Origin: an uncultured Bdellovibrionales bacterium | GTDB lineage: Bacteria > Patescibacteriota > Minisyncoccia > Moranbacterales > UBA1568 | Assembly (NCBI GenBank): GCA_964420045.1 | Contig: CAYQPQ010000001.1 | Coordinates: 21,444-85,443, forward strand | DNA length: 64,000 nt | Direction: 5' to 3' | Shown here: in pieces, positions 1-64,000 of the stretch | Layout of the letters: each line of letters opens with the position of its first letter | How positions within the stretch are numbered: position 1 is the first letter of the stretch | The notes under the pieces: model-generated | What the model was told of the DNA's origin: nothing | Databases searched by the model: none | The model's input: the letters and a program-made list of their open reading frames with translations, nothing else | Translations under genes and position numbers: made by a program

Positions 1-232
1 CGGGGTGTTTCTCCACAATCGTCTTCGCAAACGCCTCGATACTTCCTTCGCTCGTCATATCGAGTTCATACGCATACACATTGTCCAAGTCTCCGATCGT
101 TTCGCGCAGATTCTCCATATTCCGCCCGGCAACGATCACCGTATTCCCGGCCGCCTGCCACCGCCTTGCCAATGCTCGCCCAATCCCCGATCCCCCGCCC
201 GTAACTACGATTGTGTTGTGAGAGTGTTTCAT
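1..232 (-). CDS. Short-chain dehydrogenase/reductase (SDR) family oxidoreductase. Only the N-terminal 77 aa are in the window; the gene runs off the left edge.
   Basis: Reverse-strand translation from the ATG at 232 reads MKHSHNTIVVTGGGSGIGRALARRWQAAGNTVIVAGRNMENLRETIGDLDNVYAYELDMTSEG. This is the classic TGxxxGIG Rossmann motif of SDRs. The frame is open to position 1. Confidence 0.6.
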   Translation of the reverse strand, partial: MKHSHNTIVVTGGGSGIGRALARRWQAAGNTVIVAGRNMENLRETIGDLDNVYAYELDMTSEGSIEAFAKTIVEKHP

Positions 233-360
233 AAGGTGAGATTATTATTTGTAACAGAAACCTATGTAATAAGTTTTCTGGGTATTTTAACACAAGAGCA
301 CATCATTGAAAAAAACAGCCCGTCTTCTTCTTGCGAAGAGAGACGGGCTTATTTCAGAAG

Positions 361-1041
361 TTACGAGCGAAATCGTTTCGCGCCAATCCACGGATCACCA
401 TTCGCAAGCGGATAACTATGGAAAAGTCGCGCACTTAGAACATCGCACACATGAACAAGTGCTCCAATTTCCCCCATACACCGATGAGATGCTGAATGAT
501 CTTCGATTTCCCCTTCTGCGAAATCCAGTCCGTTTTGCTGCACAGGGGTAAGGACGATTCCAGCCACATAAATCTTATCCGCCCGGAATTTCTTCTGTTC
601 AGCCTTTGTCCTTACGCCGCTCCTATACCGCAAACTTCCGTCTTCATCCATCTCATACTTCCAGGGCTTCTCGAGATCGTGCAGGAAGAGCACGAGAAGA
701 AGATCAGAAAGAGAAAATGGCAAAGGTCGACTCGTTTTTTTCTTCAGTGTCGTATAGAGCCATACTCCCAAATTCATTATCTCTGTCAGATGGTCTATAT
801 ATCCACCGCGCCAACACTGGTGATTCGCGCTTGATCCGGGAGTTGATTCAAAAAGTTTTCGATTCTCCCAAAGGAGCACTTTGCAAGGAAGCTGATACTT
901 TTCGTCGAGCAAATCGAGCAGCTCATCAATTGAACGATACGTCCAAAAGAAGTAGTCTGTGATTCCAAAAAATTCCAACACGCCCAACACAAATTTTCTC
1001 ATTACAATAAACCTCTCTCGTATGTGGCAATTACCACGCAA
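361..1041 (-). CDS. Hypothetical protein, possibly an HD-domain phosphohydrolase.
   Basis: 226-aa ORF directly downstream of the tRNA. It carries H...HD-like spacing (HQCWRGGYIDHL ... LFLHDLEKPW). There is no stronger family signal, and the start codon is uncertain. Confidence 0.4.
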   Translation of the reverse strand: MRGNCHIRERFIVMRKFVLGVLEFFGITDYFFWTYRSIDELLDLLDEKYQLPCKVLLWENRKLFESTPGSSANHQCWRGGYIDHLTEIMNLGVWLYTTLKKKTSRPLPFSLSDLLLVLFLHDLEKPWKYEMDEDGSLRYRSGVRTKAEQKKFRADKIYVAGIVLTPVQQNGLDFAEGEIEDHSASHRCMGEIGALVHVCDVLSARLFHSYPLANGDPWIGAKRFRS

Positions 1042-1069
1042 ATTTCCTAGTAAAGAACTCTATCCTCCT

Positions 1070-1159
1070 TGGCGGAAGGGGTGGGATTCGAACCCACGGT
1101 ACCGTTGCCGGCACAACAGTTTTCGAGACTGTCCTATTCGACCACTCTAGCACCCTTCC
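1070..1159 (-). tRNA. tRNA-Ser (anticodon CGA). It is a type II tRNA with a long variable arm, and the 3' CCA is genomically encoded.
   Basis: The reverse complement reads GGAAGGGTG...ACAGT-CTCGAAA-ACTGT...GTGGGTTCGAATCCCAC-CCCTTCC-GCCA. There is a 7-bp acceptor stem, a 5-bp anticodon stem with a 7-nt loop CUCGAAA (anticodon CGA), and a GTTCGAATC T-loop. The ~18-nt variable arm is typical of Ser. Confidence 0.85.
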
Positions 1160-1193
1160 AAAATACTTTATATGAACCAACGAAGCGCAGCCT

Positions 1194-1523
1194 TTACCTC
1201 CCTTCTTGTCGCTTCCGAATCTTTGCGATTTTTGTTTCCAACGCCTTTGGAACATCAACATTCAGTGTAACCGCAAGAAGCATGGTCACAATAAGGACAT
1301 CAGCTATCTCTTCCGAAATTGTCAATTGCGCGTTGTGTCCAAGCTTTTCTTGGCGTTGATCCCCTTGAAGAGACAGGATGGCATCAGCAAGTTCTCCAGT
1401 TTCCTCGGAGAGCTTTACCATTCGAGCAAGCACTCGAGATCGCTCATTGTCACCATGTGGATCTCGAGTACGAAAGTATTCGTTCTGCTCATTGATAAAT
1501 TCAAGCAGCACTTTCAATGTCAT
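1194..1523 (-). CDS. MazG-family nucleotide pyrophosphohydrolase domain protein.
   Basis: Contains EETGELADAIL ... EEIADVLIVTMLLA, the paired EExGE/EExxD helices of the MazG/HisE fold. It is 4 nt downstream of the pyk stop on the same strand. I chose the ATG at MTLKVLLEF because the upstream in-frame ATG would overlap pyk. Confidence 0.65.
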   Translation of the reverse strand: MTLKVLLEFINEQNEYFRTRDPHGDNERSRVLARMVKLSEETGELADAILSLQGDQRQEKLGHNAQLTISEEIADVLIVTMLLAVTLNVDVPKALETKIAKIRKRQEGR

Positions 1524-1527
1524 ATAT

Positions 1528-2958
1528 TTACCCAATCTCCCGCACGCCAACCAGTTGGAGCTGGTCGCTCTTTCGGTGGCGGCCGAGACAGAGAACGGCG
1601 CGCTCGCCCTTCTTCACCTTGCCTTCGGCGAGGAGTTTCTCGATGAGGCGGTCGATAATGCCGTCGAGTTGAGTATTATCCGCAAAAAGCGTCGCGTCAA
1701 CTCCCCAGAAGAGCGCCATGCGATTCCACGCCTTCTGATTGTTCGTCGCCACAAAGAGCCGCGAATCCGGGCGGAAATGCGACATGAGCCGCGCCGTGAA
1801 GCCACTCTCGCTCATGAGGAGAATAATTTCGGCATCATAGCTCTTGGCAAGCTCATAGACACTTCGCACCATAGTCGCATATTCGGAGCGAAGATTCATG
1901 CCGATTGTCTGATACACATTGTCGAAGGGCGACTCTTCAGTGCTCGCGATGATTTCACTCATGGTGCGAATCGTCTCGACCGGATACTTCCCCATCGCCG
2001 ATTCCTCCGAGAGCATCACGGCGTCCGCATGGTCGATCACGGCATTCGTCACATCGCTCACTTCAGCGCGAGTCGGGCGCGGATTCTCCGTCATAGACTT
2101 CATCATCTGCGTCGCCACAATAACCGGTCGCACCGCTGAGAGACTCACCGCAATAATCTCCTTCTGCAGAATCGCCACGCGCGTCTCAGGAAGTTCGATG
2201 CCGAGGTCGCCCCGTGCCACCATCACTGCATCCGCCTCATGCACGATCTCGTTCAAATTTTTGACCGCCTCTTTTCGCTCTATCTTGACCACAATTTTAG
2301 GCAATGCCGATTCCGCAATACCACCCTCCGCCATAACAGCGCGCGTGGAACGAATGTCTTCCGCACTCCCAACAAACGAGAGCCCAATATAATCAACATT
2401 ATGATCTACCATGAAATGAAGATCTCGAATATCCTTCTCGGTAATAACCGAAAGTCGGAGTTTCGAATCCGGCAAATTCACCCCCTTATGATTCTTCACC
2501 TCGCCGTCATTGATCGCTTCGAGTTCGAGAACAGCTCCCTCTTTCTTCATGACGCGGAATTGCAGAAGTCCGTCTTCCAAGAGAATCAAATCATCGACAC
2601 TGATGTCGTGCACGATATTCGGCTGATCGAGAAAGAACCAATGTCCGCGCGTCTTCGGAAATTCCGCCTCATTTGAAATATCGCCCACAAACACCGCATC
2701 GCCCTTCGCCACATGAAACGGCGCGTCTATTTTCGTCCGAATGCGCGGACCCTGAATATCAGCAAGAATCGCAATCGGTCGCTTCAACTCTTCTGACACT
2801 TCGCGCACACGGTTGATCACCATCTCATGCCACTCGTGCTCCCCATGGGAAAAGTTGAGTCGCACCACATTCATTCCCGCCTCTGCCATTTCGCGCAGCT
2901 TTTCTTTCGATTCCGATGCCGGCCCGATCGTTGCCACGATTTTCGTATTCTTTTTCAT
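1528..2958 (-). CDS. pyk: Pyruvate kinase.
   Basis: MKKNTKIVATIGPASESKEKLREMAEAGMNVVRLNFSHGEHEWH... followed by the full-length PK barrel and C-terminal domain, about 476 aa. Confidence 0.9.
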   Translation of the reverse strand: MKKNTKIVATIGPASESKEKLREMAEAGMNVVRLNFSHGEHEWHEMVINRVREVSEELKRPIAILADIQGPRIRTKIDAPFHVAKGDAVFVGDISNEAEFPKTRGHWFFLDQPNIVHDISVDDLILLEDGLLQFRVMKKEGAVLELEAINDGEVKNHKGVNLPDSKLRLSVITEKDIRDLHFMVDHNVDYIGLSFVGSAEDIRSTRAVMAEGGIAESALPKIVVKIERKEAVKNLNEIVHEADAVMVARGDLGIELPETRVAILQKEIIAVSLSAVRPVIVATQMMKSMTENPRPTRAEVSDVTNAVIDHADAVMLSEESAMGKYPVETIRTMSEIIASTEESPFDNVYQTIGMNLRSEYATMVRSVYELAKSYDAEIILLMSESGFTARLMSHFRPDSRLFVATNNQKAWNRMALFWGVDATLFADNTQLDGIIDRLIEKLLAEGKVKKGERAVLCLGRHRKSDQLQLVGVREIG

Positions 2959-3018
2959 ACTGTTTTTGTTGAGAATGTGTAAAAATTTCAAATCAATGAA
3001 GCCAGCAGAGCATTTCTA

Positions 3019-3290
3019 GAAAAATTGTTTTTTGCGGCTTTCCTGTCCGCATTGCTACACAGAGCGCTACGGGCGGACATACAAAGCGCAAGACAAGCAG
3101 GAAATAATTTTTCCGGAAAAGCGACATCTGGCATGGTCTTAGAGTGTGTCTAAAAAGGCTGTTTTTCCGAAAGAAATTCTTTTTTGTTTGTCTTACACTT
3201 CGTACGAAAGCCGCAAAAAAAGAATTTCTTTCGGAAAAGCGGTTACATTGTGCAGTTTTGTAGAGCTCTTAGACACCTTCTTAGAGATTC
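3019..3290. repeat. Nested inverted-repeat block made of two family-2 hairpin elements in opposite orientation, plus extra palindromes (GTGTCTAA ... TTAGACAC).
   Basis: Region 3019-3120 and its inverted partner at 3158-3240 share arms GAAA(A)ATT(G/C)TTTTTTG / CAAAAAAGAATTTCTTTC and a core GTCTTACACTTCGTACG. These match the elements at 41941-42060 and 43010-43105. They lie in the 480-bp gap between the pyk start and the DUF4870 gene. Confidence 0.6.
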
Positions 3291-3444
3291 AAAGTATTCC
3301 CTGGAAGGCAGTCCAAACCACCCGAAATATCCTATCAGGAAAGTTCGCGGAAGGCAAAAGAAAAAAGGTTCGCACCTTTTTCCCTTCCGTCCCTTTGACA
3401 ATCACAGACCAAAAAGCACACGCCGCCTGAGCGTCTCAGGGAAC

Positions 3445-3822
3445 CTAAATATTGATTTTCTTTGCCAGGTCGCCAATAATCGGCGCCTCCCACTTTTCAC
3501 CCTGGAGCGCTTTCACAATCGCATACACGTCAAAGAGCGCAACTACAACCCAGAGGAGCCACCCGAAAATCGGCACCCAGAAAATCGCCCACCCGATCAT
3601 CCATACCACAAAGAACGCCAGTCCTTGCTTAGCATGAAACTGACAAAACACGCTCTCCCGCTTCAGAAAGAGCGGGATGAAAAAGAGCGGTCCAAGATAG
3701 CTGAGCGCTGCCACCACCTTATTCTCCTCAACATCTTTGTCTGTCTTCGGTGCTTCGGCACCCTCATGCACCGCTTCCCACGCTTTTGCATTTTCCTCTT
3801 TTTTCTCTGTTGCTTCGTCCAT
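3445..3822 (-). CDS. DUF4870-like small membrane protein.
   Basis: Acidic N-terminus followed by two TM helices with LSYLGPLFFIPLF...HAKQGL..F. This is the signature of the DUF4870 family common in CPR. Confidence 0.55.
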   Translation of the reverse strand: MDEATEKKEENAKAWEAVHEGAEAPKTDKDVEENKVVAALSYLGPLFFIPLFLKRESVFCQFHAKQGLAFFVVWMIGWAIFWVPIFGWLLWVVVALFDVYAIVKALQGEKWEAPIIGDLAKKINI

Positions 3823-3924
3823 ACTAAAGGGCGTTAATGTAAATGTTTACACTTCTCCTCTCGAAATAATTGCTCATGCGCCATTCAAGAGCCTACACCC
3901 AAGTGTACCACCAAAAGAAAATTA

Positions 3925-4815
3925 TTACACCTTCATGCCGCGAAGCGCGGCGATACGGTCTTCCATCGGCGGATGCGTCATAAAAAGGCTCATCACCTTC
4001 TTTCCCTTGAAGGGATTGGCAATATAGAGGTGCGCCGTCGCACGATTCGCCGCTTCCAGCGGTTCCGCATCGCCCGAAATCTTCTCGAGCGCTCGGGCGA
4101 GCCCTTCAGGATAGCGGGTAAGGAGCGCGCCCGACGCATCGGCCAAAAACTCTCGCTTCCGAGAAATGGCAAGTTGCATAAGCATCGCCGCGATCGGCGC
4201 AAGAATAGACAGAACAATCGCAAGAATCATAAAGACAAATTGCAACTGCCCGCTCTCACGATCATCGCTCCGACGCCCGAAGAACGCCCAGTGTCGAAAC
4301 CAATCCGCAAGGAGCGTCACGAACCCCACCATCACCACAACCACGGTTGAGAGAAGAATATCGCGGTTTCCGATATGTGAAAGCTCATGCGCAATCACAC
4401 CTTCGAGCTCTATTTTTTCGAGTCGGTTGATGATGCCCGTCGTAAGACAGATAACGCCGTGCTTCGCGTCGCGTCCGGTCGCGAAGGCGTTCATGGCAGT
4501 GTCTTCGATAATGTAAATTTTCGGTGTCGGAAGCCCAGCCGTGATGCAAAGATTCTCCACCAGTCGGTAGATCTCACGCCCGCTCTCGTGCGTCACTTCC
4601 TTAGCACCACTCATCGCCAGCACGATCTTGTCGCTCCACCAATATGACCCGAAGCTCATAAGAATCGAGAAGATCACCGCCCCATACAAAATCCCACTCG
4701 ACTGCATCGCTCCTGCAAACACATACCCCACCCCGATCACAAACACCAAAAACCCCGTAATATACACCCAGGTGAGTCGCGTATTTTTGTCGTAACTAGT
4801 GTAGAGCGTTGCCAT
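3925..4815 (-). CDS. htpX: Zinc metalloprotease HtpX (M48 family).
   Basis: Two N-terminal TM segments, the HELSH zincin motif (VIAHELSHIGNRD), and C-terminal TM helices. About 296 aa. Confidence 0.9.
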   Translation of the reverse strand: MATLYTSYDKNTRLTWVYITGFLVFVIGVGYVFAGAMQSSGILYGAVIFSILMSFGSYWWSDKIVLAMSGAKEVTHESGREIYRLVENLCITAGLPTPKIYIIEDTAMNAFATGRDAKHGVICLTTGIINRLEKIELEGVIAHELSHIGNRDILLSTVVVVMVGFVTLLADWFRHWAFFGRRSDDRESGQLQFVFMILAIVLSILAPIAAMLMQLAISRKREFLADASGALLTRYPEGLARALEKISGDAEPLEAANRATAHLYIANPFKGKKVMSLFMTHPPMEDRIAALRGMKV

Positions 4816-5015
4816 ACGTTCTGATTGTTCGGCGTATCAGCTTTCAGCCTCTTGTCATTTCGACCGAAGCGGAGAAATCCCAATGCTCGTCAAAGAGACC
4901 AATCAACCTATAAGATAAGAAACGATCTCGAATCACTGTGACATCCCGAGATCCCTCGACTTCGCTCGAGATGACAGAAAATACAACAAGCAAAACAAGC
5001 AAAAAGGGTGGAAAA

Positions 5016-5597
5016 CTAAAACTCCACTTTCACCGGTTGCTTCGCCGCTTCTTCGTCGAGTTCGAAGAATTCGCGTTTGGTGAACGTGAACATATTCGCG
5101 ATGATATTGGTCGGGACGGTTTCTATCTTGGTATTGTATTCCATAACGACGCCATTGTAGAAGCGGCGCGATGCCTGGATCTTGTTCTCCGTATCGGAGA
5201 GCTCGCGCTGAAGTTCGAGAAAGTTCTGATTCGCCTTGAGATCCGGATACGCTTCCGCAACCGCAAAGAGACTCTTCAAAGCGCCCGAGAGCACATTCTC
5301 CGCTTGTGCCTTCTCTGCCGTGCCACCCGCTTGCATCGCCTTGCTCCGCGCCTCGGTCACCTTCTCAAACACGCCCGACTCATGCGCGGCATAGCCCTTC
5401 ACAGTCGAAACGAGGTTCGGAATGAGATCATACCGCCGCTTCAACTGCACATCAATATCGCTCCACGCCTCCCCGGCGCGATTCTTGAACGTTACCAAAC
5501 CATTGTATGCTGCAATCCCCCACACCACGAGAACTAGCCCAATCCCCAAAAGAATATAGAGTGCCATAATGATACGAGCCGACACTTTCCGACGCAT
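5016..5597 (-). CDS. lemA: LemA family protein.
   Basis: N-terminal TM then AYNGLV...RYDLIPNLV...AHE...EAYPDLKAN, the LemA signature. It sits next to htpX, as it commonly does. Confidence 0.85.
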
Positions 5598-5881
5598 CCC
5601 GAAAAGCCCGCCTCAATTAAAGAAAAATCTCACTCCGACACCTTCACAGTAGCATGAAACCCCTCTCTTGAGAAGCTCCTGCCACAAACAGGATAAGCAG
5701 TGTATAATGGAAGAAGAATACGGAATTAAGAATCAAGAATGAGGCAATTATGCACAGAAGCACCAAACAAATGTTTTTTACCTACTCTTCCTCATCATTC
5801 CCACTTCTCTACGTTCTCTCATCTCCTCACCTTGTTCTCTATCTCTTCATTCCTCATTCTTAATTCCTTCTCTTTTTTCCT

Positions 5882-6322
5882 ATGATTCGCAATGAAATTA
5901 TGTTGTTTCTCGTTCCGATCCTTGTCGTCATAATCACCGAGGGCATCAAGTTTGCCAATTATTGCCGGAAGCACGGTTGGGACCTGCGCTATTCAATTGC
6001 ATACGGTCACATGCCGAGCGCACATACCGCCTTTGTGGCGTCACTGGTTACCACCGTCGCGCTTGTCGACGGTTTTACGCAGACATCTTTTGCCATCGCA
6101 CTCACGCTCGCCATCATCGTCATCTTCGACGCGCTTCGCCTGCGCGTCTATATGGGCGAGCACGCGCGCTACCTCAACAATCTCACCAAAGAACTCAAAC
6201 TCGACGAATCGAATTTCCCCCGACTCAAAGAACGCGTCGGCCACAAACCCGAGGAAGTCGCCGTCGGCGGTTTGGTCGGCATCTTGCTCACCCTCCTCTT
6301 CTTCGCTATTTGGGGAATATAG
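5882..6322 (+). CDS. Divergent PAP2 / DUF212 (YuiD-like) family membrane protein.
   Basis: The YGHMPSAHTAFVASL motif is characteristic of the acid phosphatase/vanadium haloperoxidase-related DUF212 family. The protein has multiple TM helices. Confidence 0.65.
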   Translation: MIRNEIMLFLVPILVVIITEGIKFANYCRKHGWDLRYSIAYGHMPSAHTAFVASLVTTVALVDGFTQTSFAIALTLAIIVIFDALRLRVYMGEHARYLNNLTKELKLDESNFPRLKERVGHKPEEVAVGGLVGILLTLLFFAIWGI

Positions 6323-6359
6323 CCCAAACATCTCTCCACTCGCCCACCAGTACATCCCT

Positions 6360-7283
6360 ATGTTTCTCAGGAACTTTTTTGAAAATCCCTCAGCAACAGA
6401 AGCAAAGAATGAACCAGCTGCCAGAAAAATATCGTGTGAGAAATTCCCGATAGAAGTAAGTGGCGGAACAGCGGAAGTATACGACTACCAACCTTCTCCG
6501 GAGATTCAGAAAAGCACCGTTCCGCTCATGCTCGCGCCCGGGTGCGGCGGAGATGAAGCGTTGTATCACGAAAGCATTGTGCACCTTGTCGAGAATTTTG
6601 GTCGGCGAGTCATCACGCTCGATCACCCGAAACAGCGCGAGCGCGAACACGAAATATGGGAAGAAGCTCCGACAAAAGGGCTCGAAATCAAAGCGCATAA
6701 TATCCTTGATGTCATCAAGACAAAAGGGCTCCAAAGAACAGATGCGGTCGCCCATTCCGAAGGAGCTTTAAATCTCATCACCGCCGCCGCGCATGCGCCG
6801 GAACGGTTTCGAAATATCATCCTCGTTGCACCGGCCGGATTCATCGGCAAAGACTCTCTTGGCAACCTCGCGCTTCGTTTTGCAAAGAATTTCTTCGCCG
6901 GTCAACCGGAAACTATTTCCTCTCTTCCGAAAACCGATCAGGAAAGGGCTCATGCTTCGCTCTCATCGAAAGTCAGAAGAGTTTTAAACTGTGTTTATGG
7001 AAATCTCTTCCGCGTCTTGAGCGAAATTGAGGGTATCGCAAAGAGCGACATACACGATCAGCTCAAGAAACTCAAAGAAGCCGGAATACACATTGTCATT
7101 GTGGCTCCGGTAGAAGATGAGGTATTCCCTATCGAACGCATACAGAAAATGGTGCAAGCCGGCGATATCGACGGATTTTTTGTCATCCGAGGCGGACACG
7201 GCGACATCACTCGCATCTCCCGCTTCGTAGACATAGTCGGAAGCGCCATCGAAACCCTCGAAGAAAAAGAAGTGTCGATTTGA
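6360..7283 (+). CDS. Alpha/beta-fold hydrolase.
   Basis: Contains the nucleophile-elbow pentapeptide H-S-E-G-A (GxSxG) and a C-terminal GGHGD. I used the ATG at 6360 (MFLRNFF...). The 443-aa track ORF starting at 5952 overlaps the PAP2 gene in another frame and is mostly artefact. Confidence 0.65.
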   Translation: MFLRNFFENPSATEAKNEPAARKISCEKFPIEVSGGTAEVYDYQPSPEIQKSTVPLMLAPGCGGDEALYHESIVHLVENFGRRVITLDHPKQREREHEIWEEAPTKGLEIKAHNILDVIKTKGLQRTDAVAHSEGALNLITAAAHAPERFRNIILVAPAGFIGKDSLGNLALRFAKNFFAGQPETISSLPKTDQERAHASLSSKVRRVLNCVYGNLFRVLSEIEGIAKSDIHDQLKKLKEAGIHIVIVAPVEDEVFPIERIQKMVQAGDIDGFFVIRGGHGDITRISRFVDIVGSAIETLEEKEVSI

Positions 7284-7417
7284 TAACTATCACACACTCT
7301 AAGGAACTCGAAACTGGCATTCTCAATCTAAATTTTCATCACTCATTCTCCTCGCCATGTGGAGATGTAGACAAAAAATTGACATATTACATGCAACAGG
7401 AATTTAGCCTTAATAAG

Positions 7418-7453
7418 AAAAAACGCCCCGATTTTTATTTTAGGGCGTTTTTT
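7418..7453. terminator. Bidirectional rho-independent terminator.
   Basis: AAAAAACGCCCC-GATTTTTATTTTA-GGGCGTTTTTT. This is a GC stem flanked by an A-run and a T-run, placed between convergent genes. Confidence 0.6.
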
Positions 7454-7473
7454 GGGAGATTACTTTGAAAAGG

Positions 7474-7815
7474 TTAGATGGAACAGCGTTGTGCAACGGC
7501 AATACCCTCAAGAGCTCTTCCGTTACAAGCTTCTTGAGAGGCAGCTCGCATTAATCGCGAAAGCTCATCATTAGAAAGAGAACTGCCATCGGCATGTTCA
7601 ACCGAGAATCTCGGGGTATACAGTTCCGGTGTTCCGAGAACCATATTGTTAAACTCGACCCACTCTACAAGCTCGCGCATACTTTTGTGGTGAGTTGTGA
7701 CCCGCTGACCACATTGCGTCTCCGCTCCGCCATCAACTGACCGAGAAGGTACTATACAGACTGTAACATACAGATACCACCCGCTTTCCCATGTACCGCC
7801 ACCCATTTTAAACAC
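7474..7815 (-). CDS. Hypothetical small protein. It may not be coding.
   Basis: 113-aa ORF with no recognisable motif. It is the only ORF in a 620-bp gap. Confidence 0.3.
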   Translation of the reverse strand: MFKMGGGTWESGWYLYVTVCIVPSRSVDGGAETQCGQRVTTHHKSMRELVEWVEFNNMVLGTPELYTPRFSVEHADGSSLSNDELSRLMRAASQEACNGRALEGIAVAQRCSI

Positions 7816-7905
7816 CTCCCAGGTTCTTTGGTTACACCGTCATACACTCTCACTCTATGTACTTATAACATATAGAAATACCTACGTCAATAAATACACC
7901 TGTCT

Positions 7906-9930
7906 TTAAACAGCTCCTTCCAATTTCCGAATCTCGTCGCGGAGGATGGCGGCAGTTTCGAAGTCGAGTATTTTTACTGCTTCATTCATCTCGGCTTTCT
8001 TTCGACGGATGAGCTTTTTCTTGTCCTTGCCGAAGACTTTTTCGTCGAGCGCGAGATCGGCACGAACGGCGCGGTCATGATCGCTCTCGATGGTGTCGGT
8101 AATATCATGAATTTCCTTGCGCACCGTTTCCGGCGTAATGCCGTGCTCGGCATTGTAGGCAAGTTGGATATCACGGCGGCGGTTCGTCTCATCGATCGCG
8201 CGCTTCAGTGATCCGGTCACGGTATCGGCATAGAGCGTCACGCGCCCCGAAACATTTCGCGCCGCGCGCCCTATTGTCTGAATGAGCGATGTTTCGGACC
8301 GCAAGAAACCTTCTTTGTCCGCATCGAGAATGCCGATGAACGTCACTTCGGGAAGATCGAGCCCTTCGCGCAACAGGTTCACGCCAACCAAACAGTCAAA
8401 TTCGCCCCGGCGAAACTTGGTGAGAATACGGATACGGTCAATCGTCTTCACATCACTATGAAGATATTCGGCTTTGATGTGTTTCTCCTTCAAGAACACC
8501 GACAAATCTTCCGCCATTTTCTTCGTCAAGGTCGTCGCGATGATGCGACCGCCCTTTGAAATTTCTTTCTCGGCTTCGGCGATAAAATCAACAATTTGTC
8601 CCGAATACTCTTTGTCGTCAGAACGAACTGGCTTGATGGTAAGAAGCGGATCAACGAGTCCTGTCGGGCGAATCACCTGTTCGACAATATTTGCGCTCGT
8701 TCGCCGTTCTTCCGTGCCGGGCGTTGCCGACGTAAAAATCATCTGTCCGACGCGAGTTTCAAATTCCTCACCGCGAAGCGGACGGTTGTCGAGCGCCGAC
8801 GGAAGCCGGAAGCCATGCTCGACGAGCGTTTTTTTGCGCGACTGGTCGCCCGCATACATACCGCGAATCTGCGGGAGCGTGACGTGCGACTCGTCGAGAA
8901 TCGTGAGGAAATCCGGCGCACCGTCGGCTGTCTTTGGAAAATATGAGAGGAGCGTCTCGGGCGGTTCGCCCGGGAGCTTCCCCGAGAGGTGTCGCGAATA
9001 ATTCTCGATGCCGTTCGTATAGCCGATTTCTTCGATCATCGAGAGATCGTAGTTTGTCCGGCGCTTCAACCGATCCGCCTCAAGGAGTTTTCCGGCATCG
9101 GTCAGTTTTTTGAGTTGTTCATCGAGCTCGGATCGAATGGAAACCAGCGCGCGCTGTTGCTCCGCGTCCGTTGTCACGAAGTGCTTCGCCGGAAAGAGAA
9201 AGAACGCTTCCGACTCTTCGAGTATTCGTTGCGATACGGGATCTATTTTTCGAATCCTCCCGATCACGTCGCCCGAAAGCTCGATCTCAAAGACCGTCTT
9301 TTCCTGAACCGGCATCACTTCGATGCGATTCCCCATCGCACGAAAAGCCCCAGGAGAAAGATCGGCCGTCGTTCGTTCGAAATGCCGATCGATAAGCGCG
9401 CGCAAAAATTCCGCTCGCGGACATCGCATGCCCCGATCGACACGAAGATTCTCCCGCTCGTATTCTTCGGGCGACCCCAATCCATAGATACATGACACCG
9501 ATGCGACGATAATCGTATCGCGCCGCGTGAGAAGCGCCTGCGTCGAGGCATGCCGCAGTCGCTCGATCTCCACGTTGATCGCCGCGTCTTTCTCTATATA
9601 CGTATCGCTCGCGGGAATATAGGCCTCGGGCTGATAGAAGTCGTAGTACGAGACGAAGTAGTGCACCGCCGCCTCGGGAAAGAAACTCTGATATTCCTGC
9701 GCAAGCTGCGCCGCAAGCGTTTTGTTGTGCGCGATAACCAGTGCCGGCCTCCCCATCTCGGCAATCACATTCGCCATCGTAAAAGTCTTCCCCGAGCCCG
9801 TGACCCCCAGAAGCGTCTGTCGCCCCATCCCCGCCCGCAATCCCTCCGAAAGCGATTTGATCGCCTTCGGCTGATCCCCTGCCGGCTGGTACGGCGCCTT
9901 GAGTTGAAAGATATTGTGTCCTCTTGACAT
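7906..9930 (-). CDS. uvrB: Excinuclease ABC subunit B.
   Basis: N-terminus ...YQPAGDQPKAI, Walker A GVTGSGKT, helicase motifs, and a C-terminal UVR domain (ILRDEIRKLE). 674 aa. Confidence 0.95.
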   Translation of the reverse strand: MSRGHNIFQLKAPYQPAGDQPKAIKSLSEGLRAGMGRQTLLGVTGSGKTFTMANVIAEMGRPALVIAHNKTLAAQLAQEYQSFFPEAAVHYFVSYYDFYQPEAYIPASDTYIEKDAAINVEIERLRHASTQALLTRRDTIIVASVSCIYGLGSPEEYERENLRVDRGMRCPRAEFLRALIDRHFERTTADLSPGAFRAMGNRIEVMPVQEKTVFEIELSGDVIGRIRKIDPVSQRILEESEAFFLFPAKHFVTTDAEQQRALVSIRSELDEQLKKLTDAGKLLEADRLKRRTNYDLSMIEEIGYTNGIENYSRHLSGKLPGEPPETLLSYFPKTADGAPDFLTILDESHVTLPQIRGMYAGDQSRKKTLVEHGFRLPSALDNRPLRGEEFETRVGQMIFTSATPGTEERRTSANIVEQVIRPTGLVDPLLTIKPVRSDDKEYSGQIVDFIAEAEKEISKGGRIIATTLTKKMAEDLSVFLKEKHIKAEYLHSDVKTIDRIRILTKFRRGEFDCLVGVNLLREGLDLPEVTFIGILDADKEGFLRSETSLIQTIGRAARNVSGRVTLYADTVTGSLKRAIDETNRRRDIQLAYNAEHGITPETVRKEIHDITDTIESDHDRAVRADLALDEKVFGKDKKKLIRRKKAEMNEAVKILDFETAAILRDEIRKLEGAV

Positions 9931-9998
9931 AAAGTGTATTTTTTGCTACTCTAGCACGGAAACAGTCTTTTTGACAACCCAACCAAAAGGAGAAACAA

Positions 9999-10652
9999 GT
10001 GAACATAAATCCAGCAAGCATTGCAATCATCCTTTGCATCATAACAATAGCGCTACTAATACATCTCCTCCTCAGAAGAGCAGAGGAAATTGAGCGTATC
10101 CGATACGAATCGATCGATGCGAAAAACTCTCTCGGATATCAGACCAAGAAACTTGAAGAATTGCGCGAACGCCAAACCCTCGGAGAGACCCTCTTAAGAA
10201 AACTTTCCGATGTGATTAGTAGCGGTGTATGGACGTATAGTCCCCAGACATATGGACTTATGAAAATGGTGGCTACCCAGCAATCCGCTAAACTCAACTA
10301 TTCAGGAGTGGCCATAGAGATTACCCTTGAAGCAAAAACGACAAAGGAAGAAGCTGATAGAATGTTCGGAGAAGCAATCCTTCGCTGCTTTGACCAAGTT
10401 GTTCCAGAACAAGGAAACCTTCACATCCTTGCAATCCGATTCCTGGAAGAAACGATTAACCCTACAGGGTTTGAGCCCGTTGTCTTCATTCGCATACGAA
10501 AGCCCCTGCACAAAGAAGATATAGGGCAATGGGGGTTTGCCGGATCAATCCGTGCCGGATGCCAAGCGCGCCGATTCACCATCGTAGTCCTCAGTCCTCC
10601 GGAAGGAGTCGGGAAATTCGAAGAGGCTCTTGTAAACCTCCATCAATTCTGA
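9999..10652 (+). CDS. Hypothetical membrane-anchored protein.
   Basis: N-terminal TM (IAIILCIITIALLIHLLL) then a soluble domain. No family was recognised. Confidence 0.45.
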   Translation: MNINPASIAIILCIITIALLIHLLLRRAEEIERIRYESIDAKNSLGYQTKKLEELRERQTLGETLLRKLSDVISSGVWTYSPQTYGLMKMVATQQSAKLNYSGVAIEITLEAKTTKEEADRMFGEAILRCFDQVVPEQGNLHILAIRFLEETINPTGFEPVVFIRIRKPLHKEDIGQWGFAGSIRAGCQARRFTIVVLSPPEGVGKFEEALVNLHQF

Positions 10653-10674
10653 AAGTCATAAACAAAAATCCCAT

Positions 10675-10714
10675 CCCGGTACGCCCGCAAAGCGCGCCGG
10701 TTTTTATTTTCCTG
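10675..10714 (+). terminator. Putative rho-independent terminator.
   Basis: CCGGTACGCCCGCAAAGCGCGCCGG is an imperfect hairpin. It is followed by TTTTTATTTT. Confidence 0.45.
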
Positions 10715-10867
10715 TCGTTTTAGATTCGTCGTCTGTTGTTTGTTGTAAGTTCCCTCACCTCCCTTCCCTCCCATCTGCTTCCTTGCTACAGTAGCCTTGG
10801 ATTTGATACTTGGAATATGTGCTTTCTTTGGAACGTGTAATTTTGAATTTGAAATTTTCACTCCCCT

Positions 10868-12022
10868 ATGCGTCTCTCCTATTCCTCCCTCGGCACGTAT
10901 CAGACATGCCCTCTGAAGTATAAATTCAAAGAAATCGATCGGCTGAAAGAACCGAAATCGAAAGAAGCGGTCTTCGGCACGCTCGTCCACTCAACGCTGA
11001 AGTTCTTCCACGAACCGTCGCTCCTCCCGCCCTCGCTCGAAGACGCGCTCAATCACTTTTCCAAAAATTGGAACGATGCGGTCTATGACAATCCGGACGA
11101 AGAGCGCGCCGCCTTTTCCGCCGGCGTCGACATGATTCGCCGCTATGCCGAGCACAATGACCCGACACAATTCACCATCGTCGCGCTCGAGAGTCCCTTT
11201 CAAATAGAGATCACCGACGCGAATGGCGCCACGCACACCGTGAAAGGCATCATCGATCGCATCGACAAAACCGCAGATGGCTACGAAATCATCGACTACA
11301 AAACCGGGCGCAAACTCCCCTCGCAGGCGGATGTCGACACCAATCTCCAGCTCTCCGTCTATGCCAAGGCGTTTCTCGCCCGCTATCCGCACGAAGCTGA
11401 GCATCTCGACCGCCTCACGGTAAGCCTCTATTTTCTCAAACACGGCGTGAAGCTCTCCTCGCGACGAACCCTCGAAGATTTGAAAGGCGTCGACGATATT
11501 TTTCTCGAGACGATTGACAATATCGAAGCGGGACACTTCGAGCCGCGAGTGAATCCGCTCTGTGACTGGTGCGGCTTCCAAAAAGTTTGCCCCATGTGGA
11601 AACACAAATTCCGCGAGCTCCGCACGGCAACCACCGAAGAAAAGGAACAAGCCGTCAACGACTACCTCGCCACCAAACGCGCCATCGAGCTCGACAAGCA
11701 AAAGCTCATGAAGCTCCAAGCAACGATACTCGAATACATGGACGCTGAGGATGTCGAACGGCTCTTTGGCGATGTCGGCATTATCGAGCGCGCACGAACA
11801 CAGAAGTACGACTACGACGCCGGAAAGCTCCGCGACCATCTCGAGCCCCTTGGCAAATGGGAGAGCGTGCTTGCAATCAATCAAACCCTCGTCAAAAAAA
11901 CACTCGCCTCACTCCCCTTGGAAACCAGAAAACAAATAGAAGCCGATACCAAAACGCCCGGCAAAGAAACCGTCACCCTTCGAGTCAAAAAAACACTCTC
12001 CGAAGATGGAGAGGCGGAGTAA
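10868..12022 (+). CDS. PD-(D/E)XK nuclease-family protein, Cas4/RecB-like with a 4-Cys cluster.
   Basis: N-terminal Cys (TCPLKYKF), the IIDRID...EIIDYKTG nuclease core, and a C-terminal CDWCGFQKVC. The Cys pattern Cys-Xn-Cys-X2-Cys-X5-Cys resembles Cas4/AddB Fe-S nucleases. Confidence 0.65.
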   Translation: MRLSYSSLGTYQTCPLKYKFKEIDRLKEPKSKEAVFGTLVHSTLKFFHEPSLLPPSLEDALNHFSKNWNDAVYDNPDEERAAFSAGVDMIRRYAEHNDPTQFTIVALESPFQIEITDANGATHTVKGIIDRIDKTADGYEIIDYKTGRKLPSQADVDTNLQLSVYAKAFLARYPHEAEHLDRLTVSLYFLKHGVKLSSRRTLEDLKGVDDIFLETIDNIEAGHFEPRVNPLCDWCGFQKVCPMWKHKFRELRTATTEEKEQAVNDYLATKRAIELDKQKLMKLQATILEYMDAEDVERLFGDVGIIERARTQKYDYDAGKLRDHLEPLGKWESVLAINQTLVKKTLASLPLETRKQIEADTKTPGKETVTLRVKKTLSEDGEAE

Positions 12023-12024
12023 AA

Positions 12025-12726
12025 TTACTGGTCACTTCTGTCGGTACATACACGCGCATGATTTTCTCGCACCCCAAGAATCCAATGGATAGAGAGAAAG
12101 ATCAGATACGACACGCCAATGCCCACCGAGAACACCAATGAAATCGCCACCGCGCGTGCGAACCACACCGGATCACCATAGTGCGATACCGTATCGCGAA
12201 ACACAAGAAAAGGATTGAGAAACACGTCCCAACTGTTCCACCGAAGAAATCGCCCAAGATACACTCCGACTCCCGAAAGCAGAATCACCGCAGCAACAAT
12301 GCCCTGCGCCAAGGCGCGCCCCAGTGTTTTCCGAAGCGCACGATGCACCCGAAAGAGCGCGCCCAGACCAAAGAGAAGTCCCGCGAGAGCAAACGCAGCA
12401 ATAAGCAAGAAGTCATACGCAAAGCTTTTCGATCCGGCATACTCCCACGGGAGATGTACAAAATCGGTGACAATATACGGCGCATTCGGAAAAAAGAACA
12501 GCCACAGCAAGAAGACTCCCCACAAGCCGCCCGTCATACGCGCTTCCTTCCCGGCATACCACTCAAACAACACCGCTATCGCATATGGTATCGCCGCCAA
12601 AAGCAAATTCCAGAGCAGAAAAAAATATCCGTCCGTCCCCGCCACAAACATCCGCACCGCCAACAACAAAAACGCCCCCGTCAGCGAGAGATTGAGCATT
12701 ATCAAAAAGATATTTCTCCGCGACAT
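12025..12726 (-). CDS. DUF1361 family integral membrane protein.
   Basis: Multiple TM helices and the conserved NAPYIVTDFVHL motif. Confidence 0.6.
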   Translation of the reverse strand: MSRRNIFLIMLNLSLTGAFLLLAVRMFVAGTDGYFFLLWNLLLAAIPYAIAVLFEWYAGKEARMTGGLWGVFLLWLFFFPNAPYIVTDFVHLPWEYAGSKSFAYDFLLIAAFALAGLLFGLGALFRVHRALRKTLGRALAQGIVAAVILLSGVGVYLGRFLRWNSWDVFLNPFLVFRDTVSHYGDPVWFARAVAISLVFSVGIGVSYLIFLSIHWILGVRENHARVCTDRSDQ

Positions 12727-12754
12727 ATCAAAAATTCCCTCAGAACCTGTTTAC

Positions 12755-12955
12755 AATCCCCTTATTCTACTCCGACTTTCAAACTTTGGCTGCAAAACAT
12801 TCATATTTCGTCGGGTTACTCTCCGAGTAGTCCTCCCCGTCCGCAACACTTCGCGTAGCGATACGGGTGGACTCAATCTTCATGTTTTCCAGCCTACCGG
12901 CAGGCAGGTCGCTCAAAATTTGAAAGTCTCGTAACGAAAGAGAGATTGTAAGCAG
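12755..12955. repeat. Divergent hybrid copy of the family-1 161-bp repeat, with insertions.
   Basis: Shares TTTGGCTGCAAAACATTCA(T/G)ATTTCGTCG, CAATCTTCATGTTTT and GCTCAAAATTTGAAA with copies at 24625 and 48831. It carries an extra palindrome CCGTCCGCAACACTTCGCGTAGCGATACGGG. It also carries the CCTACCGGCAGGCAGG core of repeat family 2. Confidence 0.5.
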
Positions 12956-13079
12956 ATTCTCAACAAAGTACCGAAAAATATACCATAGAAGTAGAATACT
13001 GTCTATTTCCGAAAATCCAAAAACCTTGAGAGAAGATGTTTTTTTCTTTACAATAGAAACAAACTTTCCAGAAAACCGT

Positions 13080-13970
13080 ATGAAAAAGTTTCTCATTTCA
13101 ATCACGCTCCTTGCCGCAATACTCACTCTCTCCGGATGCTCGCAAGAGCCGGCGGCGGAAACGCTGCAGAGCAAGAAGGCGGGGGATTACAGCTATCTCT
13201 CGCGAGCATTCGGCGAAAGTCCGACAAATTCGAGTAACGCTACCACCAATAATCAACAAGTCGGTCAACAGACCCCCTCAGCCACGCCAAGAGAGCAAGC
13301 TCAACCGGCGACGCCGCACACGCCGTCGCCTACACCGCAGGTTGCCGGCGATCAGACGTCGGCAGAGTCAGCGGCTCCCGCTGAAAACGAACCAGCTCCC
13401 ACTGACGCAAAATCAACCACGAAAAACCCGTCAGTCGAAAAGGACACCTATCAAAAAGAAGACGACCTCTCATTCATTAAGAAATATGACGGCGCCGTCC
13501 TAAAGACAAGCGAAGGCTCTATCACCATACACTTCTACAATGACGACGCGCCGAAAACCGTGAATAATTTCTTCAAGCTCGCTGCAAATGATTTCTACGA
13601 TGGCATCCGATTTCACCGAGTTATCAAGGGGTTCGTGATCCAAGCAGGTGACCCGAATTCCAAAGATGACAACTGGGCAGACGACGGGCAAGGCGGTCCC
13701 GGATATACCTTCGACGATGAGATCAATTCGCGCAAACTCGTCGAAGGATCCGTCGCCATGGCAAACTCGGGACCAAATACCAATGGCTCGCAATTCTTCA
13801 TCGTTACCGCCAAATCAACACCGCTGCTTGATGGGAAATACACCAACTTCGGCGAAGTAACGGACGGCATGGACATTGTCCGAAAGATCGAAAAAGTCGA
13901 CACCGACGCCAACGATCACCCGAAAGAGAACATCGAAATCAAGCACATTGATTTTATCAAGAAGAAATAG
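13080..13970 (+). CDS. ppiB: Peptidyl-prolyl cis-trans isomerase, cyclophilin type. It has a lipoprotein signal and a low-complexity linker.
   Basis: MKKFLISITLLAAILTLSGC lipobox, a P/T/Q/A-rich linker, and then the cyclophilin core (FHRVIKGFVIQAGD ... GSVAMANSGPNTNGSQFFI). Confidence 0.85.
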   Translation: MKKFLISITLLAAILTLSGCSQEPAAETLQSKKAGDYSYLSRAFGESPTNSSNATTNNQQVGQQTPSATPREQAQPATPHTPSPTPQVAGDQTSAESAAPAENEPAPTDAKSTTKNPSVEKDTYQKEDDLSFIKKYDGAVLKTSEGSITIHFYNDDAPKTVNNFFKLAANDFYDGIRFHRVIKGFVIQAGDPNSKDDNWADDGQGGPGYTFDDEINSRKLVEGSVAMANSGPNTNGSQFFIVTAKSTPLLDGKYTNFGEVTDGMDIVRKIEKVDTDANDHPKENIEIKHIDFIKKK

Positions 13971-13974
13971 TATT

Positions 13975-15831
13975 TCACTTTCCGACAGTCTTTCCGTTCC
14001 AGTACACAAAATTTTTATCTGCTGCCCACCCTCCATACAAGGGAAGAAGCGTAAAAGTCTCTGCATCAGCCCCTCTCATGAGATTGCCTTCAAAATATAT
14101 TTTTCCTGCAACCTTTGAATATCCGTCTCCCAAATCATTTTTTGATGTATTCAGAAACGGTTTTCCTTCTTCCTTAGCCAGTAGATTTTGGAACATAACA
14201 TCTTGTTGTTCCCGAGTTGCTTGAACAAACTGCATCTGATTGACCACTTCTATTGACTTCCCTGTCACGATATCATATATAAGACCCGGTAGAGAAAGGT
14301 AGCGCGCACTTGTTCCACACCAATCCAGTTCCGTGTAATCCGCATGCAATCCACTCACTTTCTCTCCTCCTATGTATATAGCGCTACCTGACACTCCAAC
14401 AGAGCCGCTATCCGTCCGATTGGCATTTCGCAGTATAAAGAAATGTTTTGGGTCTGCACCAACAATCTTTCGGAATTCGAAGAAAACACCATCCTTGCCG
14501 ATAAAATATCCTCCTTCCTGACGAAACGTCTTTGGATCTATTTGAATCCTTGTGCCATCTCCATTTTTTGAGCATTCCAAAATCGAATCAAAATCACGAA
14601 CATACCCAGCGTCTGAAATCTGCACACTTTCCGACTGCACTCCCTTGAGAGGCTTTCCATTTCCATAGACCCTATACGCATCCTTTCCGACAATAAGATC
14701 ACTCGCATATCCACCGCCACACCCACCAACAGAAACAAAAGATGCAGCATCGGCCCCAGGAACACGCTTTCCCAAAAAGAATACGTCGTTTTTATCTTTT
14801 GAATACCCGTCAAAATATGAGAGAGACGGAGAAAATGATGTCGGATCAGCTCCTTTAATCATGGTGTCCTGGTAATACACTTGCTTTTTATCTTTCCCGT
14901 AACTATATCCAACCACTTCAAATGAGGACACATCTGCACCAACAAGAACCTTATTGTTTATGTAAACCGAGTGGCGATCCCGATGGTATCGTCCATCACC
15001 AATCCTTTCAAAGCTGCTTGGGTCTGCATTCTCGATTTTTTCCGCACCCATGTATACTGAGTTTTTATCTTGCGCCCATCCATCCATAACCTGAAATGTA
15101 GCCGCATCAGCGCCTTTCAATTCCTGGTTTTGATAATAGATCCGAGAGCCATCCGTTATATAGGAATACCCATCAGCAATGATGCGAGCAGTTGAAACAT
15201 CAATACCGTCCACCGGAAGAAGCTCCTGAAATGATCCCCCGTATTCATCGGCATTGTAGTAATAGAGCGTGTTGTCGAAAATCCGCCAATATCGATTGTC
15301 ATTTACTAGGAATTGTACACTCGGAAATGTGTAGAAATTCATGAAAAGCTCTTTCTTTGGGACACTGAGCGCCTTGCCCTCCAGAAACACCGCGTGATCA
15401 TCCTCTGCCTCAAATGTATAGAAAGATCGATTCGGATTCACGCGAAAACTCTGCACATCAGCATTCGGAACAATCTTTCCACGGTAATATATATTATTCT
15501 TATCTTTCGCATAATCACTGAAAACATATTCAACACCTTCGTATCCAGAAAAAGTCGAGAAACTCGCCCTATCAACACTATCAACCAGCACACCATCGTA
15601 CAACACCGACTGGTCGGTAGTTTTATATTTGTTTTGCTTCATGATAATTGTCACGCGATTTGACGTTTTACCCAAGGAAGTTGGGGTTGCTTCTTTACCA
15701 TCTTTCTTTGGGGGTTCGGGTTGCAACTTTTCCGATTTAAATATACTAATCAGAAAGGAGAAAAGGAGTATATACACCAACACCAAAACCACAAACAACA
15801 CAACCAAAAGAATGTTTCTCATTACTCGCAT
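13975..15831 (-). CDS. DKNYY-repeat membrane-anchored protein.
   Basis: N-terminal TM followed by at least 6 repeats carrying DKN(N/S/D)(I/V)Y(Y/F) (DKNNIYY, DKNSVYM, DKKQVYY, DKNDVFF, DKNFVYW). This is the signature of the DKNYY domain family. The start may instead be 15891. Confidence 0.6.
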   Translation of the reverse strand: MRVMRNILLVVLFVVLVLVYILLFSFLISIFKSEKLQPEPPKKDGKEATPTSLGKTSNRVTIIMKQNKYKTTDQSVLYDGVLVDSVDRASFSTFSGYEGVEYVFSDYAKDKNNIYYRGKIVPNADVQSFRVNPNRSFYTFEAEDDHAVFLEGKALSVPKKELFMNFYTFPSVQFLVNDNRYWRIFDNTLYYYNADEYGGSFQELLPVDGIDVSTARIIADGYSYITDGSRIYYQNQELKGADAATFQVMDGWAQDKNSVYMGAEKIENADPSSFERIGDGRYHRDRHSVYINNKVLVGADVSSFEVVGYSYGKDKKQVYYQDTMIKGADPTSFSPSLSYFDGYSKDKNDVFFLGKRVPGADAASFVSVGGCGGGYASDLIVGKDAYRVYGNGKPLKGVQSESVQISDAGYVRDFDSILECSKNGDGTRIQIDPKTFRQEGGYFIGKDGVFFEFRKIVGADPKHFFILRNANRTDSGSVGVSGSAIYIGGEKVSGLHADYTELDWCGTSARYLSLPGLIYDIVTGKSIEVVNQMQFVQATREQQDVMFQNLLAKEEGKPFLNTSKNDLGDGYSKVAGKIYFEGNLMRGADAETFTLLPLYGGWAADKNFVYWNGKTVGK

Positions 15832-15837
15832 AGAAAT

Positions 15838-16362
15838 ATGATTATTTTCATAAACGGGGCAAGCAATTCCGGAAAAAGCACCCTTGCTCACCTCCTTGCC
15901 CGGAAAATCCAGAGGTCACTCGTTATTGAGATTGATACACTCGTGAACGCTTCACGAAACTCTCATCCGATTCTTCGCGTTCAAGAGGCTGTGACATCCG
16001 GAGTGGCACTGATACACAAATATTCGTTGCAAGGTTATTCTGTTATCGTTCCATTCCCTCTTTCACCGGAACAGCACGCATTCTTTTGCAGGAATATGAA
16101 AACACTGGACAAAAACGTGTACTTCTTTACACTCTCCCCCTCGATGGAAACCATTCTCATCCCGCGCGGCAGTCGCCTCTTAACAGTCAAAGAGCAAGAC
16201 CGCATTCGACACTTCTATCGACATTTACTTCACCAACCATCATTCGGCATCATTATTGACAACAGCAATCAACTACCGCAAGAAACAGCAGACATAATGC
16301 TAAATCACATTCATCGCCTACAAAGCGATTCGTCCGTCGACTACCATTGGAGAATGGTTTGA
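15838..16362 (+). CDS. P-loop NTPase, possibly a small-molecule kinase.
   Basis: Walker A motif INGASNSGKST at the N-terminus. About 175 aa. It is divergent from the DKNYY gene. The His/Gln-rich 39 codons upstream in the track ORF were judged non-coding. Confidence 0.5.
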   Translation: MIIFINGASNSGKSTLAHLLARKIQRSLVIEIDTLVNASRNSHPILRVQEAVTSGVALIHKYSLQGYSVIVPFPLSPEQHAFFCRNMKTLDKNVYFFTLSPSMETILIPRGSRLLTVKEQDRIRHFYRHLLHQPSFGIIIDNSNQLPQETADIMLNHIHRLQSDSSVDYHWRMV

Positions 16363-18438
16363 AGATTTTGGATAGACAATGAGCGGGTTGATATCGAGTT
16401 CGCGAATATCGGGAAAATCTGTGAGGAGCCGAGAGAGTCGGCCGACGCACTCGAGGATAGGGTTTGTATCATATCGATCACCGCCGCGAGCGCCGTCCAA
16501 AAGCGGAAATATGCGGAGCTTCTGAAGCATGATATTGGCGCGACTCGGCGAAATCGGAACCAGACCAAATGCCGCGTCTTTCAGAATTTCCACATAAATG
16601 CCGCCGCTTCCCAACATGAGGGTCTGTCCGAGATTCGGGTCACGGAAACTCCCCGCGATCAGTTCGATGCCACCCTTCGCTGCCATCTCCATACACAAGA
16701 CGCCGTCGAGTTTCGCTTCGGGAGAAGAGACTTTCACGCGATCCATAATCGACTGAAACGATGCTCGAGCATTCTCTGTTGAAACATTGAGGAGAACACC
16801 GCCCGCATCGCTTTTATGTGTAATATCTTCCGAAAGAACCTTCAAAGCACACGGCGTACCAATTTTGCGAACCACGGTTTCGGCTTCATCTGCCGTGGTC
16901 GCAACACCGTATCGCGGCACAGGGAATCCGTATGCCGAAAACACATCGAGCGCTTCCGCTGCCGATAATGATGTTCTGCTGGATATTTTCACCGTGTGGA
17001 AAATTTCCTCGACTCGATTCCGGTCAACCGCTTCCGAGACCGCAATCGTCGAGAATGTTCCTTGGTCGGCGGACATCGCCTTTCTTGCTTCGCAAAAACT
17101 TGAGAGCGCCGCCAGCATTCGTATGCCGTCTTCCGGAAAGCCCACAACCGGCACTTTCTTTCGCAAGAGCGTCTTGACGCCGCGCGCCACTAGAGACCCT
17201 CCCATGAATGCGACGACAATGGGCACTGTAGACATCTTGGCACGTTCCGCTATTCCTTCGGCTATCATTTCGACATCCGTCATGGATTGCGGCGTGAGCA
17301 CGACGAGCGCCATCTGAACGGACGGATCCGCGAGAACAACATCAAGCGTGCGAGCGTATCGATCACTCTTCGCGTCACCCAAAATATCAACGGGATTTTT
17401 CACGCCCGCTGCACTCGGCAAGAACGAACGAAGGTCCGTCATCGTCGTCTCAGAAAGCGGCGCAAGCGCAAGTCCCGACTGAAGCGCCGCATCAGTCGAG
17501 AGCACACCGGGACCACCGGCATTGGTCAGTATCGCAACATGATTTCCCAGAGGGAGCGGTAAGAGCGAGAATCCTCGAGCAAGCAAGAACAACTCTTCCG
17601 CCGTCTCAGCGCGGAGAATGCCCGACTCTTCAAAGAGCGCCTCATAGCTCGCGTCATTACCTGCAAGCGACCCCGTATGCGACGAGAGCGCCGCCGCACC
17701 CGCCGACGTCTTTCCCGATTTGAGAATGATGATCGGCTTTGGACGCTTTGTCTGCGCCATCGCGCGCGCCGCTTGTCGTATCACCTCTGGATGGCGCAAG
17801 TCCTCGGCATATATCGCTATGACCGACGTCTTTTTGTCTGACGCAAAATACGAAAGCAATGCCGATTCATCAAGCACCGCCTTGTTTCCCAGACTCACGA
17901 ACTTCGAAAATCCGACACCGATATTCGCCGCCATGTCGAGCACCGCTGTCCCAAGTGCACCGCTCTGCGACAAAAAAGCGATATTCCCTTTCTTTGGGAG
18001 CGTGCGAGCAAAAGAAGCATTCATCGAGAGGTGTGGATTGACCACACCGAGACAATTCGGACCAAGCAGCGCCACGTCTCCCGAACGGGCAATCTCGGCA
18101 ATCTCCGCTTCAAGCTCAGCATTCCCTGCCTCGTGAAATCCGGCAGAGATAACAACTGCGCTTTTCACTCCCTTGGCAACCGCCTCGCGCAACACGACTG
18201 GGACAATCGGTGCCGGCACCGCCACAAGAGCGCAGTCGATTTCTCCTTCAATTGCCGCGAGATTCGGGTAGCAGCGCCGTTCATAGAGCGATTCCGTTTT
18301 CGGATTGACCGGGTAGATTTCCCCTCGATATTTCTGCTCAACCAGATTCTTCACGATATCATTGCCAACACTCCCAATTCGCGTCGACGCACCCACCACG
18401 GCAATCGACTTTGGCTCAAACAACGATTGAATATTCAT
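16318..18438 (-). CDS. ADP-forming acetyl-CoA synthetase (NDP-forming acyl-CoA synthetase), fused alpha/beta.
   Basis: CoA-binding domain (IAVVGASTRIGSVGNDIVKNL), a succinyl-CoA synthetase-like domain, and a C-terminal ATP-grasp. About 706 aa. Confidence 0.8.
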   Translation of the reverse strand: MNIQSLFEPKSIAVVGASTRIGSVGNDIVKNLVEQKYRGEIYPVNPKTESLYERRCYPNLAAIEGEIDCALVAVPAPIVPVVLREAVAKGVKSAVVISAGFHEAGNAELEAEIAEIARSGDVALLGPNCLGVVNPHLSMNASFARTLPKKGNIAFLSQSGALGTAVLDMAANIGVGFSKFVSLGNKAVLDESALLSYFASDKKTSVIAIYAEDLRHPEVIRQAARAMAQTKRPKPIIILKSGKTSAGAAALSSHTGSLAGNDASYEALFEESGILRAETAEELFLLARGFSLLPLPLGNHVAILTNAGGPGVLSTDAALQSGLALAPLSETTMTDLRSFLPSAAGVKNPVDILGDAKSDRYARTLDVVLADPSVQMALVVLTPQSMTDVEMIAEGIAERAKMSTVPIVVAFMGGSLVARGVKTLLRKKVPVVGFPEDGIRMLAALSSFCEARKAMSADQGTFSTIAVSEAVDRNRVEEIFHTVKISSRTSLSAAEALDVFSAYGFPVPRYGVATTADEAETVVRKIGTPCALKVLSEDITHKSDAGGVLLNVSTENARASFQSIMDRVKVSSPEAKLDGVLCMEMAAKGGIELIAGSFRDPNLGQTLMLGSGGIYVEILKDAAFGLVPISPSRANIMLQKLRIFPLLDGARGGDRYDTNPILECVGRLSRLLTDFPDIRELDINPLIVYPKSSNHSPMVVDGRIAL

Positions 18439-18707
18439 AAAGAGGAGATTTGCAAACGAACAACGCACAGCCATCAGCTTACGACAAACAATGAAACCAC
18501 CTCTATCATACCAGCCCACTGTCCACTCGCCAACAGCCAAATTTCACACCATGCCAGCAACATTCATCACTCTCATAGGGGCACCCTTCGTGAATACCCT
18601 CCCCCGAGAATGCTTCCTTCCCAAATACCCAACACCTTACCCTACAGGTACGCACTCATGCACAAAATAAAAGGAGGGGAAGAAACGGAGAAAAAAGCTA
18701 GCAACGT

Positions 18708-19844
18708 CTACCCGATAAAGTCAAGAAAATTATCGCGATTCACCACCTCATACGAAGCTCCAGGATAGGTTTCGATCCATGACGATGGCGCCTTTGGCGA
18801 ATCGTCCGACCATTTGATTTCGTATCCGAAAAGCTTCCCCTCGCGTTCTTCCACCCAATCTATCTCCTTCTGATCATAGGTACGCCAGAAATGATTGTTG
18901 GATCGAAGATTCAGATAGGACTGTTTTTTGAGTCGCTCCATAACAATATAGTTTTCCCAGAGCATACCGATATCGTCCCGACGAGAGATCGGATTCCAGT
19001 TGTTGATAACGGCGTTTCGGACGCCATTGTCGTAGAAGTAGTAGCGAGAGTTCTTCGTGACTTCCTTGCGGAGATTTCGGCTAAAGCCTCGAATATTTTT
19101 TACGATAAACGACTTCTCGAGGAGGTCGAGATATCGCGCCACGGTGTCCTTGTGAAGATCGAGCGCACTTCCCAATTCCGTAAGTGACACTTCTCTGCCG
19201 ATTTGGAATGCGATAAGCGTCAAGAGGTCAAAGAGCTTTTTGGCACCCTTCACCTGTTCCATATCGAGAATATCCTTGAGAAGAAGCGAGTCAATGAGTC
19301 CCGAGAGATAGTCTCGACGATCATCATCCGAAGGGAGCGAGAAGAGCTCTGGGTAGCCACCGTAGATGAGAGATGTTTCAAGCGTCGAGAGATAGTGATT
19401 CGTATCGAAGGTCTGTATGATTTCCCGCGCAGAAACAGGGAAAAGAAGCAGTGTCTTTTTACGTCCCGTGAGTGGTTCACCAATTTTCTGGGCAAGATCA
19501 AACGATGCCGATCCGCTCGCAATCACCGTGAGGTCTGGCATGGAGTCAACGATAAGCTTCAAGTTGAGTCCGATTGAAGGAACTTTTTGCGCTTCGTCAA
19601 TGACGAGCGTTTTTGCATCACCGATATAGCTCACAAGTCGCTCGGGAATTTCCGTAGAGAGGTTCTCTTGTACGATACGGCTTTCTCCTTTGAGGAAAAG
19701 TGCCTTTCCGTTTTTTTCCAATTCTTCCCGTAGGTGATCAAGGAGAAACGTTTTTCCGGATCGTCGAGGACCATAGAGCACCAGCACTTTCCCGGGCTCG
19801 AGACTCTCAAGGAACTTCCCGGAGACGAGGCGTTCGATGACCAT
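18708..19844 (-). CDS. AAA-family ATPase with a DUF4143 C-terminal domain.
   Basis: Walker A GPRRSGKT, Walker B LVIDEAQ, and a C-terminal HFWRTYDQKEIDWVEE typical of DUF4143. Confidence 0.7.
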   Translation of the reverse strand: MVIERLVSGKFLESLEPGKVLVLYGPRRSGKTFLLDHLREELEKNGKALFLKGESRIVQENLSTEIPERLVSYIGDAKTLVIDEAQKVPSIGLNLKLIVDSMPDLTVIASGSASFDLAQKIGEPLTGRKKTLLLFPVSAREIIQTFDTNHYLSTLETSLIYGGYPELFSLPSDDDRRDYLSGLIDSLLLKDILDMEQVKGAKKLFDLLTLIAFQIGREVSLTELGSALDLHKDTVARYLDLLEKSFIVKNIRGFSRNLRKEVTKNSRYYFYDNGVRNAVINNWNPISRRDDIGMLWENYIVMERLKKQSYLNLRSNNHFWRTYDQKEIDWVEEREGKLFGYEIKWSDDSPKAPSSWIETYPGASYEVVNRDNFLDFIG

Positions 19845-20102
19845 AGAAGTAGTGCAAATATGTAAAATACAGCTAGCCAACTGTCGGTATTTTACCTCTT
19901 TTGGACAAAATGAGCAAATTTTCTGGAGAATAGCCCCTGCAACGCGTGCGCGGCTGTCAGTCATCAGCCATCGGTATTCGGAAAAAATGCAAGTCTCATT
20001 CCCCGTTGTTTGTTGTCAGTTACCAGTTACTGCAGCTCGCATCCCTCCACCCCTGCCCGCAGCGCTACGCACAGCGTTGCAGGCGGACGCACTTCCATAT
20101 CT

Positions 20103-21920
20103 TTACATCCCCGCCCCTTGAACTTGCCAATAGAAGTTACTGCAACTCGTATCCCGACACCCACACTTCCAACTTCCGTTCTGTGAACGACAGGTAAAAC
20201 CAACGAGATAAGAAGGATCAGCAACACTCGCCGTAGAGATATCCGTATCGGTGATGGAGGTTGCAACCGATCCTTGGCACCATTCTCCGTTTAAGGCTCC
20301 GGTACAGGTACCGGTGAAGGATGTCCAGTCATTGATACCGGGATCATAGTAGTAGCCTTTGGTGTAGACGATTCTGGTGGTGTCTCCGGGAATACCGAGG
20401 GTGGCTGTGAGGGTATGGGTGTCCGTGCTTGAACACTGGGTGGAGATGAGAGGGGTATTACTCGCAAATACGTCATAGGGAGCACCGTAGCCGGTAAAGG
20501 TAGGGTCGGTGAAGTTTGTGGGGGTGACGGTGGAGCAGGAGGAGAAGGTGGGAGATCCTTGGGTGGTGGCACCGACCACATTGGACCAACCGGAAACGTT
20601 TCCGGCGGCATCGACGGCACGGACATGATAGGAGTAGCTAGTAGAGGCGGCAAGACCCGAGTCAATGAAGGGAGAAGCAGTGGGAGTGCCTACTTGAGTG
20701 AAGTTCGAGCAGGAGAGGCCGGTACAACGTTCCACTTGGTAGCCCGTGACACCGACATCATCAGTGGCGGGATTCCAAGAGACAGTGATGCTTGATTGGG
20801 AGGGAGAGGTGGCGGAGAGAGAGGTGGGGGAGGTTGGTGGGGAGGTGTCTACCTCGCCAGAGCTGTTGCTAATAGTAATGGGAAATCCACTTGAATTTGC
20901 AGTGCCAGATGAATCAACAACGTAGAGGTAGACAATTTGGCCAGAGGTGAATGAGCCCTGATTGATTAAAATGCTCACGAAACTATTGCTCCAATCAGTC
21001 GGGATTTGGATTTCGCAATTGGCACGACTACCCCAAGAAGAAGCGCTGCAAATTTCTGCTCTAGCAAGAGTGTTGTCGATATAGATGTCGTCAATCCAAG
21101 TGTAAACATTATTTCCATCGTGATTCGCATTAAGAGGAGACATCCACGTATCCCATTTACAAGCAGTGCACGCGCTTGTACAAGTGGCTGTAAATAAATC
21201 TGTTTGCTTGGCATAGTCTTCCCAGAGAACAATCCGCCCTACTGAAGGATTTGTACTCGCCACCAAATAAGTCTCCATTCGGTGCCATTGGTCAGCATCT
21301 GGAAGAATCATACTTCCAGCATACTCATGAAAAGCAGAACAGTCGTTGTAGTATGACCCCGCCGTAGTGCCATAACCAAAATTAGGAGGCGAATCATACG
21401 GAGGATTGTTCGTTGTACCACTTGTGGTCCGATCTATCTTCCATACACCTCCGCTATATCCTGATCGTCTGAATCGGTACGATACATACCGAACTGCGGT
21501 ACTTTGTCCGTCTATATAAATATCTTGTTCTGCATCTCCACTCGGATCAGATTGATACCCGCTGAATGTACCATTGTAGGCTTGCGCGCTGCTATATGAG
21601 AGAGCAGATCCTAGTCCATTATCTGCAAAATCATAATATTTCCATCGACTAGTCCCAATTCTAGGAACACGATTTAACATGGAATCGCCAGCGTGAGCGG
21701 CAGTATTTTCAAAATCATCGTACAACCAGGGTTGGGCCGGAGACTTAGATCCAAATCCGCTTCCATTAATACTGAGTGGATTTCCAGCCGAAACAGTCCC
21801 AGAAACAGAAGAAACAACTGGCGCTGCAAGAGATCTCTTGTTTCCCAAAAATATTGCAGTAACAACGATTATAAATAAAAAAACAGGGTTTATATATTTT
21901 TTTGATTTATGGATTTTCAT
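20103..21920 (-). CDS. Secreted large protein with a C-terminal fibronectin type III domain and a Cys-rich tail.
   Basis: Signal/TM (INPVFLFIIVVTAIFLG). S/T-rich. FN3-like ...VTGYQVERCTG...SYSYHVRAVDAAGNVSGWS. The Cys-rich end is CRSQNGSWKCGCRDTSCSNF. Confidence 0.55.
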   Translation of the reverse strand: MKIHKSKKYINPVFLFIIVVTAIFLGNKRSLAAPVVSSVSGTVSAGNPLSINGSGFGSKSPAQPWLYDDFENTAAHAGDSMLNRVPRIGTSRWKYYDFADNGLGSALSYSSAQAYNGTFSGYQSDPSGDAEQDIYIDGQSTAVRYVSYRFRRSGYSGGVWKIDRTTSGTTNNPPYDSPPNFGYGTTAGSYYNDCSAFHEYAGSMILPDADQWHRMETYLVASTNPSVGRIVLWEDYAKQTDLFTATCTSACTACKWDTWMSPLNANHDGNNVYTWIDDIYIDNTLARAEICSASSWGSRANCEIQIPTDWSNSFVSILINQGSFTSGQIVYLYVVDSSGTANSSGFPITISNSSGEVDTSPPTSPTSLSATSPSQSSITVSWNPATDDVGVTGYQVERCTGLSCSNFTQVGTPTASPFIDSGLAASTSYSYHVRAVDAAGNVSGWSNVVGATTQGSPTFSSCSTVTPTNFTDPTFTGYGAPYDVFASNTPLISTQCSSTDTHTLTATLGIPGDTTRIVYTKGYYYDPGINDWTSFTGTCTGALNGEWCQGSVATSITDTDISTASVADPSYLVGFTCRSQNGSWKCGCRDTSCSNFYWQVQGAGM

Positions 21921-21942
21921 AGAAATAGAACTCTTTTGTATA

Positions 21943-23976
21943 TTATTTCCCTGTATTGTATAAGTTCATCACTTCTGTTGCAGAGAGTGCTCGGTTGTAG
22001 ATACGGACATCGTCGATAGATCCTGCAAAATAGTATCCTGAAGGGCTATCATGACCAATTTGTAAGCCTTCGGACGACTCGTGAATATTAGCTGATGCAG
22101 CATAGGGAAAATCAGCTGTGGTATCCTCAACTCCATCTATGTATACCCGAAGGAAACTTCCATCATAAAGAGCAACCACATGGCACCACCTATCAATAGG
22201 GAAAGAATTACTCGATGTCACTCCTCCGTAAGACCAATCGCTCCCTGTACCAGAAAATCTAAAGAAGATATTCCCATCCACTCTGTCACCAGTCAGAATC
22301 CATCCATAGTCTGGGGAGATGCCGTGCTTTGTAACAAGACGCCCTCCATTATCCGTCGAATTCATTTTCGCCCAAACAGATATGGTCATAGCGTTTGTTA
22401 TATTGAGACTATTTGATCCCATGTCCACATAATCACTCGTCCCATTGAAACTGAGCGCCTGCCCCAACTTCCCAATCGTTTTCGTCGTCCCTGTTATCGT
22501 CCCGTTATTCCCCTTGCCACTCCGGTCTATCGCGGTTGTGCCCTGAATATCCGGCCCGTCGAATGTCCAGTGCCCCACAAGACTCGTATCAACTGGCTGT
22601 GTGGGACTGGTGGTGTTGTATATCTTTTTCACTTGGTCGGCGCTGAGGGCGTAGCCGTAGATACGGATGTCATCAAGTTTGCCGTCAAAGGGGTTTCCCG
22701 CATCTGTTTCGGCGCCGATGTAGAAAGCATTCGTATTGGCAAGATTGCCCATACTCGCAAAAGCCGTGCCACTTCCCGATCCGTCGGGTTTGCCATCGAT
22801 GTAGAGAATGGCGTCAGGAGCACTTTCGTTCCAAGAAAGAGCGAAGTGATGCCAGCCGGTTGCGGTAAAGGTACTGGTTGAGGTAAAGGTTCGCGCATCG
22901 GTTGTTCCGTTTTCATCGAAGCGAATGATGAGCTGGTCGGTGGCGTCGTCGATATACGCGATGTATCCGTCGCTTTCAGTGGATTGTCCGCTCTTGGTGG
23001 AGAGGATGGTGTGATCGTTTGCGAAGGTGTCTCGGTTGAACCAGCCGGTGATAGTGAAGCTTGCTCCCTCGGCGAAGTCGAGAGCGCTGGAGGGAGAGGC
23101 GATGGAGAGGTATTGCCCCGAACCGGAGAAATCAAGGGCGTAGGGACCGATGTTGCCGGTTGTCCAGCTCGGAGAGCCGGTCATGGAGAGGGTGTTGCTG
23201 TTGCCGGAGGAGTCGGTAGCTGAGGTGCCGGAGCCATCGTCGAGTTTCCAGTAGCCGCGGAGGGATTGGGAGAGAGTGTCTTCTGGGGGCGCATTCACCT
23301 CCGCGCTCCCGACAGTGTAGAGCTGGTAGACAGCACTCGCAGAAAGTTCGGATGAGTACATACGAACATCATCAAGTCGTCCATCAAAGTATCCCGTGCT
23401 GATTCTCCCAATATCAACCGCACTCGCGTTTATGCCTGTACCTGTCGTGATAGCAACAAAATGCCATCCAGTCGTGTCAATCGTTGGTGTCGAACTTGCA
23501 ATACCGTCTATATATATCGTCGGCGATGTAAAATTGTTCCCGCGTACCGTCCCCGAACTCACATCGATCGTCGCGGTAGCGTTGAGATCAATAATATTCT
23601 TTGTCGTATTATCCGCCCATATCCAGAATGCAACAGTCTTTACTCCGTTATAGACCGCTCCCACGCTCACATACTGATTCGTCCCGGGAAAATCGAGTGC
23701 TTGTCCCCATTTCCCCGTTGTTTTCGTCGGAGCGTTTGTGAGCGTGCCGCTATGGCTATTGCCGGACTTGTCCGTAATAACCGTCGAGCTCGAATAATCC
23801 GCACCATCAAAAGTCCAATATCCCACGAGACCGCTCGCAGACATTTCCGATGGAATCGGGGTCTTGTTCGTGGTAATACCGGCGCTGGCGCGATACCAAA
23901 GATAGCTCCCCGTTCCAAGAAGAAGGAGGAGCGCAATACCTGCCCACTGAAATAATACTCGGGCATTCTTTACCAT
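21943..23976 (-). CDS. Secreted protein with repeated concanavalin A-like lectin / LamG (Laminin_G_3) domains.
   Basis: N-terminal TM. At least 3 repeats end in FDG(R/K)LDD(V/I)R(M/I)Y...ALSA..V..(L/I)Y, the LamG_3 signature. Confidence 0.6.
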   Translation of the reverse strand: MVKNARVLFQWAGIALLLLLGTGSYLWYRASAGITTNKTPIPSEMSASGLVGYWTFDGADYSSSTVITDKSGNSHSGTLTNAPTKTTGKWGQALDFPGTNQYVSVGAVYNGVKTVAFWIWADNTTKNIIDLNATATIDVSSGTVRGNNFTSPTIYIDGIASSTPTIDTTGWHFVAITTGTGINASAVDIGRISTGYFDGRLDDVRMYSSELSASAVYQLYTVGSAEVNAPPEDTLSQSLRGYWKLDDGSGTSATDSSGNSNTLSMTGSPSWTTGNIGPYALDFSGSGQYLSIASPSSALDFAEGASFTITGWFNRDTFANDHTILSTKSGQSTESDGYIAYIDDATDQLIIRFDENGTTDARTFTSTSTFTATGWHHFALSWNESAPDAILYIDGKPDGSGSGTAFASMGNLANTNAFYIGAETDAGNPFDGKLDDIRIYGYALSADQVKKIYNTTSPTQPVDTSLVGHWTFDGPDIQGTTAIDRSGKGNNGTITGTTKTIGKLGQALSFNGTSDYVDMGSNSLNITNAMTISVWAKMNSTDNGGRLVTKHGISPDYGWILTGDRVDGNIFFRFSGTGSDWSYGGVTSSNSFPIDRWCHVVALYDGSFLRVYIDGVEDTTADFPYAASANIHESSEGLQIGHDSPSGYYFAGSIDDVRIYNRALSATEVMNLYNTGK

Positions 23977-24159
23977 GAGAATATTGTATAATAAGCAACG
24001 AACAACTGACAACAAGACCAGTAATGGGTAGAGGTGGCTAGCTAGGCATTCTATCTTCCACTTTCCATATCATTAACGATTGAGATTCCTCCGCTCCGGT
24101 CGGAATGACAGGAGACATTCGTCTGTATTCTCGCTCCTCTCTTCCATATTCTGTCCCTC

Positions 24160-24600
24160 CTATTCCCGACTCACCACGCCAAGAGCGTTCATGGTGACTC
24201 TGCGAGAAATACTCCCTGATGAAGCAGCGAGAGTAACGGTGAGCGGAGCTGTTGGCATTCCGGAAACGCGGGCAAATACCGTTTCATTCAAGCCGCTTAT
24301 TGACACCGATGAAGGCAGAGCGACTTGCCGATCAAGTGCTGTATTCCGAGTAGCGAATGAATTACCCTGAAACAAAACGACCGCATTGCCATTGAGAGCT
24401 ACTCCCCATGGGAGACTTCCCTTCCCGGCAAGTGAATACCCTTGCGCGTTCCGAAGCGATCCCGCCACACGGTCCGCCGCCTCGGCAACCGCGTCCTGCA
24501 AAAAAAATCGACCGTAGAAAGCCGGCGCAAAACCGGCAATAACAAAGAAGATCGCCACAACGAGGAGGAGTTCGATGACCGTAAATCCGCGAGAAGCCAT
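24160..24600 (-). CDS. Type IV pilin-like (pseudopilin) protein with a prepilin N-terminal cleavage/methylation domain.
   Basis: N-terminus MASRGFTVIELLLVVAIFFVIAGFA, the class III signal G-F-T-x-I-E. Confidence 0.6.
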   Translation of the reverse strand: MASRGFTVIELLLVVAIFFVIAGFAPAFYGRFFLQDAVAEAADRVAGSLRNAQGYSLAGKGSLPWGVALNGNAVVLFQGNSFATRNTALDRQVALPSSVSISGLNETVFARVSGMPTAPLTVTLAASSGSISRRVTMNALGVVSRE

Positions 24601-24624
24601 GAGAAGTCAAGAAAAAATGTCTGG

Positions 24625-24785
24625 GAGCTTGTCTTAAAAGTCCGTATTCTGCTGCAATTTCAAAATTTTGGCTGCAAAACATTCAGATTTCGTCGCGTTA
24701 CCTTCCAGGTAGCACTCCTCAATCTTCATGTTTTTCGCTCAAAATTTTGAAATTTCGCGACGAAAGAGACTTTTAAAACAAGCTC
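24625..24785. repeat. Family-1 161-bp MITE-like repeat with 18-bp terminal inverted repeats, copy A.
   Basis: TIR GAGCTTGTCTTAAAAGTC ... GACTTTTAAAACAAGCTC. It matches 48831-48991 with one mismatch and has internal palindromes (ATTTCGTCGCG/CGCGACGAAAT, CAAAATTTTG). It sits 25 bp upstream of the pilin-like gene start. Confidence 0.7.
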
Positions 24786-24805
24786 TGAGAGATGAAAGTT
24801 CCGCA

Positions 24806-27388
24806 TTAAATTTGCCACTTGTCTTCTTGGGTATCGCCCATTGACATTTCCTCGCTCTCCGCATTGGATACGTGGTCATCATGATCAACAGAAACATGAG
24901 CTGGCGAGTCGCCGGGAGCCGAACTACCTCCTAAAGCAAGAATATCTCGAGGCTTGGATCCGTCTTTGGGACCGATGACGCCGTTCTTCTCGAGACAATC
25001 AATAATCTTCGCGGCACGGGAGTATCCGAGACCCATGCGCCGCTGAAGAAACGAGGTAGATGCCTGGCGAAACTCAAGAACCACCTGCCGAGCTTCTTCA
25101 TAGCGAGGATCCTGATCCTCTTCCAAGTGTTCCTCATCGTCAAGTGAAAAGACAATGCCGTCAGAGAGCTTTTCCGGGTGCGCAAACGAGTCCGTATCGG
25201 GACCGACCGGAGCCGCTTCAAGGTCGCCATTTGCCCGAGGAAGCGAGGGGAGAGCGAATTCTCGCTCTCGTATCGGAGAATTCACGGTTACCTCTCCATC
25301 AATCGATTCCTCAAAACCGGCTGCTAACTTCTGCTCGCGAATAAACTCCACCACATTGCGCACCTCGTCTTCGGAGACAAACGGTCCCTGAATTCGTCTC
25401 GGCTGAGGATATCCGGCAGTCGTAAAGAGCATATCGCCCTGCCCGATGAGCTTCTCGGCACCCCCTTGATCGAGAATGGTGCGAGAATCAATCTGCGTCG
25501 CCACTTGAAACGCGATGCGCGTCACAATGTTTGCCTTGATAAGTCCGGTAATCACCTCGACGCTTGGCCGCTGTGTCGCCAAAACCAAATGAATGCCCAC
25601 GGCACGCGCCATCTGTGCCAAACGCACAATGACGCCTTCCACTTCCCTTCCGTGAGACATCATGAGATCCGCCATCTCATCAATGACAATGACAATGTAG
25701 GGAAGCTTGGGCAGATCCTCCTCACGATGACCGCCGCCGGGCAATGGCACGGTTCGCTTTTCCCCGCGAGCGCACCGAACATGATAGGACTCAATATCTC
25801 GCGACCCCACCTGCTCCAAGAGTTTGTACCGACGATCCATCTCGCCCACCATTGATCGAAGCGCATTCACCACCTTCTTCGGTTCAACGATTACATCGGT
25901 AATGAGATGTGGTATGCCATTGTAGAGCGAGAGCTCCACGCGCTTCGGATCAATAAGGATAAGACGGAGATCATCCGGCGCATTCTGATAGAGCAAGGAC
26001 AAGAGAAGTGCGTTTACAAAAACGCTCTTCCCGCTTCGTGTTGTCCCGGCAACCAGCAAGTGTGGCATCTTCCCGATATCCGCAACCGCATAGTCGCCAT
26101 GCACATCCTTCCCCAGAGCAACCGTAAGTGGAGAGTTTCGCTTGAGAAACGCTTGGCTTTCCAAGATATTTCGAAGCCGAACAATAGCCTGCACCTGATT
26201 GGGCACCTCAATGCCGATGAGCGACTTCCCCGGAATCGGCGCCTGTATGCGAATGGAAGGTGCCGCCATAGCAAGTGCGAGATTGTCCGAAAGCGTCGTA
26301 ATACGCGAGAGCTTCACGCCACCCGCGGGACTAAACATATACTGCGTCACTGTTGGCCCAACCATGGTTGCGTGGTGCACCACCGGAATACCGAAATTCT
26401 CAAGTGTCTGACGAATGATCTCCGCGCGAGCCTCCGTATCTCCCCCAAATCCCTCCTCGCTCGACGTATCCAGAAGATCCGGCGTCGGCAATTGCCAGAA
26501 TGTTCGTTTCCTCGAGGATCGACGCGGCGCCACCACAAAGGGCTTTCGCTCGCCGGAAAGAAAGTATGCTGGAACCGATGCGAGTTCCGAGTGTTTTTTC
26601 ATATCAGACGTCTTTCCTGTCGCAGACTCTTCATCGTTATCTTGCGGGAAGTGAATATGCTTGATATTCTCCTGTTCCAGTTTCTCTTGCTCGGTAACCA
26701 CCGGGTCAACCGCAAGCACATCCATTCCACTTCCGGCACTTGGCGATGCCGGCTCGTCAGTATGAGAAGTTTCTTCCCCTTCACCCCCCGCATCCTTTTC
26801 GGCAGAAGACGATTGATCCAAATCTCGCCGCTTTGTCCACTCGCTGAGCGAATCCGAAAACTGAAGCAATGAAAAATTAAATGCCGCGAGAACCCCGATA
26901 AGAAAAAGTGCGACAAACAAAATCGTACCGCCTATTGTCCCGGCAAGTTTCCCAAAAAGTATCGCGAGTCCGAATCCGATATACCCCCCGCCCTGACCAT
27001 TCATGGCGAGTTGTTCCAAATTACCGCTCTGGAAGGAGTGTAGAAGTCCCAAGAAACTCAAGAAGGCAACGGAAAGCCCTCCAAGCTTCACCACATCCGA
27101 CCACGAACTCGTCCGACGACGAAAGAGAAAAATACCAGCAAGGAAGAGCAAAAAAGGAAATATCCACTTTCCCCAGCCCAAGCCGAGTCCCGCCATTCGG
27201 TCAAAAAACGTCCCGAGCATTCCTGCGCTTTTGAAAAACCCAAGCGCAAAAAGAATGCCAAGCGTAAAAAGAAAGACTGCGGCAATGCTTCGTTTCACGT
27301 CATGATGAAGAATATCCGAAGACTCTTTGACCTCCGCCTCCTCATCAATATCTTGATCGATTTCTTTTGTTTTCTTTTTTCTTCCCAT
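24806..27388 (-). CDS. ftsK: DNA translocase FtsK/SpoIIIE.
   Basis: N-terminal TM helices, a linker, the motor domain with Walker A (GTTRSGKS), and a C-terminal gamma (winged-helix) domain. Confidence 0.9.
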   Translation of the reverse strand: MGRKKKTKEIDQDIDEEAEVKESSDILHHDVKRSIAAVFLFTLGILFALGFFKSAGMLGTFFDRMAGLGLGWGKWIFPFLLFLAGIFLFRRRTSSWSDVVKLGGLSVAFLSFLGLLHSFQSGNLEQLAMNGQGGGYIGFGLAILFGKLAGTIGGTILFVALFLIGVLAAFNFSLLQFSDSLSEWTKRRDLDQSSSAEKDAGGEGEETSHTDEPASPSAGSGMDVLAVDPVVTEQEKLEQENIKHIHFPQDNDEESATGKTSDMKKHSELASVPAYFLSGERKPFVVAPRRSSRKRTFWQLPTPDLLDTSSEEGFGGDTEARAEIIRQTLENFGIPVVHHATMVGPTVTQYMFSPAGGVKLSRITTLSDNLALAMAAPSIRIQAPIPGKSLIGIEVPNQVQAIVRLRNILESQAFLKRNSPLTVALGKDVHGDYAVADIGKMPHLLVAGTTRSGKSVFVNALLLSLLYQNAPDDLRLILIDPKRVELSLYNGIPHLITDVIVEPKKVVNALRSMVGEMDRRYKLLEQVGSRDIESYHVRCARGEKRTVPLPGGGHREEDLPKLPYIVIVIDEMADLMMSHGREVEGVIVRLAQMARAVGIHLVLATQRPSVEVITGLIKANIVTRIAFQVATQIDSRTILDQGGAEKLIGQGDMLFTTAGYPQPRRIQGPFVSEDEVRNVVEFIREQKLAAGFEESIDGEVTVNSPIREREFALPSLPRANGDLEAAPVGPDTDSFAHPEKLSDGIVFSLDDEEHLEEDQDPRYEEARQVVLEFRQASTSFLQRRMGLGYSRAAKIIDCLEKNGVIGPKDGSKPRDILALGGSSAPGDSPAHVSVDHDDHVSNAESEEMSMGDTQEDKWQI

Positions 27389-27472
27389 AATGGAGACATT
27401 ATACCAAATCCCGCACAGAAAAGGAAAATTTCCGTCCATTACCTCACGCAAGTCCTTCGTTTTCTTTTCCAC

Positions 27473-27507
27473 AAAAAAAACAGCCCCAAATTATAGGGGC
27501 TGTTTTT
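27473..27507 (-). terminator. Rho-independent terminator downstream of rpoC.
   Basis: AAAAAAAACAGCCCC-AAATTATA-GGGGCTGTTTTT. It is a perfect 7-bp GC stem with flanking A/T runs. Confidence 0.65.
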
Positions 27508-27542
27508 CCGGTTTCACTTCGTTCACTCTTCTCCGAGAACCA

Positions 27543-30500
27543 CTATGCTTCCGAAGAGGCAGGAACGGAAGCAGTTGCCGATCGGCGTTCCAAGAATCCG
27601 GTTCCGGCCGGAATCAGTCGACCGATAATCACGTTCTCCTTGAGTCCGCGAAGCTTATCGGCACGACCGGTCACTGCTGCATTGATCAACACGCGAGCAG
27701 TCTCCTGGAACGACGCCGAAGAAAGGAATGATTCCGTTGAAAGCGCCACTTTGGTGATACCGAGGAGCAATTGTTCGCCGACAGCCGGCTTCCCACCAAG
27801 CGCAATCGCCTCCTCATTCGCTTCTTCAAATTGATCCTTCTCAACAATATCTCCCGGGAGAATATCCGCATCGCCGGAATCCAAGATGCGAATACGCGAG
27901 AGCATTTGCCGAATAATCACTTCGATATGCTTATCGTTAATGCCCTCGCCTTGCGAGGCGTAAATCTCCTGAATCTCGCGAAGAATATAGCGATGGAGCG
28001 ACTCTCGTCCCATAACTTCGAAGAGTTTTCTGAGATCGAGACTTCCCTCGATCAACGCCTGTCCCTTCGCAATGAGGTCTCCTTTTTCGACGCGAATACC
28101 GCTGCCGTTTGGCACGAGGTATTCTTTCATCTCGCCATCCGCGGTTTCAACCTTTATGGAAATCGTCTTGGAGCTTTCGCTTAAGATAGATATAACTTTT
28201 CCGTCTACTTCCGATATAACCGCCTCGCCCTTCGGTTGACGGGCTTCGAAAATTTCCTGAACTCGCGGAAGTCCTTGGGTAATATCCGATCCGGCAACAC
28301 CTCCGATGTGGAAGGTTCGCATAGTGAGCTGTGTTCCCGGCTCACCAATTGCCTGCGCTGCCACAATACCGACCGCCTGCCCTTCCTGCACCAAAGACGC
28401 TCGTCCCAAATCGACGCCATAGCATCGCTGACACACGCCTCGGCGAGTCCGGCACGTAACAACACTGCGAATATGCACTTTCGGTATATCGCGGCGCTCG
28501 ATTTCCTGCGCCTGCATTTTGGTAATAAGTTCACCCTTTTTCACTAAGATCTTACCGGCCTCGGTCTTGATTTGCTCGAGAGAAACGCGACCTTCGACAC
28601 GAGAAGCGAAAGAAACACCGACACCGTCACTGTCTTCGCGATACAACGTCGCTCCCTCAGTGTCACCGCAGTCGGCCTCGCGAACAATAACGTCTTGCGA
28701 CACATCGACAAGTCGCCGAGTCAAATACCCGGCCGTCGCCGTTCGAAGTGCGATATCCGCCATACCTTTTCTTGCGCCGTGCGTCGAGATAAAGTATTCC
28801 AACACATTGAAGCCTTCTTTGAAAGAGCTTTTCACGGGGAGTTCAAGCGTCTCTCCGGTTGGTCCCGCCATGAGTCCCTTCATACCCGTCATCTGCACCA
28901 CGACGGATTCCGTACCGCGCGCCTTCGAGTAAATCATCGAGTAGACCGGGCCATCCTTGTCAATCGACTCTCGAACCAATTCGGTAATCGTATTCTTCGT
29001 CGCGTTCCAAATTTCAATCACCCGATTCCGACGCTCTTCATTGGTGAGAAGTCCCATCTGATATTGTTCTTTCACCTCAGCAATCTGTCGCTCCGCCGAT
29101 TCGATGGTTGCCTTCTTAGCGGGCGGCACAACAAGATCGTCCATGCCCCAGCTGATACCGGAGTGAGACACGGCACGGAAACCCAGATCTTTCACACGAT
29201 CCGCAAAGAGCGCCGCCTGCTCACTCCCCTCGGTTGCCAGTATCTGCGCCACCAGCCCCTTGAGATCTTTCTTGGTCATCTCTGCATTCACAAATCGGAG
29301 CGATTCCGGCAGAATATCGTTCAAGAGAATACGCCCGATCGACGTATCGATAACCTCATCATTAAAGAGAAGCTTCACACTCGCATTCGCGTCTGCCAAA
29401 CCTGCATCATAGAGGTATACGCCTTCTTTCATGGAGCTCAGTATTTTCCCTTCGCCCTTCGCGCCCTTCTTGATATGCGTCAAATAGTAAATTCCGAGCA
29501 CCATATCGAGCGATGGCGTCACAACCGGCTCGCCGGACGCCGGCTTTAAGAGATTCTTGGATGACAGCATGAGATTGGCACTCTCCGCACGCGCTTCGTC
29601 GGTCAAGGGGACATGCACCGCCATCTGATCACCGTCGAAGTCAGCATTAAATGCCGAACACACCAACGGATGGAGACGAATCGCCTTCCCTTCGATCAAA
29701 ACCGGCTGAAAAGCCTGAATGGACAGACGATGGAGCGTTGGAGCGCGATTCAAGAGCACATAGTGATGCTCGATAATTTCATCCAGAATTTCATACGCTT
29801 CTTCCGTTTCCGCATCCACCATACGTCCAGCCGTACGCACATTGTGCGCGTACTCCTTCTCGATCATCTTGTGAATGATGAACGGCTTGAAGAGTTCGAG
29901 CGCCATCTTTTTCGGCAACCCAGCCTGATGCAATTTGAGCTGCGGACCCACAACGATAACCGATCGACCGGAGTAGTCGACACGCTTTCCCAAGAGATTC
30001 TGTCGAAATCGCCCCTGCTTTCCCTTCAGCGCATCCGCGAGCGAGCGAAGTGGTCGCCGTTGCCCTGTTGAAGCCGCCGTCGACGCTTGTCCGCGCCGCG
30101 CGCTGTTGTCGAAGAGCGCATCGACCGCTTCCTGGAGCATTCGCTTTTCATTGCGCGTAATCACTTCCGGCGCATTAATCGAGAGAAGTCTCCGGAGACG
30201 GTTGTTGCGATTAATAATGCGACGATAGAGATCGTTCAAATCGGATGTAGCAAACCGTCCGCCGTCGAGCGCAACCATCGGACGAAGATCCGGCGGAATA
30301 ACCGGGATCATCGTCGGCAGCATCCACTCGAGCTTAAGTCCGGATTTCTTAAATCCCTGAAAGAGCTTGAGACGTTGGAGCGTTTTCTTCTCATCGTTCA
30401 TGCCGTTCGCCTCGAGATCTTCGTTCAAACGTTCGATGGTCTGATCGATATCGAGATTCTCCAGCACTTTTCGAATCGCCTCGGCGCCGATGCCTGCCGT

Positions 30501-31163
30501 AAACATTTGCCCGAAACGCGTTGAGAGATTGAAATACTCGACTTCTGACAGCACGCGGAACGGTTCGATGCTCTTGATATCTTCTTTCGCTGTTCGGTAT
30601 TGATCTTTCAACGCATCAAGATTCTCTTCGAGACGCTTCGTCGTTCCGGATTCCTCCTTTGCGTCACCCTGCTTTGACTTGTATTCTCGCTCGAGCTGAT
30701 TGATTGCCTGTTCCCGAGCTTCTTCATTGACCGAGGTGACAATATATGAAGAGAAGTACACCACTTTCTCCACTTCCTGCGGAGAAAGACCCAATGCCAA
30801 GCCGATCTTCGACGGCACGCCGCGCAGAAACCAAATGTGCGAGACCGGTGCCGCCAATTTGATATGTCCCATTCGTTCGCGACGAACCACAGACCGCGTC
30901 ACTTCGACGCCGCACTTGTCGCAAACGATGCCCTTATAGCGAACTCGCTTGTATTTTCCGCAGTAACATTCCCAATCCTTCGACGGACCGAAAATTTTCT
31001 CACAGAACAGTCCGTCGAGCTCATAGCGCTGCGTACGATAGTTGATCGTTTCGGGTTTCGTCACTTCCCCGCTCGACCACTCAAGCATGTGCTCCGGGGA
31101 AGCAAGCGTCAAACGCACGCTCTCAAAGTCACTTACTTTGGTAATGCCGGTTTCTTCCATCAT
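27543..31163 (-). CDS. rpoC: DNA-directed RNA polymerase subunit beta'.
   Basis: Zn-binding CYCGKYKRVRYKGIVCDKCGVEV, NADFDGDQMAVH catalytic motif, 1206 aa. Confidence 0.97.
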   Translation of the reverse strand: MMEETGITKVSDFESVRLTLASPEHMLEWSSGEVTKPETINYRTQRYELDGLFCEKIFGPSKDWECYCGKYKRVRYKGIVCDKCGVEVTRSVVRRERMGHIKLAAPVSHIWFLRGVPSKIGLALGLSPQEVEKVVYFSSYIVTSVNEEAREQAINQLEREYKSKQGDAKEESGTTKRLEENLDALKDQYRTAKEDIKSIEPFRVLSEVEYFNLSTRFGQMFTAGIGAEAIRKVLENLDIDQTIERLNEDLEANGMNDEKKTLQRLKLFQGFKKSGLKLEWMLPTMIPVIPPDLRPMVALDGGRFATSDLNDLYRRIINRNNRLRRLLSINAPEVITRNEKRMLQEAVDALFDNSARRGQASTAASTGQRRPLRSLADALKGKQGRFRQNLLGKRVDYSGRSVIVVGPQLKLHQAGLPKKMALELFKPFIIHKMIEKEYAHNVRTAGRMVDAETEEAYEILDEIIEHHYVLLNRAPTLHRLSIQAFQPVLIEGKAIRLHPLVCSAFNADFDGDQMAVHVPLTDEARAESANLMLSSKNLLKPASGEPVVTPSLDMVLGIYYLTHIKKGAKGEGKILSSMKEGVYLYDAGLADANASVKLLFNDEVIDTSIGRILLNDILPESLRFVNAEMTKKDLKGLVAQILATEGSEQAALFADRVKDLGFRAVSHSGISWGMDDLVVPPAKKATIESAERQIAEVKEQYQMGLLTNEERRNRVIEIWNATKNTITELVRESIDKDGPVYSMIYSKARGTESVVVQMTGMKGLMAGPTGETLELPVKSSFKEGFNVLEYFISTHGARKGMADIALRTATAGYLTRRLVDVSQDVIVREADCGDTEGATLYREDSDGVGVSFASRVEGRVSLEQIKTEAGKILVKKGELITKMQAQEIERRDIPKVHIRSVVTCRTRRGVCQRCYGVDLGRASLVQEGQAVGIVAAQAIGEPGTQLTMRTFHIGGVAGSDITQGLPRVQEIFEARQPKGEAVISEVDGKVISILSESSKTISIKVETADGEMKEYLVPNGSGIRVEKGDLIAKGQALIEGSLDLRKLFEVMGRESLHRYILREIQEIYASQGEGINDKHIEVIIRQMLSRIRILDSGDADILPGDIVEKDQFEEANEEAIALGGKPAVGEQLLLGITKVALSTESFLSSASFQETARVLINAAVTGRADKLRGLKENVIIGRLIPAGTGFLERRSATASVPASSEA

Positions 31164-31254
31164 AGTGTTGGGAAAATTAGAGTTGAAGAATACGAATGTG
31201 CGTATTTTTTTGTAAATATCGACTCAATAATTCAAGGCTCATACCTTCCTGCAC

Positions 31255-34200
31255 TTATGAATGGTCATCTTCTTCGGACGCTATCGGTGTTGCACCAACC
31301 AAGTCGACATTGAGACACAATCCTTTCAGTTCGTTCACCAACACATGGAATGATGCTGGAATATTCGGGCTCTTGATTGGCTCACCCTTGATGATCGATT
31401 CGTATGCCTTCGACCGACCAAGCACATCGTCGGACTTGATGGTGAGCATTTCTTGCAATGTATGCGCCGCACCATACCCTTCGAGCGCCCACACTTCCAT
31501 TTCTCCGAATCGCTGTCCGCCGAATTGTGCCTTGCCGCCCAAAGGCTGCTGAGTAATAAGTGAGTACGGTCCGATGGATCGCATGTGAAGCTTGTCGTCA
31601 ATCAGGTGATTAAGTTTCATCACATACATCACACCAACCGTCGATTCATTGTCAAAATATTCTCCCGACTTGCCATCACGGAGTCGGACCTTGCCGTTTT
31701 CCGGAAGTCCCGCTTTGCGAAGTTCGGCTTTAATATCCGCCTCTGTCGCACCATCGAGCGCCGGAGTTGCCACCGTGTGACCCAGCTTCTTCGCCGCCCA
31801 TCCGAGATGCGTTTCGAGGATCTGCCCGATATTCATACGACTCGCCACACCAAGCGGATTCAGGATCATATCAACCGGTGTTCCATCTTCGAGATAGGGC
31901 ATGTCTTCGATCGGCGCAATACGGGAAACCACACCCTTGTTGCCGTGGCGACCGGCAAACTTGTCCCCAACCGAAACTTTTCGAAGCTGTGCTACCGATA
32001 CCTGCACCTGCTGGAATACTCCCATGGAAAGTTTATCGCCTTGCTCTCGTGAGAAGATCTTCACGTCTACCACCTTGCCGCGCTCGCCATGCGGAAGATA
32101 GAGCGATGAGTCTTTCACATCACGTGATTTTTCACCAAAGATGACGCGAAGCAGCCGCTCTTCCGCGGTCAGATCGCCTTCACCCTTCGGAGAAATTTTC
32201 CCCACCAGAATATCGCCCGAGGAAACCTCGGCACCGATACGAATAATGCCTTGTTCATCCAAATTCTTGAGACGATCTTCGCCGATATTCGGAATATCGC
32301 GTGTCACCACTTCGGGACCAAGCTTGGTATCGCGCACGTCGAGAGAGAAGTCTTCGATATGGATAGAGCTGTAACGATCCTCATGAAGCAATCGCTCCGA
32401 CATGATAATCGCGTCTTCGAAGTTGTATCCCTGCCACGGAACAAACGCTACAACGACATTTTGCCCGAGCGCCAATTCGCCGCGATCCGTGGAAGCGCCG
32501 TCCGCAATAAGGTCGCCTTTCTTGAGCATTTGCCCCTTCGCGACACGCGGCACTTGGTTCATGCTCGTAAAGTTGTTCGACTTGGCAAAGCTCTTGAGCA
32601 CATAGGTACGGTCAAAGTGCGCTTTCTTCGAGCCAATGGGCGCCTCTTCGCGCACCACCACATGGCTCGCGTCCACTTCGATCACCTCGCCATCCTGCCG
32701 AGCGAGAATAACCTGTCCGGAATCCGCCGCCGCCTTGTCTTCGATGCCCGTCCCCACGAGCGGCGCATCCGGTACAACGCACGACACCGCCTGACGCTGC
32801 ATGTTCGAACCCATGAGCGCGCGGTTCGCATCGTCATGTTCCAAAAACGGGATGAGTGAAGTCGCCACGGAAATACACTGCTTCACGGAAACATCCACGT
32901 AGTCGATGCGCTCCGCCTCAATCATTTCCGGATGACCATTCACGCGTGCTTCAACAAGCGGCTCCAAGATATTGTTTTTTTCATCGGTTTCGATACCGGC
33001 ATGCGCTATAATTTTACGATCCTCAACAATGGCATTGAGGTAGTCGATAGTGAGTGTGATAAACGGTTTCACTCGAACCGTGCCCGACTTTCGCTCCTTG
33101 GCAATTTTCCCGGCAAGCGATTCATCAATGAGCGTGCACGCCTCGGCCCCGGCGATGGATTCATTGAGAATCCTCCCGATTAATTCTTTCGAATCTTCCA
33201 CGGCAACATCTTTCTGGATACGAAGATATGGTGTCTCAAGAAATCCGTATTCATTGACACGCGCATAGGTTGCCATATGCCCCACAAGTCCGATATTCGG
33301 ACCTTCCGGCGTTTCCACGGGGCAAATGCGTCCGTAGTGCGATGAGTGAACATCGCGCACTTCAAAACTCGCCCGCTCACGCGTAAGTCCGCCCGGCCCC
33401 ATCGCCGAAAGGCGCCGCTTATGCTCCAACTCCGCCAGAGGATTCACCTGATCCATAAACTGTGAAAGCTGCGAACTGGAGAAAAATTCCTTCACCGCAG
33501 CCGCTACCGGGCGCGGATTGATGAGCTGTCCCGGGATAACCGTCTCGACATCGCAGGTACTCATGCGATCTTTGATATTTCGCACCATGCGGTAGAGCCC
33601 CACACGCAGTTTGTTCTGAATAAGCTCACCCACAGCACGAACGCGACGATTGCCAAGATGGTCAATATCGTCCGGACGCGCTTCGGGATCATTGTTGAGT
33701 CGGATAATCTCACGGATAATCAGCACGAGATCATCCACATTGAGTACGCGATTCGCTTCGAGATCCTCGCGATTCGTTTCGAGACGCTGATTGAGACGGT
33801 ATCGCCCGACGCTTCCGAAGTCGTAGCGCTCGTAGTTAAAAAACATCGAATCAATCATTTGCTTCGCGTTTTCCTCGGTCGCCAAGTCGCCCGGACGAAG
33901 CCGCTTATAAACTTCCTTGTATCCCTCACCCTGCGTTCGCGTGGGATCTTTGGAGAGCGTTTCCTCGATATACCGCACTTCTCCAGTATCCGTTTCGGCA
34001 AACAGTTCCCGAAGCGTCGCGTCATTTCCGCATCCGAACGCTTTGAGGAGCGCCGTTACCGGCACTTTTCGCTTCCGATCTATTTTCGCCGAAATAACAC
34101 CGTCGAGGTCGGTCTCAAGTTCGAGCCATGCACCGCGATTCGGAATGATTTTCGCGCCAAACAATTTCTTGCCCTTCTGATAATTCATCGTAAAGAACGC

Positions 34201-34674
34201 GCCCGGAGAGCGAATCAACTGACTCACCACAACGCGCTCAACTCCATTTATAATAAATGTCCCTCGATCAGTCATGATCGGAAATTCGCCAAGATAAATT
34301 TCCTGGTCTTTCACTTCACCGGTTTTCTTGAAGGTCAGCGTCGCTTTGGCGCGAAGCGGCGCTTCATAGGAGATATTTTTCGCCTTCGCGGTCACTTCGT
34401 CATATTTCGGTTCATCGAGATAATAGTCGCCAAGACGAAGTTCGAGATCTTTGTTGGTAAAATCGCGAATAGGATTCACTTCTTCGAGCAATTCTTTGAA
34501 GCCTTTTTCCCAAAACCAGGTATACGAGCTCGTCAAAACATCGATAAGATTCGGGAGCGACACCATGATGCGCCGCTTAAAGAACTTTCGCGTCGACAGG
34601 GACGATCCCGAACGAAACGAGTCACGAATCTTCAGTACTTTCTCCTCTTTTCTCGCGGCTTCTTTTTTGGGCAT
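31255..34674 (-). CDS. rpoB: DNA-directed RNA polymerase subunit beta.
   Basis: Full-length beta subunit, 1139 aa, with conserved regions including GDKFAGRHGNKGVVS. Confidence 0.97.
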   Translation of the reverse strand: MPKKEAARKEEKVLKIRDSFRSGSSLSTRKFFKRRIMVSLPNLIDVLTSSYTWFWEKGFKELLEEVNPIRDFTNKDLELRLGDYYLDEPKYDEVTAKAKNISYEAPLRAKATLTFKKTGEVKDQEIYLGEFPIMTDRGTFIINGVERVVVSQLIRSPGAFFTMNYQKGKKLFGAKIIPNRGAWLELETDLDGVISAKIDRKRKVPVTALLKAFGCGNDATLRELFAETDTGEVRYIEETLSKDPTRTQGEGYKEVYKRLRPGDLATEENAKQMIDSMFFNYERYDFGSVGRYRLNQRLETNREDLEANRVLNVDDLVLIIREIIRLNNDPEARPDDIDHLGNRRVRAVGELIQNKLRVGLYRMVRNIKDRMSTCDVETVIPGQLINPRPVAAAVKEFFSSSQLSQFMDQVNPLAELEHKRRLSAMGPGGLTRERASFEVRDVHSSHYGRICPVETPEGPNIGLVGHMATYARVNEYGFLETPYLRIQKDVAVEDSKELIGRILNESIAGAEACTLIDESLAGKIAKERKSGTVRVKPFITLTIDYLNAIVEDRKIIAHAGIETDEKNNILEPLVEARVNGHPEMIEAERIDYVDVSVKQCISVATSLIPFLEHDDANRALMGSNMQRQAVSCVVPDAPLVGTGIEDKAAADSGQVILARQDGEVIEVDASHVVVREEAPIGSKKAHFDRTYVLKSFAKSNNFTSMNQVPRVAKGQMLKKGDLIADGASTDRGELALGQNVVVAFVPWQGYNFEDAIIMSERLLHEDRYSSIHIEDFSLDVRDTKLGPEVVTRDIPNIGEDRLKNLDEQGIIRIGAEVSSGDILVGKISPKGEGDLTAEERLLRVIFGEKSRDVKDSSLYLPHGERGKVVDVKIFSREQGDKLSMGVFQQVQVSVAQLRKVSVGDKFAGRHGNKGVVSRIAPIEDMPYLEDGTPVDMILNPLGVASRMNIGQILETHLGWAAKKLGHTVATPALDGATEADIKAELRKAGLPENGKVRLRDGKSGEYFDNESTVGVMYVMKLNHLIDDKLHMRSIGPYSLITQQPLGGKAQFGGQRFGEMEVWALEGYGAAHTLQEMLTIKSDDVLGRSKAYESIIKGEPIKSPNIPASFHVLVNELKGLCLNVDLVGATPIASEEDDHS

Positions 34675-34998
34675 AGAAAGACGCTCATCCTTTCTCTCGC
34701 CCCTCGGAAGAACAAAAAACTCTCCCGAAAGACGGCAGTGGATGAGAAATTAGACTCGCTTACAATGAATTGTTATATCTCCGAGACAGAAGCGTTGACA
34801 TTCGCTTGAAAAAGACCCTCCGCACACTTCCTCTTCTATCATATCGTTCCTCTTCTTCCTTGGCAATCTTCCTCCCTTTTGATTCGAATTCGAACCAATT
34901 CCTTGCGAATCTTTCGGGGCTTCTGTCCACAATCATGATTCCCTCAGAGTCCGCCTTTTCTGACTTTCTCAGGAGTATAGAACGCTCACTCCGATTTG

Positions 34999-36186
34999 TC
35001 AAATTGAGGAGCGTCCGGTTAGAGCACTGGCAGCATCCATTCCGATTCGTGACGCACTCCGTCCGCGCAATTCATCCATAAGTGTTGCGTAAAAACGAAG
35101 ATTATGGAGCGACAGCAAACGCGATCCGAGCACTTCGCCGGTTGCAAAAAGATGCCGAATATACGCTCGAGAAAACCCACTGGCACATGCCGCACAGTCG
35201 CACATTTCATCAATCACTCCCTTATCACCCCGAAACCGTTCACTCGTCAGATTGACAACTTCATAGAAAGATTCGTCGAAAACGCTCCGCTCGGCACAGC
35301 GAAGAAATGCTCGGCCATGGCGCCCTTCTCGCGTGGGGATAACGCAATCGAAGATATCCCAACCGAGCGAGTGACAACGCACAATATCTTGCGGCGTTCC
35401 AACACCGAGCGCGAACCGGATTGTATCCTCCGGAATACATGCCGCCGTCTCATGAAGCACCTCTTCGAGAAAATTCCCCACCATATCGAGATGCCGCGCC
35501 CCAAAACCGTATCCGTCGAAACCGATTGCCGCGAGCGCCTCGGCGCAATGCCGCCGCAACGCCATATCCATACCGCCCTGAACAACCGAGAAAAGAAGTG
35601 GCCGTTGTTTCTTGTTGCCACCCACTTTCTGCTCTGCCAATCGCTCTTCATACCGAATCTTGCACCGACGCGCCCAGCGAAGTGTCCGCTCCACAGCAAG
35701 CATCGCCTCTGTCGTCGGAGCGTCATTTGGCCGAGGATCATCCAAGCACACCATCATGTCAACACCGAGATCAAACTGAATATCGATAGCGCGTTCGGGA
35801 GTAAGGAGATACTTCGACCCGTCGATCGGAGAACGAAAAAGCGCGCCCTCCTCGGATACCAAGCCGCACTCCGGGTGCTTATGTATCAGAGAATAGACCT
35901 GATACCCTCCGGAATCAGAAAGTATGGGCGCGTCCCAGCACATAAAAGCATGTACACCCCCCATGCGGGCAATATGCTCCGCCCCCGGGCGGAGCAAGAG
36001 GTGATAGGTATTGACGACGAGCGCTTCGATACCGGAAGAGGCAAGAGCGCCCGGTTCAATACCGCGCACCGCCGCCCGAGTAGCATCCGGCATAAAAAAC
36101 GGCGTTTCCAGAACGCCGTGTGCCGTGCGGATCCGACCCCTCCTCCCAGATCGATCCGCTTGCAAAACTTCGAAATACGAATCCAT
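34999..36186 (-). CDS. tgt: Queuine tRNA-ribosyltransferase.
   Basis: ...TPFFMPDATRAAVRG..., the LSDSGGYQVYSL catalytic region, and a C-terminal Zn site CDCAAC...H. Confidence 0.9.
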   Translation of the reverse strand: MDSYFEVLQADRSGRRGRIRTAHGVLETPFFMPDATRAAVRGIEPGALASSGIEALVVNTYHLLLRPGAEHIARMGGVHAFMCWDAPILSDSGGYQVYSLIHKHPECGLVSEEGALFRSPIDGSKYLLTPERAIDIQFDLGVDMMVCLDDPRPNDAPTTEAMLAVERTLRWARRCKIRYEERLAEQKVGGNKKQRPLLFSVVQGGMDMALRRHCAEALAAIGFDGYGFGARHLDMVGNFLEEVLHETAACIPEDTIRFALGVGTPQDIVRCHSLGWDIFDCVIPTREGRHGRAFLRCAERSVFDESFYEVVNLTSERFRGDKGVIDEMCDCAACASGFSRAYIRHLFATGEVLGSRLLSLHNLRFYATLMDELRGRSASRIGMDAASALTGRSSI

Positions 36187-36239
36187 AGTCCTACCCTACC
36201 TCCAAACGAAATATTCGGTCAAGAATGCTTCATCGCCTC

Positions 36240-38168
36240 TTATTCTCCACTTGCTACCTTGGAGCCGCTCGGCGGGAGAGAGTCATCTTCCCGAAGGCTC
36301 GTCGTTTTTTCCGACGTTCTGGATTGAATCATCTCATTCGTAAAAACATCCGTCGCTTTCGCCAGCGATGGTTGCAGCAATGCAGGGGACGTATTCAATT
36401 GGTTCAGCTCCGGGCGGATTGATACCTGAAACGCCACCGTTCGCTTCGGAGCGAGTATACCCTCGCCAACTCCGAGACTCCCCACACTCCACACAATTTT
36501 GTTGGTGCGCTCATTGTAGGAAATCTTCTCGGTATCCGGAAATGTTTTCCCGGTCCACATGACACCAGTCGGCAAATCCGCCGATACCTCCGCTCCCGTC
36601 ACGTCATTCGTCGTATTCGACAAGAGCCAGTGCAGAGTATACGTAGTATTCTGACCAACCGTCGGAGGAATCGGCCCCGCATTTGGCAATACATTGTCTT
36701 TGTAATATCCGACCGTCTCCAAAAGAAGGCGGGAATTTACCTTGGTCCACATGGTATCGGTTGCCACAATTTTGTTTGCGCCCGCCGGATTCGGAACATC
36801 GGGACTTTCGATTTTTGCCGTCGTTTTGATCTGAAAATCTTTTGTAAGCACGCTCTTCGGAACGAAATCATCCCGAACCGGCACATTGAACTCAATCTCA
36901 CCTGAAGCATTCGGTACGAGATTTCCCAGTTGCGACACATCCGACGCCTTCCATGTAATCACCTTGCGGAGACTGTCATAGGCGCCTTTCTCCGGACGAA
37001 GTCGAGAGAAATCCAACGCATCTCCCTCCAGCTCCACGGTGATAATAGCTTCTCGAAGCGCTATCTCACTGTCATTGCGATACGCTATGGTATAACGCAA
37101 AATATCGCCAGGATTCACGGCTCCCGGCTTTGCGCCGTTTAGCGATTGCCGAATGCTAAAGGGCGCCGCCACGATTCTCGTTATTCGCTCGGCATCACTG
37201 TACGAAAGGAACGTGTTGTCTCCCTGGAATGTGCCAAATTCAACCTTCACCGTTTTGGTTTCATTGGGTACGCCGCTCATGTTTCCCGTGAGGCGAATTT
37301 TGCCACGTTCGCCCGGAGCAATGCTCCCGAGATACCACACCACCTCGCCTTCCGACGGTTTCGGATCGGCATCTCTCAGAGAGAAACCCGCCGGAAATGT
37401 CGCCTTCATGCGCACATTCGATAACGACGAATCGCTCGTATTTTCATAATTCACCAAATAATTCACTTCTCCCGAAGGCGGCACCGAAAGCGGCGCTTCC
37501 AACTCGACAGCAAGAGATGCACTCCGTAAATTGACGCTCTTCTGTCCCGCCGCAGAGAATCGGCTCTGGACATTGTTCGGACGATACCGAAGCTCGGCGC
37601 GAATAAATGCTATCGAATCTTTGGAACCATAAAACTTCCCCGAAAAATCAAGGGTTTTCTTTTCAAAGGCAGAGATATCGCCGATCGCAACACTGCTTGA
37701 CGAGGCATCATTTCGGAATGTGTTCGCGTTTCCCTCTGGCACAAAATTCGGCGGATACGAAACGACAAGCTCGGCATCGGCAAGTCCCGACCGGTTGGCA
37801 TTCTCGTAGGAAATGACGAAATCGGTCAGATCCGAACTATTCACATTGCTTGGTCCTGTGACAGAAACCGAGACGCGGTCCTGCGAAAAGAGCGTTTGAC
37901 GAATGCGCACGAACGTCCCAACAAGAAGCGCTATAAACGCAATCCCGCCTATTGCCAGCATTCCCACACGAATCATCTGCGCTCGGTCCGCAAAAAACCG
38001 GCTGCGAATCGTGCGCCACCCGCTTGTCGCTTCCAACGAAATATTCGCATCATCCGCCGCATGCCCCGGATCAAACGCATCCGCCCGGGAAGATTCGCGA
38101 ATTTCGCCATCATGTTTATGAAGCTGCTCCTCAAGATCTTGTATACCCATAGACCAATATGATCGCAT
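36240..38168 (-). CDS. Large membrane-anchored surface protein with DUF11-like repeats.
   Basis: TM helix (MLAIGGIAFIALLVGTF), then repeated ~100-aa beta-rich modules (..NYLVNYENTSDSSLSNV.., ..ILRYTIAYRNDSEIAL..). The start codon is uncertain between 38150 and 38255. Confidence 0.5.
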   Translation of the reverse strand: MRSYWSMGIQDLEEQLHKHDGEIRESSRADAFDPGHAADDANISLEATSGWRTIRSRFFADRAQMIRVGMLAIGGIAFIALLVGTFVRIRQTLFSQDRVSVSVTGPSNVNSSDLTDFVISYENANRSGLADAELVVSYPPNFVPEGNANTFRNDASSSSVAIGDISAFEKKTLDFSGKFYGSKDSIAFIRAELRYRPNNVQSRFSAAGQKSVNLRSASLAVELEAPLSVPPSGEVNYLVNYENTSDSSLSNVRMKATFPAGFSLRDADPKPSEGEVVWYLGSIAPGERGKIRLTGNMSGVPNETKTVKVEFGTFQGDNTFLSYSDAERITRIVAAPFSIRQSLNGAKPGAVNPGDILRYTIAYRNDSEIALREAIITVELEGDALDFSRLRPEKGAYDSLRKVITWKASDVSQLGNLVPNASGEIEFNVPVRDDFVPKSVLTKDFQIKTTAKIESPDVPNPAGANKIVATDTMWTKVNSRLLLETVGYYKDNVLPNAGPIPPTVGQNTTYTLHWLLSNTTNDVTGAEVSADLPTGVMWTGKTFPDTEKISYNERTNKIVWSVGSLGVGEGILAPKRTVAFQVSIRPELNQLNTSPALLQPSLAKATDVFTNEMIQSRTSEKTTSLREDDSLPPSGSKVASGE

Positions 38169-38559
38169 CACACAGAAAACAGTCCGCACATGTAAGCACA
38201 GTATAACACATCCGACTCCGGAGAACCTTAAAAGGACTTCTCTCGTCCACAACACATGTTCATTATGTCAATGAGAGTTTCTTGGAAGAACGCGTGGAAT
38301 AAAATCCCTGCACCACTACGGCATTCAAACAGTGTCATAATGCACTTCTCCATATATCCCCCAAACCATCGGTTTGATAGTTTTTATACCCAATACTCCA
38401 TCATCTGTTCGGTTTTTCCCTTAAGAGAGAGAAACTTTACGAGCTCGACCATGTGCGCGATAATGAGGAGGCGCAAAACGGAATCGCGCACTCCGTGGGG
38501 GAGGTCGTATATCCACGGTTTTTCTTTTCTCCGAAATCGAAATCCTAGCCAAAAACCGT

Positions 38560-40638
38560 ATGAAACACAGACAGAAAGCGGAAACAGTATCCATCGAATC
38601 CGTGCGAAGACGAAGCGGACGCACGACTTCGTTCAATCCGTACAAGATCGTCAACGCTATCGAAAAAGCACTCTGTGCTACTGCCGAAGGAAACGAGAAA
38701 GACGCCGCCCGCATCGGCAAGAAGGTCGTCTCGCTCCTCGAAAAGAAAGCGCGACACTATGCCAAGCAGAATCTCGGACGATTCATTCCGAAAATCGAGG
38801 AAATTCAAGACCTCGTCGAAACCGTCCTCATGTCGGAAGGGTTTCACGAGACCGCCAAAGCCTATATTCTCTATCGCGAACAGCATCGCGAAGTCCGCGA
38901 AACGGAAGAATCACTCGTTAAAGCGGTGCACCTCGTCGACAAATATATCGGCAACCTCGACTGGCTCGTGAAGGAAAATGCCAATATGGCGTATTCCCTT
39001 CAGGGACTCAATAACTACGTCTCGAGCGCCATCAGCACGAAGTATTGGATGAACACTATCTATTCCAAGGAAGTGCGCGACGCTCATGAGTCCGGCGATC
39101 TGCACATTCACGATCTCCAGCTCATTTCCGCCTATTGCTGCGGCTGGGATCTCGAAGATCTCTTGCGACAAGGCTTCACCGGCGTCCCCGGCAAAGTCTC
39201 TTGCAAGCCCGCCAAGCACTTGGGATCCATCTTGGGACAGATGGTGAACTTTATCTACACACTCCAAGGCGAAGTTGCCGGCGCGCAGGCATTCTCCAAC
39301 TTCGACACGCTCCTCGCGCCGTTTATTCGGAAAGACAAACTTTCCTACGAACAGGTGAAGCAGGAAATCCAGTCATTTGTGTTCAACATGAATGTCTCGA
39401 CGCGCGTCGGATTCCAAACGCCGTTTTCAAACATCACGATGGATATTATTCCACCGAAGATTCTCGCGAAGAATCATGTCGTGATCGGCGGCGAACCGCA
39501 AAAAGAAACGTATGGCGATTTCGCACCCGAAATGGCAATGATCAATCGCGCCTTCGCCGAAGTGATGACCGAAGGCGACGCCTCGGGACGCATCTTCACC
39601 TTCCCCATCCCGACCTATAACATCACCAAGAACTTCGACTGGGAGAATCCCGCCTATGCGCCACTTTGGGAAATGACCGCCAAATACGGCATCCCCTATT
39701 TCGCCAACTTCGTGAATTCTGACATGAGCCCCGACGATGCGAGGAGCATGTGCTGCCGGTTGCGCTTGGACAACCGCGAACTCCGAAAGCGAGGCGGCGG
39801 ACTCTTCGGCGCCAATCCCTTGACCGGGTCGGTCGGCGTTGTCACCATCAACCTCCCGCGCATTGGTTACCTTGCCAAAAATGAGAAAGACTTTTTCAAG
39901 CGCCTCGACCGCCTCATGGATATCGCCAAAGAAAGCCTCGAAGTCAAACGGAAAATCGTCGAACAACTCACCGAGAAAGGACTCTACCCCTACACCAAGT
40001 TTTACCTTGGCAATATCAAGAAGCGCTTTCACCAATACTGGAAGAATCACTTCTCCACGATCGGTCTGGTCGGAACCAATGAGGCAATCAGCAATCTTAT
40101 CAAAACCGATATCACCACCGATAAAGGACAAGCTTTCGCCAAAAAAATTCTCACCCACATGCGTGAGCGGATCGGAACCTACCAAGAAAAGACCAACAAT
40201 CTCTACAATCTGGAAGCCACTCCCGCCGAAGGCACCGCCTACCGCCTCGCCCTCCTCGACAAGAAGTACTATCCCGATATCGTCGTCGCCAACGAGAAAG
40301 AAGTGCGTACCAAACACGCCGAACCCTACTACACCAATTCCTCCCACATCCCCGTCGGCTTTACCGACGACATCTTCGAAGCACTCGACCTCCAAGACGG
40401 ACTCCAAACGCAGTATACCGGCGGCACCGTCCTCCACGGATTCTTGGGAGAGCGCATCAATGACCCCACCATGGCGCGCACGCTCGTCCGCCGCATCGCC
40501 GAGAAGTATCATCTTCCCTACTTCACCCTCTCCCCCACCTTCAGCATCTGCCCCACTCACGGCTACCTCCCCGGCGAACACCAAACCTGCCCGCAGTGCA
40601 TAACCATGCCAACAGCGAAAGAGTATCAAAAAGCGTGA
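38560..40638 (+). CDS. nrdD: Anaerobic ribonucleoside-triphosphate reductase (class III) large polypeptide. It is truncated before the glycyl-radical motif.
   Basis: N-terminal ATP-cone, the catalytic core, and ...LPYFTLSPTFSICPTHGYLPGEHQTCPQC. The stop comes 12 aa later, with no RVxGY glycyl-radical motif. Confidence 0.88.
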   Translation: MKHRQKAETVSIESVRRRSGRTTSFNPYKIVNAIEKALCATAEGNEKDAARIGKKVVSLLEKKARHYAKQNLGRFIPKIEEIQDLVETVLMSEGFHETAKAYILYREQHREVRETEESLVKAVHLVDKYIGNLDWLVKENANMAYSLQGLNNYVSSAISTKYWMNTIYSKEVRDAHESGDLHIHDLQLISAYCCGWDLEDLLRQGFTGVPGKVSCKPAKHLGSILGQMVNFIYTLQGEVAGAQAFSNFDTLLAPFIRKDKLSYEQVKQEIQSFVFNMNVSTRVGFQTPFSNITMDIIPPKILAKNHVVIGGEPQKETYGDFAPEMAMINRAFAEVMTEGDASGRIFTFPIPTYNITKNFDWENPAYAPLWEMTAKYGIPYFANFVNSDMSPDDARSMCCRLRLDNRELRKRGGGLFGANPLTGSVGVVTINLPRIGYLAKNEKDFFKRLDRLMDIAKESLEVKRKIVEQLTEKGLYPYTKFYLGNIKKRFHQYWKNHFSTIGLVGTNEAISNLIKTDITTDKGQAFAKKILTHMRERIGTYQEKTNNLYNLEATPAEGTAYRLALLDKKYYPDIVVANEKEVRTKHAEPYYTNSSHIPVGFTDDIFEALDLQDGLQTQYTGGTVLHGFLGERINDPTMARTLVRRIAEKYHLPYFTLSPTFSICPTHGYLPGEHQTCPQCITMPTAKEYQKA

Positions 40639-40653
40639 AATTCACTCTTCCCT

Positions 40654-40932
40654 ATGGAAATAAAAGAATTACTCCAACAAGGGCGAGATATTTGGGGAAA
40701 TCAAAAATTTACCCTCGGACAGATTATTGTGTGCATGGGAAAAATATTCGGCGATATCTGTCGATGGGAACGCAACGCCACAAAAGACATAAAACTCCAT
40801 ACCGATCACGAGCTCAAGAAAGAACTCGGCAATATCATCTTCTCCACGATTCGATGGTGCGACGACTTAGGATACGACCCCGAAGAATGCATACGCATCG
40901 CCAGAGATTGCCAAAAAGAATTTAAAAAATAA
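40654..40932 (+). CDS. Small MazG-like nucleotide pyrophosphohydrolase-fold protein inserted between the nrdD fragments.
   Basis: 92 aa. ...TLGQIIVCMGKIFGDI ... ELGNIIFSTIRWCDDLGYDPEE matches the MazG/HisE helix pair. Confidence 0.5.
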   Translation: MEIKELLQQGRDIWGNQKFTLGQIIVCMGKIFGDICRWERNATKDIKLHTDHELKKELGNIIFSTIRWCDDLGYDPEECIRIARDCQKEFKK

Positions 40933-40949
40933 ATCGTAAGAAAAAATGT

Positions 40950-41201
40950 ATGCAAACGATAACATGTCACGACTGCGGAAAGACCCTCAAGAAGGGTGAG
41001 GAATATATGCCGTATGAGGCAAACGGGAATACGCTCGCAAAGTGCCGCGCCTGTCACGAGACAAAGCCGGAACTGACCGATTTTCAGAAAGCCGAAACCT
41101 ACACCCGCGTCGTCGGCTATATCCGCCCCGTTGAGCAATGGAACAAAGGCAAACAACAAGAATACACCGACCGCCTGGAGTACGCGCCCAGCGCCGCCTA
41201 G
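40950..41201 (+). CDS. Stand-alone NrdD C-terminal domain: a Zn-ribbon plus the glycyl-radical motif.
   Basis: CHDCG...CRAC Zn ribbon, then ETYTRVVGYIRPVEQWNKGKQQEYTDR. This is the canonical class III RNR glycyl-radical motif (RVxGY...WNxGKxxE). Confidence 0.7.
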   Translation: MQTITCHDCGKTLKKGEEYMPYEANGNTLAKCRACHETKPELTDFQKAETYTRVVGYIRPVEQWNKGKQQEYTDRLEYAPSAA

Positions 41202-41206
41202 GAAGT

Positions 41207-41914
41207 ATGTACCTCGCCGGATACCAACCACTCACTCTCCTCGACTACCCCGGGAAACTCGCTGCAACGGTGTTTACACTCGGGTGTGTGCTGCGATGCC
41301 CGTTTTGTCACAATCCGGAATTGATCGAGCCGAGCGAAGAATACCTTTCACAAGCGGGCGGAAACAAGACGGGTGAATTTCTGAAATTCCTTGAGACACG
41401 ACAAGGCAAACTTGATGGCGTGTGTATCACCGGCGGCGAGCCGACGCTTCATAGCGATCTCCTCGACTTTATACGAAAGATAAAGTCGCTTGGCTTCCTC
41501 GTAAAGCTCGACACCAATGGCGCCTTCCCTGACATCGTGAAAAAAATTTCCGAAACTAAGCTCGTTGATTTCTGGGCGATGGATATCAAGCACGCGCCCG
41601 AAAAATATCCGGCTGCATCCGGCAATGCCAATATCGCCATCGAGAACTTTCAAGAAAGCGTAAAAATCATCATGGAGAGCGGTGCAGACTATGAATTCCG
41701 CACGACGGTTGTCCCGGGAATTCACACCGAAAACGACTTCCAAGCAATCGGCGAATGGATACAGGGCGCCCGGCGATTCGCCCTTCAGGAATTCCGAGAT
41801 ATAAAGATATACGACCCCAACCTGGCAACACAAGCAAGAGGGTGTTCGATCGATCTCGAAATTGCCCGCACACACATCCTCCCATTTGTCGAACACGTTG
41901 AAATTCGCCGATAA
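41207..41914 (+). CDS. nrdG: Anaerobic ribonucleoside-triphosphate reductase activating protein (radical SAM).
   Basis: The CxxxCxxC cluster appears as GCVLRCPFCHNPEL. Also has ...GVCITGGEPTL. It starts 6 nt after the small ORF. Confidence 0.85.
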   Translation: MYLAGYQPLTLLDYPGKLAATVFTLGCVLRCPFCHNPELIEPSEEYLSQAGGNKTGEFLKFLETRQGKLDGVCITGGEPTLHSDLLDFIRKIKSLGFLVKLDTNGAFPDIVKKISETKLVDFWAMDIKHAPEKYPAASGNANIAIENFQESVKIIMESGADYEFRTTVVPGIHTENDFQAIGEWIQGARRFALQEFRDIKIYDPNLATQARGCSIDLEIARTHILPFVEHVEIRR

Positions 41915-41940
41915 GAACCTCTTGAAAAGGCCTCGAGTCA

Positions 41941-42060
41941 AAGAAAATCGGCTGAGCTCTTCTGGAGAAATTCTTTTTTGCGGCTTTCCTACCTACCGGC
42001 AGGCAGGCGTACGAAGTGTAAGACAAGCAAGAAAAGAATTTTTCCAGAAGAGCGGGCTTG
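41941..42060. repeat. Family-2 hairpin repeat in forward orientation, downstream of the convergent nrdG and znuB genes.
   Basis: GAGAAATTCTTTTTTGCGGCTTTCCTACCTACCGGCAGGCAGGCGTACGAAGTGTAAGACAAGCAAGAAAAGAATTTTTCCAG. It is the reverse complement of 43010-43105. Confidence 0.65.
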
Positions 42061-42157
42061 TTCAACAGACACTAAGGGTAATCGCGATTCAAAACACAAA
42101 ACATCAGCGCCAACCGCGCTGATGCGTTTCTTTCTCCCGACACAAGTATCCCAAGAA

Positions 42158-42958
42158 CTATCGTCTGTTTAATAACAGAGAAACTACGAACGCCGCGAGC
42201 ATAATCAGCACAATCGTTCCACCTGTCGCCAGGTTGAGATAGAACGATGCCACTATACCAAAAAGCACTGAAACTATCGAGATTCCCTCCGCCATCAGAA
42301 CTGTCCGCATAAATCCGCATCTCCATTGGAGTGCTGCAACAACCGGAATTACCATCAGCGCTGCAATGAGCAGTATGCCGACAATGGGAATAGCAACAGA
42401 CACTGTGAGTGCGGTCAGCAGTATCAACGCAAGATTGAGGAATCGCGTCGGCATGCCACTCACCTGTGCAGCTTCCTCATCGAATGTCACAAAAAGAAGC
42501 GGTTTGAACAATGCAAACAGCGAAAGAATAACCAGTGCCGATACGCCGCCAATCACAAGAATATCGGTTGACGTCACCGTTACGATACTGCCAAAAAGGT
42601 AGTTGAAGAGACTCGCATTGAACCCATTGGCAAGACTGAGAAGCACCACTGCAAGCGCCAAGCTCCCCGAAAGGAACAGTGCAAGTGCCGATTCGCCGGA
42701 AATCCGTTTCGAATTCCGCAGACGCTCAATGCCAAGAGAGGCAACGGTTGTCGCTCCCAGCGCGGCGAGAAGCGGATTGATTTTCAAGAGCAGACCGAGC
42801 GCAATACCGGCAAGCGACACATGAGAAAGTGTATCGGCAATCAGAGAATATCGCCGCAATACCAAAAATGTCCCGATAAGCGGCGCGACGCAAGCGACGA
42901 TAATACCCGCTTCGAGTCCGCGAACGATAAATCCGTATTGAAAAATATTTTCTACCAT
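42158..42958 (-). CDS. znuB: Metal (Zn/Mn) ABC transporter permease.
   Basis: ABC-3 family permease, 266 aa, 8 TM helices. Confidence 0.85.
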   Translation of the reverse strand: MVENIFQYGFIVRGLEAGIIVACVAPLIGTFLVLRRYSLIADTLSHVSLAGIALGLLLKINPLLAALGATTVASLGIERLRNSKRISGESALALFLSGSLALAVVLLSLANGFNASLFNYLFGSIVTVTSTDILVIGGVSALVILSLFALFKPLLFVTFDEEAAQVSGMPTRFLNLALILLTALTVSVAIPIVGILLIAALMVIPVVAALQWRCGFMRTVLMAEGISIVSVLFGIVASFYLNLATGGTIVLIMLAAFVVSLLLNRR

Positions 42959-43009
42959 AGAAAGAGGGTGCCAAGCAAACTTCGCAAGAATAGAAACGTG
43001 AACATGTTT

Positions 43010-43105
43010 CCGGAGAAAATTCTTTTTTTGCTTGTCTTACACTTCGTACGCCTGCCTGCCGGTAGGTAGGAAGGCCGCAGAAAAAAGAATTTTCTCCGGA
43101 AAAAC
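43010..43105. repeat. Family-2 hairpin repeat in reverse orientation, lying intercistronically between znuC and znuB.
   Basis: CCGGAGAAAATTCTTTTTTTGCTTGTCTTACACTTCGTACGCCTGCCTGCCGGTAGGTAGGAAGGCCGCAGAAAAAAGAATTTTCTCCGG. The terminal arms form a perfect long hairpin. Confidence 0.65.
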
Positions 43106-43130
43106 AGTCTTTCAGAAACATTCATAAACA

Positions 43131-43907
43131 TCAGGCATAGTGATGGCGATGCGGCTCTACCTTGATATCGCGCTCAAATATAGTCGTCGAAGCACTCTCT
43201 GCACGATACGCTTCGGGTGAGAGATAGCGAATCAGCGAACGATCAACGCAGGCAAGATGCGTCACCTCTCGTACAATGCGATCGATATCATGAGAGACCA
43301 GCACCAGCGTAATACCCGATTCGCCATTCAACTTTTTGAGAAGTGAATAGAAACCATCCTGTGTTTTCTTGTCGACACCAGTTGTTGGCTCATCGAGAAA
43401 GAGTATTTCCGGACGATTCACGAGCGCGCGCGCGATAAAAACCCGTTGCTGCTGCCCGCCGGACAGGTCTCCGATGAGGCGATCCCGAAAGTCCCACATG
43501 TCAACGCTCGTCAGCGAATCTTTCACTGCATCCCGATCAACATCGCGTAGTCTTTGGAAAATACTCCCACTCTTGTAACGCCCCATCATTGCTACCTCAT
43601 ACACGCTCACGGGAAAATTCACATCGAAATGCACCGCCGTCTGGGGCACATATCCTATCTTTTCCCATTCGGAAAATTCCCGGACATCAACACCAAAGAG
43701 CCTGACCGAGCCGCTCGAAAGCGGCAGGAGTCGAAGCATGATCTTGAGCAGTGTTGTTTTCCCGGCGCCATTCGGACCCACCAGCCCGACATAGTCTCCG
43801 CGACGAACCGCAAGCGTCACACCCTGAAGCGCATCCTCTTTCCCATCATAGGAAAAAGAGAGGTTCTCAACTTCAAGAATATTTTCAACGTTTATTGCCG
43901 AATGCAT
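43131..43907 (-). CDS. znuC: Metal ABC transporter ATP-binding protein.
   Basis: Walker A GPNGAGKTT, the ABC signature LSGGQQQR, and Walker B ILFLDEP. Confidence 0.85.
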   Translation of the reverse strand: MHSAINVENILEVENLSFSYDGKEDALQGVTLAVRRGDYVGLVGPNGAGKTTLLKIMLRLLPLSSGSVRLFGVDVREFSEWEKIGYVPQTAVHFDVNFPVSVYEVAMMGRYKSGSIFQRLRDVDRDAVKDSLTSVDMWDFRDRLIGDLSGGQQQRVFIARALVNRPEILFLDEPTTGVDKKTQDGFYSLLKKLNGESGITLVLVSHDIDRIVREVTHLACVDRSLIRYLSPEAYRAESASTTIFERDIKVEPHRHHYA

Positions 43908-44857
43908 TGCAGTGCCGTTTGTAAATTTTCGAGATTCTCGCGCATAACGGAGAAATAATCTTCGCCTCGAGCAATGTTCTCTTCGCTTAAACCTTCAATC
44001 GGATTCAACACCAGTGTTTTCGCTCCGATTTCCGTCGCAATCGTCTGTGACAGCTTCGGACTTGCGAGACTCTCAAAGAAAATATACTGCACATTGTTCG
44101 TTTTGGCGAACTGCGCAATAATAGCCAGCTGCGATGGAGATGGCTCGGCATCGGGAGAGAGTCCGGCTATCGACACTTGATTCAATCCGTATTCCGCCGC
44201 CAAATACCCAAAGGCGGAATGAGACGTGATGATATTCCTGGTTGCACACACGCGAAGACCATTCCGATAAGCAGCGTCCACATCGCTCAATTTCCCAATA
44301 AGCGAATCGGCATTCCCGCGATAATATGAAGCGTTCTCCGGATCGACACGCTCAAAACCGCTCGCAATATTCTCCACCATCCGTTTCGCAAGCACCGGAT
44401 CAATCCATACGTGCGGATCCATCGTAAGCGAGCTTTCCCCTGTTGCCGCTCTTGTCATAAGACCTTCGCTCGCTCGAACAACAACCGTGTTTTTCGAAGA
44501 AAGATTCTTGCCGATACGATCACCCCACGCCTCAAACCCTCCGCCATTCAAAACGATAAGATCAGCCTTTTCCATCCGCGCCATATCTTGCGCCGTCGGC
44601 TCATAGTCGTGTGGCTCCGCCCCGGACGGCACGACATTTGTAACATCAAATTTGTCTCCGCCAATCTGCTGAGAGAAAAAATAAAGCGGATAGAAACTTG
44701 CTGTTACCTGCAGCTTTCTAGAGTCTTCCAGTTGAACATTCGATTGGATTGAATTGATCGAAGACTTTTTGATGCCCCAGACAAAGACACTTATTCCCGC
44801 GAGAGCAGCTATCGAAAGCGAAAAAATAACAAGAGATCTCTTCATATATCTTGACAT
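43892..44857 (-). CDS. znuA: Metal ABC transporter substrate-binding lipoprotein (TroA/ZnuA family).
   Basis: Signal peptide, ...TASFYPLYFF...PSGAEPHDYEP... His/Asp-rich metal site. 321 aa. Confidence 0.8.
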   Translation of the reverse strand: MSRYMKRSLVIFSLSIAALAGISVFVWGIKKSSINSIQSNVQLEDSRKLQVTASFYPLYFFSQQIGGDKFDVTNVVPSGAEPHDYEPTAQDMARMEKADLIVLNGGGFEAWGDRIGKNLSSKNTVVVRASEGLMTRAATGESSLTMDPHVWIDPVLAKRMVENIASGFERVDPENASYYRGNADSLIGKLSDVDAAYRNGLRVCATRNIITSHSAFGYLAAEYGLNQVSIAGLSPDAEPSPSQLAIIAQFAKTNNVQYIFFESLASPKLSQTIATEIGAKTLVLNPIEGLSEENIARGEDYFSVMRENLENLQTALQCIRQ

Positions 44858-44910
44858 AAAGAATTATACTGTTCTATAAAATATCACTGATCACAAGAAG
44901 CGCTACCGAC

Positions 44911-45336
44911 CTACCGACATCGTTCGCACATTCCAAAGAACTCCAAAGAGTGATCAAGGATCGTGAATCGCTCGCGACGCGCCAATCGACTCTCTTCCCG
45001 CTCAAGCGATTCATTCAAACGTACTTCGCGGATATCGCCACAAGACACGCAAACCAAATGATGGTGATGATCACCGACACATTCATAGAGCGCCGTGTCA
45101 TTTCGGAAAAATATCTCTCTCACACTTCCCATCTTTTTCAGTGTTTCAATCTCCCGATATACGGTCGTCTTGTTGACACTCCTTCCTTTGTTAGCAAGCG
45201 ATGCCATTATTTCCGATACGGGGAGGGGCTTTCCCGCATTCCCCAAAATATCAAGCACCGCGTCGCGCGCCGGAGACTTCCGCAAGTGTTTATTCTGAGA
45301 TGAAGTCATCAGAGTTTTTCCCATAACTTTCTTCAT
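44911..45336 (-). CDS. zur: Fur-family transcriptional regulator, probably Zur.
   Basis: Winged-helix N-terminus (ARDAVLDIL...VSEIMASL...TVYREIETL) and C-terminal HHHH...CxxC...CxxC metal sites. It sits first in the znu operon. Confidence 0.8.
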   Translation of the reverse strand: MKKVMGKTLMTSSQNKHLRKSPARDAVLDILGNAGKPLPVSEIMASLANKGRSVNKTTVYREIETLKKMGSVREIFFRNDTALYECVGDHHHHLVCVSCGDIREVRLNESLEREESRLARRERFTILDHSLEFFGMCERCR

Positions 45337-45342
45337 ACCTTC

Positions 45343-45372
45343 AATATAATGCAACTTAGTTGCAATTGTCAA
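45343..45372 (-). promoter_or_regulatory. Candidate sigma70-like promoter with an embedded palindromic Zur/Fur-type operator.
   Basis: Read on the minus strand: TTGACA-aattgcaactaagttgc-aTTATAT-tgaagGt-ATG. The 6-3-6 palindrome TGCAAC-NNN-GTTGCA fills the -35/-10 spacer. A GAAGG SD sits 5 nt before the zur ATG. Confidence 0.45.
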
Positions 45373-45452
45373 TAGGCAAGACGAGGAACAAAAAAATCGT
45401 TCCGAAAAATTTATAGGAACGACGTTTGCGCAAAGATTCCTCTGACGGGCAT

Positions 45453-46295
45453 TCACGGCAACTCCGAGAGAAAACAGCGATGCGCATTCCCTTCCGTCAC
45501 ATTCCCAACCTCTGCAAATGAAATTCCTTTCACTTCGGAAATTTTCCTTGCCACTTCCACAACATACGCCGGCTCATTCCGAGTGCCGCGATACTTTTGC
45601 GGCGCCAGATAGGGACAGTCGGTCTCAGTCAGCATCCGTTCAATCGGAATTATCTTGACACTCTCGCGAATGTCATTCTCGGTTCCCACAAGCGACTTCT
45701 TTACCGGATAGGTGATATTCCCTGCGAATGAAAAGAAGACTCGATCGCTCAGGTCGAGAAACTCCTGCGTCATCCCCTTGTCACCCTGGTAGCAATGCAA
45801 GATAATAAACGGGATATCCTCAACATATCCGCGCACGATATCAAGGACATCGCCATACGATTCGCGCGCATGAATAACAATCGGTTTCCCGATACGCTTG
45901 GCAAGCTCCAAGTGATCTCGAAATCCTTCTTGCTGAATCTTCCGCTGTTCATCCGAAATCGAAACCCCGTTAAAGGCGTGATAATCCAGCCCGCATTCGC
46001 CAATCGCCACCACCTTCGGACGCACTGCTATTTCCTCCATTCTTTCTATCCACTCCCGCCGCACTTCATGTTCGGGCAATTTCGAATACTCATGCGGATG
46101 CACCGCGACGGCGGCAAAGAGCCCGCTTTCGTATCGCTCCGCCGCCGCAACAGCATCTATGCTTTCCGTTACACTGGTGCCAACCGTGATAATTCGATTC
46201 ACGCCCACGGCATTCGCCCGACGAATCGCTTCATCTCGATCGCCATCAAACACCTCTTCGTGAATATGCGCATGCGTATCGATCATGGGTCTCAA
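45453..46295 (-). CDS. tatD: TatD family metal-dependent hydrolase.
   Basis: MIDTHAHIHEE...the HxH metal motif and the full TIM-barrel hydrolase. It overlaps the metG stop by 4 nt (ATGA). Confidence 0.85.
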   Translation of the reverse strand: MRPMIDTHAHIHEEVFDGDRDEAIRRANAVGVNRIITVGTSVTESIDAVAAAERYESGLFAAVAVHPHEYSKLPEHEVRREWIERMEEIAVRPKVVAIGECGLDYHAFNGVSISDEQRKIQQEGFRDHLELAKRIGKPIVIHARESYGDVLDIVRGYVEDIPFIILHCYQGDKGMTQEFLDLSDRVFFSFAGNITYPVKKSLVGTENDIRESVKIIPIERMLTETDCPYLAPQKYRGTRNEPAYVVEVARKISEVKGISFAEVGNVTEGNAHRCFLSELP

Positions 46296-47713
46296 ATACG
46301 TTGAAAAAGAATCCCGCCCTTTCGTTCGGCAAGCATCGTTCGAATATTCTCAGACGTTTCCGGCAAAAAAGGAACGAGCAAATATGCAATGCGAGTGAGA
46401 TCGTCAAGCAGTTTTTTCATTACCGCCTCGAATTTCTCCACATCTGTTTTTGCCAGTTCCCACGGTTTCTCGTCTTCGATATACTTATTGCTTTTCCGCA
46501 CAATATCCCAAATATATTCCAATCCATCGTTCAAACGATAATTTTCCAAGAGTTGAAAAAATTCTTGAGGTATATGTTCTGTGTGTTTCTCCGTAATTCG
46601 TGCTTCCTGATTCGTTATTCGATCAGCCAGTTTCAAAACTCGACTCACCAAATTCCCGAGCCCGTTCGCCAGATCGGCATTGTATTTCTCAGTCATCCGC
46701 TCCCATGAGAGATCGATATCTTCCCCAAATACCGCCGCCGAAAGGAGAAGGTACCGCGCCCCGTCCTTGCCAAATCTCTCAATCATCTCTTCGGGCGAAA
46801 CAACATTCCCGAGACTCTTCGACATTTTCTGTCCATTGCAGGTGATGTGTCCATGGATAAGTATTTGCTTTGACGGAGCAAGTCCGGCGGACAGAAGCAT
46901 CGCCTGCCACATCGCCGTCTGCTGACGAAGATTGTCCTTTCCGGCAATCTGCACGCCCGGCCAAAATTTCTCGAACTGTTCTTGATCAACATTCCATCCT
47001 ATTGTCGAGATGTAGTTGACAAGTGCGTCGAACCACACATACATCACATGCGATTCATCACCCGGCACCGGGATACCCCACGGCATTTTCGAAGCAAGTC
47101 GCGACACACTAAAGTCTTGCAACCCGCGCTCGACAAAAGCCACAATCTCATTCAGACGCTTCTCCGGAACAACAAACTGCGACTGCTCTCGATACAAGCT
47201 CAGAAGTTCTCCTTGATACCTCGAAAATCGGAAGAAATAGTTTTCTTCTTCCACAATTTCTATCTCGCGATTCGGATGCTCGGGACATTTCCCGTTCACC
47301 AAATCCGAATCCGTCTTCTCCAATTCGCATCCGACACAGTACTTCGCCCGGTAATTCTTTTTGTAGATATCGCCTCGCGCTTCGCACCGTCTCCAAAACG
47401 CCTGCGCCGCCTTCACATGATACTCATCCGTTGTCCGAATGAAATTTGTATAACCGATATCAAGAAGCGTCTTGAGATTTCGGAAGTGCTCCGACATGCG
47501 GTCGCAAAACTCCTGCGGTGTCACTCCTTCTTCTTTCGCTTTTTCCCAAATCTTCGTCCCATGTTCATCCGTTCCGATATTGAAAACCACCTCCTCGCCA
47601 AGCGCCGCATGAAACCGCGCTATTACATCCGCCTGCACCACCTCCAGCGCAAACCCAATATGCGGCTTCCCATTTACATACGGAAGTGTGGTTGTAATAT
47701 AGAATCTTGACAT
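46292..47713 (-). CDS. metG: Methionine--tRNA ligase.
   Basis: N-terminus ...TTLPYVNGKPHIGFALE (HIGH motif) and the KMSKS motif (QKMSKSLGN). 473 aa. Confidence 0.95.
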   Translation of the reverse strand: MSRFYITTTLPYVNGKPHIGFALEVVQADVIARFHAALGEEVVFNIGTDEHGTKIWEKAKEEGVTPQEFCDRMSEHFRNLKTLLDIGYTNFIRTTDEYHVKAAQAFWRRCEARGDIYKKNYRAKYCVGCELEKTDSDLVNGKCPEHPNREIEIVEEENYFFRFSRYQGELLSLYREQSQFVVPEKRLNEIVAFVERGLQDFSVSRLASKMPWGIPVPGDESHVMYVWFDALVNYISTIGWNVDQEQFEKFWPGVQIAGKDNLRQQTAMWQAMLLSAGLAPSKQILIHGHITCNGQKMSKSLGNVVSPEEMIERFGKDGARYLLLSAAVFGEDIDLSWERMTEKYNADLANGLGNLVSRVLKLADRITNQEARITEKHTEHIPQEFFQLLENYRLNDGLEYIWDIVRKSNKYIEDEKPWELAKTDVEKFEAVMKKLLDDLTRIAYLLVPFLPETSENIRTMLAERKGGILFQRI

Positions 47714-47794
47714 ACATTTTAGAATATGATTCTATGGCATTGTTAACCAATAGTACCTTCCTCTCATTAACAAATTACTGCAAGGGGGCTTCAA

Positions 47795-48046
47795 ATGGAA
47801 TTCATCAACTCTATCATCTCAAAGCTTCATCCAAGTTTCTCACTTATTCTCCCCGCTATAATTCTCGCGTCGTTTACTTATCCTCTTTCGCAAGCGATGG
47901 AAAACATGAATCGACGAGCATTGTCACGAACCGTTTTCCTTCTTTTTCTTCTTCTCTTGGTATTCATTGTTGAAATCATCCTAAATGGGAATCAATCACT
48001 CCCAATGAAATTCCTCTCCTGGTGGCTAAGTCACTGGAAAACCTGA
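47795..48046 (+). CDS. Hypothetical small membrane protein. Coding status is uncertain.
   Basis: 83 aa, two hydrophobic segments. No family was recognised. Confidence 0.25.
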   Translation: MEFINSIISKLHPSFSLILPAIILASFTYPLSQAMENMNRRALSRTVFLLFLLLLVFIVEIILNGNQSLPMKFLSWWLSHWKT

Positions 48047-48089
48047 GCTAATTCACTCTTTGATTCGCAGGATCTGCATGATCCTGCTT

Positions 48090-48818
48090 TTATTTTCCGT
48101 AACTCGTAGCTATCACCACAAACTCTCCCTTCACCTTCCCTTGGTTCTTCTGATAATACTCCAATACTTCCGCAACGTTTCCGCGGATGATTTCTTCGAA
48201 CATCTTGGTAAGCTCGCGTCCGACAATCACGTGTTTTTCGGGCGCGAGCGAAGCCAAGAGTTCCAAATTCTTCACGATGCGATACGGAGACTCGTAATAC
48301 ACAACTGGAACTGCCGATTCCGCAACCGCGCGAAAAAATGTCTCTCGTCCCTTCTTGTGCGGCGGGAATCCCTTGAAGCAAAATTCCTGCGTGTTCACAC
48401 CGGCGACCGAGAGAATGGCTCCCAAAGCCGATGGCCCTGGCACAGGAGAAACGCGAAAACCCGCCGCAATCACCTTTTCTACCAGCTCATTCCCCGGATC
48501 CGACACGCCCGGTGTCCCGGCATCGGTCGTAAGCGCGACAGACTTTCCTTCGCCGAGCAGATCGAGCACGCGACGATGCTTTTCTTCCGCCGCCCGCTGC
48601 GGAACAGCAAGGAGCGACTTTGATATATCATGCCGAAAAAGAAGTTTCTTGGCAACACGCGTGTCCTCGCACACGATCAGATCGCACTCGCCGAGAATGC
48701 GGAGCGCACGAAGCGTGATGTCTTCCATATTTCCAATAGGTGTTGCCACTACGAAGAGTGTCCCCGATTCAGAATTCTCCTCATCTTCTCTTTGAATTTC
48801 TTCTTCAAAATCATTCAT
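48090..48818 (-). CDS. rsmI: 16S rRNA (cytidine1402-2'-O)-methyltransferase.
   Basis: ...LFVVATPIGNMEDITLRALRIL...LIVCEDTR... is the tetrapyrrole-methylase fold typical of RsmI. Confidence 0.88.
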   Translation of the reverse strand: MNDFEEEIQREDEENSESGTLFVVATPIGNMEDITLRALRILGECDLIVCEDTRVAKKLLFRHDISKSLLAVPQRAAEEKHRRVLDLLGEGKSVALTTDAGTPGVSDPGNELVEKVIAAGFRVSPVPGPSALGAILSVAGVNTQEFCFKGFPPHKKGRETFFRAVAESAVPVVYYESPYRIVKNLELLASLAPEKHVIVGRELTKMFEEIIRGNVAEVLEYYQKNQGKVKGEFVVIATSYGK

Positions 48819-48830
48819 ATTTTTCCCTTA

Positions 48831-48991
48831 GAGCTTGTCTTAGAAGTCCGTATTCTGCTGCAATTTCAAAATTTTGGCTGCAAAACATTCAGATTTCGTC
48901 GCGTTACCTTCCAGGTAGCACTCCTCAATCTTCATGTTTTTCGCTCAAAATTTTGAAATTTCGCGACGAAAGAGACTTTTAAAACAAGCTC
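48831..48991. repeat. Family-1 161-bp MITE-like repeat, copy B.
   Basis: Matches 24625-24785 with a single mismatch. The two track ORFs overlapping the two copies end in the same peptide. It lies 13 bp upstream of the rsmI start. Confidence 0.7.
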
Positions 48992-49016
48992 TTACATGCC
49001 ACTCTCCTTATTGTCA

Positions 49017-50048
49017 TTATCCATTTTGTTTCTTCTTCCCCAGAAATTCATCCGTAAACACCGAAAGCGCCGCCGCCGAAGGTACTGCAAGGAGTATACC
49101 GGCGATACCGGCAACTTTCGCGCCGATAAGCAGCGCCAAGATAACTGCCACAGGATTCAATCCGACGGTGCGTCGCATCACCTGCGGCACGACGATATGA
49201 TTCTGCGCTTGTTGAATCACGACATAGAGAATGATAACCGCTGTCCCCAGCCACGGCGACACCAGAAAGCCGAGAAGTGCGGCGGGAATAGCCGCCATCG
49301 TCGGACCCGCATACGGCACCATTTCAAGGAGCGCCCCAAAGAGAGCCAGAACCAGCGTATACGGAATCTCGAGCATGGAAAGCCCGATAAAGTAAAATGA
49401 AAAGACGATGACCATGAGAAGCAGCTGCCCGAACATCCACTGACCGATTTTGTCTTGAATCTTCCGAGAGAAATAGAGAACGCGCTCCTCATATTCGGCA
49501 GGCGTCACCGTTCGAAGCACTTTGTCTATCCCGCGCCGTTCAAACGACATATACAGCGAGAGAAAAAACATGACCACCACTGAAAAAAGAGCATGGAACA
49601 CGCTCACGGTCGTCGAGAAAATACCGGAAACCGCTCCCGACGACTCGCCGCCGCCCGAAAGAGCATCCGCGCCGAGCGGAACATCATGGATTCGGAAAAA
49701 CGAATCAATACCATTTGCAAACATGGAAAGACGATCGAGGTACTGCGGCACATTTGCCGAGAACTCCACCACCTGACTCGAGAATATAGGAACAATCAGC
49801 GAAACAACCGTAACCAAGAATCCGACAATCACCGCGTACACGCCAAGCACGCCGAGCGTGCGCGGGATACGGAGAGCCTCCAATCTCTCAATCGCCGGCG
49901 CAACCGATGCCGTAATGATTATCGCGACAAAAAATACAACGATAATATCCCGAATCAAGTACAAAAAGAATAATGCCATCAGCATCATGACGCCGTGCAG
50001 TAAAATCTTCGTCCACGCTTCAATATACTGTTCCTTTGTCATTGTCAT
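49017..50048 (-). CDS. AI-2E family transporter (PerM-like).
   Basis: 8 TM helices and conserved ...FFVAIIITASVAPAIERL... Confidence 0.8.
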   Translation of the reverse strand: MTMTKEQYIEAWTKILLHGVMMLMALFFLYLIRDIIVVFFVAIIITASVAPAIERLEALRIPRTLGVLGVYAVIVGFLVTVVSLIVPIFSSQVVEFSANVPQYLDRLSMFANGIDSFFRIHDVPLGADALSGGGESSGAVSGIFSTTVSVFHALFSVVVMFFLSLYMSFERRGIDKVLRTVTPAEYEERVLYFSRKIQDKIGQWMFGQLLLMVIVFSFYFIGLSMLEIPYTLVLALFGALLEMVPYAGPTMAAIPAALLGFLVSPWLGTAVIILYVVIQQAQNHIVVPQVMRRTVGLNPVAVILALLIGAKVAGIAGILLAVPSAAALSVFTDEFLGKKKQNG

Positions 50049-50233
50049 ACGAAAACACTCGAAATGTATTATCCGTGTCATTCCGACCAGAACGACGGAG
50101 GAGTGGGGTGGAGGAATCTCCGAATAGCACGCATGAAAGCTCTGAGAAACAAACTCCGCAGTTGAGATTCCTCGACCTCGCTCGGAATGACAGAACTCTG
50201 TCGACCCGAGCCTCAGCACATTCAAATATCCAA

Positions 50234-51514
50234 CTACAATTTCAACATCTTCTCCAATTTCTTGGGAGATTTCTGCGGACCAATAACAGCGAGATTGAGT
50301 CGGTCGGAGCGAAAAATCATCTCGGCCACCCGCCGAATATCTTCGCTCGTCACCGCATCAATCTTTTCATAGCGATCTTTTGGCAAAACGATTTCGCCTT
50401 TCAACGCTTCCTGATCAACCAAATACCCTACGATATCATCCGACGACTCAAGATGCATCGCCATGCTTCCCTTGATATGTTCCTTCGCTTTCAGAAGTTC
50501 TTTCTCCGGCACCAACTCCGTCGCAATCCGCTTGTATTCTTCGAGAATCACTTCGATAGTCTTCTCAAGATTTTCGTGCTCAACACCGCACTGTGTCGAG
50601 AGATATCCCGCATCATGGTAGGCATCTGTCCCGGTATGCACACTATAGGCCAAGCCCCGCCGTTCGCGCACTGCCATAAAAAGCCGGCTCGACATACCGC
50701 CGCCGAGAATAGTCGAAAGCACCGCGAGTGCGTGACGGTCTTCATGGAAGAAATCAAACGATCGAACCCCGAGAATGAAATGTGTCTGATCGGTTTTCTT
50801 GGTCTGAAGGAGCACTGCCGGAGCTTTTTGCTTTTCAACAATGCCTTTTCGTTCCGGATTCTTCCCTGTTCGCATATCGGCAAAACTCCGCTCGATCATG
50901 CCCTTCGCCCACGCCACATCGAAATTCCCCGCAACACCAACCACTACATTTGATGCCACATAGGCGCGGTTGAGATAGCGAAGAAATTCCGCGCGCTTGA
51001 AACCTTTGATATTCTCCCGTGTCCCAATAATATCTCGCCCGAGCGGGTGATCCCCATAGAGGAGCATTTCAAACACATCGCCCACATGTCGAACCGGCGT
51101 ATCCTCGTACATATTAAGCTCCTGCAGAATCGGCCCGCGCTCGCGATCGATTTCTTCCGCCGGCAAGGTTGAATTGAGGAAAATATCGCTCACGATATCG
51201 AGCGCCATTTCGGCATGTTTCCGGTCTACCTTCGCATAGTAGGCTGTACGATCCTTCGACGTGAACGCATTGTACTCCCCACCCACGCCGTCGAGTTCCT
51301 CACTGATCGAAAGCGCTGTCGGACGCCGCTTCGTCCCCTTAAAAAACATATGCTCCAAGAAATGCGAAAGTCCGCCCTCTTTCTTTGTCTCATACCGCGA
51401 CCCTGTTGCCGTCGTAATAAGCACTGTCACCGTCTCCGCTTCTTTCATCGGCGAGAGTACCACTCGCAACCCATTCGACAAAACATGCTTTTCGTAATTC
51501 ATAGTCGCAGACAA
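50234..51514 (-). CDS. M16 family zinc peptidase (insulinase-like).
   Basis: Inverted zincin motif HFLEHMFFKG (HxxEH). 426 aa with both M16 halves. Confidence 0.85.
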   Translation of the reverse strand: MSATMNYEKHVLSNGLRVVLSPMKEAETVTVLITTATGSRYETKKEGGLSHFLEHMFFKGTKRRPTALSISEELDGVGGEYNAFTSKDRTAYYAKVDRKHAEMALDIVSDIFLNSTLPAEEIDRERGPILQELNMYEDTPVRHVGDVFEMLLYGDHPLGRDIIGTRENIKGFKRAEFLRYLNRAYVASNVVVGVAGNFDVAWAKGMIERSFADMRTGKNPERKGIVEKQKAPAVLLQTKKTDQTHFILGVRSFDFFHEDRHALAVLSTILGGGMSSRLFMAVRERRGLAYSVHTGTDAYHDAGYLSTQCGVEHENLEKTIEVILEEYKRIATELVPEKELLKAKEHIKGSMAMHLESSDDIVGYLVDQEALKGEIVLPKDRYEKIDAVTSEDIRRVAEMIFRSDRLNLAVIGPQKSPKKLEKMLKL

Positions 51515-51526
51515 TCAAGTATAAAT

Positions 51527-51799
51527 TCAAGACAGCGGAACATAGGAACTCTCCACTCGAATATCATTCTCTTCTTCGTTTCCAACTCGATTCAGAGACA
51601 CATCATGCCCATCAACACTCGAAAGCTCCATCATCGAGTCAATATGCACCGATTTCTGATCCAAACCCTTCCACTTCTTGCGCGCCCGCACCCTCGCGTC
51701 ATGACTGTCTTCGGCAACAACCGGCACCACTTCGTGATCTTCACCCACTCGACCATCTTGCAGTTTTCCGCCCAAAAAAACTACGAAAAGTTTCGGCAT
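51527..51799 (-). CDS. Hypothetical small conserved protein.
   Basis: 90 aa: MPKLFVVFLGGKLQDGRVGEDHEVVPVVAEDSHDARVRA.. This is a motif-like LGGK...GR.EDHE. The family is not confidently named. Confidence 0.4.
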   Translation of the reverse strand: MPKLFVVFLGGKLQDGRVGEDHEVVPVVAEDSHDARVRARKKWKGLDQKSVHIDSMMELSSVDGHDVSLNRVGNEEENDIRVESSYVPLS

Positions 51800-51817
51800 A
51801 GTATGTTAGAAAATTCC

Positions 51818-53302
51818 CTACCGAAAATGCTCCCAGAGGTAATTGCCGAGGTCGGCAAGCGACAAGCGATCTTGTTTCATCGTGTCACGATCGCGCACAG
51901 TGACCGTGCCATCATCGAGCGTCTGGAAATCGATCGTCACACAATACGGCGTCCCGATTTCATCCTGCCGGCGATAGCGCTTCCCCACATTGCCGTTGTC
52001 ATCAAATTCACACACGACATCTTTTCTCAAGACTTCAAATACTTTGCGCGCCTTGTCGACAAGTTCGGGTTTGTTCTTCATGAGCGGAAAGACCGCCACC
52101 TTCACTGGCGCAATCGACTTTGCCAAGCGAAGCACTGTGCGCGTCTCCCCTTCACCAACCGACTCTTCGTCATACGCAGAGAGGAGAATTGCCAAGAGAC
52201 CGCGATCGAGTCCGAAAGTCGGCTCGACGACGAACGGCGTGATCTTTTCTTTCGTCTCCGTGTCCTGCCACGTCATATCGCGCCCCGAAAACTTTGCATG
52301 GCGCGACAAATCATAGTCCGTCCGACATGCAAGCCCGAAGAGTTCCTTGCGCCCGAAGGGGTAATCGAATTCGAAATCCACGGTCCGCGCCGAGTAGTGC
52401 GCCCGCTCATTCTCCGCTATCTCCGTTGGATGTATACGAGTCATATCCATGCCGACCGATTTCATCCACGATTCCATTTCTCCCTGCCAATAGGCAAATA
52501 CTTCATTCCATTCCCGCTTCTTCGAATCGAAGAAATATTCTATTTCCATCTGTTCAAACTCGCGCGTGCGGAAAATAAAGTTGCCCGGCGTGATTTCGTT
52601 CCGAAACGCCTTGCCGATTTGCGCGATGCCAAACGGCAAGCGCTTTCGCGACACGCCGGCAACGAGCGGAAAGTCCACAAACATTGCCTGTGCCGTTTCC
52701 GGGCGAAGATAGGCGATGTTTGCACTCTCCTCGGCGGGACCGATAAACGTTTTGAACATGAGATTGAAGAGCGTCGGATGCGACCAGTCACGCTTCCCGC
52801 AATGCGGACAGGCAATCGTCCGCAAGGCGCCGAAGAGTTTCTCGGCAAGCTTTTCGATATCGTGTTCGTATTTCTCCACCGTCGCATGATCTGGAGACGC
52901 TTCTTTCTTGAGCTTCTCGATTTCCATTTTCTTGAATGTCATCTCCGAGAAGGACAGCATGAATTCGTTCTGATTCACCGCATCAAGGTGCTGATCCGGG
53001 CGCAAGCGCTCATGGCACTCTTTGCACTCCACGAGAAAGTCATTGAAGCCGGAAATATGCCCGCTTGCTTCCCATACTTTCGGATTCATCACAATCGCCG
53101 CATCAAGCCCCACCATGTCGTCGCGACTCTCGACAAAAGTCTTCCACCAGTGGTCTTTGATGTTCTTCTTCAGCTGGGCGCCATACGGACCGTAGTCCCA
53201 CGAATTCGCAAGCCCGCCATAAATATCACTTCCCGGAAACACAAACCCGCGCCGCTTCGCGAGCGAGACAATTTTGTCCATAGTGATTTCCGCCGTATTC
53301 AT
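51818..53302 (-). CDS. glyQS: Glycine--tRNA ligase, dimeric class II form.
   Basis: ...MDKIVSLAKRRGFVFPGSDIYGGLANSWDYGPYG... The 53314 track start is a TTG; I chose the in-frame ATG at 53302 (53281 is also possible). Confidence 0.9.
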   Translation of the reverse strand: MNTAEITMDKIVSLAKRRGFVFPGSDIYGGLANSWDYGPYGAQLKKNIKDHWWKTFVESRDDMVGLDAAIVMNPKVWEASGHISGFNDFLVECKECHERLRPDQHLDAVNQNEFMLSFSEMTFKKMEIEKLKKEASPDHATVEKYEHDIEKLAEKLFGALRTIACPHCGKRDWSHPTLFNLMFKTFIGPAEESANIAYLRPETAQAMFVDFPLVAGVSRKRLPFGIAQIGKAFRNEITPGNFIFRTREFEQMEIEYFFDSKKREWNEVFAYWQGEMESWMKSVGMDMTRIHPTEIAENERAHYSARTVDFEFDYPFGRKELFGLACRTDYDLSRHAKFSGRDMTWQDTETKEKITPFVVEPTFGLDRGLLAILLSAYDEESVGEGETRTVLRLAKSIAPVKVAVFPLMKNKPELVDKARKVFEVLRKDVVCEFDDNGNVGKRYRRQDEIGTPYCVTIDFQTLDDGTVTVRDRDTMKQDRLSLADLGNYLWEHFR

Positions 53303-53459
53303 AGGGTTTTCCAACAGTTTATCTGTTCCTATCCTATCGTTTCAACCCCAAAGTGTCAAAAAAGAAAACGCCCGATATTTCCATATCGAGCGGTTATAAA
53401 AACTTACATCAATAACTCACATTTTTTATCAACATTATAAGTCGCAATTGTCCAGTAAG

Positions 53460-53720
53460 TTAAGACCGGCGTGGGAAAACACCGAGAATCTTTAACAGAT
53501 AATCGCCAGGTCGAACTTTTCCTGAAGAATCTCGAAACAGAAGACTGGAACTCTCCCCTTCATCCAGAGTCGCTGCAACAAATTTGAGCATATTCCGAAA
53601 ACACTCCGACCTTGTTCCCGATCCAGTTCTTTGTTTCAGTTTATCCAAGAGTTGAACATACTCTGGCGCAGTATCAACGACCAGCCTTACCCTTTCCAAT
53701 TCCTTCCGCTCTTTTGGCAT
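53460..53720 (-). CDS. Putative ribbon-helix-helix (CopG-like) DNA-binding protein.
   Basis: ERVRLVVDTAPEYVQLLDKLKQRTG.GTRSECFRNMLKF follows a beta-strand/helix/helix pattern. The call is weak. Confidence 0.35.
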   Translation of the reverse strand: MPKERKELERVRLVVDTAPEYVQLLDKLKQRTGSGTRSECFRNMLKFVAATLDEGESSSLLFRDSSGKVRPGDYLLKILGVFPRRS

Positions 53721-54051
53721 ACCAAAGCCCTCTCATTTTGTTGAATCACTCGATTTCTCGATTTTCCGAACCCATCTGCCACTCATCTTCAACTTCCGCA
53801 GCAGAAATACGTCTTTTCCCAATTGGAAAATACCGATATTTGTCAGCGAGGCTTCCTCTGTCATGTCGACTATATCGAGAGCCTCTACATCCCTGACATT
53901 TACCTCGACCCTCGCCTGAACTGCTACGCCGCGTCGCCATATTGCTTATCCTCTCTGTTTGGTTAGGTGATCTACGAATTGTTAAAGAGAGAAACTTCAA
54001 TATACTGAATAACTCGTGAAATGTCAATACTCCGCGAGAAATCTTGATAAA

Positions 54052-54357
54052 TCACCGAGAGAATCGTTTCCACACGCCCGCAACCGTTTCGGCAATGCGC
54101 CGAGAAGAATATCCGTCGGGAAGATCCGACTCGACGCGAACATCGGCGATATCGCGCGGAGTGATTTTTTGCGCAGCAAGAAGCGTGTCAACAGCGGGAA
54201 GCAGTTTTTCCAAAATCTCTCGATTCGGTTCGATCCGCATCTTCGCGATTTCTTCCAAACCGCACAACAGAATGACATCGGTCGCCGATTCCTCAACATG
54301 AAAGGTTAACTTCCAGGTGCCATCTCTCTGTTTCTTTATTCCTGATTCTTGATTCAT
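54052..54357 (-). CDS. Hypothetical protein with faint similarity to the TsaB/YeaZ N-terminal region.
   Basis: ..ATDVILLCGLEEIAKMRIEP.REILEKLLPAVDTLLAAQKITPRDIADVRVE..P..Y is loosely TsaB-like but truncated at 101 aa. Confidence 0.3.
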   Translation of the reverse strand: MNQESGIKKQRDGTWKLTFHVEESATDVILLCGLEEIAKMRIEPNREILEKLLPAVDTLLAAQKITPRDIADVRVESDLPDGYSSRRIAETVAGVWKRFSR

Positions 54358-54376
54358 AGTTCTTCCCTATTCTCCA

Positions 54377-55234
54377 TCAAAGATCTTTGCCGCCAATTTT
54401 CTTCCAATTGAATCCCCACGGATCACTCTTTCGTCCCGGAGCAATATCACTGTGTCCGAGGATGTGTTTAATAGTCTGCCGCGTTTCGATATCGGCGAGG
54501 AGCTTCTTGAGCGCGTCGTACTGCGCATCGCTCGGACCGCCGTCATCCTTCCCGATCACCTCGATACCGATCGAAAACGCATTCACATTTTTTCGTCCGT
54601 CCGGCATTTCCGAGTCCCCGGCGTGATAGGCGATATTTTTCTCCTCCACCATTCGATACACCGTCCCGTCCCGCGCCACAAGATAGTGCGGCGACACGCC
54701 ATAGCTCTTGTAGATATCGATGATTTTCGAAACCGAGAACGGATCGCCGCCTGTCGCATTGTACGTCGAGTGAATCACGACGGTGTCGATTTTCCGCCCG
54801 CTCGATTTGGAAAATCCCCACGACACCAACCGGTTCTCTATCGAGAATTTCCCGCTCGATTTCGACGTTTCCGATACCATTGCCGAGTCTTCCACATGCT
54901 TCACCGGCTCGGTTGATTTCGTCTGCATCGACGGAGATTCTTCAGACGGAACCGCCGGCGAAACCGTTGTCGGCTCGTCAGACGCATTACTCTCTGCTCC
55001 ATCATCCGATTCATTGTCGCTCTCCGACTCTCCCGGCGCGACGTTCCCCGACTCAAGCTCTCTGACAATGCCCTCCGAATCTTCTTTCGAAAGCGATTCC
55101 GCCGACATAGCCGACGCATCACTCTCGACCACCTTCGCCGAACTTCCGCGAAAAAGAAACATGCCCATGCCACCTGAAACCGTCAGAAACAATATAAGAA
55201 GCCATGCCCACGGATTTTTGAAAAACTCATTCAT
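54377..55234 (-). CDS. N-acetylmuramoyl-L-alanine amidase (Amidase_2/PGRP fold) with an N-terminal TM and an acidic linker.
   Basis: C-terminal domain VVIHST...IAYHAGDS...GIEVIG...ILGHSDIAPGRKSDPWGF. Confidence 0.8.
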   Translation of the reverse strand: MNEFFKNPWAWLLILFLTVSGGMGMFLFRGSSAKVVESDASAMSAESLSKEDSEGIVRELESGNVAPGESESDNESDDGAESNASDEPTTVSPAVPSEESPSMQTKSTEPVKHVEDSAMVSETSKSSGKFSIENRLVSWGFSKSSGRKIDTVVIHSTYNATGGDPFSVSKIIDIYKSYGVSPHYLVARDGTVYRMVEEKNIAYHAGDSEMPDGRKNVNAFSIGIEVIGKDDGGPSDAQYDALKKLLADIETRQTIKHILGHSDIAPGRKSDPWGFNWKKIGGKDL

Positions 55235-55319
55235 GCCCCTATGGTAGCAAAAACCTTCCCCGAAGAGAAGGTTTGGAGAAACAACAAAGCGCGTCTCGAA
55301 AAAGAAGTTTCAAACACGA

Positions 55320-55625
55320 TCATTTCCTAAAGACACCGGTAAGAACTTGAACACCGCCCATATAGACAAAAGCCGCTATCGAAAGAATGCTCGCCAACGG
55401 CAAAAGATACTTTGGCGAAAGAAAAAAGAGGCGCCAATCAAGAAAGTAAACTATCAATCCGATAACAACCGGGTAAAAAAAGATGAGAAGCATAAAGAGA
55501 ACATTCCCAACACTCGTCCTTGACCCGGGAGCATCAAATATCATGGCAGACAACAGAACGAGCATCGGCCACGCCAACAAAGCCAAGCTGAAAAATATCT
55601 GCCCGAGAAGAGCAATGAATTTCAT
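55320..55625 (-). CDS. Small integral membrane protein, possibly YqjK-like.
   Basis: 101 aa with 3 TM helices. It follows the YqjE-like and DUF883-like genes on the same strand. Confidence 0.45.
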   Translation of the reverse strand: MKFIALLGQIFFSLALLAWPMLVLLSAMIFDAPGSRTSVGNVLFMLLIFFYPVVIGLIVYFLDWRLFFLSPKYLLPLASILSIAAFVYMGGVQVLTGVFRK

Positions 55626-55669
55626 AACATGATATGCGAAAATGATTTAGATGGGATTAGCTTCGTGAT

Positions 55670-55957
55670 TCATTTCTTCCTCCCCGTGAGGAAACCGACA
55701 ATTGCACCCAAGAAGGCGCCAATGCCAAGCGCGATGCCGGCGGATTTTTCGGGATTTTGTTTCACATATTCGCGCCCTTCTTCCACCTTTTTCATTGTCG
55801 CATCCTTCACATCCCCCGCTTTCTCCAAGATCGCATCCTTTGCTTCGCCCGCTTTTTCAGTGATATGCGATTTCATTTCGTTCGCTTTCGCCGTCACTTG
55901 GTCTATCCCTTTTTCCACTTCCTTTTTTGTCTGATCGAGAAAATCATTCATAAACAA
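55670..55957 (-). CDS. DUF883 (ElaB/YqjD/YgaM) family protein.
   Basis: Coiled-coil Lys/Glu-rich region, then ENPEKSAGIALGIGAFLGAIVGFL, the signature C-terminal TM. Confidence 0.65.
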   Translation of the reverse strand: MFMNDFLDQTKKEVEKGIDQVTAKANEMKSHITEKAGEAKDAILEKAGDVKDATMKKVEEGREYVKQNPEKSAGIALGIGAFLGAIVGFLTGRKK

Positions 55958-56006
55958 AAATTACTTTTTAGAGAGTGCCTACAAAACATATGTTCAGTGT
56001 CTGCCA

Positions 56007-56354
56007 TCATCGCCGGGAGAACATCAAAAGAAGCGCGCCTGTTGCCACAAAGAGCGTCCCAACGACAAGAGACCCCGCTGCGGGTCCCAGACGAAACACT
56101 TCAACCAGTGTCATCCCAATGCCAAACACTACGAATCCAAATCCGATAAAAAGAAGTACCATGCCCAGTACAAGCTCCCGAATAAACCGCATGACAAACG
56201 CGCGGATATCTCCCTCGACGGTCCCAGCAATCGCGAGCGCTCCGCCCACAACCTCCTTAGCGTGCCGCGACGCGATATCGAGGAGAAGCGAAACCCACGA
56301 CGACTTCGATTCCTTTTGAGACGACCCTTTTGATTCTTCTTGTGCATCAGACAT
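56007..56354 (-). CDS. Holin-X-like / YqjE-like membrane protein (phage holin superfamily III-like).
   Basis: 115 aa with two TM helices and a LLLDIASRHAKEVV amphipathic N-terminus. Confidence 0.5.
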   Translation of the reverse strand: MSDAQEESKGSSQKESKSSWVSLLLDIASRHAKEVVGGALAIAGTVEGDIRAFVMRFIRELVLGMVLLFIGFGFVVFGIGMTLVEVFRLGPAAGSLVVGTLFVATGALLLMFSRR

Positions 56355-56408
56355 ACGAGATACTCATTGAAAGTGTTTGCTGTCCTTACTGAGAAGTATA
56401 CCAGAATA

Positions 56409-56436
56409 TTGACAAAACAAGAACGGATGCTACCAT
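56409..56436 (+). promoter_or_regulatory. Candidate sigma70 promoter for the lamin-tail-domain protein.
   Basis: TTGACA-16 nt-TACCAT, about 75 nt upstream of the ATG at 56512. Confidence 0.35.
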
Positions 56437-56511
56437 GTCCGAAAAATTTGAAACCCCGAAAAGACCCTTCCCTGTTACCTTCTGCTTTGCTGAAACGAAC
56501 CCGTCGATCCT

Positions 56512-58185
56512 ATGCCCGTCCGTACCGCTCTTTCCGCATTCATACAACTCGCTGCTCTTTTCGCACTCTCCGTTGGAGGCGTCTTTTTTGTTATTCCGAA
56601 AGTCGAAGCAAAAGAGTCTTCATGGAATGTCTTCATACACACCGTGCAAACGGCAGGTACGACGACTTCCGAAGACTTCGTTGAAATATACAACAGTGAA
56701 GACTGCGCGCTCGACCTCTCCGATTGGAAACTCCGGAAGCGAACCGCGAGCGGCAGCGAATCATCCGTCAAGGTGTTCGGCGATACGTCAAGTGTACTGC
56801 CACCGGGCGAGACGTTCCTCTGGGCAAACTCAACAAATAGTTTTGCCGATACAATCCGCGCCGCCGAGAAAAGCACCGCCACCCTCACGGACAACAATTC
56901 TCTCGCACTCATTGATGCGGACGACACCCTCATTGATTCTCTCTCCTGGGGCACAGTCGACAAACCGTTTCGAAGCAACGAACCAAACATTCGAAATCCC
57001 GACACGAACGAAATGATCGTCCGCTCATCCAAGACCGACACGCCGACAATCGAAAGAACCGTTCTGCCAAACGGGAAAGCATTTGATCACACATTCGCCG
57101 ATTTTTGCGGTGTTTCCAAAGACCGCGCAAACGATGCTCGCGTCGTTCTCTCCGAGATACTCGCCAATCCGACAGGAGACGAATCGACACGCGAATTTAT
57201 CGAACTCGAGAACAGAAGCGAAAGACAGGTTGATCTTTCCGGATGGAAACTTCGCGACGCCTCGAAAACCGGGAAGTACACCTTCCCCTCCGAGAGCGCA
57301 ATTGCGCCGCGCGCATTTCTCACACTCTTCCGATCCAATTTTGTCTTCGCCCTCAACAATAGCGCCGAGACCGTCACCCTCGAAGATGCGACCGGTGCCA
57401 CCGCCGACAGCGTCTCTTGGAACAAGACCCGGGAGGACATCTCCCTCGCTCGAGACGAAAGCCGCTGGCGAAATACCAAATTCCTGACACCCGACAAAGC
57501 CAATCGCTTCGGCAATGACCCGTCGGCGAAGACTTCCGTCCCAAAAACCGGCTTCGCCAAAATTCCAATAGATTTCACAGCAAGTATAAAAGATAAAGAC
57601 CGCGACAAAACTACCGTCGTCTGGGACTTCGGCGACGGACACAAGAGCTACAAGAAAGACACCGTTCACACCTTCGCCAAGACCGGACGATATACCGTGA
57701 AGCTCACCTACACCGACGGAGTTGTCGACAAGACAAAAACATTTCACATCAACATCAAGAAATACAGTGCGCCAAAAGTCCGCATCGTTTCCCTCATGCC
57801 AAATCCCCAAGGCACTGATACCGGTCGCGAATACCTCCTCATTCAGAACAAATCAAAGAAAGAAGTTGATCTCAAAGGATGGATCATCGCCACCAAGTCG
57901 AAATTCACTACCAAGCGTTTCGTCAATCACAAGATCACCGAGAGTCTCATCATAAAGCCCGGCGCCTCCGTCCGGCTCACGCGAGAGCACGCCGCCTTCA
58001 TCCTCGGCAATACACGGCAGTACCTGGAACTCCGCGACCCGCAAGGAAAAACCGTGCAGCACATCCACTACAAGCTCGACAAGAGCGCTCCCAACGATGC
58101 CGAGTTTTTCAAAATCCCCGACCATCCCTGGGAGTGGCGCCTCCCAACACCCACACCGCTTGACGCCACAGCGAGCGTGCAGTAG
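56512..58185 (+). CDS. Secreted lamin-tail-domain (LTD) protein with three LTDs and one PKD domain.
   Basis: Signal peptide. LTD motifs (DFVEIYNSEDCALDLSDWKL, EFIELENRSERQVDLSGWKL, EYLLIQNKSKKEVDLKGWII). PKD motif (WDFGDGHKS...HTF...GRYTVKLTYTDG). Confidence 0.75.
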   Translation: MPVRTALSAFIQLAALFALSVGGVFFVIPKVEAKESSWNVFIHTVQTAGTTTSEDFVEIYNSEDCALDLSDWKLRKRTASGSESSVKVFGDTSSVLPPGETFLWANSTNSFADTIRAAEKSTATLTDNNSLALIDADDTLIDSLSWGTVDKPFRSNEPNIRNPDTNEMIVRSSKTDTPTIERTVLPNGKAFDHTFADFCGVSKDRANDARVVLSEILANPTGDESTREFIELENRSERQVDLSGWKLRDASKTGKYTFPSESAIAPRAFLTLFRSNFVFALNNSAETVTLEDATGATADSVSWNKTREDISLARDESRWRNTKFLTPDKANRFGNDPSAKTSVPKTGFAKIPIDFTASIKDKDRDKTTVVWDFGDGHKSYKKDTVHTFAKTGRYTVKLTYTDGVVDKTKTFHINIKKYSAPKVRIVSLMPNPQGTDTGREYLLIQNKSKKEVDLKGWIIATKSKFTTKRFVNHKITESLIIKPGASVRLTREHAAFILGNTRQYLELRDPQGKTVQHIHYKLDKSAPNDAEFFKIPDHPWEWRLPTPTPLDATASVQ

Positions 58186-59149
58186 AAAGGAAGTAACGGA
58201 TCCTTAACAAATTCATTCTTTCAGGTGCGCACTTGCCTACGAACTCGCATCGATACAACCACACGAGGAGGTTCGTCCGATACCGTCGGCGGACATTCGA
58301 GGCAAGGCAAAAACCGGAAATAAGGGTTCGGAAACTCTTATCGAAGCTACACGTTTGGCCTCGATAAGACCCATCCACCGAGGACCGCTGGGTCTCCCAG
58401 CAAAGGTACCCTCCCATGAAGAAGATCAATTCCGGCAACACCTAAGGGCGAGTCAGAGCCATTCCGGGGGGGGTTTAGGCTCTTTATGAATTGGAAACTC
58501 CCCACACTGTAACTGTAAGGAGATTCTCAATGAAAAATTGCGGCCCAACCTGTGCACGACAGCGCAACTACTGCGCCACCAACACACCGTAAGGGGGTCT
58601 GCCGAATGACCGATAGCAGGCCGGTCCCCCGATGTCCTGCGCAACCCCAATACCAAAAGGAGACCTTCTATGGAGGTCAGCAACCTAAACTCTGAGCCGA
58701 TACACTACGGCTAAGCACTGAGCACCTCGGGGCGCAAGGTACTTGCGTCCCCCGCTGTAGTAAAAGGGGGTTGAAGCAATCCCAAGCTTCTGGCGAAGTC
58801 CCCCGTGCAGTTCCCGGGCGGCGCAGAATACGGGCAAAGTAGCGACACGTGAAATGCTCCTGCGTCCGTCCGACCAATTCATGGATTTCCGACAATGTTC
58901 GGAAATTCCAAACCAAACAGCGCAACGCGCTGAGCGGGGACAACACACTCCCTGCTATGGATTCCAGTTCTGGACGCACAAACTGATCATCTACCGCAAG
59001 GCAACAATTCGATCGGTTTCCAAGCTGGAATCCTATCTCTCGAGCTCCTTCACGTCTCAATGTTCGACGGCTTCTCCCGGACGTGAAGATCCTCTCCCAA
59101 AGCATTCATCCCTTGTCGCGGGTTCCGTAGGGTTTGCTTTGGGAGCTTT
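58186..59149. other. A 960-bp ORF-free, GC-rich, hairpin-dense stretch that is a candidate large structured non-coding RNA. Its family is unassigned.
   Basis: The only ORFs are Arg/Cys/Trp-rich junk in all six frames. There are many local GC hairpins, for example GGGGCGCAAG-GTAC-TTGCGTCCCC and CTTCACGTC...GACGTGAAG. The region is flanked by convergent genes. Confidence 0.4.
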
Positions 59150-59461
59150 TTATTTCTCCCCGCGAACAATATCCGCCAGCACGCTCATATCATCATCCGC
59201 CGCAAGGCGGTTCTTTTTTCCGTATCCGCAAACAAGGCAATGATGCCGCATTTGCCATTCCCCATGCTCGAGCCATGCTGAAACAGGCGCCATCAATCCG
59301 CCGCACGCCGCCGCCCGATCGCCGGGATAGACATCGACATGCCGGCTCCATAAACACTTCGGACAATGGTTAGTATAGCCATTTCCTTTCACGGAAGCAT
59401 GGCAATATCCGCACGAGAAATCCTCCGCGCGCTTTTGAAATCGTTGTGAAGACATACTCAT
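59150..59461 (-). CDS. RNHCP-domain protein.
   Basis: ...FSCGYCHA...GYTNHCPKCLWSRHVD...HCLVCGY... The Cys/His spacing matches the RNHCP zinc-ribbon-like domain. Confidence 0.6.
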   Translation of the reverse strand: MSMSSQRFQKRAEDFSCGYCHASVKGNGYTNHCPKCLWSRHVDVYPGDRAAACGGLMAPVSAWLEHGEWQMRHHCLVCGYGKKNRLAADDDMSVLADIVRGEK

Positions 59462-59596
59462 CGCTATACCAAGAATTCGACATTCCGTCAAATTATTCCT
59501 CGTGAAAAAGCGCGTGATACTTGACAAAGATGCTTATTTGGAGGATAATCGACAGATTGCTCGCATACCCTTTTATTCGACATAATATACCGCTTT

Positions 59597-60715
59597 ATGA
59601 GTCTTCCCTTCTCAATGCCAAAGATGCCAAAGCGCTCAATGATTGTTCGGACACTTGTGATTTTCCTCATCCTCCTTAGCGGCAGCATCTTCCTTTCAAA
59701 GAAAAGTACGTCAGAGCCGCAAGCAAGCCCGTCGGAAAACACCGAGACGCCTCCGATTCATGTCACCCTCAAAAAGGCTGGCGACCTCAAAACAACCGTC
59801 ACTACGAATCATCTTCCCGGCGTCATCGTTTCCGAAAACGAGACAAAAATTTTCGCTGCCGCTTCCGGCACGGTTGCCACAGCTCCATTTGAAGTTGGCG
59901 ACGCAGTTGCACTCGGAACAGTGCTTTTGCGCATCGATACGCCATTCATATCGGCAACTTCCAAAGACGGATTGCCGTCGGATACGATTCGACAGGCGGA
60001 AATCGCCGTTTCTCTTGCAAAGAAATCCTACAAAGATGCCGATCGGCTTGCCGAAAAAGAAAGTACCAAGAGTGTTGCCAATACACTCGCAAGAGACCTC
60101 GCCAAACTCCGCCTCGAGAGCGCCGAAATCGCACTCGAGAATGCTCGAAACAACGCGCTGGTCCGAGCTACGCTCTCCGGTGTCATCTCAAAGAAAAATG
60201 TCGCCATCGGAAGCACCGTCTCCCCCGGAACCGAGCTCTTCACGCTCGCTTCCGGTTCTGCGCCCTCGATACGCTTTCACGTTTCCAATACCATTCATCA
60301 GGGACTCTCTCGTGGCGAGAGCATAGCCGTGCATTCGGGAGAGATATCTTCCGAGGCGCGGATCACCTCCATTGGAGCCGTTGCCGATCCAAGCACGGGG
60401 AAATTTCCAGTTGAGGCGAAGCTTGCAAACAGCAACCTGCGCGCGGGAACCGTCGCGACGGTCAATCTGACATCGAAAGACACGCTCGCCGAAACACACA
60501 CATTTTCTCTTCCGCTCTCCGCCATTACCACCGGTCAAGACGGATCATTCTTCTTTGTTCAAGAATCCGGAAAAGCAAAGAAAGTGAACGCCACATCCAT
60601 CACGGTCTCAGGAGAAACCGGTATCGTATCGGCGGATATTTCGAATGATGCCGAGGTGATCGTCGGGAGCGGAAAAGCCCTCGAAGAAGGAGTGTCAATC
60701 GACACCGAGGCATAA
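59597..60715 (+). CDS. Efflux RND transporter periplasmic adaptor (membrane-fusion protein, HlyD family).
   Basis: N-terminal TM, coiled-coil hairpin region, then beta-barrel and MP domains. 372 aa. Confidence 0.7.
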   Translation: MSLPFSMPKMPKRSMIVRTLVIFLILLSGSIFLSKKSTSEPQASPSENTETPPIHVTLKKAGDLKTTVTTNHLPGVIVSENETKIFAAASGTVATAPFEVGDAVALGTVLLRIDTPFISATSKDGLPSDTIRQAEIAVSLAKKSYKDADRLAEKESTKSVANTLARDLAKLRLESAEIALENARNNALVRATLSGVISKKNVAIGSTVSPGTELFTLASGSAPSIRFHVSNTIHQGLSRGESIAVHSGEISSEARITSIGAVADPSTGKFPVEAKLANSNLRAGTVATVNLTSKDTLAETHTFSLPLSAITTGQDGSFFFVQESGKAKKVNATSITVSGETGIVSADISNDAEVIVGSGKALEEGVSIDTEA

Positions 60716-60797
60716 CGGCATAACCCAAACACCGAGAGGTATTTCTCTTTCAAGAAGCAGTCGAAACACAAAAATTCATCCATTATGATTGCCCTAT

Positions 60798-63700
60798 ATG
60801 TCACCACGGTCACAGAATACCCCGCCCGACGCATCATCTGATTCGGAGTATTTAAAAAAACTCGAATTCGATCCGGAACTCCGAAAGAGCGCTTTCAATT
60901 TCTTTGTCACGCGCCCACGGGTTATTCTCCTCCTGATTACTGCGATTTCTATTTGGGGACTCTGGTCGTTTTTCCAGCTGCCGCGCGAGTCCAATCCGGA
61001 AATTAAAATCCCTATCGGTATTGTTGTCACACCCTTCCCGGGAGCCTCGCCGTCGGATGTCGAAGAACTCGTCACCAAGAAGATAGAAACAAAAATAAGC
61101 GGACTTTCCGGCATCAAAAAGATAACGTCAAATTCCGCGAATTCCCTCTCATCCGTCACGGTCGAGTACGAAGCGAGCGAACCAATAGATGATGCTATCC
61201 GCAATCTCCGCGACGCCGTTTCGGAAGTAAAAACCGATCTCCCGGATGATGCCGAAGATCCTTCCGTCAAAGAGATTTCTTTTGATGATCAGCCAATACT
61301 GACCATTGCTCTTTCCGGTCCACTTGACGGACTCGCGCTTCGTTCGATCGCAGACACCGCAAGCGACGAACTCAAAAAGATTCCTGGCGTCCGAGAGGTT
61401 CACGTTTCCGGTGGCGACGAACGCGAATTCTCCGTCGCCTATGATCCAACAAAACTCTCCGCATTCGGCATATCTCCCGACGAAGCGAATCGAGCCATCG
61501 CTCTCACAAACAGGGCGATTCCCGCCGGCAGTTTCGACGGAACGAGATTCTCCTACCCCATACGAACCGACGCGCGATTCTTCACGGCGGAAACGCTCGG
61601 AAATATTCCCATCCGCTTCTCAACAAACGGCGCCGCGGTTCTTCTCAAGGACATCGCCACCGTCGAGGAGCGAGCTATCAAGCGAACCGTCCTCTCGCGA
61701 CTTTCCCTTGCGGGGTCAGAACCGGAAAGCGCTGTCACACTGGATATCGTCAAGCGGACCGGCGGATCAATCATTGAAACCGTTGACGAGGCAGAAGCGA
61801 CTATGGATCGACTGTCTGCAAGTTTTCCCGGCGGTGTGAAGTGGACAACAACCGTTGATCTTGCCAAAGAAATCCGCAAAAATTTCGACGAGTTGACTCG
61901 CGACTTCTTTCTCACCGTCGGACTCGTAGTTGGTACGCTTATTCTCATCGTCGGATTGAAGGAAGCTATCATTGCCGGACTCACCATCCCGCTCGTGTTT
62001 TTCATTACATTCGGCACGATGCTTCTTTCGGGCACATCTCTCAACTTCCTTTCACTCTTCTCTCTTCTTCTCTCGATGGGACTCCTGGTCGACGATGCCA
62101 TCGTCGTAGTGTCTGCCACCAAACAATACCTCCGCACCGGGAAATTCACGCCGGAAGAAGCGGTCCTCCTCGTCTTACGCGATTTCAAAGTCGTACTCAC
62201 CACGACCACATTGACAACCATGTGGGCGTTTCTTCCGCTCCTCCTCGCCACCGGCATGATCGGACAATTCATAAAGTCCATTCCCATCACCGTCTCCGTC
62301 ACGTTGACCGCCTCCCTTGGCATCGCTCTCATGATCAATCATCCGCTCGCCGCCGCACTCGAGCGCATTCGATTTACAAAAAACTGGTTCGTAATTGCCA
62401 TGCTGCTCCTCCTCGGATTAGGTATCTCCGGTGCGCTCTTTGGCAACCTCTGGGGATTTGCTCTTGCAGCCGTGTCGTTCATCATCATGATACGACTTGC
62501 ACTCTGGTATTTCCTCCGTGAAGGAAACGTTGTGCTCACGAGAAATTCTCTACTCGTCGATTCGGAATGGAACGATGAGAATCTCATAAAATCCCGACTC
62601 AAAGAAGCGGGCAATCGGGAAAATGGAAGTTTCAAAGATCGCCTCATTCACGGCATCATTCATTTTGACCGCATCATCCCACCCTATGAACGACTGCTCC
62701 GCAGCGTCCTCTCAAGCACTCGACGAAAATGGATCGTTCTCCTCGGAACCGGAGCACTCTTCGTAAGCGCTGTTCTCTTGCCGGTTTTTGGCATTGTACC
62801 CGTAGAATTCTTCCCTGCATCCGATGAAGAACTCATCTTTATCAATATAGAGGCGCCAATAGGACTCAAGCTCAATGAAACGGATGCTCTCGTACAACGA
62901 ATCGAACACAAACTTCTGGCGTATCCTGAAATTGTGAACTTCTCAACTGTTGTCGGGAATGCCGGCGTTTCCCAAGACGGCACCGGAAGTACCGGCGGGA
63001 ACGCCTCACACCTCGCCGGCATTGTTATTAAGCTCTCCGACAAGCACGATCGCACCCGCACATCTTCGACAATTGCCGACGCACTTCGCAATGACTTCTC
63101 CGATATTCGAGACGCCGACATTCGCGTCGCAAGCCAGCAAGGCGGACCGCCATCGGGATCCGCTTTCGAAGCACGCATCTCGGGCGATGATCTCAAGACA
63201 ATCGACGGAATCGTACACGATCTCAAAGGTATTCTTGCTGCTATCCCTGGCACGACCAATATCAACAGCTCCCTCAAAAGCGCTCCCGCGGACTATACAT
63301 TCTCACTCGATCACGACCGCCTCGCTTTCTACGGACTCGATGCAACCAGTGTCGGAAGCACGCTTCGTATGGCGATTTCCGGAACCGAAGTCACCACCGT
63401 CCTGCGCGACAACAAAGAAATTAGTGTCAATGCGCGCTTCTCGGAACAATCAATGCCTTCACTCGACGATGTTCGCGGCATTGAATTTCACAACGCTTCC
63501 GGAGCAGTTATACGCCTCGGCGATATTGCCACGGTCGAACTCAAGCCATCGGTTGATTCCATCACCCGAATCGATCAAAAGCGAACCGCACTCCTCTCTG
63601 CCGGCGTCAACGCCGATGTTCGCCCCGCTTCCGTGCTTGCTACATTTCAGAAAAAAGTAAAGGACGACTACCATCTCCCCAGCGGCTACTCCATTACCTA

Positions 63701-64000
63701 TGGTGGTGAGAACGAACAAAATCAGGAATCAGTCGCTTCGATTCTCCGCGCGCTCGTCATCGCCATTGCACTGATCATTGCGACACTCATCATCCAATTC
63801 AACTCTATAAAGCAAGCGGCTATCGTCCTCACGACACTCCCCCTTGCCTTGATTGGCGTTTTCGTTGGCATGGCAATATTCCGCGTCTCCCTTTCCTTCC
63901 CAGGACTCATCGGCATTCTCGCTCTCTTTGGTATCGTTGTAAAAAATGCCATTATCCTGATCGATAAAATGAACCTCAACTGGGCAAGCGGACTCGAACA
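60798..64000 (+). CDS. RND family efflux pump (AcrB/HAE1-like), partial; it continues past the window end.
   Basis: Manual translation from the ATG at 60798 gives ...RPRVILLLITAISIWGLWSFFQLPRESNPEIKIPIGIVVTPFPGASP... It has periplasmic loops and multiple TM blocks. It is open to position 64000 and absent from the ORF track because no stop falls in the window. Confidence 0.85.
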   Translation, partial: MSPRSQNTPPDASSDSEYLKKLEFDPELRKSAFNFFVTRPRVILLLITAISIWGLWSFFQLPRESNPEIKIPIGIVVTPFPGASPSDVEELVTKKIETKISGLSGIKKITSNSANSLSSVTVEYEASEPIDDAIRNLRDAVSEVKTDLPDDAEDPSVKEISFDDQPILTIALSGPLDGLALRSIADTASDELKKIPGVREVHVSGGDEREFSVAYDPTKLSAFGISPDEANRAIALTNRAIPAGSFDGTRFSYPIRTDARFFTAETLGNIPIRFSTNGAAVLLKDIATVEERAIKRTVLSRLSLAGSEPESAVTLDIVKRTGGSIIETVDEAEATMDRLSASFPGGVKWTTTVDLAKEIRKNFDELTRDFFLTVGLVVGTLILIVGLKEAIIAGLTIPLVFFITFGTMLLSGTSLNFLSLFSLLLSMGLLVDDAIVVVSATKQYLRTGKFTPEEAVLLVLRDFKVVLTTTTLTTMWAFLPLLLATGMIGQFIKSIPITVSVTLTASLGIALMINHPLAAALERIRFTKNWFVIAMLLLLGLGISGALFGNLWGFALAAVSFIIMIRLALWYFLREGNVVLTRNSLLVDSEWNDENLIKSRLKEAGNRENGSFKDRLIHGIIHFDRIIPPYERLLRSVLSSTRRKWIVLLGTGALFVSAVLLPVFGIVPVEFFPASDEELIFINIEAPIGLKLNETDALVQRIEHKLLAYPEIVNFSTVVGNAGVSQDGTGSTGGNASHLAGIVIKLSDKHDRTRTSSTIADALRNDFSDIRDADIRVASQQGGPPSGSAFEARISGDDLKTIDGIVHDLKGILAAIPGTTNINSSLKSAPADYTFSLDHDRLAFYGLDATSVGSTLRMAISGTEVTTVLRDNKEISVNARFSEQSMPSLDDVRGIEFHNASGAVIRLGDIATVELKPSVDSITRIDQKRTALLSAGVNADVRPASVLATFQKKVKDDYHLPSGYSITYGGENEQNQESVASILRALVIAIALIIATLIIQFNSIKQAAIVLTTLPLALIGVFVGMAIFRVSLSFPGLIGILALFGIVVKNAIILIDKMNLNWASGLE

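Follow-up and report, generated by a model that had tools for sequence, protein, structure and literature searches.

The 64-kb stretch of DNA analyzed here, referred to as the window, belongs to a member of the Moraniibacteriota; its rsmI and its acetate-CoA ligase gene both have their nearest named homologues under that name. It harbors three copies (A, B and C; Table 1) of an intergenic element whose left ends face an N_methyl pilin-like gene (24160-24600), a TP_methylase/rsmI gene (48090-48818) and a DUF1361 gene (12025-12726), respectively. The right ends of copies A and B face the stop codons of an FtsK and an AI-2E transporter gene, each co-directional with the gene on the other side of the element. 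Once the element and its duplication are subtracted, the spacers measure only 41 bp (copy A) and 34 bp (copy B), and hence these two copies were inserted within what are probably operons. Copy C, in turn, separates two divergent genes, one for DUF1361 (start 12726) and one for a cyclophilin (start about 13026). A preliminary description of this DNA had reported two near-identical 161-bp copies with 18-bp terminal inverted repeats and a third, divergent one, all in the same orientation and immediately 5' of minus-strand start codons. Most of this holds: copies A and B differ at a single position (A at 24638, G at 48844), all three copies read in the plus orientation, and their left ends lie 12-24 nt from the respective start codons. 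The third copy is indeed diverged and carries insertions, but the limits given for it (12755-12955) were wrong and the label of hybrid does not apply, since it represents a second subfamily interrupted by two nested insertions. The intact, 161-nt form of this subfamily was found outside the window (L018:505-665; L numbers designate loci elsewhere).

Table 1. Coordinates of the element copies, their flanking trinucleotides and the nested modules in the window.
Feature	Position	Strand	Remarks
Copy A	24625..24785	+	161 nt, termini GAGCTTGTCTTAAAAGTC; between FtsK stop (24806) and pilin-like start (24600)
Copy A, left flanking trinucleotide TGG	24622..24624	.	imperfect partner of TGA 24786-24788
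Copy A, right flanking trinucleotide TGA	24786..24788	.	
Copy B	48831..48991	+	161 nt; between AI-2E transporter stop (49017) and rsmI start (48818)
Copy B, target-site duplication TTA, left	48828..48830	.	
Copy B, target-site duplication TTA, right	48992..48994	.	
Copy C	12743..12959	+	217 nt, second subfamily, termini GAACCTGTTTACAATC
Copy C, target-site duplication TCA, left	12740..12742	.	
Copy C, target-site duplication TCA, right	12960..12962	.	
36-nt GC-rich module in copy C	12837..12872	+	absent from intact relative L018
20-nt GC-rich module CCAGCCTACCGGCAGGCAGG in copy C	12889..12908	+	splits conserved TGTTTT/TCGCTC

The 22-nt core motif of the element occurs three times in the window, against an expectation of zero derived from 100 shuffles, and a search with a profile built from 13 variants found no further copies in these 64 kb. 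The element has no coding capacity and, at 161 nt, falls below the size of about 300 bp that delimits MITEs (miniature inverted-repeat transposable elements). Its sole small open reading frame, of 31 codons on the minus strand of copy A, was considered as a candidate gene and rejected, as it is interrupted by stop codons in L005 and L004 and its conservation is at the nucleotide level, without a codon pattern.

In order to identify relatives of the element, species-representative genomes were scanned for the core motif, yielding five true copies and one chance match. The true copies all reside in genomes of the candidate phyla radiation (two Moraniibacteriota, one Magasanikbacteria and one Kerfeldbacteria), and the sixth hit, in an alphaproteobacterium (L006), is a chance 22-mer match within a coding region. 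A metagenome scan with the core pattern added twelve more loci, and one further copy (L022:3379-3539) was recovered without that pattern, through a profile search of DNA fetched for another reason. Altogether, about ten sequence variants of the family were distinguished, at 16 sites where insertion occurred independently. No copies were found on plasmids (blastn) or viral contigs (core pattern). Near-identical copies occupy different loci, within the window as well as in other assemblies. At five loci (L001, L009, L013, L017 and L019) the assembly breaks inside or beside the element, as a multi-copy repeat disrupts short-read assemblies. In a diverged copy (L008:2261-2418), the upstream DHH-family open reading frame (1283-2347) extends 87 nt into the element, so that the 3' end of this gene, stop codon included, may have been replaced by the insertion.

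Terminal inverted repeats are present in all variants. In copy A they span 18 nt, with 17 of the 18 positions complementary (GAGCTTGTCTTAAAAGTC versus the reverse complement GAGCTTGTTTTAAAAGTC), and across the family the termini read GA(G/A)C(C/T)TGT(C/T)T, as exemplified by GAACCTGTTTACAATC in copy C and L018, GAGCCTGTCTGAAAAC in L003 and GAGCTTGTCTTAAAAG in copies A and B. Taking as flanks the three bases on each side of GAGC...GCTC, perfect 3-bp direct repeats were found at 7 of the 16 independent insertions: copies B and C in the window (Table 1), L002, L003 and L017 (TAA), and L013 and L018 (TTA). A perfect duplication is absent from the other nine, in five of which the two flanking trinucleotides differ by a single base. 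The flanks of nearly all copies conform to T-N-A (TTA, TAA, TCA or TGA). Since these repeats are direct and not complementary, they constitute duplications of the target site and do not simply prolong the inverted repeat.

The insertions are also polymorphic at orthologous sites, which are empty in L024, L029 and L020-L027. Comparison of the empty site in L024 ('ttttccTTAggtttg') with the filled site in L022 ('ttttccTTG[161]TAAggtttg') places the insertion with base precision and reveals a net gain of 164 bp, equal to the 161 bp of the element plus 3 bp; neither flank of L022 (TTG, TAA) reproduces the lone TTA present where the element is absent. Similarly, the empty site in L029 ('aatccTGAacaataaagtacc'), which presents a single TGA, aligns to the base with the site of copy C in the window ('attcccTCA[217]TCAacaaagtacc'). 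Six relatives have no element in the AI-2E/rsmI spacer, where copy B sits in the window; in three of them this spacer is only 15-19 bp long.

A candidate autonomous partner was identified in the complete Moraniibacteriota genome CP064989.1. This insertion sequence (IS; L028:16041-16888) is 848 bp long and flanked by a TAA/TAA duplication, and its two termini both read GAACCTGTTTACAATCT, 17 nt that are identical to both ends of the intact second-subfamily copy at L018 and match those of copy C at 16 of 17 positions. Its one open reading frame encodes a 260-aa protein that matches the NCBIfam model for IS5 family transposases (NF033580) with 242 bits, the cut-off being 110, and that contains the Pfam domains DUF4096, DDE_Tnp_1 and DDE_Tnp_1_2; its homologues are named only 'IS5 family transposase'. 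The IS was found by chance in fetched flanking DNA after a dedicated search had failed: neither the first 19 loci nor the window contained pairs of terminal repeats 0.7-2 kb apart, and no transposase gene is present in the 64-kb window. In two related ISs (transposase identity 73% and 69%), both with TTA duplications, the termini are GAGCCTGCTTACAATCT / GAACCTGTTTACAATCT and GAACCTGTTCAAGATCT / GAGCCTGTTCAAAATCT. The G/A difference at the third position that distinguishes the subfamilies of the element is thus also seen within a single IS, from one end to the other. No IS with the exact termini of copies A and B (GAGCTTGTCTTAAAAGTC) was found. Beyond the termini, the interior of the element presents no similarity to any of four IS sequences and, on this comparison, it is not a deletion derivative of any of them. 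Genome CP064989.1 carries a second, different IS5-type IS (L028:8929-9900), adjoining an acetate-CoA ligase gene, with termini resembling GAACCCATATCGAATACC and two overlapping reading frames (DUF4096, then DDE_Tnp_1), which is either frameshifted or uses programmed frameshifting.

The IS1031 subgroup of the IS5 family prefers 5'-TNA-3' targets and generates exclusively 3-bp repeats (PMC12016507; see also PMC2516522). One of its members, ISLrh from Lacticaseibacillus rhamnosus, has the terminal inverted repeat GAACCTGTCTAGTATCT (PMC12016507), which the termini of the element match at 9-10 of the first 10-11 nt; the terminus GAACCTGTCT of ISLrh (PMC12016507) corresponds to GAACCTGTTT or GAGCCTGTCT in the element. 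The TNA target and the exclusive 3-bp duplication are likewise shared, and the partner IS, with its 848 bp and a transposase of about 260 aa, is of a typical size; its assignment to the group relies on these hallmarks and NF033580 rather than on ISfinder classification. The element differs from these ISs in lacking a transposase, in measuring only 161 bp and in having an unrelated interior.

We are therefore confident that the element is a non-autonomous, non-coding DNA transposon, that is, a miniature inverted-repeat transposable element (MITE), of the IS5 family with IS1031-group hallmarks. The preliminary description had proposed a MITE-like element, perhaps recently mobilised, and the target-site duplications, the empty orthologous sites and the matching autonomous IS bear this out. 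Judging from the shared termini, the MITE would be mobilised in trans by an IS5 transposase. Its 17-18-nt terminal inverted repeats would serve as binding and cleavage sites for an enzyme made elsewhere, presumably of about 260 aa with DUF4096 and DDE domains and encoded by an IS of about 850 bp, and cut-and-paste transposition into TNA trinucleotides would duplicate 3 bp. The element is an ordinary kind of selfish DNA. Its occurrence in these tiny-genome bacteria is apparently undescribed so far: in the titles and abstracts retrieved by full-text search for MITEs in the candidate phyla radiation or Patescibacteria, no such element appears.

The closest eukaryotic counterparts are Tourist-type MITEs such as mPing, which belong to the PIF/Harbinger superfamily, the eukaryotic relatives of IS5, and which are short, non-coding and trans-mobilised, with short terminal inverted repeats, 3-bp TAA/TTA duplications and a tendency to insert near genes. 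The element resembles them in its short length, lack of coding capacity, short inverted repeats, 3-bp TAA/TTA duplications and insertion near genes. Unlike them, it is bacterial, targets TNA rather than strictly TWA, is a hairpin throughout and has a core that is more conserved than its termini, which is unusual for a MITE.

The internal palindromes that had been read as consistent with a folded RNA are real, but they form the two arms of a single imperfect hairpin that encompasses the whole element, with 87-nt arms that are 71% complementary. When both strands are folded, each yields one long hairpin (z-scores of -7.8 for the plus and -9.0 for the minus strand). In an alignment of 13 variants, 93.5% of the cells form standard pairs, and 36 of 58 pairs are altered on both sides, a number reached in none of 500 shuffles and well above the maximum of 18 in slid controls. 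This covariation, found in the termini, the middle stem and the apical hairpin, reflects compensatory changes that have preserved the hairpin. An alternative pairing from the preliminary description, of ATTTCGTCGCG with CGCGACGAAAT, would give a 10-bp helix in copy A and was discarded, as it is lost in L005, L004, L009 and L011. In all 15 variants folded, the minus-strand RNA is 6-20 kcal/mol more stable than the plus-strand RNA, an advantage that stems from the conserved mismatches, which are G.A or purine-rich on that strand, and not from wobble pairs.

Within the hairpin, a nearly invariant core (TTTTGGCTGCAAAACATTCAGATTTCGTC on the left, CTCCTCAATCTTCATGTTTTTCGCTCAAAAT on the right) includes fixed positions that do not pair. 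The 125-nt interior is unrelated to the IS, and its central core is conserved in Moraniibacteriota, Kerfeldbacteria and Magasanikbacteria copies alike. This conservation is in part imposed by the retrieval, for which core patterns were used. At unforced core positions, however, divergence between the subfamilies of copies A and C, compared by eye, is about 7%, versus about 30% elsewhere in the element, and the Kerfeldbacteria and Magasanikbacteria variants preserve the same core amid quite different termini and stems, both of which argue against the invariance being wholly an artefact of retrieval. Individual insertions, on the other hand, do not preserve it. The only copy found without the core pattern, L022, has four substitutions in the core and two outside, and copy C carries its 36-nt and 20-nt insertions within the core region. 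We read this as the usual pattern of mobile elements, in which lineages that keep the core go on spreading while inserted copies decay. Given this decay, which extends to the core, and the splitting of copy C, the selection that maintains the core most likely acts on the element lineage and not at each host locus, and the core would probably serve the element rather than the site where it lands. Its role may be to aid mobility, for instance by bringing together the ends of so short an element, or it may make insertions tolerable.

A bolder reading takes the core, of about 60 nt, as a functional structured RNA or single-stranded DNA module, with a 20-bp stem bearing a fixed 2x2 loop, a bulge and a purine/pyrimidine-rich internal loop, carried on a MITE chassis whose termini are re-fitted to whichever IS5-type transposase is available. 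Such re-fitting to the local transposase would account for the persistence of the same core in copies assigned to three candidate phyla despite the turnover of the termini. We consider this reading unlikely; were it true, the core, far from being filler, would be a mobile RNA or DNA device or would enhance the transposition of very short elements in cis.

The two GC-rich modules nested in copy C recur elsewhere in the window. A module related to the 36-nt one lies at 3043-3078, inside a different repeat family, and the 20-nt module CCAGCCTACCGGCAGGCAGG is also present at 41988-42007 and 43051-43070; a 16-mer core was counted three times and a 34-nt pattern twice, each against zero expected. 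The two modules read CC(T/A)(A/G)CCTACCGGCAGGCAGG and CC(T/C)GTCCGCA-N12-GCG(A/C)TACGGG(T/C)GGA, and a module site was also noted at L018:3937. Both modules are nested in both repeat families, occupying an identical apical position in the second, one copy of which has neither module. This second palindromic, MITE-like family, of about 70-105 nt and with ends TTTTCCGGAGAAAATTCTTTTTT...AAAAAAGAATTTTCTCCGGAAAA, has members at 41955-42053, 43007-43112, 3005-3110 and 3160-3228, two of which flank, one on each side, the ABC-3 permease gene in an operon of the znuA type. Between ABC_tran and ABC-3, the spacer measures 172 bp in the window and 2-6 bp in relatives L021, L028 and L029, which indicates that these copies are also insertions. 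Small REP-like hairpins of the type GTCATTCCCGCCTTCGCGGGAATGAC were observed 3' of genes, both in the window (4946-4977, 24080-24111 and 50162-50193) and in relatives (L020:9840-9965, L024:9965-9995 and L026:3255-3285). In several relatives such hairpins occupy the AI-2E/rsmI spacer, the site of copy B in the window, so that different small elements have landed there repeatedly.

The position of the window copies, just 5' of three minus-strand starts and in one orientation, had suggested a mobile promoter or 5'UTR cassette, with the element supplying the promoter or leader of the gene downstream of its left end, or else a cis-regulatory RNA, and several copies elsewhere also lie 17-52 nt 5' of a start codon. 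Yet orientation relative to genes is mixed across the 16 independent insertions, which matches the grounds on which the preliminary description itself would have its reading refuted. The element is read in plus sense at L005 (EF-Tu then S10), L015 (integrase then S16), L002 (5' of a methyltransferase) and L022 (between two co-directional genes), the reverse of the orientation to the downstream gene seen in the window, and in minus sense at L008 (DHH then GT2) and, within their operon spacers, at copies A and B. Sense does not apply to copy C and L004, which lie between divergent genes, or to L003, which lies between convergent genes, past a terminator-like hairpin. The neighboring genes are unrelated (pilin-like, rsmI, DUF1361, EF-Tu/S10, integrase/S16, methyltransferase, GT2 and DUF2339). 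A scan of 24100-25000 for promoters and terminators detected no sigma-70-like promoter on either strand and one terminator-like site, inside the pilin-like gene. That copies end up so close to start codons is a consequence of the shortness of the spacers and of an A+T-rich TNA target: any insertion into a co-directional spacer of 34-41 bp will adjoin a start codon. The decay of copies after insertion, through the core substitutions of L022 and the nested insertions that split copy C, also speaks against such a cassette, and we regard a promoter or leader function as very improbable.

The strong covariation could instead point to a mobile structured non-coding RNA, acting in cis or in trans, in which the asymmetric core is an RNA motif and the stems are under selection at the RNA level; the non-Watson-Crick positions retained in the core (the 2x2 loop, the bulge and an internal loop of 5-7 nt) and the better folding of the minus strand could be taken in the same sense. 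A DNA palindrome, however, yields the same covariation, and wobble pairs, which would be expected to reveal the RNA strand through asymmetry, show no bias (20 cells on the minus versus 23 on the plus strand). The element has no Rfam match at the gathering threshold, permissive thresholds returning weak, structure-only matches to long-hairpin families, and the only Rfam match in the window at the gathering threshold is a tRNA gene (1073-1159, minus strand). Mixed orientation to flanking transcription, unrelated neighbors, the excess of core substitutions in L022 and the interrupted core of copy C add to this, leaving a mobile structured RNA with scant probability. Finally, as an intergenic, palindromic and multi-copy sequence in genomes that contain other small REP-like hairpins, the element might be a REP/BIME-type palindrome that owes its spread to recombination or to a RAYT (IS200/IS605-like Y1) transposase instead of a DDE transposase. 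We consider the probability of this negligible, given that it has defined terminal inverted repeats which it shares exactly with an IS5-family IS of the DDE type, that 3-bp duplications flank it, that filled sites are longer than empty ones by the element plus 3 bp, and that its length of 161 nt far exceeds a REP unit.

Returning to an IS5-type MITE, its effects on the host may be considered by analogy with the Correia elements of Neisseria and the ERIC elements of enterobacteria. These are intergenic palindromes of 100-160 bp that are co-transcribed and form long RNA hairpins, with a conserved centre in ERIC; they duplicate TA, and to our knowledge no matching transposase is known for either. 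The element shares with them an intergenic palindrome with a long hairpin, and differs in having no sequence similarity to them, in duplicating 3 bp at TNA rather than TA, and in possessing a matching IS. Once inserted, it probably behaves much as they do. Given their location in operon spacers, copies A and B should be co-transcribed, which would bring a hairpin with a stability of about -56 to -73 kcal/mol into close 5' proximity of the next start codon, and any effect of this predicted hairpin on processing or translation in the host would be a by-product.

Genomes of the candidate phyla radiation, of about 1 Mb, are usually called streamlined. The presence of a recently active MITE inside 34-41-bp operon spacers, only a few nucleotides away from start codons, means that selfish DNA still moves there. 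For genome annotation, the element explains why assemblies of these organisms break at its sequence and cautions against taking such hairpins for regulatory RNAs, and the pair formed by the MITE and its IS offers a clean system in which to study trans-mobilisation.

Follow-up and report, generated by a model that had tools for sequence, protein, structure and literature searches.

A probable two-subunit class III ribonucleotide reductase with an autonomous glycyl-radical protein in Patescibacteria

Four adjoining genes in the 64-kb stretch of DNA analyzed here (the window) probably encode a two-subunit class III ribonucleotide reductase, in which an autonomous radical gene came first and the domain built into the catalytic chain decayed later. 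The catalytic chain, NrdD, lacks a glycyl-radical loop, and a loop of this kind is found on a separate protein of 83 amino acids (aa). The most likely origin of this arrangement is an autonomous NrdD-derived, GrcA-like radical-domain gene that preceded decay of the domain in cis, apparently on repeated occasions. The small protein is likely a ‘spare part’ that turned into an obligate subunit.

Locus organization

Every sequence statement in the preliminary description of this locus was confirmed, including the end of nrdD, the 83-aa radical ORF, the MazG-like ORF between them, and nrdG as the next gene (Table 1). Gaps between the four genes measure 15, 17, and 5 nt in order of transcription, with nrdG starting 5 nt past the small-ORF stop codon. 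NrdG matches TIGR02495 (NrdG2) with an E-value of 5.7e-60 and 202 bits against a cut-off of 131, and also matches Radical_SAM. No terminator-like site was found on the + strand in the gaps between the four genes. The position of a GC hairpin as the first such site past nrdG suggests a single transcript comprising nrdD, the MazG-like gene, the small gene, and nrdG. Promoter-like sites in the region do not exceed shuffled expectation, so the one upstream of nrdD is a candidate only.

Table 1 Features of the nrdD–nrdG locus, in positions of the window.
Feature	Position	Strand	Description
Promoter-like site upstream of nrdD	38436-38464	+	TTTACG-17-GATAAT, 9/12 consensus matches; candidate
nrdD-large	38560-40638	+	692-aa ORF; class III ribonucleotide reductase catalytic subunit without glycyl-radical loop
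Putative relic tail ITMPTAKEYQKA of nrdD-large	40603-40635	+	From comparison with full-length relatives
MazG-like ORF	40654-40932	+	92 aa, 279 nt; predicted MazG-fold protein of a widespread CPR family
Small ORF	40950-41201	+	83-aa autonomous NrdD-type glycyl-radical protein
Small-ORF Zn ribbon C6, C9, C32, C35	40965-41054	+	Motif positions
Small-ORF radical loop R53-V-V-G56-Y	Loop from 41106; G56 codon 41115-41117	+	
nrdG	41207-41914	+	True start 41207; radical-SAM activase
Weak terminator-like site inside nrdG	41281-41302	+	Sole + strand one in 38560-41914
Terminator-like GC hairpin	42102-42124		Readable on both strands; first after the four genes

A truncated large subunit

Both the ATP-cone (aa 14–111) and the NRDD barrel of the large ORF exceed curated thresholds for class III NrdD, with 614.6 bits against PF13597 (cut-off 26.2) and 1043.7 bits against NF006126 (cut-off 548). 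The protein carries the finger loop SMCCR (aa 396–400) and a Zn site formed by C664, H667, C678, and C681, and it ends as ...FSICPTHGYLPGEHQTCPQC-ITMPTAKEYQKA*, with the stop 12 residues past the Zn site. Its cysteine motifs, S-M-C398-C399-R and Y-C193-C194-G-W-D, are invariant in 107 aligned full-length and truncated homologues (28 truncated) and align to the finger loop in the P. copri NrdD structure 8p23. Because the ORF ends at position 649 of 684 in the NF006126 model, only the last ~35 positions are absent. The RVxGY glycyl-radical loop is missing from this polypeptide, and a search of other frames between the ORFs and elsewhere in the window found no loop of this type except that of the small ORF, so the large ORF does not retain one in another frame. 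The gene is under purifying selection (dN/dS 0.033 versus L001, the nearest relative in which the MazG-like gene is absent).

Comparison with full-length relatives suggests that the tail ITMPTAKEYQKA is the decayed remnant of the strand (xEVYSRV) preceding their radical Gly, and nrdD-large appears to end about where O2 would cleave canonical NrdD. A tail ending KEY[QKR][KR][AV] (e.g., KEYQKA) is kept in 11 close homologues, with a variable linker. Other truncated lineages have different tail relics (TEVFLKVGEE, STVYLKVVMAD), and truncated NrdD tails end at or near the Gly position with decayed strand relics retained. Residues 171–681 of nrdD-large align to chain residues 101–609 of T. maritima NrdD (4coi), and positions 44–79 of the small-family profile align to chain residues 609–645, including RIVGY. 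The large and small ORFs together therefore tile full-length NrdD and meet at residue 609 of 4coi, although the small-side match is weak (E 0.012).

A stand-alone glycyl-radical protein

The small ORF encodes a stand-alone protein that is essentially one glycyl-radical domain. The radical Gly is present when aligned (R53-V-V-G56-Y) and is accompanied by a C6xxC9...C32xxC35 Zn ribbon. The ORF matches positions 510–562 of 562 in Pfam NRDD (PF13597; E 2.6e-12) and positions 643–682 of 684 in NF006126, and it has no match to PF01228, the Pfam Gly_radical family of the pyruvate formate-lyase (PFL) C-terminus. Its Zn ribbon is spaced CxxC-22-CxxC versus CxxH-10-CxxC in NrdD. Of the duplication-insertion event proposed in the preliminary description, the duplication behind this second Zn ribbon stands, but insertion by a selfish MazG-like gene is not supported.

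Homologues of the small ORF are 64–107 aa long in all 85 clusters; those source names that are shown belong to CPR lineages. In an exhaustive profile search with representatives taken at 50% identity, the best 150 were all 42–159 aa long, and at least 107 of these have the two CxxC motifs and the radical loop. The family of stand-alone proteins to which the 83-aa protein belongs is large, and its members come mostly from Patescibacteria (CPR). Invariant positions in 38 sequences of this family are C6, C9, C32, C35, R53, V55, G56-Y-I-R-P60, and further C-terminal positions, and the small gene is under purifying selection (dN/dS 0.03–0.11). In the predicted fold, Zn-ribbon hairpins are followed by two strands flanking the Gly loop and then by a helix (pLDDT 73.6, moderate confidence); a structure search with this model gave no significant match.

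Three genomic states among related loci

Three arrangements were seen in the 87 loci from which states were counted. The small gene adjoins a full-length NrdD with its own RVVGY loop in 16 loci and, in 16 others, an NrdD cut off at roughly the position of the radical glycine, in both cases usually with nrdG alongside, and it is unlinked in 13. One metagenome-assembled genome carries the small gene unlinked (L037) and a canonical nrdD–nrdG pair elsewhere (L083). A full-length parent is therefore present beside the small gene in 16 related loci, and unlinked in one genome, but not in the window. Since the small gene adjoins a full-length, loop-bearing nrdD in 16 loci, it is an extra copy and not a detached piece, and its occurrence with intact NrdD, adjoining or unlinked, implies that its ancestral role needed no truncated partner. 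Elsewhere, simple nrdD fissions occur in other lineages, where a mini-protein of ~50 aa is split off.

Truncation affects ~30% of the nearest NrdD clusters (35/120), and a small PF13597 ORF lies just downstream in 4 of 4 truncated NrdDs sampled without reference to the small gene. A neighbour-joining tree without support values gave at least eight state changes under Fitch parsimony. Where both copies are present, the radical domain of the small protein is closer to the built-in domain of its own genome (83%) than to those of other genomes (72%), with a permutation p of ~5e-5 that ignores phylogenetic non-independence. Synonymous divergence of one copy from the other spans 0.11–0.95, indicating occasional gene conversion plus long coexistence. 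Adjacency to nrdG and this co-variation with the built-in domain suggest that the radical is installed by the parent’s activase and that the small protein would restore activity to a parent cleaved by oxygen. In L008, a complete genome, frameshifts interrupt the truncated nrdD, so the system can be lost.

The truncated NrdD might instead be dead or serve another role, the small protein being a spare part for an intact NrdD elsewhere, a decoy, a regulator, or a radical reservoir for NrdG. Loci with intact NrdD, adjoining or unlinked, do carry the small protein, and the genome was examined over its 64-kb window. We nonetheless consider this unlikely given the strong purifying selection on the truncated NrdD, the invariance of all its catalytic motifs, its place in a compact operon alongside the small gene and nrdG, and the small gene found immediately downstream of all four independently sampled truncated genes. 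A further argument is that the small genomes of CPR bacteria seldom retain a 2-kb gene in duplicate.

The MazG-fold gene between nrdD and the small gene

The protein encoded between the two reductase genes is predicted to have the all-alpha MazG fold. Its AF2 model has a mean pLDDT of 88.7, and the best-ranked Foldseek PDB matches inspected were all MazG-type all-alpha NTP pyrophosphatases (TM 0.65–0.75, probability 0.9–1.0, E 0.04–1). Profile evidence is fainter: MazG matches fell below every curated threshold, the window protein had no Pfam match at E ≤ 0.1, and 19 of 24 family members matched PF12643 below threshold only (best E 0.0026). The predicted four/five-helix fold resembles that of MazG-type pyrophosphohydrolases (5ie9, YpjD 2gta, E. 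coli MazG 3cra, DCTPP1), with weak sequence similarity around KKELGNIIF...DDLG. However, the conserved EExxE...ExxD metal ligands of these enzymes are mostly replaced. Against 5ie9, EEMGE aligns to VRLGK and EELGD to KELGN, with only E57 retained, which makes pyrophosphatase activity uncertain. Residues G29, K30, G33, D34, C36, R40, D45, H49, K55–N60, and D70–D71 are invariant in the family, and the gene is under purifying selection (dN/dS 0.12–0.25). The family, unannotated and very widespread in CPR, has more than 1000 homologue clusters, the best 120 listed being 73–98% identical to the window protein, and elsewhere its members occupy unrelated neighbourhoods, partly of nucleotide metabolism. 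Most likely this gene, conserved in CPR, joined the operon by recruitment.

The preliminary description had instead read the locus as a gene fracture resembling the mobE-split nrdA of phage Aeh1, in which a selfish MazG-like insertion cut an intact nrdD and left the 83-aa ORF as a detached C-terminus. The MazG-like gene does lie exactly between the two ORFs, and the ~50-bp copy of the nrdD 3' end duplicated just upstream of it in L095 hints at recombination. Yet L001, which lacks the insert and might have been expected to hold an intact nrdD, is identically split, with a truncated nrdD and an 83-aa ORF across a 168-bp spacer; 15 other truncated loci are likewise split with no MazG homologue (16/16). 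Coexistence of the small gene with intact nrdD in 16 loci and a Zn-ribbon architecture unlike that of NrdD also count against fracture. The intervening ORF, unlike a homing endonuclease or other mobile gene of the mobE kind, belongs to a family widespread in CPR in unrelated contexts; it had no significant PHROG or Pfam mobility match, and no mobility gene, flanking repeats, or target-site duplication were found at it in the window. In L102 a different ORF of 196 aa fills the same gap. Together these observations make fracture very improbable.

Rejoining of the two ORFs by an intron, intein trans-splicing, frameshifting, or readthrough has a negligible chance of being correct. The T4 nrdD gene contains a group I intron, and among the loci retrieved, several related NrdDs reach 1036–1143 aa, with large internal insertions that are probably inteins. 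Here, however, an Rfam search found no intron, the two are separated by a conserved and selected 279-nt ORF, the small ORF has a Met start and a complete Zn ribbon of its own, and the large ORF aligns to NrdD to its last residues, with no space for an intein N-fragment. Spacers between nrdD and the small gene range from −50 to 175 nt across loci, and the small gene is unlinked in 13 loci. That the locus is a recent pseudogene, or the product of a sequencing or assembly error, is just as remote, despite the uncultured lineage and the frameshifted nrdD in L008: a public protein collection contains an identical 692-aa protein (P0354) as representative of 27 member sequences and the same gene order recurs in independent assemblies (L088–L091 and L095), which excludes an assembly error, and low dN/dS values and the conserved tails of 35 truncated clusters likewise oppose it.

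A two-subunit reductase and its probable history

We infer that the large and small proteins physically assemble into an active reductase, as follows. The 692-aa NrdD would provide the ATP-cone, the catalytic barrel with the finger-loop cysteines, and the Zn site, ending roughly at the radical-glycine position, and the 83-aa protein would supply the glycyl-radical domain. In line with the preliminary description, this domain sits on a separate polypeptide, and any activity of the enzyme would require it to work in trans. NrdG would take hydrogen from Gly56 of the small protein, and the Gly56 hairpin would then dock into the NrdD barrel by Cys398/399, forming the thiyl radical that starts nucleotide reduction. 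Oxygen damage cleaves glycyl-radical proteins at the glycine, and in this arrangement the 83-aa piece alone would need replacing.

Historically, the stand-alone Zn-ribbon and radical-domain gene would have come first, and in many Patescibacteria it still accompanies a full-length nrdD, most likely as a GrcA-like spare part. The built-in domain may then have decayed in several lineages, including that of the window, making the small protein obligatory. The MazG-fold gene, which probably functions in nucleotide metabolism, would have been recruited between the two genes in this sub-clade and would not be the cause of the split.

The earlier analogy with GrcA/YfiD of E. coli proved apt. GrcA/YfiD and Y06I of phage T4 are, like the small protein, small stand-alone copies of the glycyl-radical domain at the C-terminus of a large glycyl-radical enzyme. 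GrcA-like proteins coexist with their full-length parent in many genomes, as do relatives of the small protein, and activation in both systems is presumably by the parent’s activase. Free YfiD/GrcA is activated by PFL-AE and then takes the place of the cleaved PFL domain, and a 2026 review knew of no spare-part protein outside the formate-lyases (PMC13450708). The small protein would work like GrcA, yet it lies outside the GrcA family: it is homologous to the NrdD C-terminus (PF13597) and GrcA to the PFL C-terminus (PF01228), and it has an N-terminal Zn ribbon where GrcA has a disordered N-terminus. Moreover, the parent NrdD lacks its own domain in the window and in ~30% of close relatives, which suggests that the small protein there is an obligate subunit and not a repair part.

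Canonical NrdD and NrdG (T4, E. coli, T. maritima 4coi, P. copri 8p23) share the ATP-cone, barrel, finger-loop cysteines, Zn site, RVxGY, and activase with the window locus. Canonical NrdD is a single chain, whereas the radical loop of the window is on a second polypeptide with its own Zn ribbon. In NrdJa/NrdJb of P. aeruginosa (class II) and the mobE-split nrdA of Aeh1, a reductase catalytic chain is also divided between two genes, and the two products have to come together. Those cases are simple fissions of one gene, in Aeh1 caused by a homing-endonuclease gene, but the small gene of the window is an extra copy, probably older than the loss of the built-in domain, and the intervening gene, unlike mobE, is not mobile.

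Implications and annotation

We lean slightly toward a broader reading, in which the first spare-part or ‘radical cartridge’ system for a glycyl-radical enzyme other than pyruvate formate-lyase is found in Patescibacteria and in at least one archaeal virus. This system would back up an intact reductase or would repeatedly have become its sole radical carrier, an essential enzyme then consisting of a large stable subunit and a cheap, replaceable 83-aa radical subunit. If true, anaerobes with reduced genomes and exposure to oxygen would have adapted in this way. For class III ribonucleotide reductase, the locus and its relatives supply a concrete candidate that can be cloned. These relatives also form a natural series from intact enzyme with spare part, through truncated enzyme with obligate small subunit, to plain fission with a ~50-aa mini-protein in other lineages. 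This series makes testable the activation of a free radical domain by NrdG, its docking in trans into a ribonucleotide reductase barrel, and the repair of oxygen-sensitive enzymes in minimal genomes.

Among small ORFs of ~85 aa with source names, most are labelled ‘anaerobic ribonucleoside-triphosphate reductase’, and truncated NrdDs are annotated as complete. A viral copy of the small radical protein occurs in ANMV-1; the paper on this virus drew an inference about host physiology from a 144-aa ORF (AJP62049.1) labelled anaerobic ribonucleoside-triphosphate reductase.

A split class III ribonucleotide reductase

The class III ribonucleotide reductase of the window is divided between a large ORF, an NrdD without one of the canonical protein's defining features, the built-in radical loop, and an 83-aa ORF encoding a Zn ribbon and glycyl-radical domain. 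A MazG-like gene lies between the two and nrdG, encoding the radical-SAM activase, comes next, confirming in every detail the layout reported in a preliminary description made from the sequence alone. The four genes are separated by gaps of 15, 17, and 5 nt that contain no terminator-like sites, and across all four genes the plus strand has just one site of this kind, a weak one within nrdG (41281–41302).

Features of the nrd operon in the window
Feature	Position	Strand	Product
nrdD (large ORF)	38560–40638	+	692 aa
92-aa MazG-fold ORF	40654–40932	+	
83-aa small ORF	40950–41201	+	
nrdG	41207–41914	+	
First terminator-like site past the four genes	42102–42124		

The large ORF bears an ATP-cone and matches Pfam NRDD over positions 1–528 of 562 and NCBIfam NF006126 over 3–649 of 684, with the rest of both models covered by the small ORF (NRDD 510–562, E 2.6e-12; NF006126 643–682). 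On the solved NrdD of T. maritima (4coi), the large ORF aligns to residues 101–609, and the small-protein profile aligns weakly (E 0.012) to residues 609–645, including RIVGY. On the models and on 4coi, therefore, the two products tile canonical NrdD. Across all frames of the 64-kb window, an RVxGY-type loop occurs only in the small ORF (G56 codon 41115–41117), leaving none for the large ORF in another frame, and an Rfam scan for an intron that might rejoin the ORFs gave one tRNA only, distant from the nrd locus. Nor is an assembly error the cause. An identical 692-aa protein (P0354) represents 27 member sequences in the database, and the order truncated nrdD, 92-aa gene, 83-aa gene, and nrdG recurs in independent assemblies (L088–L091, L095). 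The split is real and conserved. Pairwise dN/dS values of 0.033 for the large gene, 0.03–0.11 for the small gene, and 0.12–0.25 for the 92-aa gene show that all three are under purifying selection. A split intein was also rejected, since alignment to NrdD extends through the end of the large ORF and the small ORF opens with a Zn ribbon conserved across its family.

Gene order in related genomes

The preliminary description attributed the split to fracture of nrdD by a selfish MazG-like insertion. The 80 loci found by scanning one genome per species were combined with those of further contigs, and 87 in all were classified. In state A (16 loci, e.g., L003, L012, and L021), NrdD is full-length and retains a ...EVYSRVVGYIRPVEQWN... 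tail of its own; the small gene comes next and, in most cases, nrdG after it. State B, the type found in the window, accounts for another 16 loci (e.g., L001, L011, and L024); here NrdD ends shortly past CPxC, again with the small gene and, in most cases, nrdG downstream, an arrangement resembling two-gene reductases such as NrdJa/NrdJb. The small gene is unlinked to nrdD in state C (13 loci), and a single MAG contains both an unlinked small gene (L037) and a canonical nrdD–nrdG pair (L083).

No homologue of the 92-aa gene was found in any of the 87 classified loci. The closest relative lacking it, L001, has a small protein 83% identical to that of the window and an identically split nrdD, with a 168-bp spacer containing a palindromic element between nrdD and the small gene. 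Thus, the split neither requires nor results from the MazG-like gene. Taken with the small gene standing beside full-length nrdD in 16 loci, this contradicts selfish insertion as the cause, while supply of the radical domain in trans, the analogy to GrcA, and a duplication are retained from the original interpretation. These sequence comparisons indicate that the small gene is an extra copy and not a piece split off from nrdD.

In a complete Moraniibacteriota genome (CP064994.1; L008:3596-6339), the truncated nrdD is fragmented over three frames that overlap, an aberrant extension of 112 aa is present at the C-terminus of the small ORF, and nrdG is 1.8 kb further on. Either the system as a whole has been pseudogenised, or the sequence contains indel errors that were not corrected.

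The MazG-fold gene

The 92-aa protein has no Pfam match at threshold. Its AF2 model is confident (pLDDT 88.7), and the MazG-fold label holds because the best-ranked PDB fold matches inspected are all MazG-type all-alpha NTP pyrophosphatases (5ie9, YpjD, MazG, 1vmg, and DCTPP1; TM 0.65–0.75). The canonical acidic metal ligands of MazG are mostly replaced. The family comprises >1000 clusters, the best 120 listed being 73–98% identical to the window protein; clusters named at source are labelled 'hypothetical'. Invariant residues in this family, which is without a Pfam model, are non-canonical (GK..GD.C...R, D45, H49, KKELGN, DD, and PEE.C). Elsewhere a homologue lies among thymidylate kinase, NUDIX, HD, and HIT genes (L092:4001-4282) and another adjoins an AAA_28 gene (L093:4001-4279). 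There are no mobility genes at the MazG-like gene of the window; repeats in 40500–43300 are short, at chance level, and not flanking, and PHROG matches are marginal. The gene is best read as a conserved CPR (Patescibacteria) gene, probably nucleotide-related, recruited into the nrd operon in the window sub-clade.

In L095, which shares the window's gene order, a second copy of ~50 bp from the nrdD 3' end (...CCCGCAATGCATAGCCGCACCCGC.CAGAAAGAGTA.CAAAAAGCATGA) lies past the nrdD stop codon, ahead of the MazG-like gene (L095:3880-4000), and may be a recombination scar from entry of that gene into the operon; the window has no such duplication. Other ORFs are also inserted in the operon of relatives: a mostly hydrophobic 105-aa ORF separates the small gene from nrdG (L095:4560-4877), and a 196-aa ORF with no Pfam match separates a truncated nrdD from the small gene (L102:5108-5698). 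Junctions of the nrd operon seem permissive to gene insertion.

The small-protein family

In a word-indexed search, all 85 homologue clusters of the small ORF were 64–107 aa long, and lineages named at source were exclusively CPR (Moraniibacteria, Pacebacteria, Parcubacteria, Portnoybacteria, and Staskawiczbacteria). Zn-ribbon residues C6, C9, C32, and C35 are invariant in 38 family sequences, as are R53, V55, G56-Y-I-R-P60, and more positions toward the C-terminus. Searching 1.84 billion representatives exhaustively with a family profile yielded 4307 matches, the best 150 of which are all 42–159 aa; at least 107 of these 150 combine the radical loop with two CxxC motifs, and ~15 are 51–73-aa proteins made up of the radical domain alone. 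The AF2 model (pLDDT 73.6) contains Zn-ribbon hairpins, a strand (49–52), the Gly loop, a second strand (57–60), and a helix (61–74), a predicted structure with the hairpin-plus-helix shape expected of a radical domain. A fold search with this model returned only non-significant Zn-ribbon proteins, and the family profile found no PDB sequence at E ≤ 0.01, the T. maritima NrdD, at E 0.012, being its sole match. A MAFFT alignment mixing small homologues with NrdD was rejected when the N-terminal halves of the former landed on the NrdD Zn region.

A cysteine pair closes many of the small proteins (...ACC, ...CGC, or ...CSC; alignment A1; L003, L011–L017, and L021–L023) and some full-length NrdD tails (...CESC, ...CQCK), reminiscent of the redox-shuttle cysteines at the C-terminus of class I and II reductases. 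The small protein of the window ends in ...APSAA, without this pair.

Probable loss of the built-in radical domain

State-B NrdD tails stop at, or a few residues from, the glycine position, and relics of the preceding strand are still recognisable. Where full-length NrdD reads TEVYSRVVGY, the window protein reads TAKEYQKA*, L011 STVYLKVVMAD*, and L024 TEVFLKVGEE.... The window clade keeps a terminal KEY[QKR][KR][AV] (e.g., KEYQKA), and the linker ahead of it is variable. From these tails, truncation looks like decay of a redundant built-in radical domain. In E. coli NrdD, oxygen cleavage occurs at Gly681. Glycyl-radical proteins are cut by oxygen at the radical glycine (PMC13450708), and truncated NrdDs thus look like the large oxygen-cleavage fragment made permanent in the gene.

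Truncation affects 35 of the 120 nearest NrdD clusters, and Fitch parsimony on a neighbour-joining tree of the NrdD core region requires at least eight state changes. We tentatively suggest several independent losses of the built-in domain, tentatively because the tree is without support values. Four truncated NrdDs picked irrespective of the small gene all had a PF13597-bearing ORF of 84–105 aa just downstream, separated from nrdD in L102, one of the four, by the 196-aa ORF noted above.

Coexistence of two radical domains and proposed mechanism

In state A, the radical domain of the small protein is on average 83% identical to the built-in domain of its own genome and 72% to those of other genomes, and its own built-in domain ranks first in 11 of 15 loci (permutation p ~5e-5, in a test that ignores phylogeny), evidence for action of the small protein on the same NrdD. 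Synonymous divergence between the copies is as low as 0.11 (L021, 97% nucleotide identity) and reaches ~0.9 (L016, L029, and L030). These values indicate both occasional gene conversion and long-term coexistence under selection, and state A is thus a stable arrangement, not a short-lived duplication.

Truncated and full-length NrdD alike keep the catalytic motifs SMCCR (finger loop) and YCCGWD without variation. We infer that NrdG would place the radical on Gly56 of the 83-aa protein, whose hairpin would dock in the truncated-NrdD barrel beside Cys398/399, and that catalysis would then take the course known from canonical class III enzymes. Once damaged by oxygen, the enzyme would need replacement of its small subunit alone. 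By analogy, the small protein of state-A genomes would most plausibly be a GrcA-like spare part. A precedent exists in PFL-AE, which activates free YfiD/GrcA that then takes the place of the cleaved domain of pyruvate formate-lyase (PFL) (PMC13450708).

The small protein would work like the autonomous glycyl radical cofactors of PFL, GrcA/YfiD and T4 Y06I, but is not a GrcA family member; it has no PF01228 homology, is NrdD-derived, and has a Zn ribbon. A 2026 review knows spare parts only for formate-lyases (PMC13450708). Searches of open-access papers and preprints yielded no account of a split NrdD, of a spare part for NrdD, or of a patescibacterial NrdD, although one in a subscription journal is possible. 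The system, an autonomous glycyl-radical protein of NrdD type together with what would be a class III reductase in two obligate pieces, is widespread but apparently undescribed.

Other split genes, a viral copy, and further elements

A second kind of split nrdD occurs in Desulfuromonadaceae, Deltaproteobacteria MAGs, and a few others (L070:5150-5450, L078:2400-2700, L076, L080:5850-6150, and L062:5880-6130). Here nrdD ends directly past or within the Zn site and is followed by a ~50–60-aa mini-ORF with its own Shine-Dalgarno and ATG (e.g., MSQEKCSEKTEVYSRVVGFFRPVQQWNKGK...), encoding the radical loop only and no Zn ribbon. Database representatives of 51–73 aa are similar (P0341, P0345–P0347, and P0351). 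The deltaproteobacterial large chain ends in CPY, without the fourth Zn ligand, which the N-terminal Cys of the mini-protein might supply.

The ANMV-1 archaeal virus (KP703175.1; L098:3857-4291) encodes a stand-alone 144-aa member of the small family (AJP62049.1; CHDCG...KCPKC...YSRIVGYLRPVNQWNKGK), a case parallel to T4 Y06I for PFL. The record names this ORF 'anaerobic ribonucleoside triphosphate reductase', and in the 2015 ANMV-1 paper the virus was considered to carry an oxygen-sensitive reductase (PMC4372165). Within the 8.3-kb ANMV-1 stretch examined, the annotation includes no full-length nrdD.

Two inverted copies of a ~100-nt palindromic element (window 41956–42053 and 43007–43102) flank an ABC-3 permease gene. 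The element has 22-nt terminal inverted repeats and a ~54-nt core; 69 nt are common to both copies, at 96%. In L001, the spacer between nrdD and the small gene is filled by a similar palindrome (L001:4880-4960), and the element looks like a REP/MITE-like intergenic element of the window's lineage.

Five loci (L051, L059, L072, L079, and L082) encode NrdDs of 1036–1143 aa with a ~310–420-aa insertion at three different sites, most likely inteins; in L072, the alignment is interrupted, running over query 12–193 and then 190–681.

Follow-up and report, generated by a model that had tools for sequence, protein, structure and literature searches.

The longest gene-free stretch of the 64-kb DNA segment analyzed here (the window), a 964-base gap between two convergent genes, very probably carries a functional structured RNA on its plus strand, as judged by sequence comparison. 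Our best reading is that this element is a new, clade-restricted orphan RNA of a candidate regulatory type which, by analogy, resembles sRNAs derived from 3′ ends of upstream genes. In its fuller form, this reading takes the gap to be a plus-strand transcription unit whose product would be a noncoding, stably folded, modular, clade-specific RNA that acts as an sRNA-like regulator, and we regard that version as an even call. An sRNA-like recognition mechanism is suggested by analogy and is put forward tentatively.

The gap occupies positions 58186-59149, exactly as given in a preliminary description of this DNA, and the next-longest gaps in the window span only 426 and 414 nt. Even when a greedy ORF map wrongly accepted an internal 142-aa ORF, the part of the gap that was left (58186-58676) still ranked first. 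The gap had also been called GC-rich. This is true relative to ordinary intergenic spacers (0.537 versus 0.39) but not relative to the window as a whole (0.503), where 13% of equal-sized windows match or exceed the value of the gap. No tandem or regularly spaced repeats and no CRISPR/TIGR-type arrays were found in 57500-59800. The features that we distinguish at this locus are as follows.

56512-58185, plus strand: LTD/PKD gene, the upstream flank of the gap.
58160-58188, plus strand: promoter-like TTGACG - 17 nt - TAGAAA, within the last codons and stop codon of the LTD/PKD gene.
58186-58605, plus strand: module A, the 5′ part, which varies apart from conserved islands and holds two mini-ORF starts (Shine-Dalgarno plus ATG).
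58416-58445 (9 aa) and 58530-58592 (20 aa), plus strand: the two mini-ORFs of module A.
58606-58645, plus strand: block B, a near-invariant island, AUGACCGAUAGCAGGC(C)GGUCCCCCGAUGUCCUGCGCAAC.
58646-58814, plus strand: module C, with a mini-ORF at 58670-58714 (MEVSNLNSEPIHYG), a hairpin at 58729-58752 and, inside the approximate interval 58765-58805, a nested hairpin.
58815-59156, plus strand: domain D, the 3′ domain in the window, made up of the core, helices H3-H6 and the terminator.
58815-58872, plus strand: P1, a 7-bp helix (CGGGCGG / CCGUCCG) with an insert of 10-48 nt (44 nt here, with an inner helix).
58873-58882, plus strand: junction ACCAAUUC(AU), unpaired, the most conserved single-stranded segment.
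58883-58909, plus strand: H2, a hairpin of 9-11 bp, GGAUUUCCGA / UCGGAAAUUCC.
58910-58956, plus strand: A/C-rich linker CAAACCAAAC, then H3 (58918-58932) and H4 (58933-58956), the latter with the invariant loop-side GACAACACACUCCC.
58959-59033, plus strand: H5, GGAUUCCAG... / ...CUGGAAUCC, a long-range helix around inner helices and a hairpin with a GCAA tetraloop.
59047-59088, plus strand: H6, CUUCACGUC / GACGUGAAG, a hairpin whose loop contains the invariant motif CUCCCG.
59092-59156, plus strand: intrinsic terminator, an 11-bp G+C-rich stem (59094-59104 / 59135-59145) and then CUUUUUAUUU; the latter overlaps the stop codon of the RNHCP gene.
59150-59461, minus strand: RNHCP gene (zinc-ribbon), which converges with the LTD/PKD gene on the gap.

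The region had been described as dense in hairpins, and its folding agrees with this. Compared with shuffled sequences, the whole gap folds with a z-score of -5.7 on the plus strand and -4.4 on the minus strand, whereas two other long gaps gave -0.1 and +0.6 and the adjacent 964 nt of coding DNA gave -1.4. All three hairpins quoted in the preliminary description are present (58729-58752, 59048-59088 and 58594-58632). The signal is unevenly distributed, with z-scores of -6.8 for 58812-59042, -2.8 for 58186-58480 and -1.3 for 58520-58815, and the corresponding gaps of relatives reach -7.3 to -10.3. In these relatives, the strand with the sense of the window gives stronger z-scores than the opposite strand. 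Predicted base-paired cells in alignments of domain D include 61 G.U but only 23 A.C combinations, and those of the core include 19 versus 5. From the G.U pairs and the z-scores, we favor the plus strand as the RNA strand. The terminator likewise has its U-tract on the plus strand only; its minus-strand version lacks one.

No known RNA family had been recognized in this region, and a search of Rfam 15 gave the same answer. This collection of 4,227 families includes GOLLD, ROOL, OLE, HEARO, raiA, RNase P, tmRNA, SRP, 6S, group I and II introns, and riboswitches. At gathering scores, the sole match in the whole window is a tRNA-Ser at 1073-1159, and at E<10 the segment 58000-59400 yielded a single 14-bit snoRNA-like chance match, which falls in the RNHCP gene and not in the gap. 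The loci of five relatives gave no match at E<1. ARAGORN found no tRNA or tmRNA in the gap and just the tRNA-Ser (1070-1159) in the window. A GUGCG at 58225, previously noted as too short to trust as a group II intron start, indeed carries no meaning. We rejected a group II intron since this motif is isolated, no Rfam intron model matches, and no reverse-transcriptase or other Pfam domain appears in six frames. A search of the literature turned up neither a paper on an RNA beside RNHCP genes nor a description of a large CPR RNA of this kind.

The preliminary description also called the gap free of ORFs. Taken literally this is wrong, as ORFs of 110 and 142 aa on the minus strand and 129 aa on the plus strand overlap it, but all of these are spurious. 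Pfam has no match for these three ORFs or for any of the six frames with stops masked. The 142-aa ORF is annotated by gene callers in public assemblies, and matches to it are confined to the same locus in relatives. Substitutions by codon phase are evenly spread in domain D (26/35/27), whereas both flanking genes have a strong third-position excess (15/14/34 for the LTD gene and 13/14/46 for the RNHCP gene), and no 3-base periodicity occurs inside the gap. Furthermore, indels of 1, 2, 4, 5, and 11 nt in the gap cause frameshifts. By these comparisons the gap is noncoding and under selection at the nucleotide level. The earlier suggestion of a highly degenerate pseudogene is excluded by the missing codon periodicity, the frameshifting indels, and the lack of any Pfam match in six frames.

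Relatives of the element were found in metagenomes and in two complete genomes of Candidatus Moraniibacteriota (Patescibacteria/CPR), where it is confined to a small sub-clade. Conservation in related genomes had been named as a check, and nine carrier lineages preserve both the element and the order LTD/PKD gene, gap, convergent RNHCP gene; their RNHCP proteins are 63-81% identical to that of the window. Gap lengths among carriers are 336, 347, 364, 531, 770, 872, 964, 965, and 1,017 nt. Versions of 965, 770, and 336 nt occur in close relatives whose shared part is 91-95% identical, and gaps in more distant relatives measure 347-531 nt. The element is not essential, because one syntenic lineage with a 188-nt gap (L114) lacks it entirely. 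Together with the folding, the codon tests and the Rfam searches, these relatives bear out the earlier proposal of a conserved, structured, noncoding RNA outside the known families.

Wider searches agree with this narrow range. An exact-motif scan with ACAANACACTCCCNGCTATGG gave no matches among GTDB species genomes, and in JGI metagenomes it recovered one real relative (L016) and one chance match in a coding gene (L015). Neither nhmmer nor our covariance model of the core (R1) found the element at 80 RNHCP loci in GTDB genomes, which represent many phyla at no more than 59% protein identity. The LTD gene is nearby at just one of these 80 loci (L031). A scan of viral contigs for the core motif returned eight chance matches, none of which was confirmed by R1.

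Common to all nine carriers are helix P1, the near-invariant unpaired ACCAAUUC, the covarying hairpin H2, and a strong plus-strand terminator, which amounts to a shared core of about 110 nt plus the terminator. P1 occurs in every carrier, although L012 retains only five of the seven pairs; 95% of its cells are paired, L104 has a compensatory change from C-G to U-A, and the helix is recovered when the sequences of relatives are folded independently by minimum free energy (MFE). The segment (G)ACCAAUUC that follows is identical or one base off in all nine lineages, including L101 and L104, where little else aligns. It is predicted to be unpaired in every MFE fold, and we propose it as a candidate recognition site. 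Hairpin H2 has five different stem sequences among the lineages, with both sides changed in 5 of 11 pairs and 96% of cells paired, and its G.U pairs occur in the plus sense only.

Beyond the core, the linker, H3, and H4 are invariant in sequence or nearly so in lineages with a full domain D. H3-H5 are missing from L098, and in L101 and L104 an A-rich linker precedes a short hairpin of analogous kind. Pairing in the outer helix of H5 reaches 98%, with both partners altered in two pairs (A-U to G-C), and the inner helices are kept with shifts. The stem of H6 varies by clade (UUCACGUC, CACAUUC, or UUUCACGC), while its loop CUCCC(G) is invariant.

A covariation analysis, proposed earlier as a check, found helices that are kept by compensatory changes. 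Of the cells in the core, 95% are paired, six pairs are changed on both sides, and 0 of 500 shuffles equaled the score found, although the alignment was fitted to the model and few independent lineages lie behind it. Controls in which the pairing partners were slid gave 21-59% paired cells. For domain D as a whole, 92.5% of cells are paired versus 32-47% with slid partners, in an alignment that represents two main clades and again few independent lineages. Model R1 scores all members at 45-128 bits. Moreover, the core is conserved at a divergence where synonymous sites of the neighboring genes are saturated. As judged from these alignments, the helices are maintained by compensatory and G.U changes in the plus sense.

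Several additional pairings were considered. A pseudoknot recognized by eye between GAAU in the P1 insert and AUUC in the junction was dropped because L101 and L104 lack the insert and because L097 and L008 would break the pairing. Similarly, a 15-nt stretch of the LTD coding sequence (58122-58136) that is complementary to H4 was put down to chance, since the match is disrupted in L006. The window shows no enrichment of complements to the proposed seed ACCAAUUCC.

Both ends of the putative transcript are marked by a conserved motif. In all 10 lineages, TTGAC[GA] and TA[GA]AA[AG] are separated by exactly 17 nt, even though the spacer sequence and the C-terminal residues that it encodes vary. 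Synonymous sites in the Leu/Ile and Asp codons under TTGAC never change, while GAC accounts for just 39% of Asp codons and CTT for 28% of Leu codons. The arrangement may be the promoter of the RNA; its candidate -10 hexamer is without the canonical final T, and a conserved Leu/Ile-Asp pair is encoded where TTGAC lies. At the other end, the arms of the terminator are fully complementary in the window, and every carrier has a strong stem of differing sequence in the same place that is followed by CUUU. In relatives with sequence past the RNHCP stop codon, the terminator tail continues as (C)UUUUUAUUU. A Rho-independent terminator conserved across relatives at the 3′ end is what terminator-ended or 3′-end-derived sRNAs also possess.

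From these features, a regulatory RNA could be made and used as follows. Transcription would start at TTGAC-17-TAGAAA in the last LTD/PKD codons and/or arrive by read-through from that gene, and would end at the conserved intrinsic terminator. The covarying helices would present ACCAAUUC, at the P1-H2 junction, and the CUCCC loop in H6 as recognition sites, and the partner of these exposed segments might be another RNA or a protein. One point that runs counter to the sRNA model is that an RNA of 330-1000 nt with many helices is far larger and more ornate than typical base-pairing sRNAs.

A simpler possibility is that the LTD/PKD mRNA ends in a long structured 3′ untranslated region, formed by the gap, that serves in cis as a stabilizer against 3′ exonucleases and as a terminator, with no function in trans. 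The element does lie directly 3′ of the LTD gene in the same orientation in every lineage, the window has no convincing terminator between the LTD stop codon and the element, and the sole strong plus-strand terminator is at the far end. Nevertheless, we consider this explanation unlikely. A protective 3′ end needs neither 330-1000 nt nor near-invariant unpaired motifs and covarying internal helices, and the element is preceded by a promoter-like motif with frozen synonymous sites. In L013, moreover, a hairpin and U-run sit right after the LTD stop codon, ahead of P1.

A more speculative variant of the regulatory reading, which we rate as rather improbable, is that the element founds a new modular class of RNAs in CPR/Patescibacteria. 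Here P1, ACCAAUUC, and H2 would dock a cellular partner while peripheral domains and mini-ORFs vary, extending to 1 kb, and the whole would perhaps serve as a conditional terminator for antisense transcription into the RNHCP gene. Related to this is the idea that the core senses a ligand or factor and controls its own terminator, such that failed termination would send antisense transcription through the RNHCP gene and repress it. The terminator abuts the RNHCP stop codon in every carrier, its U-tract overlaps this codon where sequence past the stop was compared, and the plus strand has no gene downstream of the element to regulate. Also, the invariant CUCCC of the H6 loop repeats the start of the 5′ arm of the terminator and therefore could compete for GGGAG of the 3′ arm. 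Against such a sensor, a conserved and mutually exclusive antiterminator helix has not been demonstrated, the distance and content between core and terminator vary greatly, and no Rfam riboswitch matches. RNHCP genes in the 80 other genomes also lack any such element, and we find this proposal quite doubtful.

The 5′ 630 nt, comprising modules A-C, differ from domain D in being variable and quick to diverge, less strikingly folded (with a modest margin over chance), and deleted in close relatives. Module A aligns well only with L006 and L097, shares islands only with L008 and L012, and is absent from L013, L098, L101, and L104; it is nearly unalignable between clades and folds with the z-score of -2.8 given above. 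Block B, which has diverging flanks, is itself about 95% identical among the window, L006, L097, L008, and L012. The window's copy has a 1-nt indel that shifts the reading frame, and therefore the conservation is at the nucleotide or RNA level. Module C is present in the window, L006, L097, and L008, with its hairpin stems retained despite changes, and is cleanly deleted in L012. By this distribution, modules A-C (58186-58814) are lineage-specific accessories.

These modules might instead encode tiny peptides of 7-30 aa, as part of a dual-function RNA or a small-peptide operon. Four Shine-Dalgarno plus ATG sites with correct spacing (58416, 58530, 58606, and 58670) are kept in position in full-length lineages, and AAGG is enriched about fourfold in the gap (11 copies in 964 nt). 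In the fourth mini-ORF, codons 5-7 (N-L-N) differ only synonymously among four lineages (CTA/TTG/CTG and AAC/AAT), and L114, which lacks the core, has a 14-aa ORF of the same type in its gap. However, peptide sequences, lengths, and frames are not conserved at three of the four sites, including both starts in module A, and modules A-C have no overall codon periodicity. The short lineages L013, L098, and L104 keep the core without these sites, and a peptide-coding locus accordingly has a slim chance of being the explanation.

It had further been suggested that the gap encodes a novel large ncRNA of the GOLLD/ROOL/OLE class, with all modules joined in one ornate architecture of 960 nt. Full-length versions (872-1,017 nt) do exist in four lineages, and block B, the module C hairpins, several GNRA-type loops, and the z-score of the whole region could be taken as signs of such an RNA. 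However, clean deletions of 195 nt in L012 and about 630 nt in L013 leave domain D at 91-95% identity, the region of modules B-C reaches a z-score of just -1.3, and no Rfam model of a large RNA matches even at E<10. Only the last third of the element is widely kept, and therefore it is not a giant RNA of the GOLLD/ROOL class; with module A almost unalignable across clades as well, we judge a single large architecture to be very improbable. Least credible of all is a nonfunctional relic, whether a decayed gene or a dead mobile element with leftover hairpins: close relatives do differ in their modules and the element is missing from one lineage, but the core persists where neighboring synonymous sites are saturated, compensatory changes preserve its helices and essentially refute this view for domain D, no protein-domain remnant exists in six frames, and neither a second copy in the window or in relatives' loci nor terminal inverted or tandem repeats or another mobile-element signature at the locus was found.

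The reduced genomes of CPR/Patescibacteria contain very little noncoding DNA, and therefore a noncoding locus of 0.3-1 kb is costly and likely has a specific role. As far as we know, almost nothing has been reported on regulatory or structural RNAs in these bacteria. The 965-, 770-, and 336-nt versions in close relatives are a natural experiment that delimits the essential core. We also advise removal of the spurious 86-200 aa "hypothetical protein" that is annotated on the wrong strand of the element in public assemblies. The scope is narrow, as the element belongs to one sub-clade of Ca. Moraniibacteriota; it is a candidate worth following up and no surprise to the field.

Compared with known systems, the regulatory RNA that we propose shares with GOLLD, ROOL, OLE, and HEARO the size of its full-length versions, its many hairpins, and a 5′ part that is more variable than the 3′ part. 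Unlike these RNAs, it matches no covariance model, is dispensable over most of its length, has no phage or tRNA-locus association, and is found in one CPR sub-clade. Orphan clade-specific structured RNA motifs of the Weinberg/Breaker type come from comparative genomics of long GC-rich intergenic regions; PMC5737381 and PMC8723152 are pipeline papers of this field. Like such motifs, the element resides in a long spacer with a higher GC content than others, and it has conserved, covarying helices and a narrow taxonomic range. It differs in having no match in Rfam 15, where those motifs are included, and in that its size varies unusually widely between close relatives.

The B12 riboswitch/AspocR of Listeria is a riboswitch-controlled antisense RNA. 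As in that type of system, the terminator of the structured element is directed at the 3′ end of the convergent gene, and no gene follows on its own strand, whereas it has no assigned ligand, no recognized aptamer class, and no demonstrated antiterminator. DapZ and MicL of enterobacteria are sRNAs with an internal promoter that derive from 3′ ends of upstream genes. The host of the element is a CPR bacterium, and we know of no sRNA chaperone or sRNA targets there. In contrast to sRNAs of the DapZ/MicL type (50-300 nt), the element spans 330-1000 nt with seven or more helices. Nevertheless, like them it directly follows a protein gene of the same orientation, has a candidate promoter in the last codons of that gene, carries conserved unpaired segments between helices, and ends at a strong Rho-independent terminator.

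The gap between the LTD/PKD and RNHCP genes probably carries a functional structured RNA that lies on the + strand and ends in a terminator, as judged from sequence and structure models. The gap had been singled out as the longest non-coding stretch of the window, and it does rank first on a greedy ORF map, even with a spurious internal 142-aa ORF counted as a gene; the runners-up among gene-free gaps measure 426 and 414 nt. The anatomy listed here was drawn from an alignment that included every version of the gap.

Features of the gap and its surroundings
56512-58185, + strand: LTD/PKD gene (557-aa Lamin-tail-domain/PKD protein), 5' border of the gap
58160-58188: promoter-like motif, TTGACG - 17 nt - TAGAAA, over the last codons and stop codon of the LTD gene
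58186-59149: gap between the LTD/PKD and RNHCP genes
58186-58814: modules A-C, in long versions only
58416, 58530, 58606, 58670: Shine-Dalgarno (SD) + ATG sites, position kept in long versions
58606-58645: block B, a nearly invariant island
58815-59156: domain D, comprising P1, junction, H2, linker, H3-H6 and terminator
Domain D, P1: 7-bp helix, insert of 10-48 nt
Domain D, between P1 and H2: unpaired junction, ACCAAUUC
Domain D, H2: 9-11 bp hairpin
Domain D, 3' of H2: A/C-rich linker, then H3, H4 and long-range H5
Domain D, H6: invariant CUCCC loop
Domain D, end: terminator, 11-bp stem then CUUUUUAUUU, overlapping the RNHCP stop codon
59461-59150, - strand: RNHCP-domain gene (true start ATG 59461, end 59150), convergent on the gap
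15892-16317 (426 nt) and 5538-5951 (414 nt): runner-up gaps

Module A is barely alignable across clades, and module C contains three conserved hairpins. Neither runner-up gap has an Rfam match; the one at 5538-5951 holds a long pyrimidine-rich tract. All three strong hairpins quoted in the preliminary description are present. Its statement that the region is GC-rich holds relative to the neighboring RNHCP-HlyD spacer (0.39) but not relative to the window (0.537 versus 0.503), and the value is unremarkable in that 13% of equal-sized windows reach it.

Contigs from relatives were reached by protein-database searches, using as queries the spurious 142-aa ORF and then the RNHCP protein. Two are complete genomes labelled Candidatus Moraniibacteriota (CPR; CP064989.1 and CP064974.1), which assigns the window to that lineage, and all relatives found share the gene order HlyD-like, RNHCP, gap, LTD/PKD. 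Taken literally, the term “ORF-free” does not apply, as three ORFs (110, 129 and 142 aa) overlap the gap, the last being annotated by gene callers in public assemblies. Neither the gap ORFs nor any six-frame translation matched Pfam. When the window is compared with its relatives, the flanking genes have an excess of substitutions at third codon positions (for example, 15/14/34 and 13/14/46 by phase). Because substitutions inside the gap are flat by phase (for example, 26/35/27) and there are frequent indels (of 1, 2, 4, 5 and 11 nt), the “homologous proteins” of the 142-aa ORF are translations of conserved non-coding sequence. The called proteins P0001-P0005 (86-200 aa) lie antisense to the RNA element (window 58677-59105, - strand); they are spurious, lacking periodicity and being frameshifted from one relative to the next.

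In folding analyses, the gap gave z-scores of -5.7 (+ strand) and -4.4 (- strand), compared with controls of -0.1 and +0.6 for the two runner-up gaps and -1.4 for 964 nt of coding DNA next to the gap. The signal is uneven, with values of -6.8 at 58812-59042, -2.8 at 58186-58480 and -1.3, the weakest of the three segments, at 58520-58815. Gaps of relatives folded in the window sense gave -7.3 to -10.3, and two folded in the opposite sense gave -8.6 and -7.3. That the gap is a relic seems scarcely credible.

Covariation was assessed on the core (P1, unpaired junction and H2), where 95% of alignment cells pair, six pairs are changed on both sides, and 0 of 500 shuffles reach the observed score, albeit with few independent lineages and one alignment fitted to the model. 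Pairing falls to 21-59% when partners are slid; for the whole of domain D it is 92.5%, versus 32-47% when slid. R1, a covariance model of the core, recovers 11/11 family loci at 45-128 bits, with no credible hit among 80 RNHCP loci of other phyla or in the rest of the window. Strand evidence comes from G.U pairs, which can form in the + sense alone: domain D has 61 of them against 23 A.C cells, and the core 19 against 5. The terminal stem has a U-tract after it on the + strand but not on the - strand.

The LTD gene closes, in 10/10 lineages, with TTGAC[GA] and TA[GA]AA[AG] separated by exactly 17 bases of variable sequence, and its stop codon falls within the second hexamer. TTGAC covers Leu/Ile and Asp codons whose synonymous positions are invariant in these lineages, even though the shares of GAC among Asp codons and of CTT among Leu codons in this genome are 39% and 28%. 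This pattern suggests a candidate promoter embedded in coding sequence, although its -10-like hexamer does not end in the usual T. The organism uses canonical sigma-70-type promoters, as shown by a near-consensus TTGACA-17-GATAAT (59521-59549) ahead of the HlyD-like gene. For the gap as a whole, the alternative of a 3' UTR of the LTD mRNA that acts purely in cis is, in our view, unlikely.

For the RNHCP mRNA no terminator lies at the stop codon, so this transcript may extend antisense into domain D by ~220 nt, and the convergent transcripts would then overlap. On the - strand, the H3 complement followed by UUUGGUUUGG (58932-58909) looks terminator-like, and two distant relatives, L101 and L104, likewise have a hairpin with a U-rich stretch in this arrangement. 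That the element is a conditional terminator controlling antisense transcription into RNHCP is improbable.

AAGG is about fourfold enriched in the gap. At three of the four SD + ATG sites, neither peptides nor frames are conserved; the fourth mini-ORF (M[KE]VxNLN...) has three codons with synonymous changes only. Translation of the mini-ORFs is possible. We give little weight to a small-peptide or dual-function locus. The relative L097 has apparently deleted the segment between two ...ATGAAGAAG units, leaving fused units.

Gap length varies greatly among these loci: 1017 nt (L006), 965 nt (L008/L009), 964 nt (window), 872 nt (L097), 770 nt (L012), 531 nt (L101), 364 nt (L098), 347 nt (L104), 336 nt (L013) and 188 nt (L114). 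L008, L012 and L013 are 91-95% identical in their common parts, yet differ by clean deletions of 195 and ~630 nt, and L098 is missing H3-H5. L101 and L104 share with the window only P1, ACCAAUUC, H2, a short H3-like hairpin and the terminator, and their peripheral helices are quite unlike those of the window. The L101 gap (5307-5837; z -10.3) has several perfect 13-15 bp helices around the same small core, with no sequence relation to the helices of the window; its peripheral domains seem to have been replaced rather than merely trimmed. A single large ornate RNA across the gap is very improbable. No part of the element was found in the L114 gap (442-629), which is syntenic, with an RNHCP protein 71% identical; the element is lost or replaced in that lineage. 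The L114 gap retains the promoter-like motif and also contains a 14-aa SD + ATG ORF (MKDPIFVKFGMNHA) and a hairpin plus U-run.

Returning to the structured RNA, covarying helices would display near-invariant unpaired segments, and large lineage-specific accessory domains are attached to it. Our favored, though tentative, reading is a 3'-end-derived regulatory RNA, with recognition proposed to occur via ACCAAUUC and/or the CUCCC loop. Invariant CUCCC occurs twice, in the H6 loop (59071-59078) and at the start of the terminator 5' arm (59092-59098), and both copies are complementary to GGGAG of the terminator 3' arm and to upstream Shine-Dalgarno-like AAGGAG motifs.

To our knowledge, few RNAs are known from CPR bacteria, and the element would be a worthwhile target for transcript mapping in this group. 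The preliminary assignment to no known family agrees with an Rfam 15 search of the gap and five relatives, which gave no match at gathering score or E<10. ARAGORN detects neither tmRNA nor tRNA within the gap region, and no tandem or interspaced repeats were found there; the sole Rfam or ARAGORN match in the 64-kb window is a tRNA-Ser (CGA anticodon; 1070-1159, - strand). Because no described family matches, the element is a new family, albeit of a kind already familiar (orphan structured RNAs or sRNAs confined to one clade), and its range is narrow.
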